Shown one piece after another: positions 1 to 17,940 of a stretch of DNA of 17,940 nucleotides. The number at the start of each line of letters is the position of its first letter. Positions within the stretch are counted from its first letter, which is position 1. Origin of the DNA: Amoeboradix gromovi X-113 (Eukaryota > Fungi > Sanchytriomycota); contig JADGIF010000137.1 of the NCBI GenBank assembly GCA_018985225.1, positions 1 through 17,940 of the forward strand. Direction: 5' to 3'. A program made the position numbers and the translations under genes. The notes beneath the pieces are model-generated. The model searched no databases. It was not told the origin of the DNA and was given only the letters and a program-made list of their open reading frames with translations.

Positions 1-77
1 ATTGGTGGTAACAATGGATTTCCTTTAATCGCGCAAATTTCGGCATTGTTTGATGAAGAGCTTCGAGTAAAGCCATT
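1..77 (+). repeat. Exact 77-bp direct repeat, copy 1 (identical to 14788-14864; may extend 5' of the window)
   Basis: ATTGGTGGTAACAATGG...CGAGTAAAGCCATT matches base for base at 14788-14864, then diverges (T vs G). Confidence 0.95.
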
Positions 78-1299
78 TGCAATATTTACTGATGCCCAGC
101 AACTATGGCGTTGGTGCGGTACTAACGCAAGGTGGAGAGCCAGTTTGGCTCACATCAAGGACACTAACACCTGCAGAAGTCAAGCACGACACTCGCGAGA
201 AAGAGTGCATTGCTCTTATGTACGGTCTTGACAAATTCAAGCCATGCTTCTATGGTGGACCAGTGACTGTATTTACAGATCACGGCAATCTAGGATGGCT
301 CATGGAGCACGAGCAGAAGGGAAGGCTGCCTCGATGGCAGCTGTTCCTGCAACAGTTGGACTTCCAAGAATCGTATGTGAAGGGCAAGAACAACCCTGTA
401 GCGGACTGTCTCAGTAGAGACCTCGTTACTGATGAAAATAGTGCTACAAGAGTAGCAGCTATTGCAACTGACAAAGATTCCAATACAGACTCTAGTACTG
501 CTAGAGTAAGGAAGACAAAGGTGGAAGTGGTAATTAGCAAGCCACTAGTCTTTGAAAAGATTAACTGGAGCAAACATCAAAGGAAGCATCCTTATATAAA
601 CCAGGTACCTCAGGACATAAAAGACCCTTTTCAGTAATGAATGGACTAGTATATAGACTAGGTCTTGATAATGAGAGAACAAAGCTAGTGGTTCCCAGTC
701 ATTTGGTGCAGCTAGTGATTAGAAAAGCACATGACAGTAAGCTGGCAGCTCATGATGGCGTCCGAAAGACTTGCTACAATCTGCGAAGCTACCGGTTTCC
801 ATCTTTCAGGAAGACCGTTGAGCAGTATTGCAAACAGTGCATTGCTTGCATTAATGCCAAAGGGTTTGGTGAGAGACACAGTGAGCTATCTACAAGAGAG
901 CCACTCGATATACTAGAGCGTGTGTACATGGAATTAGTGAGACCATTACCAAATGACACCAGCAGCTATGGCAATGATGCCAGATATATACTAACAATGA
1001 TAGATGACGGCAGTCGATATCTCAAGACAGCATCCATGCGGAACTGCAAGCGTGAGAGCATAATAAAAGAGTTCAAAGAACACTGGGTAGGTACATTCGG
1101 TATGCCGCATGCTGTGGCGACCGACAACAACCAGCAATTCAAAGGCGAGTTCTCAGATACGAGCAGGGATATGGGTATATTCCAGGAGTACACAGCACCA
1201 TACTCGCCAGAGATGAATGCAGTAGAGAGAGTGCATGGCACACTGATGAACAAGCTCAGAGCATTGAGATATTTATCACAGAAGCCATGGACAGTGTAA
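70..1299 (+). pseudogene. pol: Ty3/gypsy LTR-retrotransposon pol fragment (RNase H + integrase), frameshifted and truncated
   Basis: RNase H motifs KPFAIFTDA/SNYGVGAVLTQ (extra C in GATGCCCAGC at 91-100), EKECIAL, TVFTDH and GKNNPVADCLSR. Second frame break near 620-637. Integrase zinc finger AH...AHDG...CIAC. Core VYMEL (first D replaced by E), TDNNQQF and TAPYSPEMNAVER. Visibly more GC-rich than the flanks. No RT, gag or LTR seen. Confidence 0.93.
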
Positions 1300-2168
1300 A
1301 GTATTTTGTGAGGCTGGACCCACTTCCTGGTCCTTTTCCTGGTTTGCTTGCAAGATGTCATTGTTGTTAATGCTAATGCTCATAATAAGTAGATCATTTA
1401 TTAAAGAGAATCCGGCTAGTAATACCTAGAACTGGCACTGCGTGATAACCACGTGCGAGCCCCTATGTTAACTGATTAGTTCTCCGTTCCTGTACAAAGT
1501 CTTGTGACAGGGATTCGCCCGCAGGCCTTTGTGCCTAGCACAAGAACCCTCGTGTCTGAGACATTTATAGGGTCAGAACATCCCTCAAATGTCTTGATCA
1601 CAACATTCGAGATCTTCCTTCTGGTGTTGGGAGCTAACCTTGCAATACGTATATGACTTCTCTTTCTCTTCAGCATTACACTGTCGAAACAAGTGTCTAA
1701 CGTCATTGCTTGAATATAAGCAATTTTCACCTGGTTTCGTGATGTACTCCACTTTTCCTTTCCTCTGCCCATTATCGCAACTGCGCATCGGAAAAATCAA
1801 AGTCTTGACTGTAGCAACTCTGATAAACTTGGAATTCTTTCCATTTCGCATATTACCTCTACATTAAATCCCTTTAACACCATTTTTAAATGAAAATGAA
1901 ACGGAGTGTTGTATTTATGTGCACCGGAAATGCAGAAATACAATGAAGTTAAACTAAACAAATACAGTTTATTTAAATAGTTGTCTATTTTTGTAAATCG
2001 TTGACTAGACTTCATCGGTGCACTCTATTTGACACTTGTGGTTGGATTCATGATGTAGATTTTTACAAATGTGGTGCAGCACCAACCCATGAAGAATAGT
2101 TGAGTACCATAAAGAGCATCTGGCTAAAATTATATGGCCTAGGTATTAATGTATACCAAAATGGTTTA

Positions 2169-2244
2169 CTCCTCGTTAAAAGACTTGATTTCCGAGAAAA
2201 TCGAGAATTTCCACAGAGAAACTAGCAATGCTAGATCTCCGTTG
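2169..2244 (+). repeat. 76-bp dispersed repeat, copy A (68/76 identical to 12634-12709)
   Basis: CTCCTCGTTAAAAG-N4-GATTTCCGAGAAAATCGAGAATTTCCACAGAGAAACTA...TCTCCGTTG is present at both loci with no gaps and 8 mismatches. Confidence 0.92.
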
Positions 2245-3793
2245 TTACATTATGGAATCATTATATAAAAAATGGGATCAGTTATATGAGCAGAAGCTAC
2301 TTGATTATCCCAGGCATAATCATGTCAATCTAAACACCAAGATTAAGGATATAGTGTCTAGTATAAAGTTCAGAGATGATTTTGTAGCTGGAAATCATAC
2401 CAAAGTCCCTGACACTGGTGGTAATTATCTACTTAAAGGACCAAAGGGAAGTGGCAAGTCTTATGTAATGATTGGGATAGGTACTACTGCGATGTACCAC
2501 TTTAATAATGTTTTGTATGTCTATCACGATTATGAGAAAAAAGGGTTTAAATATCCATATGAATTGATCCTACTAGCTTTAAGGAAGAGAAAATATACCT
2601 GGAAAGAATACCTGCAGTCAATGTTAAATGAGAGACTGGGAATGATTGATTACGCAGACAATGATCAGTTTGAGGATTTACTCCGTACTTTATCTAGACA
2701 AGTCACTGTTGTATTCTGTGCAGATGAGATACAAGAGTTGTATGTTGCAGATAATGACGAGACTATACGTATTGCAAGGCAATTATTGATCATTGGCAAA
2801 TCTGTTCATCTAGCAATTGTTTCAGGTTCTAGCGCACAAATTGAGCAGCTAGCTTACAGGGATCCAGAGTCAAAGTACCAACACTTCCCCAACTTGAATC
2901 GCAGCTGCTACACAACTTTTCGCATTCCAGTAGTCAGAGACAGAGAAACATTGGGAGTAATGACTGGGAAAACAGGGTTAGAACTTGAATTATTATTCAA
3001 GTCGAGTGGAGGTATACCAAGGCGGTTTCAAAATACTGAACCACGTACTATCGATTTCAATGATCCTTTAGTACTCTTGATATTCACTAATATTGCGACA
3101 CAGATGACAGATAACATGAACGTCTTTGACTATCCATCACTTTCAATTCGTTTAACAAAAGCAGAATCTTTTAAAATGCAAGACAAGGAAATCGTTTATG
3201 AGGATCCACTGTCTGGTGCGTTGTCATTGTTGGTACCAGGTGACATGGATGAATTCATAAAGTTCACCATAGCAGTCAATGAATATGATGCATATAAACT
3301 GTTGTACTTAGCAAGTAGAGTCAGATTGGATATAAATGAGAATCGTAGTTTAGAAGGAAAGATATTGAAGCTATATGCCCGCCAAAAACAATTTGTGGTG
3401 CATGATGAACCCCTGGTACTTGCCAAACTGACTGGTTTAAATGAAAAGACGATATATCAATATAACAGTGAAATAGAAATTGATGGGTTTATGTTTACTC
3501 AAAAGTTTGTTTATTTTTTTCAAATAAAGGCATTGTCAAAGTATAGACAAAGTGATTTGGTGTCACTGCTTGGAAATGCAAAGTCAAAGTTCTTTCAAGG
3601 AAAAGGTGATGTCTTGAGAGCCATTCCTAATAGTGATAACTTGAAATTGAAGGTAGTATTTATTGTAAATGCCAAAGGGCCAGTGGAGTTAGAAATGGGT
3701 GAAAACATTGAAGTGGAGATGATTGTTGGTGATGCATATAATGCAATGTTTGGATTGTTGTCGATAGATCCACTGTTATGGGAAGCTGAATAA
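2228..3793 (+). CDS. P-loop NTPase fused to a C-terminal PD-(D/E)xK-like nuclease; Crinkler/RHS (CR)-effector-like architecture
   Basis: 521-aa ORF. Walker A GPKGSGKS (from G71), Walker B VVFCADE (D166), IVSGSS strand, GGIPR motif, and C-terminal IDG...FFQIK (D419, Q432-x-K434). The true start may be the ATG at 2252, because the first ATG lies inside the 76-bp repeat. Confidence 0.75.
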   Translation: MLDLRCYIMESLYKKWDQLYEQKLLDYPRHNHVNLNTKIKDIVSSIKFRDDFVAGNHTKVPDTGGNYLLKGPKGSGKSYVMIGIGTTAMYHFNNVLYVYHDYEKKGFKYPYELILLALRKRKYTWKEYLQSMLNERLGMIDYADNDQFEDLLRTLSRQVTVVFCADEIQELYVADNDETIRIARQLLIIGKSVHLAIVSGSSAQIEQLAYRDPESKYQHFPNLNRSCYTTFRIPVVRDRETLGVMTGKTGLELELLFKSSGGIPRRFQNTEPRTIDFNDPLVLLIFTNIATQMTDNMNVFDYPSLSIRLTKAESFKMQDKEIVYEDPLSGALSLLVPGDMDEFIKFTIAVNEYDAYKLLYLASRVRLDINENRSLEGKILKLYARQKQFVVHDEPLVLAKLTGLNEKTIYQYNSEIEIDGFMFTQKFVYFFQIKALSKYRQSDLVSLLGNAKSKFFQGKGDVLRAIPNSDNLKLKVVFIVNAKGPVELEMGENIEVEMIVGDAYNAMFGLLSIDPLLWEAE

Positions 3794-4256
3794 TATGTTT
3801 CTCTGTTCCTTTGCCAAATTGATAGCATCTGTACATTGTGAAGCAACTAGTATTGGTAACATAATTGTCCATGCAACGAGAGATTCAATTTATACCTCTA
3901 TTAACTGCTATCATTTGACGAGCGAACGTTCATTTCTTCGGCACAATTTCGTAATCTGGTGTCTGAGATCTCGAAATTCTACTCTTTTGCATTTTATTCT
4001 ACTACACCTTGGGAATAAAATGCACCTAATCTCGTATTCACGGAGTAATTGGTGTAAAGCCAATCCTAGTCTCATTTTCACAGTGCTAAAGCAGAGCTGC
4101 TTATATTATTAGACCATATTAAGACATTTGTTTTAATCAACACCAAACAAGGATCAATTGATACCTATAGATTACCTCTATTCGAAATAATCAATTTTAC
4201 TTTCGAAACTTTTGAGATAGTCTAGAAATCATTGTGTGCATCCCCAATGTTACCTG

Positions 4257-4469
4257 ATGATTCCACTTCTTGTTTTAACTTTCCTTTCTCAGTTACTGAA
4301 TTCGGTCAAAACTACATGTCCAGGACATCCTGCAGTATCACAAATGGAAGATGCGTTCAAGCAAGGTGGTCTATTTTGGCCAATGATTATAAAACTTCTC
4401 GATGTGTCTGATCTTGAGAAAATGGTGAAGTTTATTGGAGATCGGTGGGACCACAATCCTCTTTTCTAA
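4257..4469 (+). CDS. Possible small secreted protein (70 aa), unknown function
   Basis: ATG at 4257 gives a hydrophobic signal-like N-terminus (MIPLLVLTFLSQLLNSVKT). No recognisable domain; could be spurious. Confidence 0.25.
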   Translation: MIPLLVLTFLSQLLNSVKTTCPGHPAVSQMEDAFKQGGLFWPMIIKLLDVSDLEKMVKFIGDRWDHNPLF

Positions 4470-4522
4470 TTCAAGTAAACTAGTTGTCAAATTATTAAGT
4501 TGTTTGATTGATGGGGTATTTT

Positions 4523-4534
4523 AGTCTAGTTTTT
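4523..4534 (-). repeat. AAAAACTAGACT motif, solo copy
   Basis: Exact AGTCTAGTTTTT on the + strand, followed by ACA as in the transposon TIR copies. Confidence 0.8.
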
Positions 4535-5920
4535 ACATTCGATAGTCAATAAAAACTTTAAAGTGGAATATCTCGAATTGGTTTTTGAAGAGTTACTCCA
4601 TTTATTATATTTGATGTCCCATTTCATTAAATTATCCATAACTAAAATAGTATAACTGGCTGCCATACTACCCAATATTGCGATGAAGAAAATGATGAAA
4701 TGCCTGAATGCTCAGAAGCGTAACGATTACCTATTTAGCGTGATACAGGATTTTGTAGTTCTATGTTAAAAAGAGGAATGAAATTAATGAAAAAATCTTG
4801 ACTGCACGATTGACAGCTTTTATGAATACCATGCTTCCTTAGCTATAGGATACAGCCTAAACACTAGCTGGTCTAGTTGTACCTTTTGATGTCTCAAACA
4901 ACTCAATCTAAAGTGGGTTGCTACTCTTGAGACATGTTGAACTTCGTAATCATTGTACTCTCTTTGACAACAGAGAAATTTGTAACAAACGACAAGACAG
5001 TCACTGGAAGTGCATCAGCAGCTCTATCTTTTTGGTGCAGTGGGAGCTCTGTCTATGTTAGTACAATAAATTGCTAGATTTAATTTTGTTACTTTATTTG
5101 AGCTTTTTCGCCTTATTCTTACTACGTTGTGCTTTAGAATCTGGAATAATTTGGAATGCTTCACAAGAAGTATACAGCAGGAATAACAATAAAAGACAAA
5201 GAATAGATATCGATCATTATATGCCCATATGCATATCAAAAAGGTAGTCAAAACTGTGATTAGCAAGCCATATCAAGCAACTGCAATATCTCATTAAATA
5301 TCGTTCATCAGTCTTATGGCTCCAATGTGATGTAGCTACGAGTCGGAATTTGAAAGTGCGTTGTGGCAATCTACAAGTCATTACACGTTAAGTAAGCAGT
5401 AGTATTAGACATGAATAGCAAATAAGACAAGCTGGTAGAGGGCTGTTGGCTGAAGCATAGGTCATTTAATATGGGGAACTTCTACAGACTAGGTCCCCTA
5501 TTTTATTAGATTTCATAGTTTTTTGTAGTCTCGTCTTCATTGATTTTGGCCTTTGTGTTTACGCTGATACAGAGATTTAAACACATACGCGTTACACCGT
5601 TATAAAACAACTTCCTATTTAGCTTCAGCTTTCTTGAAGATGTGGGCAAACTCTCAGAGAATAAGGCTAAGTAGAACAAATTATCAGCAAGCATAAACAT
5701 GAAGAACTTCTCCCATGGAGTGGTTGTGATTAAGGAGACAGCCGCAATAGACGCTTGGGGTTATTTTAGTACCGAAACATACGCACAAGTATGAAGATTA
5801 CTCCAAATAACCAGCCTATTTAAAAGCGCTGAAGCTATTTACAATAAGATTTCCATTTGATTTATTCGAGAGATATCTAATCATGTCTCCCAGTTCTTAT
5901 ATGCCCATTGCATACTTTGA

Positions 5921-7117
5921 TCAATGCCTGATGCTAGATCCGATAGTCACTGAATGGCTATTTGCTGATTTACTCAAGTTCCTATTTGTAAAAGCTTTCT
6001 TAAGTCGACTGTTACTAATTACACTATTTAGGAGAGCGATATCAATAACACATCTGACAATAATTAATACCCATTCATATGCACTGTAATTATATTTGGG
6101 GAAATGATTTATGGATACCCGTGCTAAATCTGATACACCTTCTGATTGAAGATATATTGTAGAAGTTGATTTTCTTGTACTACTCTTAGATGTGATGATG
6201 CCTCTAGTTGACGTAGTTTTTGCAGTTGAATATTTTGGTAAAACACTTGTTACTGGATTGTACAATGCATTCATAGTGCATTTTTGAAGACCTGTGTCAT
6301 TCACATGCGGTAGAAGTGGGTTGTTGGATAAATCGCAATATGTTATTGCACTCGAATCAGTAAAGATAACTTCAGTGATTAAGTTATCATTTATACAGAG
6401 TATTTTTGGTCTAAATAGTGATAAAACCCCGGAAAACTGATTAAATCTGCTTGCTATCTCAGGATAAGGATATCCAAGATATAAGTTTTCCAAAGTGTTT
6501 GGAAATGCGGGTAGGGCTCCAGAGAATAAATTGTCGTCTATGTACAAAACTGTTAATTTGCTCTGCGAGATTTCCGGAAGTTTTCCGCTTAAGAGATTTG
6601 AAGACAGAGACAAACTCTCCAAAGTGGGTGGAACTGAAGGAAAATTCCCAGTAAGTAGATTTTTGTTTAGATATGCCTCTGTCAATGCATTTGGAAGCTC
6701 AGGAATATTACCAGTCAACTTGTTATCAAACAATCGAAGTACAAGTAAATTTGGGGTCGAGATTCTTGGAATCGTACCATTCAACGAGTTTGAATTTAGC
6801 TGTAACCTTCTCAGTTTGGAAGGCAAATTATCGGGGACTGCACCGTGTATGTCGAAGTTACTGTAAAGATAGAGGTTTTGTATCTCGGAGGTGATAGCTG
6901 ATTCATTGATAAATCCATTTAGTCCTAACGCAGACCACTGGATTTCTGTCACTCGTTGATTAACGCAAGTGATTCCAGTTGAAGAACCACAGCAATCTAG
7001 CTTAATTCTGTTCATTCGTACTCGTTGCTTAATATCCATATTTAACGTTGAAGCTAGATTTATCATATCGGGACAGTCAACAGATAATGAATAAGCGATA
7101 TAAAAAAATAGAGTCAT
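5921..7117 (-). CDS. Leucine-rich-repeat receptor-like surface protein (signal peptide, Cys-rich N-cap, LRRs, Ser/Thr stalk, probable TM helix, basic tail)
   Basis: 398-aa ORF. Hydrophobic N-terminus. DC...CC...GITCVNQRVTEIQW cap. Tandem LxxLxLxxNxLxGxIP repeats. CDLSNNPL C-cap. TTSTRGIITSKSSTRKSTST stalk. Hydrophobic WVLIIVRCVIDIALLNSVI followed by K/R-rich residues. Confidence 0.92.
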   Translation of the reverse strand: MTLFFYIAYSLSVDCPDMINLASTLNMDIKQRVRMNRIKLDCCGSSTGITCVNQRVTEIQWSALGLNGFINESAITSEIQNLYLYSNFDIHGAVPDNLPSKLRRLQLNSNSLNGTIPRISTPNLLVLRLFDNKLTGNIPELPNALTEAYLNKNLLTGNFPSVPPTLESLSLSSNLLSGKLPEISQSKLTVLYIDDNLFSGALPAFPNTLENLYLGYPYPEIASRFNQFSGVLSLFRPKILCINDNLITEVIFTDSSAITYCDLSNNPLLPHVNDTGLQKCTMNALYNPVTSVLPKYSTAKTTSTRGIITSKSSTRKSTSTIYLQSEGVSDLARVSINHFPKYNYSAYEWVLIIVRCVIDIALLNSVISNSRLKKAFTNRNLSKSANSHSVTIGSSIRH

Positions 7118-7259
7118 GATTACCTGAATTATTAAGTCGCGAGACAGACTTAAGTTTAACTGAAGTGTAGTTTAATTGGACAACAAAGCCATTGGCTGGG
7201 TCTGGTGACAATGACAACTCGAGCAATTTGTGGGCTTGGAAAACTGATAGAGATTATAT

Positions 7260-7287
7260 GGGACATGCTTGTAAAAACTAGACCAGA
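7260..7287 (+). repeat. Left outer terminal inverted repeat
   Basis: GGGACATGCTTGTAAAAACTAGACCAGA; reverse complement of 12388-12416 with 1 gap and 1 mismatch. Confidence 0.9.
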
Positions 7288-7337
7288 GGTAAAAAGCGGG
7301 TGACGAGATAGAGCCAATTGAAGTTTTTTCTCGACAA

Positions 7338-7373
7338 TACTCTGTAAAAACTAGACTTGGGTTGTTTCAGGTT
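7338..7373 (+). repeat. Left inner (subterminal) inverted repeat
   Basis: TACTCTGTAAAAACTAGACTTGGGTTGTTTCAGGTT; reverse complement of 12220-12256 with 3 mismatches and 1 gap. Confidence 0.9.
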
Positions 7374-7600
7374 CTGTCCAATGAATGAATGCTATTATAA
7401 ATTTATTATTTGAAGAATCTTATTTAACATTGGGAATGAGTTCGATTTAAAGGATTTGAGGCAAACTTTGTAAAAAGTAGTGCAAACAATAAAGGTTGTT
7501 TTCCAAAACTAGAATATCATTTTTTTCTAATTCTTTACTTCTATTTATTTGTTCATCATTCATTAAATTGCTACGATAAAGAATTAAAAGATGATAGAAT

Positions 7601-7870
7601 ATGGAAATATTAAAGTTATTCTATAGAGAACAAGATATTAAAAGTGTCTCTTTTTGTGAATTCAAAGAACAATTTAATTGTTACTTGTTTTTTGATCACC
7701 CATATTTCAAAGATGCATCATGTGTAGCTCGGAAAGTATGGAGAGATGAAATTATTAGATTAATCTATATCAAGCATGAAAAAATTGATGCTGGTGAAAA
7801 CGGGTTCACTTTTCCAGAATGCGGTGAACCAAAATTGAAAGTAATTGTAATAAAGTATTTACTTAATTAA
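7601..7870 (+). CDS. Small hypothetical ORF inside the transposon (89 aa)
   Basis: ATG-started, 89 codons in very AT-rich DNA, directly followed by AATAAA. No domain recognised. Confidence 0.3.
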   Translation: MEILKLFYREQDIKSVSFCEFKEQFNCYLFFDHPYFKDASCVARKVWRDEIIRLIYIKHEKIDAGENGFTFPECGEPKLKVIVIKYLLN

Positions 7871-8273
7871 TAAAAAATAAATATAAACCACCATTACTCT
7901 GATCACAATTCAAAGAGCATTTACCAACTTTATATGTTTTACCTTCAATGATAATAAAATGCTCAAGTCCATGACCTATTTTACAACACTCGCATAACAT
8001 TTTTTATTATTGGGTAAAAAATATTTTGTCTAAACTTGATTGGTTTATAACATTTTGTTCTATTTTGGAAGGCATAAAAACTTATCTCCAACCCAATTGG
8101 CCTAAAAATGATTCTTGCAAGTAAGAACATGATTGGTCAGCTATCAAAGTAAATAGTATAAGCATCAAGTATAAAATTAAGTAAGTAGTAACTTACTTGA
8201 CTTGTAGTGGGTCTACTTTCATTCGAATTCATTTCAACTCAGAACACTATTGGAGCAAGTACGTGTAGAAAGG

Positions 8274-8280
8274 TATAAAA
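8274..8280 (+). promoter_or_regulatory. Candidate TATA box of the transposase gene
   Basis: TATAAAA ends 25 nt before an ACCATG start context at 8303-8308. Weak evidence in AT-rich DNA. Confidence 0.35.
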
Positions 8281-8305
8281 TGACGTACGAACCATCTTCT
8301 TCACC

Positions 8306-10018
8306 ATGTCAATTACAAATCCTTTTCATTCTCAAGGATCAATATTTACACAGTCACTATCACTTGCAACATTAGGCTCTACAACACAACTATTACAAGA
8401 TAACGAAGAAGAAGAGCAAATTTCTGTCTTTAACAAACCAAGATGGTTAGCAAACTGTAAAAAGTTATCATGTTGCTCTCTTGAATGTCTGCAATTAGTT
8501 CCACAAGATATTTTAGCTTCCTTCTCAGATAAAATTCAGGTCCTTACAAAACAAGAACGTGATATATTCATCAAGGGTATTCTTACAGCTTGTGAAGTAA
8601 CAAGTTTATCTGTCAATGCTAAGAAACGATTCAAGTATTCTGTTTATCCACTAGGAAAAGTATGTAGAGATGCTATGACAACCTTACTAACCATCTCACG
8701 TCAGCAATTTCAAAATATCATAAATGATCTAGAAACCTTCAAGTCTAGACATCATGGTAATAAGGGTAAGATATTTAATCATGCTTTAACTTCTCAAGAA
8801 AAAGCTTGCATCAAAGAATGGCTTTTCAACTTTGCTGAGGTCCATGGCGAACAAAGACCTGGAAGAACTTGTCGATACAAACAAACCAGGAGAACAAGAG
8901 ACATTGTTCTGCTCTGGTTGCCTTCAGACTTTACCGTTATCAAATTACACCATATCTACTTGAGCTCCGAAAATGCTATTAACACCCGATTTGAGACTTT
9001 TAGAAGGTTATATCATGATTGTGATAGCATAAGAGTAAGATCACCTAGAAGTGACATGTGTGATACATGCGCTGAATTCAAAATGAATTTATCAATAGTC
9101 GAGACAGAATCAAGTTTACTAAGTACTACAAAGGAATTCCAAGATCATTTAAGACAAGCTAAAGTAGCTAGGATAGACTATAATAACTGCAAGACAAGAA
9201 TTAGAACAACTACCCTTTCTTTTGACTATAGTCAGAATCTATGTCTCCCTCAATTGAAAGATCAACCTTCAGAACTTTACTTTCTATCATTGTTGAATAT
9301 CTCTTTACTTGGGATTCATAATGAATCAATTAGGAAACAAGTGAATTATATTTACAGAGAAGATATTGGAAAGAAAGGTAGTAATAATGTAGCAAGTATG
9401 TTAGTTGACTACATCTACAGACTTCCTGAACAAGCGAGAAGATATCTAGTTTTATTTGCAGATAATTGTGTTGGACAAAACAAGAATAATACTATTATAA
9501 AGTTACTTTGCTGGCTTTGCATTTCTGGAGTATGTGAGTCCATTCAACTTACCTTTATGATTAAAGGCAACACTAAATTTAGCCCATACAGCTGCTTTGG
9601 TCATATCAAAAAGAAATTCTATACTCAAGATGTGTACACTGTAAGTCAAATAAAAGAGGTGGTGGAATCATCTTCTACTTCTAATAGCAAGTGCATCGAA
9701 TTCCTTGGAAAGAGATTTAAAGAGTATCGTTCCAAGTTGGATACCTTTTTCAATGATGTTCCAGGTATTGCGGGCTATCAATCTTTTTCATTTAAATCCA
9801 ATACTCCTGGTAAAGTAGTGTTGAAAAGGTTAATCAATGATCCATCTGTTCTAGATACTATAATATATCTTAGAAAAGAGTGTCAGTTGAGTGTAGAGGA
9901 GTATGCATTTCAACCTGAAGTGTTAGAACCACCTTCTCTCACAGAGAGAAAGAAGAAGGATTTGGGGAAAGTTAAGAAATACATGCCTGAGAACTTGAGA
10001 GATACTTTGTTGTTGTGA
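8306..10018 (+). CDS. Sola1-type DDD transposase, probably catalytically impaired
   Basis: 570 aa. N-terminal CC..C and VCRDA..LL.IS motifs, SDMCDTC...H, LSFDYSQNL.LP (D307), ELYF, GKKGSNNVASM and LFADNCVGQNKNN (D386). FMIKGNTKFSPYSCFGHIKK stands where the family has GHTKFxPDxxFG. Confidence 0.88.
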   Translation: MSITNPFHSQGSIFTQSLSLATLGSTTQLLQDNEEEEQISVFNKPRWLANCKKLSCCSLECLQLVPQDILASFSDKIQVLTKQERDIFIKGILTACEVTSLSVNAKKRFKYSVYPLGKVCRDAMTTLLTISRQQFQNIINDLETFKSRHHGNKGKIFNHALTSQEKACIKEWLFNFAEVHGEQRPGRTCRYKQTRRTRDIVLLWLPSDFTVIKLHHIYLSSENAINTRFETFRRLYHDCDSIRVRSPRSDMCDTCAEFKMNLSIVETESSLLSTTKEFQDHLRQAKVARIDYNNCKTRIRTTTLSFDYSQNLCLPQLKDQPSELYFLSLLNISLLGIHNESIRKQVNYIYREDIGKKGSNNVASMLVDYIYRLPEQARRYLVLFADNCVGQNKNNTIIKLLCWLCISGVCESIQLTFMIKGNTKFSPYSCFGHIKKKFYTQDVYTVSQIKEVVESSSTSNSKCIEFLGKRFKEYRSKLDTFFNDVPGIAGYQSFSFKSNTPGKVVLKRLINDPSVLDTIIYLRKECQLSVEEYAFQPEVLEPPSLTERKKKDLGKVKKYMPENLRDTLLL

Positions 10019-10121
10019 AATTGAGATTGAAATTAAATAAAGGATTTTTACAATACCCTAAATATCGTACCATAGCTATATATCTTGATTTTTACCCAAA
10101 CAGGTAAAACATATTTTAAAC

Positions 10122-12026
10122 ATGCAAAAGAAAGATAGGATTCTAAGCTTTAAAGAAGTATTTGTCTCAACTGGGCAATCAGAGAATCAATCTATACCAT
10201 TGAGTCAACATGATGTAGATGAGTTAACAAAGAAAATGATTGATGCAGCAGCTCTCGGTGACTTAAATCACAATGACAAAAGTATTTTGGCTGCACTTGT
10301 ATATAGATTGAAGGAGCCAAAGTTAATGAAGTCATCCAATCTAAAGAGCGAAACCTATAAAACCTACAGTTACCCTGAAAGTTTTCCAGGATGTTTCGTT
10401 AATCACTCTTGTAAAGCTGAAGATAAATCACCAGCTATGGTACAATTATATAGAGGCAAAGAAGAAGATGATGATTCTCTAGATGTCTATGTCTGTAGAA
10501 CTGATCCGTATGAGAAGCTCGCTGACCATATTACTAACTTTGGATATGCTTATTTCTGCAGATTAAATGAAATAGAAATAGCAATTACCAAAATCATAGA
10601 AGATAAAGTGATTGATTACACCGTATTTTCTCCAATGCCAGAATGTTTTGTACCAAATTCACATTTCTACCAAAATACGGACAACTCATTAAAAAGAGTT
10701 ACTGTAAATGATAAGGATTACTTAGATCAGGTGTTGAAATTAGCGAATTCAATTCAAATTGTTAGAGAAAAAGCAATTTCCAATTATCCTGACTCTATTT
10801 CATTTAACATCAAATCCTTTTATGATAGCGTATATACTCATACTTTGTCATGGACTATGAAGTCAAAAGTAGCCCATCTTGCAACCAATCAAAAAGAATA
10901 TTGGAAATCACCTTGGTTTAACCACTTGGATGGCCTAGTTAGGGATTGCAAGAATAAAGGGACAAAAGGCATCCTAAATGGTTCATTATTATTCCATGAT
11001 ATCATTGAAATGCATTTTAGAGTTATTGATCTTTCGATTTTAAAGATGGCCAAGGAAGCAGGCATAAAAAATGTAATTCGTAGAGGCGACACTTTAGAAT
11101 TCTTTGCCCTGTTGATCGATGCTGATATTTCAAAATATATTAAATTGAAGCTTAAGAAGGTATTGAGTGAGTTCAGATTGAACTTGAATGTTGGTAGTCA
11201 GTCAAAACGCGACGGATTAAAGACTGCACTTCAATATGATAAGGAGCGGTCCAGTCTTGATGTTCTGAACAATGCAGGATTTGATTTACAACTAGCAGCT
11301 CATGTAGTTTTGGCCAAAGTAATCGGTAATGAATACCCTCCGAACCTTCTATATAAAAAGGAGATGTCTACCATTCCCACCCTATTTGCTCATATAATAG
11401 CTCACAACAAATACAATAATCAGTCCGACGATTTGCTTCGACATTGTTTGATCATGTTTCCACAACATTGGCAATACCAAACCACAGTTCAATCCCTTCA
11501 CTATATTTGGTATGCAATATGTAAGGGGCTCCCAAAGACATTCGATCTTTCACACTACAAAGCAAAGACACTTGAGAATGTATTAGAGACATGTGCAGGG
11601 TTTGAGTACCCTTTAAATGCATTGGTTGGCCTTTATAATGCAATTAGTACTAAATCAACTAAAGTGGAAGTAATTTGTAACGATAAGATATTTGAAGATG
11701 AAAGTCTTGCTGTTATTAGGACTATAGACTACGCGAAAGCTATTCGAATAAGAATAGAAGGTGAAATAACAGAAAACGACCAAAAAGTGAAAGCCTTATT
11801 AAAATGCTTTGAAGATGAAGGACTATATGCAACACTGGACAAAATTGAAATGTATACACATCAAGTAGTACTGAAAAGCGGAAAAGGAAATTGGCCTAAA
11901 ATTAAACTGTATGAACCGACAGAGTGGTATATTGAACAATGGGATTCAGAAGAAGGTGCTTTACCTGAAGAATTTATTGAATCCATGAAAAAATTCGAGG
12001 TAAGTATTAAGCCGGTAGCACAATAA
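10122..12026 (+). CDS. Degenerate reverse-transcriptase-like protein of the bacterial Abi/UG (AbiK/AbiA/Abi-P2/DRT) type; transposon cargo
   Basis: 634-aa intact ORF with ordered motifs: FNIKSFYDSVYTHTLSW (cf. DIxxFYxSIYTHxIxW), FNHLDGLV, TKGILNGSLLFHDIIEMHFRVID (cf. TxGIPxGxxxSxxxAExxxxxID), IRRGDTLEFF (cf. YRYVDDxxIF) and LSEFRLNLN (cf. LxxxxLxLN), followed by a helical-looking region. Confidence 0.8.
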   Translation: MQKKDRILSFKEVFVSTGQSENQSIPLSQHDVDELTKKMIDAAALGDLNHNDKSILAALVYRLKEPKLMKSSNLKSETYKTYSYPESFPGCFVNHSCKAEDKSPAMVQLYRGKEEDDDSLDVYVCRTDPYEKLADHITNFGYAYFCRLNEIEIAITKIIEDKVIDYTVFSPMPECFVPNSHFYQNTDNSLKRVTVNDKDYLDQVLKLANSIQIVREKAISNYPDSISFNIKSFYDSVYTHTLSWTMKSKVAHLATNQKEYWKSPWFNHLDGLVRDCKNKGTKGILNGSLLFHDIIEMHFRVIDLSILKMAKEAGIKNVIRRGDTLEFFALLIDADISKYIKLKLKKVLSEFRLNLNVGSQSKRDGLKTALQYDKERSSLDVLNNAGFDLQLAAHVVLAKVIGNEYPPNLLYKKEMSTIPTLFAHIIAHNKYNNQSDDLLRHCLIMFPQHWQYQTTVQSLHYIWYAICKGLPKTFDLSHYKAKTLENVLETCAGFEYPLNALVGLYNAISTKSTKVEVICNDKIFEDESLAVIRTIDYAKAIRIRIEGEITENDQKVKALLKCFEDEGLYATLDKIEMYTHQVVLKSGKGNWPKIKLYEPTEWYIEQWDSEEGALPEEFIESMKKFEVSIKPVAQ

Positions 12027-12219
12027 ACAATTTACTAACACATTTTTAATCTCACTCGATACGTGCAATCTTAACACATGGGATACCGAATATAAAAAAA
12101 CTATACAATATTTATGATTCGGTCTACTAAAACTGACGTAGTTTTATATTTGATGTTCACTTTGATAGCATCACTTTATTACTAAGTAAATTTTCTGAAG
12201 TCAAGACTTGATTGACTAA

Positions 12220-12256
12220 AACATGAAACAACCCCTAGTCTAGTTATTACAGAGTA
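12220..12256 (-). repeat. Right inner (subterminal) inverted repeat
   Basis: AACATGAAACAACCCCTAGTCTAGTTATTACAGAGTA pairs with 7338-7373. Confidence 0.9.
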
Positions 12257-12387
12257 ATAGTGATATTTTATTTAAAACCATTATCGTAAAGCTAGTAATT
12301 ATCCCACCACATTAAAATAAAGACTAGATGAAAGAGTAAGAGAAAAGCTGTACAGAACATTTATTTTTGAAATTTCGATACAATTTG

Positions 12388-12416
12388 TCTAGTCTAGTTT
12401 TTACAGAGCATGTCCC
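12388..12416 (-). repeat. Right outer terminal inverted repeat
   Basis: TCTAGTCTAGTTTTTACAGAGCATGTCCC followed by ATAT; pairs with 7260-7287. Confidence 0.9.
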
Positions 12417-12633
12417 ATATGGTAGCATTGAACATACTTGAAATACGTACAATTTGCCAAAGGGAAGTGGTGACATTCTCTTAAATCCAGGAATTTCAAT
12501 GAGGAATTGATGTAGTTGCAATCCATTAACATTTATATAACTGATGGAGCGGATAATCGCCATGTTTTAACAGATATGCCATGAGGAAGAGACTCAATTT
12601 TTATATGCTTTCAGTGTCTAACACAAAGAAGAG

Positions 12634-12709
12634 CTCCTCGTTAAAAGTCCAGATTTCCGAGAAAATCGAGAATTTCCACAGAGAAACTATCGGTACTAGG
12701 TCTCCGTTG
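12634..12709 (+). repeat. 76-bp dispersed repeat, copy B
   Basis: 68/76 identical to 2169-2244, same orientation. Confidence 0.92.
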
Positions 12710-12849
12710 CAGTGATTGCTCACGCTTTCTCTACCCTGAGGTGGGATTGAATAAGGATGCAGATACTTGATGTATATGTTCCTTGGTGCCATGTGGTCCA
12801 TGTCCACTTCCAAATGACACTATCTTCATGAATAGCTCTCCAAATTGGT

Positions 12850-14883
12850 TTTCTTTAGAGTGCCAAGTATTGTACATGGCATCGAATTTCCGTGTTTGGA
12901 CCAGCTTATCAGTCTGAGACGAATCTATGCTGTACCTGCTAGTTATTTCTTTAGAATTGATTTACCATTTGTGAAAAGGAAGAATATCGAGTATTTGAGC
13001 TATTAGAAAAATCTGGAAAAATCATGAAATTATACAAAAATGCATACAAATTCGCAATAAATGATTTATTCAAGAAAACAATCGAGCTGTACAATGCTAA
13101 GCACTCCAGGTGAGCTTTACCCCTACCAACTTATATTGTCCACACGTCCAGATACGCATCAATTATGCAGCAGTCTATTCAGAGAGCTTTCATAATAGGA
13201 GAATTTGAAAGCTCAATAATTAGTGCTTTAGCAAGGTTTATCACGTCTGAACATTTCATAGATATAGTATAAAGCAATGCTGCAAAGAGGAAAAGTGATG
13301 CTAGTCTCAAAACCATCTAAGCTATTTAGACGGGTTCTCATTTGATTGATGATCCTACGATCTAATTCGCTAAGACGTTCTAGAATTGGAAAGTTGTCGA
13401 GCTTGCTGTTGTTGGGTGTGGTTGCCTTCAGGGATTGCAGTAGAGTAAGAAAGATAAATTGACCAAGAATGGAGGCATTTTTAGTTGGTGATTGCAACTG
13501 CAGGGAATGTAGAGAAGTAGATTATTACTCTTAAGTAACTGAAAATTGTAAACGATGTGGCTAATAAATCCGATTGCTGCATAAATATAAGTGATAGTGA
13601 CGTCTGATGGCTAGTGCTGCATTGAAGGGACAGGATGCATTTATGAGTGCAAAGTTGAATTGCAGTGGGAGTGTATAATGAGTGTGATTTTTGGTGATTT
13701 TTCTGGAATGGCAAACAAGAGCAATAAATTGTAACAATTAATAGCATTTGAAATAACTTCTAGTTGCTTGTTGTATTGCTACTTTTAGTTGAATTTGGAC
13801 TGAATTGCATTTATTTTTGTCTTTCATAATTACATTGAAGAGAGCTCAATACCCAACAAGCAACTAATTTGAGATGGTTACCCATGTCGCAAGTCTGATT
13901 GTAAGCATGTCTTATAATATCATGAGACTCGAATAGATCTGAATCACATTATGACTGTTATAAATGTACAAGTTTATGGTTATACCCAAATTTTGCGTTC
14001 CTTTTGAAACTTCAGATTTGGGAAAATGCATCCACGGATGAGCGTGACATGGCTCCAGGTGTTACTGAACCCTTGCAGTATTGAGATATAACAAATTTGT
14101 AGGAAATGCTTTACTTCCTATTGAAGATGGTCTACTAATTGATAACGAAATTTATTTCACAACTCTCAACAAAACAAAAGAACCAATCGTTTCTGAATAC
14201 ATCAAGAACACTGATGACTTCAGTAATGTTAAATATATTAGTGAGTCAGAAGTTTTCAAGGGTGATAATCGACTAGAACTGGTTCAATTTTTATTGAAAG
14301 AATATAAAATTCAATGTGCTATCAAGCAAAAAGATTCAAATCTTGAGAAGGCGATTAACAAGGTTAAAAATCTGATCTGTGCTGGGATTGATAAATTATT
14401 TACCGACTCTATCAATAATATTGAAGGGATATTGCAGTTAAAGTCGGTTACAAAGAAGACTAAAGATGAGTTACAGATATGCTTAGATAAACTTCGTAAA
14501 ATGAAAAAGACTCATGGTCGGAATGTCTTGAACAGATTCTAATTGGTGATTCAACTTTAACGAATAAACAAGATTGGAATAATGTAGCGCCAAGCTTCAA
14601 TAAAGCAGGTCTGACTGTCTGACAATTTGTCTTGAGTACATGAATAAAGTTAATTACACCAGGGAATCTTCAAATGCTCTTTTAAGCAGAGTTTGCACAA
14701 GAGCAGTGTTTTGGCAAATTGGAGCAAGCCTTTGTTCACGACGAAAGACGTAATATAGAGCGAGCCAAGCGTGAACTCGATAAGAAAATTGGTGGTAACA
14801 ATGGATTTCCTTTAATCGCGCAAATTTCGGCATTGTTTGATGAAGAGCTTCGAGTAAAGCCATTGATGGATATAAATAAATGA
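12850..14883 (+). pseudogene. Degraded protein-coding gene of unknown family (5' boundary approximate)
   Basis: Protein-like stretches in shifting + frames: 12961-13270 (FTICEKEEY...FIDIV with one stop), 14081-14542 ORF, ECLEQILIG...NKAG, TICLEYMNK...NALL, and AEFAQEQ...LRVKPLMDINK ending at TGA 14881-14883. Its 3' part is duplicated at 1-77. Confidence 0.5.
14788..14864 (+). repeat. Exact 77-bp direct repeat, copy 2
   Basis: Identical to 1-77. Confidence 0.95.
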
Positions 14884-15141
14884 TTTTCATTCAAATTACT
14901 TTGTTCTCAGAAAAAACTGATAAACATACCTAAGAATATAAGATACAGCGACTGTCTTTTGTATTAACATTTAAGATATTCAAAGAAGACAAAGGTCAGC
15001 CAATCGATTAATTTAGTCGAGATTTTCCAAGAACTCCAAATATATTGTTAAATCAGTAATAATTTTTGTTGAGTAGGCAACGAAGTTTATCAGTAGAGAA
15101 ATTCTTGTTCGGAAGATAAAATCAACATATTAATACGTTTA

Positions 15142-16245
15142 TTAACACCAGGCATATTTCTTAATGTTGCCCCATTGCTTTTCTTTTGGTCTTACAGCTG
15201 GCCAAGAATCGTTGAGTGTGGTATTTGTCAACTTTGGATACTCATAAGTCCACAATACTATTTTGGGAATGTCGGCTTCATAAGCATATTGTTGGGCGAT
15301 CCTAAGAAGTTCCATCCGCAGTTCGGATTCTGTTGTATCGGATTCTCTACTTATGTTGGTAACTAGATCTAAAATTGCAACATGTTTATATTCCTGAATA
15401 TCGCCGTCTTGCACATTTTCAGTGCTACTCTTCTTATGCAATAGACTCGTCCATAAAATATAACCATACGATCCATCTGGCTTGCTAGTATACGCACCAA
15501 TTCTCAGATGTATTTTAATCGGTACAGCGCCCTCATGATCTACTCTCATTAAGTCACATTTGTATTCTGATGCATTGGAATTCACAGTAATGTCCAGTGA
15601 TTTCCGAGAACACTCAAAGTTCCATGTAGCATTTAGTTCACTCATAGAGCAACTAGGTTTAATTGCAGTACATCTGTAGAATAATTCACGACTAAACGGA
15701 AAACTGAGAACAGTGGTATCATTTATAACTGAAAATTCACAAATCTTGGTATTGATCATGTTTAACTTAGATATGCATTCTAAATCACCCAGTTTTAAAT
15801 ATCTGATCTTTTCATTGAAATTTGAAGCGTTTAAAACGCAGCCTTGGCCTTCGAATGTACGATAATCAAACTTGTTGTAAAAATATTTAACATCCGAGAA
15901 TAACACTGACTTTATGTGATATTGGTCCATTAAGCAAGTCAATTTATCAAATAACAAGGTAGCATAACCTTTTTTACGATGTTGTTTTGGGACAAACACT
16001 GAAGCAATCGACCAAATATTCTCCGTAGAATTGCCAACAACTGCTCTTCTGATATACACCTCCAATGAAGCAACAATAAAACCGTCCAGTACTAGACCAT
16101 ATGGTACTATATGTTGGAATTGGCGACAAAAGTGCTCTCTTTTTGTATATTGCTGGATAGTTAATTCAGCACCCCATTCTTCTTTATTCTGGATCACAGT
16201 TTCCTGATGCTCATCATGGTTGAGTCTTTTGAATGAGATAGTCAT
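15142..16245 (-). CDS. GNAT acetyltransferase, fungal LYC1-like lysine N-acetyltransferase family
   Basis: 367 aa. WG..LT..QY..RE, IVASLE, IASVFVPKQHRKKGYA (acetyl-CoA-binding motif A), SVLFSDV..FY and C-terminal W.N.KKYAWC, as seen in LYC1-like proteins. Confidence 0.85.
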   Translation of the reverse strand: MTISFKRLNHDEHQETVIQNKEEWGAELTIQQYTKREHFCRQFQHIVPYGLVLDGFIVASLEVYIRRAVVGNSTENIWSIASVFVPKQHRKKGYATLLFDKLTCLMDQYHIKSVLFSDVKYFYNKFDYRTFEGQGCVLNASNFNEKIRYLKLGDLECISKLNMINTKICEFSVINDTTVLSFPFSRELFYRCTAIKPSCSMSELNATWNFECSRKSLDITVNSNASEYKCDLMRVDHEGAVPIKIHLRIGAYTSKPDGSYGYILWTSLLHKKSSTENVQDGDIQEYKHVAILDLVTNISRESDTTESELRMELLRIAQQYAYEADIPKIVLWTYEYPKLTNTTLNDSWPAVRPKEKQWGNIKKYAWC

Positions 16246-16280
16246 AGGGAGAGTTTAGTCGCCAAGATGTCTCACCTCAA

Positions 16281-16301
16281 CAAATACAAAAACTAGACTA
16301 A
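16281..16301 (+). repeat. 21-bp perfect inverted repeat, left arm (pairs with 16653-16673)
   Basis: CAAATACAAAAACTAGACTAA vs TTAGTCTAGTTTTTGTATTTG; contains the 12-mer motif. Confidence 0.85.
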
Positions 16302-16509
16302 CTTTCTGAAATAGTTTGAATCATTATTTCAAGTGCGTTAACCAATAGTAAATTAAATTAATCTGACTGGTTCAACTAAGTTATTTTAGTATAAAAGCTT
16401 TTCGTCCATCAAAATCTTAGAAACAATAACTAATAAGAAGAAGAGAAAACAAAAAATAATTTATAGAAATGGTGGCAAGAAGAAAAAGAAAAAGAAAGAT
16501 AATAGTGGT

Positions 16510-16840
16510 AAAGTACTAGATAATGCACCTTTTTCTTACACTCAAAGACCTTATATATTGAAAGATGGGAATGACATTAATGAGAGAAAATTGGTTTGAA
16601 AGAAGGACTTTTATTAATTTCCTCTTTATGGTGCACCTCCATTGAAAACGACTTAGTCTAGTTTTTGTATTTGGTGCCACAAATGAAACATTATGAAAAG
16701 CAAGTTTTGCGACAATAGATCTCATAAAATCAGCAATTATGACCCTTTTTGATGCAATTAACTGAAAAGCGGGATGCGAACTAGCTATTATTCTCTTCAT
16801 TCTTGGCGTCCATAAAATAGCAAATATGAGGGAACTCTAA
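16510..16840 (+). pseudogene. Probable IS630/Tc1-like (DDE_3) transposase remnant
   Basis: VLDNAPF...FPLYGAPPLKTT*SSFCIW in one frame resembles DNAxxH...LPPYSPxLNPIExxFxxW. Several stops and frameshifts. Confidence 0.45.
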
Positions 16841-17026
16841 ATTGTACAATATAATAGGAGCCCAGAGTTCTCCAAATAGCTGAAGAGATGGTGGAAACCT
16901 GAATTAATTAACTCTCCAGAACGAGAACTATCCAAAACGTACTATTGTATAAACTACTCACATTGTGTGACGAAGGAAATTCTGCAGGTGCACTGATTCA
17001 CAGTTAGTGTGATTTAATTAAATTGT

Positions 17027-17521
17027 TTACTTAAAAAAGGAATCACTTTGATTATTAAATTTTTTACGCTTATTTCTGAGAGTGTCCTCTTGACACTCAG
17101 GCCTATGCAGATCATGTTTGATAAGCGTAACAGTAGACAACTCGGATCTAGTCGATGTTATGTAATCCTGAAACACTTTTAGATTATTGTTTTGAGCAGC
17201 TAAATTCTGTAAATACCGTTCTTTTTCATTTTCTAACTGATATGTAAGTTTAATGTTTTTGTGAATTCTTTCCTTAATTTGTACATAAGTTTTCTGCAAA
17301 TTCCTTCGTTCATCACGAGAAAATGAGTTTTCCTTAACTATCAAGTCCATTTCTCTTTTTAAGCTTTTAATCTTTGATTTCTGTTTAAATATGTTCTGTT
17401 GGATTACATCCACTTCGACAGATTTACATTCTATCATTTCTGGTAATCTTTGTAGTTCTTTCTGAGAAATTTCACGTAAACGACTGTGGGAATGGCCCAT
17501 TACACTTGAAACCAAAATCAA
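17027..17521 (-). CDS. Hypothetical coiled-coil protein (164 aa), possibly secreted
   Basis: ATG-started ORF with K/E/Q-rich heptad-like composition and a short hydrophobic N-terminus. Confidence 0.55.
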   Translation of the reverse strand: MILVSSVMGHSHSRLREISQKELQRLPEMIECKSVEVDVIQQNIFKQKSKIKSLKREMDLIVKENSFSRDERRNLQKTYVQIKERIHKNIKLTYQLENEKERYLQNLAAQNNNLKVFQDYITSTRSELSTVTLIKHDLHRPECQEDTLRNKRKKFNNQSDSFFK

Positions 17522-17808
17522 ATTTCATTAACTTTACATGAAGAGCTCTGATTTGTTAAAAAAGCAAGAATTTCCTCAAATAAACTGAGAAAGCCGGCCA
17601 ATTTATTGCAGGGGTTCCTCTCGCTTTTACGTACCTGAGGTCTGATTGAATAATGATTCATATATAATATGCTCATTGCCGCCATTATCTGAGGTCCGCT
17701 TTTCGTCCAGTTTGAAAACAAACTCTCTACAGCCGTTACTTAGACAGTCTCACGGCATCATGCGCGGCAATTGAGAATACAGTGTAACTACTTGGACTCC
17801 TCATGCAT

Positions 17809-17940
17809 GGGACACCAAATATAAAAACTAGACTAACTCGTTTTTAAAGGAGGTGCTCCATATGGAGGAAATGCTATCATTAATAAAAGATCTTCTTCTA
17901 TTATACCAATTTTCTTTCATTGATTGTATTCCTCTTTTTA
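17809..17940 (-). repeat. Diverged inverted copy of 16561-16680 (second IS630/Tc1-like remnant); runs off the window end
   Basis: Aligns over ~120 bp with the reverse complement of 16561-16680, including an 8-bp indel. The minus frame reads LLLMIAFPPYGAPPLKTS*SSFYIW. Three differences across YGAPPL are synonymous (GGT/GGA, CCA/CCT, TTG/TTA). Confidence 0.8.

Follow-up and report, generated by a model that had tools for sequence, protein, structure and literature searches.

The class 1 UG/Abi polymerases have been treated as enzymes of prokaryotes and phages. Their genes reside in bacteria or phages, in a defence island or a prophage, and in Abi-P2, DRT6 (UG12), DRT4 (UG15), AbiK and AbiA a fingers-palm fold is followed by a C-terminal helical region. 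Further, members of the class carry FYxSxYTHxxxW directly after motif A. The main survey of class 1 Abi/UG reverse transcriptases (RTs) discarded eukaryotic hits before analysis (PMC9226505). The rvt genes (UG37) occur in fungi as well as other eukaryotes; they are cellular relatives of prokaryotic UG RTs outside retroelements and are described as single-copy genes that possess an N-terminal coiled coil and perform protein-primed synthesis in vitro (PMC9226505). DNA transposons, Sola elements among them, have captured Fanzor1, a eukaryotic TnpB homologous to bacterial TnpB (Bao & Jurka 2013, PMC3627910), and the RNase H-like domains of Sola had no Pfam model in 2017 (PMC5751038).

We analyzed a stretch of 17,940 nt (the window) on contig JADGIF010000137.1 of the Amoeboradix gromovi X-113 (Sanchytriomycota) assembly GCA_018985225.1, in which a DNA transposon carries a second gene, ORF2. 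The best sequence, profile and structural matches of ORF2 are class 1 UG/Abi polymerases, and ORF2 shares with them the order of fold and helical region and the signature after motif A. In contrast to them, ORF2 is found in a eukaryote, inside a DNA transposon; it lacks two of the three catalytic Asp residues, the invariant Arg and the invariant Lys, scores far under the curated family thresholds and forms a separate clade. Fanzor1 in Sola is, like ORF2, a gene derived from prokaryotic mobile elements or defence that forms the second ORF of a eukaryotic transposon with terminal inverted repeats (TIRs). However, the two proteins are of different families: Fanzor, an RNA-guided nuclease, is active and is found repeatedly in different elements, whereas the cargo here, RT-like, occurs in one element lineage and is apparently catalytically dead. 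The rvt genes and the ORF2 family are both eukaryotic non-retroelement relatives of prokaryotic UG RTs. Unlike rvt as it has been described, the ORF2 family is multi-copy, is matched best by class 1, gives no match to Pfam RVT_1 and lacks catalytic residues. Set against that description, the multi-copy status and the degenerate active site argue against membership of ORF2 in rvt.

Structure of the transposon

The element is 5,157 bp long (7260-12416) and is bounded by 28/29-nt TIRs and a 4-bp duplication, ATAT (Table 1). ORF1 and ORF2 are co-oriented and 103 bp apart. The TIRs, the flanking ATAT and the two ORFs with their spacing had been reported in a first-pass annotation made from the sequence alone and were confirmed, as were the presence and order of the four motifs that it quoted from ORF2. 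The core of the TIR occurred 205 times in the 10.5-Mb assembly, compared with 0 times for a reversed control. Three complete elements of the family each had matching 4-bp flanks, which differed in sequence between elements (ATAT, AAAT, AGAT). Thus, ATAT is a target-site duplication that lies outside the TIR proper. The copy of the TIR core next to the left TIR is a probable second transposase-binding site.

Table 1. Features of the ORF2-bearing element, in coordinates of the window
Feature	Position	Strand	Remarks
Left target-site duplication, ATAT	7256..7259	.	Identical ATAT immediately outside both TIRs
Left TIR, begins GGGACATGCT	7260..7287	+	Complementary to 12388-12416 apart from one indel and one mismatch
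Left subterminal copy of the TIR core	7337..7361	+	Inverted-repeat pairs I2 and I5, with 12233-12256 and 12391-12411
ORF1, 570-aa DUF7869 transposase, Sola-type by architecture	8306..10018	+	Pfam DUF7869, 1.2e-19
Cargo segment	10050..12181	+	Missing from the nearest transposase-bearing copies
ORF2, 634-aa Abi/UG class 1 RT-like protein with degenerate active site	10122..12026	+	Profile, PDB and Foldseek matches
ORF2 codon 229, Asn instead of the catalytic Asp of motif A (D229N)	10806..10808	+	Column is Asp in 100/100 prokaryotic-tier sequences
ORF2 codons 323-324, Asp-Thr in place of motif C Asp-Asp	11088..11093	+	Second Asp 100% in the prokaryotic tier
3' end of ORF2 and right arm	11802..12420	+	Present at two further loci, C1089 and C732
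Right subterminal copy of the TIR core	12233..12256	-	Inverted-repeat pair I2, 24 nt, 92%
Right TIR	12388..12416	-	Pairs with left TIR, 7260-7287
Right target-site duplication, ATAT	12417..12420	.	Matches left ATAT

ORF1 had about 80 matches in the genome, many of them broken. DUF7869 is a eukaryote-wide family and the Atlas neighbours of ORF1 were eukaryotic DUF7869 clusters; our literature search found no paper naming the domain. In 2009, Bao and colleagues reportedly defined Sola by a 4-bp target-site duplication. TIRs with such a duplication were found here, as 28/29-nt repeats and as matching flanks at the three complete elements. The label Sola-type is given by architecture and is putative; ORF1 is identified by its DUF7869 match. 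The element would move by cut and paste and belong to a Sola-type family of DNA transposons that is highly abundant in this sanchytrid. As its architecture suggests, the TIRs and the subterminal repeats of their motif are presumably binding sites of the DUF7869 transposase, which would then excise the element and reinsert it at A/T-rich 4-bp sites.

ORF2 is homologous to class 1 Abi/UG reverse transcriptases

Profile search of ORF2 with PADLOC matched Drt6 (4.8e-16) and AbiP2 (6.5e-14), and the PDB sequence search matched the Abi-P2 structure 7r08 (5.3e-6). An AlphaFold model based on a 12-sequence alignment had a pLDDT of 40 and was unusable; it was replaced by one based on 121 sequences (pTM 0.70), in which the core at residues ~120-360 had pLDDT values of mostly 75-96, falling to 54-66 at residues 171-200. 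The top 20 Foldseek matches were all DRT6, DRT4/UG15, Abi-P2, AbiK or AbiA (E 1.9e-11 to 3.8e-6), and no LTR, LINE, Penelope or TERT RT was among the 50 structural matches listed. Further, no RVT family of Pfam matched ORF2, even at E values up to 10. The signature F(Y/F)xSIYTHxIxW after motif A is present as FYDSVYTHTLSW at residues 233-244; within it, H240 is shared by every one of the 121 aligned sequences, and the conservation of Y238 and W244 is at least 90%.

ORF2 is distant from the described families. It missed the NCBIfam thresholds by far (Drt4, 39.2 bits vs a cutoff of 450; Drt3b, 29.6 vs 350), and its PADLOC values of 1e-16 compare with 1e-97 to 1e-194 for true prokaryotic neighbours. 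In a word-indexed protein search, the query itself was the sole match. The profile, PDB and Foldseek results and the lack of an RVT match support the proposal of the first-pass annotation that ORF2 is genuinely homologous to class 1 Abi/UG RTs and not to eukaryotic retroelement RTs; the structure search also bore out the RT fold.

ORF2 is an optional part of a mobile element

The cargo segment had only three matching places in the genome. One is the window, which holds the only full-length copy of ORF2, and the genome-wide search recovered the 3' end of ORF2 with the right arm at the other two (88% identity at C1089, 78% at C732). Both of these copies were broken up by other elements nested in them; the flank of the C1089 copy was confirmed to differ from that of the window. 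These remnants at two other loci suggest that the RT-bearing element has transposed.

In the copies C766 and C418, a position at ~10019-10049 was joined straight to 12356 and the cargo segment was missing. The nearest transposase copies, with 77-88% protein identity, lacked ORF2 or had other ORFs. ORF2 is therefore optional for the element, and we ruled it out as an obligatory second transposon gene. ORF2 would be a passenger gene and, as the best explanation, moves only because it is located between the TIRs. At another locus, C1152, an RT-like ORF was rejected as cargo, since the TIRs close to it are those of a distinct 292-bp MITE located upstream.

The statement that Sola elements are normally described with a transposase alone had to be given up, both in view of the published capture of Fanzor1 (PMC3627910) and of other passengers of the same TIR family here. 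In A. gromovi, an element with the same TIR as the ORF2 element has a Fanzor-like TNB-domain fragment, and this TIR family probably also moves P-loop genes.

A eukaryotic family of RT-like genes

At least 12 paralogs of ORF2 were found in the genome, and the family also has members in Sanchytrium and in an uncultured relative. ORF2 falls within, or is sister to, a clade that consists solely of eukaryotic genes and numbers about 20 or more. Nineteen rows formed one clade with SH-aLRT support of 86 in a 121-row tree and 98 in a 51-row tree, and ORF2 was inside or sister to the eukaryotic clade in both free and constrained trees. The two placements were not separated by the AU test (51 rows; nested vs sister, p=0.66), and the branch of ORF2 was very long.

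On Sanchytrium and eukaryotic metagenome contigs, members of the clade adjoin genes for DNA polymerase epsilon, ABCE1, a ribosomal protein and Ctf4, and no transposase was detected beside family members at the two loci searched. Most family members are ordinary chromosomal genes. The clade would ultimately derive from prokaryotic polymerases like Abi-P2, DRT6 and DRT4, a direction of transfer suggested by the distribution. In sanchytrids and in the uncultured close relative it would have expanded, for the most part at ordinary chromosomal loci.

These results divide the earlier proposal that a bacterial defence RT was mobilised by a transposon. The Abi/UG homology and the location of the gene within an element bounded by TIRs and a duplication hold, whereas a simple pick-up from bacteria does not agree with the grouping of ORF2 with a eukaryote-only, mostly chromosomal clade. 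With some reservation, we think it likely that this is a Sola-type element with a passenger from, or sister to, a eukaryote-only clade of class 1 Abi/UG proteins, and that the passenger is most likely non-catalytic.

The transposon lineage may instead have been the vehicle. An Abi-type gene would then have entered sanchytrids, or first spread there, on Sola-type elements, and the paralogs in the chromosomes would be copies that became immobile later. We consider this rather unlikely. It agrees with the best constrained tree, which was not rejected and in which the 18 other eukaryotic rows together were the sister group of ORF2, and with the movement of other bacterial-type genes, such as Fanzor/TnpB, by the same TIR family. 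Further, two RT-like paralogs (C1105 and C908) lie less than 2 kb from diverged transposase homologs, which hints at a wider association of RT-like genes with transposases. However, no TIRs enclosing the RT-like gene and transposase were found at these loci, where flanking termini were outward-facing or absent, so they were not supported as RT-plus-transposase elements, and the orientation of gene to transposase was different at all three loci. The absence of the RT-like gene from the closest transposase relatives, the location of several members among housekeeping genes and the lack of a transposase at the two searched loci also argue against a vehicle.

Active site and function of ORF2

We compared residues between 100 aligned prokaryotic-tier and 20 aligned eukaryote-tier proteins. 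The second Asp of motif C was present in 100/100 prokaryotic-tier and 0/20 eukaryote-tier proteins; likewise, an upstream Arg was present in 100% of the former and 0% of the 20 aligned latter. Thus, two residues invariant in the prokaryotic tier are missing clade-wide, and four are missing in ORF2, which has also lost the motif A Asp (leaving one of three catalytic Asp residues) and has Ser at the invariant-Lys position. ORF2 retains H240, W244, G283, G287, E296, R320 and the first Asp of motif C. The clade would keep the fold and structural motifs, with the residues needed for nucleotidyl transfer predicted to be lost, most of them in ORF2.

Because key catalytic residues are lost, ORF2 is probably not a working polymerase, as judged from the alignment. 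If it acts at all, it therefore most likely does so without catalysis, by binding or as a scaffold, and not as an RT. The protein-primed polymerase activity implied by the first-pass annotation appears unlikely on the same residues.

Decay of ORF2 into a pseudogene, as a passenger without function, seems quite improbable to us. Its terminal branch is the longest in its subclade and its active site the most eroded, and beside the one full copy the two others are broken. On the fragment shared with C1089, dN/dS was ~0.8, a value that would fit decay and yet is silent on constraint of ORF2 since the partner is a broken remnant. In contrast, the 634 codons of ORF2 are open in sequence of 34% GC, with 0 internal stops vs 31-76 in the other five frames, and the structural core motifs remain conserved.

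More doubtful still is the idea that ORF2 and its family retain an unconventional nucleotidyl-transferase activity and serve, like their bacterial relatives, in defence, with viruses or transposons as the targets. The retained fold and the seven retained residues named above would allow it, and an expanded, fast-diverging family with tandem pairs is typical of conflict genes. However, residues invariant in 100 prokaryotic-tier sequences are absent.

Relation to described gene families

The literature search found no paper describing the RT-like family or its carriage by a transposon, in agreement with the earlier remark that no description of such a system was known. The fungal gene family with an altered Abi/UG RT active site is thus previously undescribed. 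The class 1 fold has a eukaryotic clade, with at least 12 paralogs and a consistently altered active site, of which one copy travels on a DNA transposon. This clade is a second eukaryotic offshoot of UG-type RTs, beside rvt and the proposed telomerase link, and gives natural examples of pseudo-polymerases in which the role of the fold apart from catalysis can be studied. Further, several genes derived from prokaryotic mobile elements or defence (RT-like, Fanzor-like and possibly P-loop NTPases) are shuttled around the small genome of this fungus by a Sola-type family. It is conceivable, and we give the thought little credence, that in a fungal lineage the bacterial Abi/DRT polymerase fold gave rise to a large family of rapidly evolving proteins, non-polymerase or unconventional, that serve in genome conflict, and that the Sola-type transposon imported the gene from bacteria or now carries a copy that works in counter-defence or as an addiction module.

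Assembly support for the locus

The fragmented 10.5-Mb assembly (1,319 contigs) has breaks at copies of the TIR repeats of the element, and yet chimeric assembly or bacterial contamination is hardly credible as the source of the junction between RT-like gene and transposon: an independent assembler, applied to the one public DNA run, which is probably from the source sample, covered 9916-12043, the end of the transposase and the complete ORF2, in a single contig and also spanned both TIR-flank junctions, and the same right arm is attached to the 3' end of ORF2 at two further loci. The read depth of ORF2 (~21) was close to that of the left flank (~23), and the GC content was uniform.

Homology of ORF2

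ORF2, the RT-like passenger gene, had no Pfam match, and RVT models did not match it even at E values up to 10. Residues ~180-420 were covered by the PADLOC models Drt6 (4.8e-16), UG30 (3.5e-14), AbiP2 (6.5e-14), AbiK (8.5e-13) and Drt4 (4.2e-12), and plain phmmer matched ORF2 to the solved Abi-P2 chain 7r08 at 5.3e-6. A structure model was built from a 121-sequence alignment (pTM 0.70; pLDDT mostly 75-96 in the core, residues ~120-360, and 54-66 at residues 171-200). Its best 20 Foldseek matches were exclusively class 1 Abi/DRT RTs (DRT6, UG15/DRT4, Abi-P2, AbiK and AbiA), followed by DRT2, DRT9, retron, DGR and group II intron RTs; no eukaryotic retroelement RT was among the matches listed. 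The first-pass annotation was correct in describing ORF2 as homologous to bacterial Abi/DRT RTs.

A eukaryotic family with a putatively degenerate active site

The genome encoded at least 12 more RT-like ORFs of 300-660 aa, which were 17-24% identical to ORF2 in a multiple alignment (24-33% in local matches) and all matched the same PADLOC models. When 1.84 billion representatives were searched exhaustively with a profile, 3,431 hits were obtained in two tiers. The top tier comprised ~27 proteins at 1e-33 to 1e-149; below it, the hits leveled off near 1e-30. These lower hits were true AbiP2, Drt6 or Drt4 proteins (1e-97 to 1e-194 on the PADLOC models), some of them from the archaeon Methanohalophilus and from an Actinomycetaceae bacterium. 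The named top-tier proteins were from Sanchytrium tribonematis, with P0028 and P0058 in tandem on one contig. The unnamed ones were encoded on eukaryotic metagenome contigs, where neighboring genes included those for DNA polymerase epsilon, ABCE1/RLI, an IFT122/WDR35-like protein, Ctf4/Mcl1, Arf and the ribosomal proteins L34e and L37ae; a search for a transposase beside them at two of the loci detected none.

The 19 eukaryote-tier rows formed a single clade (SH-aLRT 86 with 121 rows, 98 with 51 rows), in which the ORF2 branch was very long. Free trees placed ORF2 within an eight-row subclade (support 97-98). A tree with ORF2 outside the other 18 eukaryotic rows was not rejected by the AU test (p=0.66); in the constrained tree, ORF2 was the sister of those 18, with no prokaryotic sequence between. 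ORF2 thus grouped with eukaryotic sequences in free and constrained trees, its exact placement differing between them, and this did not bear out a simple pickup of a bacterial defense gene by the transposon.

Columns conserved in at least 88% of 100 prokaryotic-tier sequences were read in 20 eukaryote-tier proteins. Present in 100% of the prokaryotic tier were Arg at ORF2 residue 120 (0% of the eukaryote tier; Leu in ORF2), the motif A Asp at 229 (65%; Asn), the second motif C Asp at 324 (0%; Thr) and Lys at 359 (40%; Ser). The first Asp of motif C was retained, as were the structural positions H240, W244, G283, G287, E296 and R320. Further, the ORF2 frame was intact, with 0 internal stops in 634 codons compared with 31-76 in the other five frames. 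In DRT6-9, RT catalytic-domain mutation abolishes immunity (Mestre et al., PMC9226505). We infer from the alignment that the eukaryotic clade would not polymerize DNA, ORF2 being the least likely of all to do so.

Of the proposal that a bacterial defense RT was mobilized by a transposon, the class 1 RT homology and the location in a transposon stood, but ORF2 was a member of a eukaryotic family and its active site was degenerate. As judged from sequence, the finding is a new eukaryotic branch, with a degenerate catalytic site, of an RT class known from prokaryotes; one member of this branch resides in a putative Sola-type transposon. We found no published description of class 1 Abi/UG homologs in eukaryotes, and no word starting with "transpos" occurs in the paper on the sanchytrid genomes. 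Mestre et al. took eukaryotic hits out of their UG/Abi dataset and mentioned no eukaryotic link other than rvt (UG37) (PMC9226505); a 2025 preprint connected telomerase to UG RTs.

RT-like genes often occurred in adjacent same-strand pairs in both sanchytrid genera. In the paralog P0002, the RT-like region was followed by a domain of the ubiquitin family (PF00240, 6.7e-9; residues 481-544). Several family members lay in compact eukaryotic contigs of metagenome ERZ28573637 and the derived NCBI assembly GCA_043777775.1 (loci L042, L044, L045 and L046). The metagenomic protein P0015 was very close to the paralog on contig C1152, which means that sequence already exists for a close, uncultured relative of this fungus.

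Structure and contiguity of the element

The 25-nt TIR core occurred in 205 copies in the 10.5-Mb assembly, and the reversed control in none. Many of the copies were at contig ends, indicating that the assembly breaks at this repeat. Among the pairs fetched, three complete TIR pairs (window, C1152 and C689) had matching 4-bp flanks that were unlike one another; ATAT is thus a true target-site duplication rather than TIR sequence. The flanks of a fourth complete pair were off by one base, and those of a fifth (C681) mismatched (ATAT and AATT).

Contiguity was checked using contigs made by a different assembler from the single public DNA run, probably of the source sample; these are not independent data. 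One 2,128-nt contig spanned 9916-12043, further contigs bridged 6900-7344 and 12401-12634, and read depth was ~21 in ORF2 versus ~23 in the left flank. These contigs and the depth argue against a chimera. The observation of a two-ORF element bounded by TIRs and ATAT was confirmed.

The Atlas neighbors of ORF1 were eukaryotic DUF7869 clusters of arthropods, molluscs and Zoopagomycota, and ~80 ORF1 matches, mostly broken, were present in the genome. The label Sola-type is a tentative one based on the TIRs and 4-bp duplication.

Coordinates of the element and related features (window positions unless a contig or locus is named)
Feature	Position	Size	Remarks
Element	7260-12416	5,157 bp	inverted-repeat ends, ATAT on either side
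TIRs	7260-7287, 12388-12416		inverted pair, one indel and one mismatch apart
Target-site duplication	immediately beyond both TIRs		ATAT
Subterminal TIR-core copies	7337-7361, 12233-12256		one per arm
ORF1, transposase	8306-10018	570 aa	Pfam DUF7869, 1.2e-19
ORF2, RT-like	10122-12026	634 aa	
MITE	C1152	292 bp	flanks AAAT
C689 element (L047)	C689:22719-26690	3,972 bp	flanks AGAT
ORF in C781 copy (L027)	L027 (C781) 2329-4095	589 aa	P-loop
ORF in C567 copy (L026)	L026 (C567) 1451-3169	573 aa	
RT-like pair (L036)	L036 (C218) 3643-6461		adjacent
RT-like pair (L037)	L037 (C897) 4444-8398		adjacent
RT-like pair P0028, P0058	Sanchytrium NODE_457		adjacent
P0002 (L033)	L033 (C908) 2010-3983, minus strand	658 aa	RT-like paralog
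P-loop ORF	2228-4112	521 aa	weak AAA_22 match
Reversed TIR core	4524-4548		near P-loop ORF
TIR-core copies	16289 (forward), 16656 (reverse)		16289-16665
TIR-core copy	17824	 	forward, close to window end
Ty3/gypsy-type fragment	77-1299		RNase H domain, 2.1e-22

Cargo of the TIR family

ORF2 is cargo of the element. Copies with the same cargo were recovered in part: the nearest transposase-bearing copies (77-88% protein identity) lacked ORF2, but its 3' end was present on two other contigs. In C766 and C418, alignment to the element broke off 1-31 bp after the stop codon of ORF1 and resumed in the final 64 bp of the right end, the unaligned stretch in between being only 22-38 bases long. The cargo segment (~10050-12181) had only two matches elsewhere in the genome, C1089 (88-89%) and C732 (78%). 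Both included the ORF2 3' end, C1089 also the full right arm and TIR, and in both, homology stopped near 11800, where one end of a different family element was inserted. Since the flank of C1089 past ATAT was unlike that of the window, the RT-bearing version has probably integrated at two or more loci.

In the C781 copy, the P-loop ORF followed the transposase in place of ORF2. In the C567 copy (transposase 77% identical), the ORF lay upstream of the transposase and downstream of the left TIR; its sole match was a weak one to DUF3990 (0.0023), and no PADLOC model hit it. The C689 element possessed the same TIRs and no transposase; its Cas12f1-like TNB-domain ORF (2.2e-5, just below the Pfam cutoff) was a TnpB/Fanzor-type fragment. 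On C1105 and C908, RT-like paralogs lay <2 kb from diverged transposase homologs in differing gene orientations, and no TIRs enclosing these pairs were found.

Capture of Fanzor1 by Sola and four other superfamilies is on record (PMC3627910), contrary to the first-pass statement that Sola elements are normally described with a transposase alone. Those elements place a gene of bacterial ancestry in Sola (PMC3627910), and the C689 element combines a TnpB/Fanzor-type fragment with the TIRs described here.

The P-loop ORF of the window was homologous to that of C781 (25% identity, E 7e-14), and its region may represent a second element of this family that carries cargo. The TIR-core copies at 16289-16665 were consistent with a MITE of ~380 bp. 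Logan contig depth was very high at 12613-12800, and a further repeat is therefore located immediately to the right of the element. In the Ty3/gypsy-type retrotransposon fragment, RNase H was followed by an integrase zinc-binding domain and then by a sub-threshold integrase-core match.
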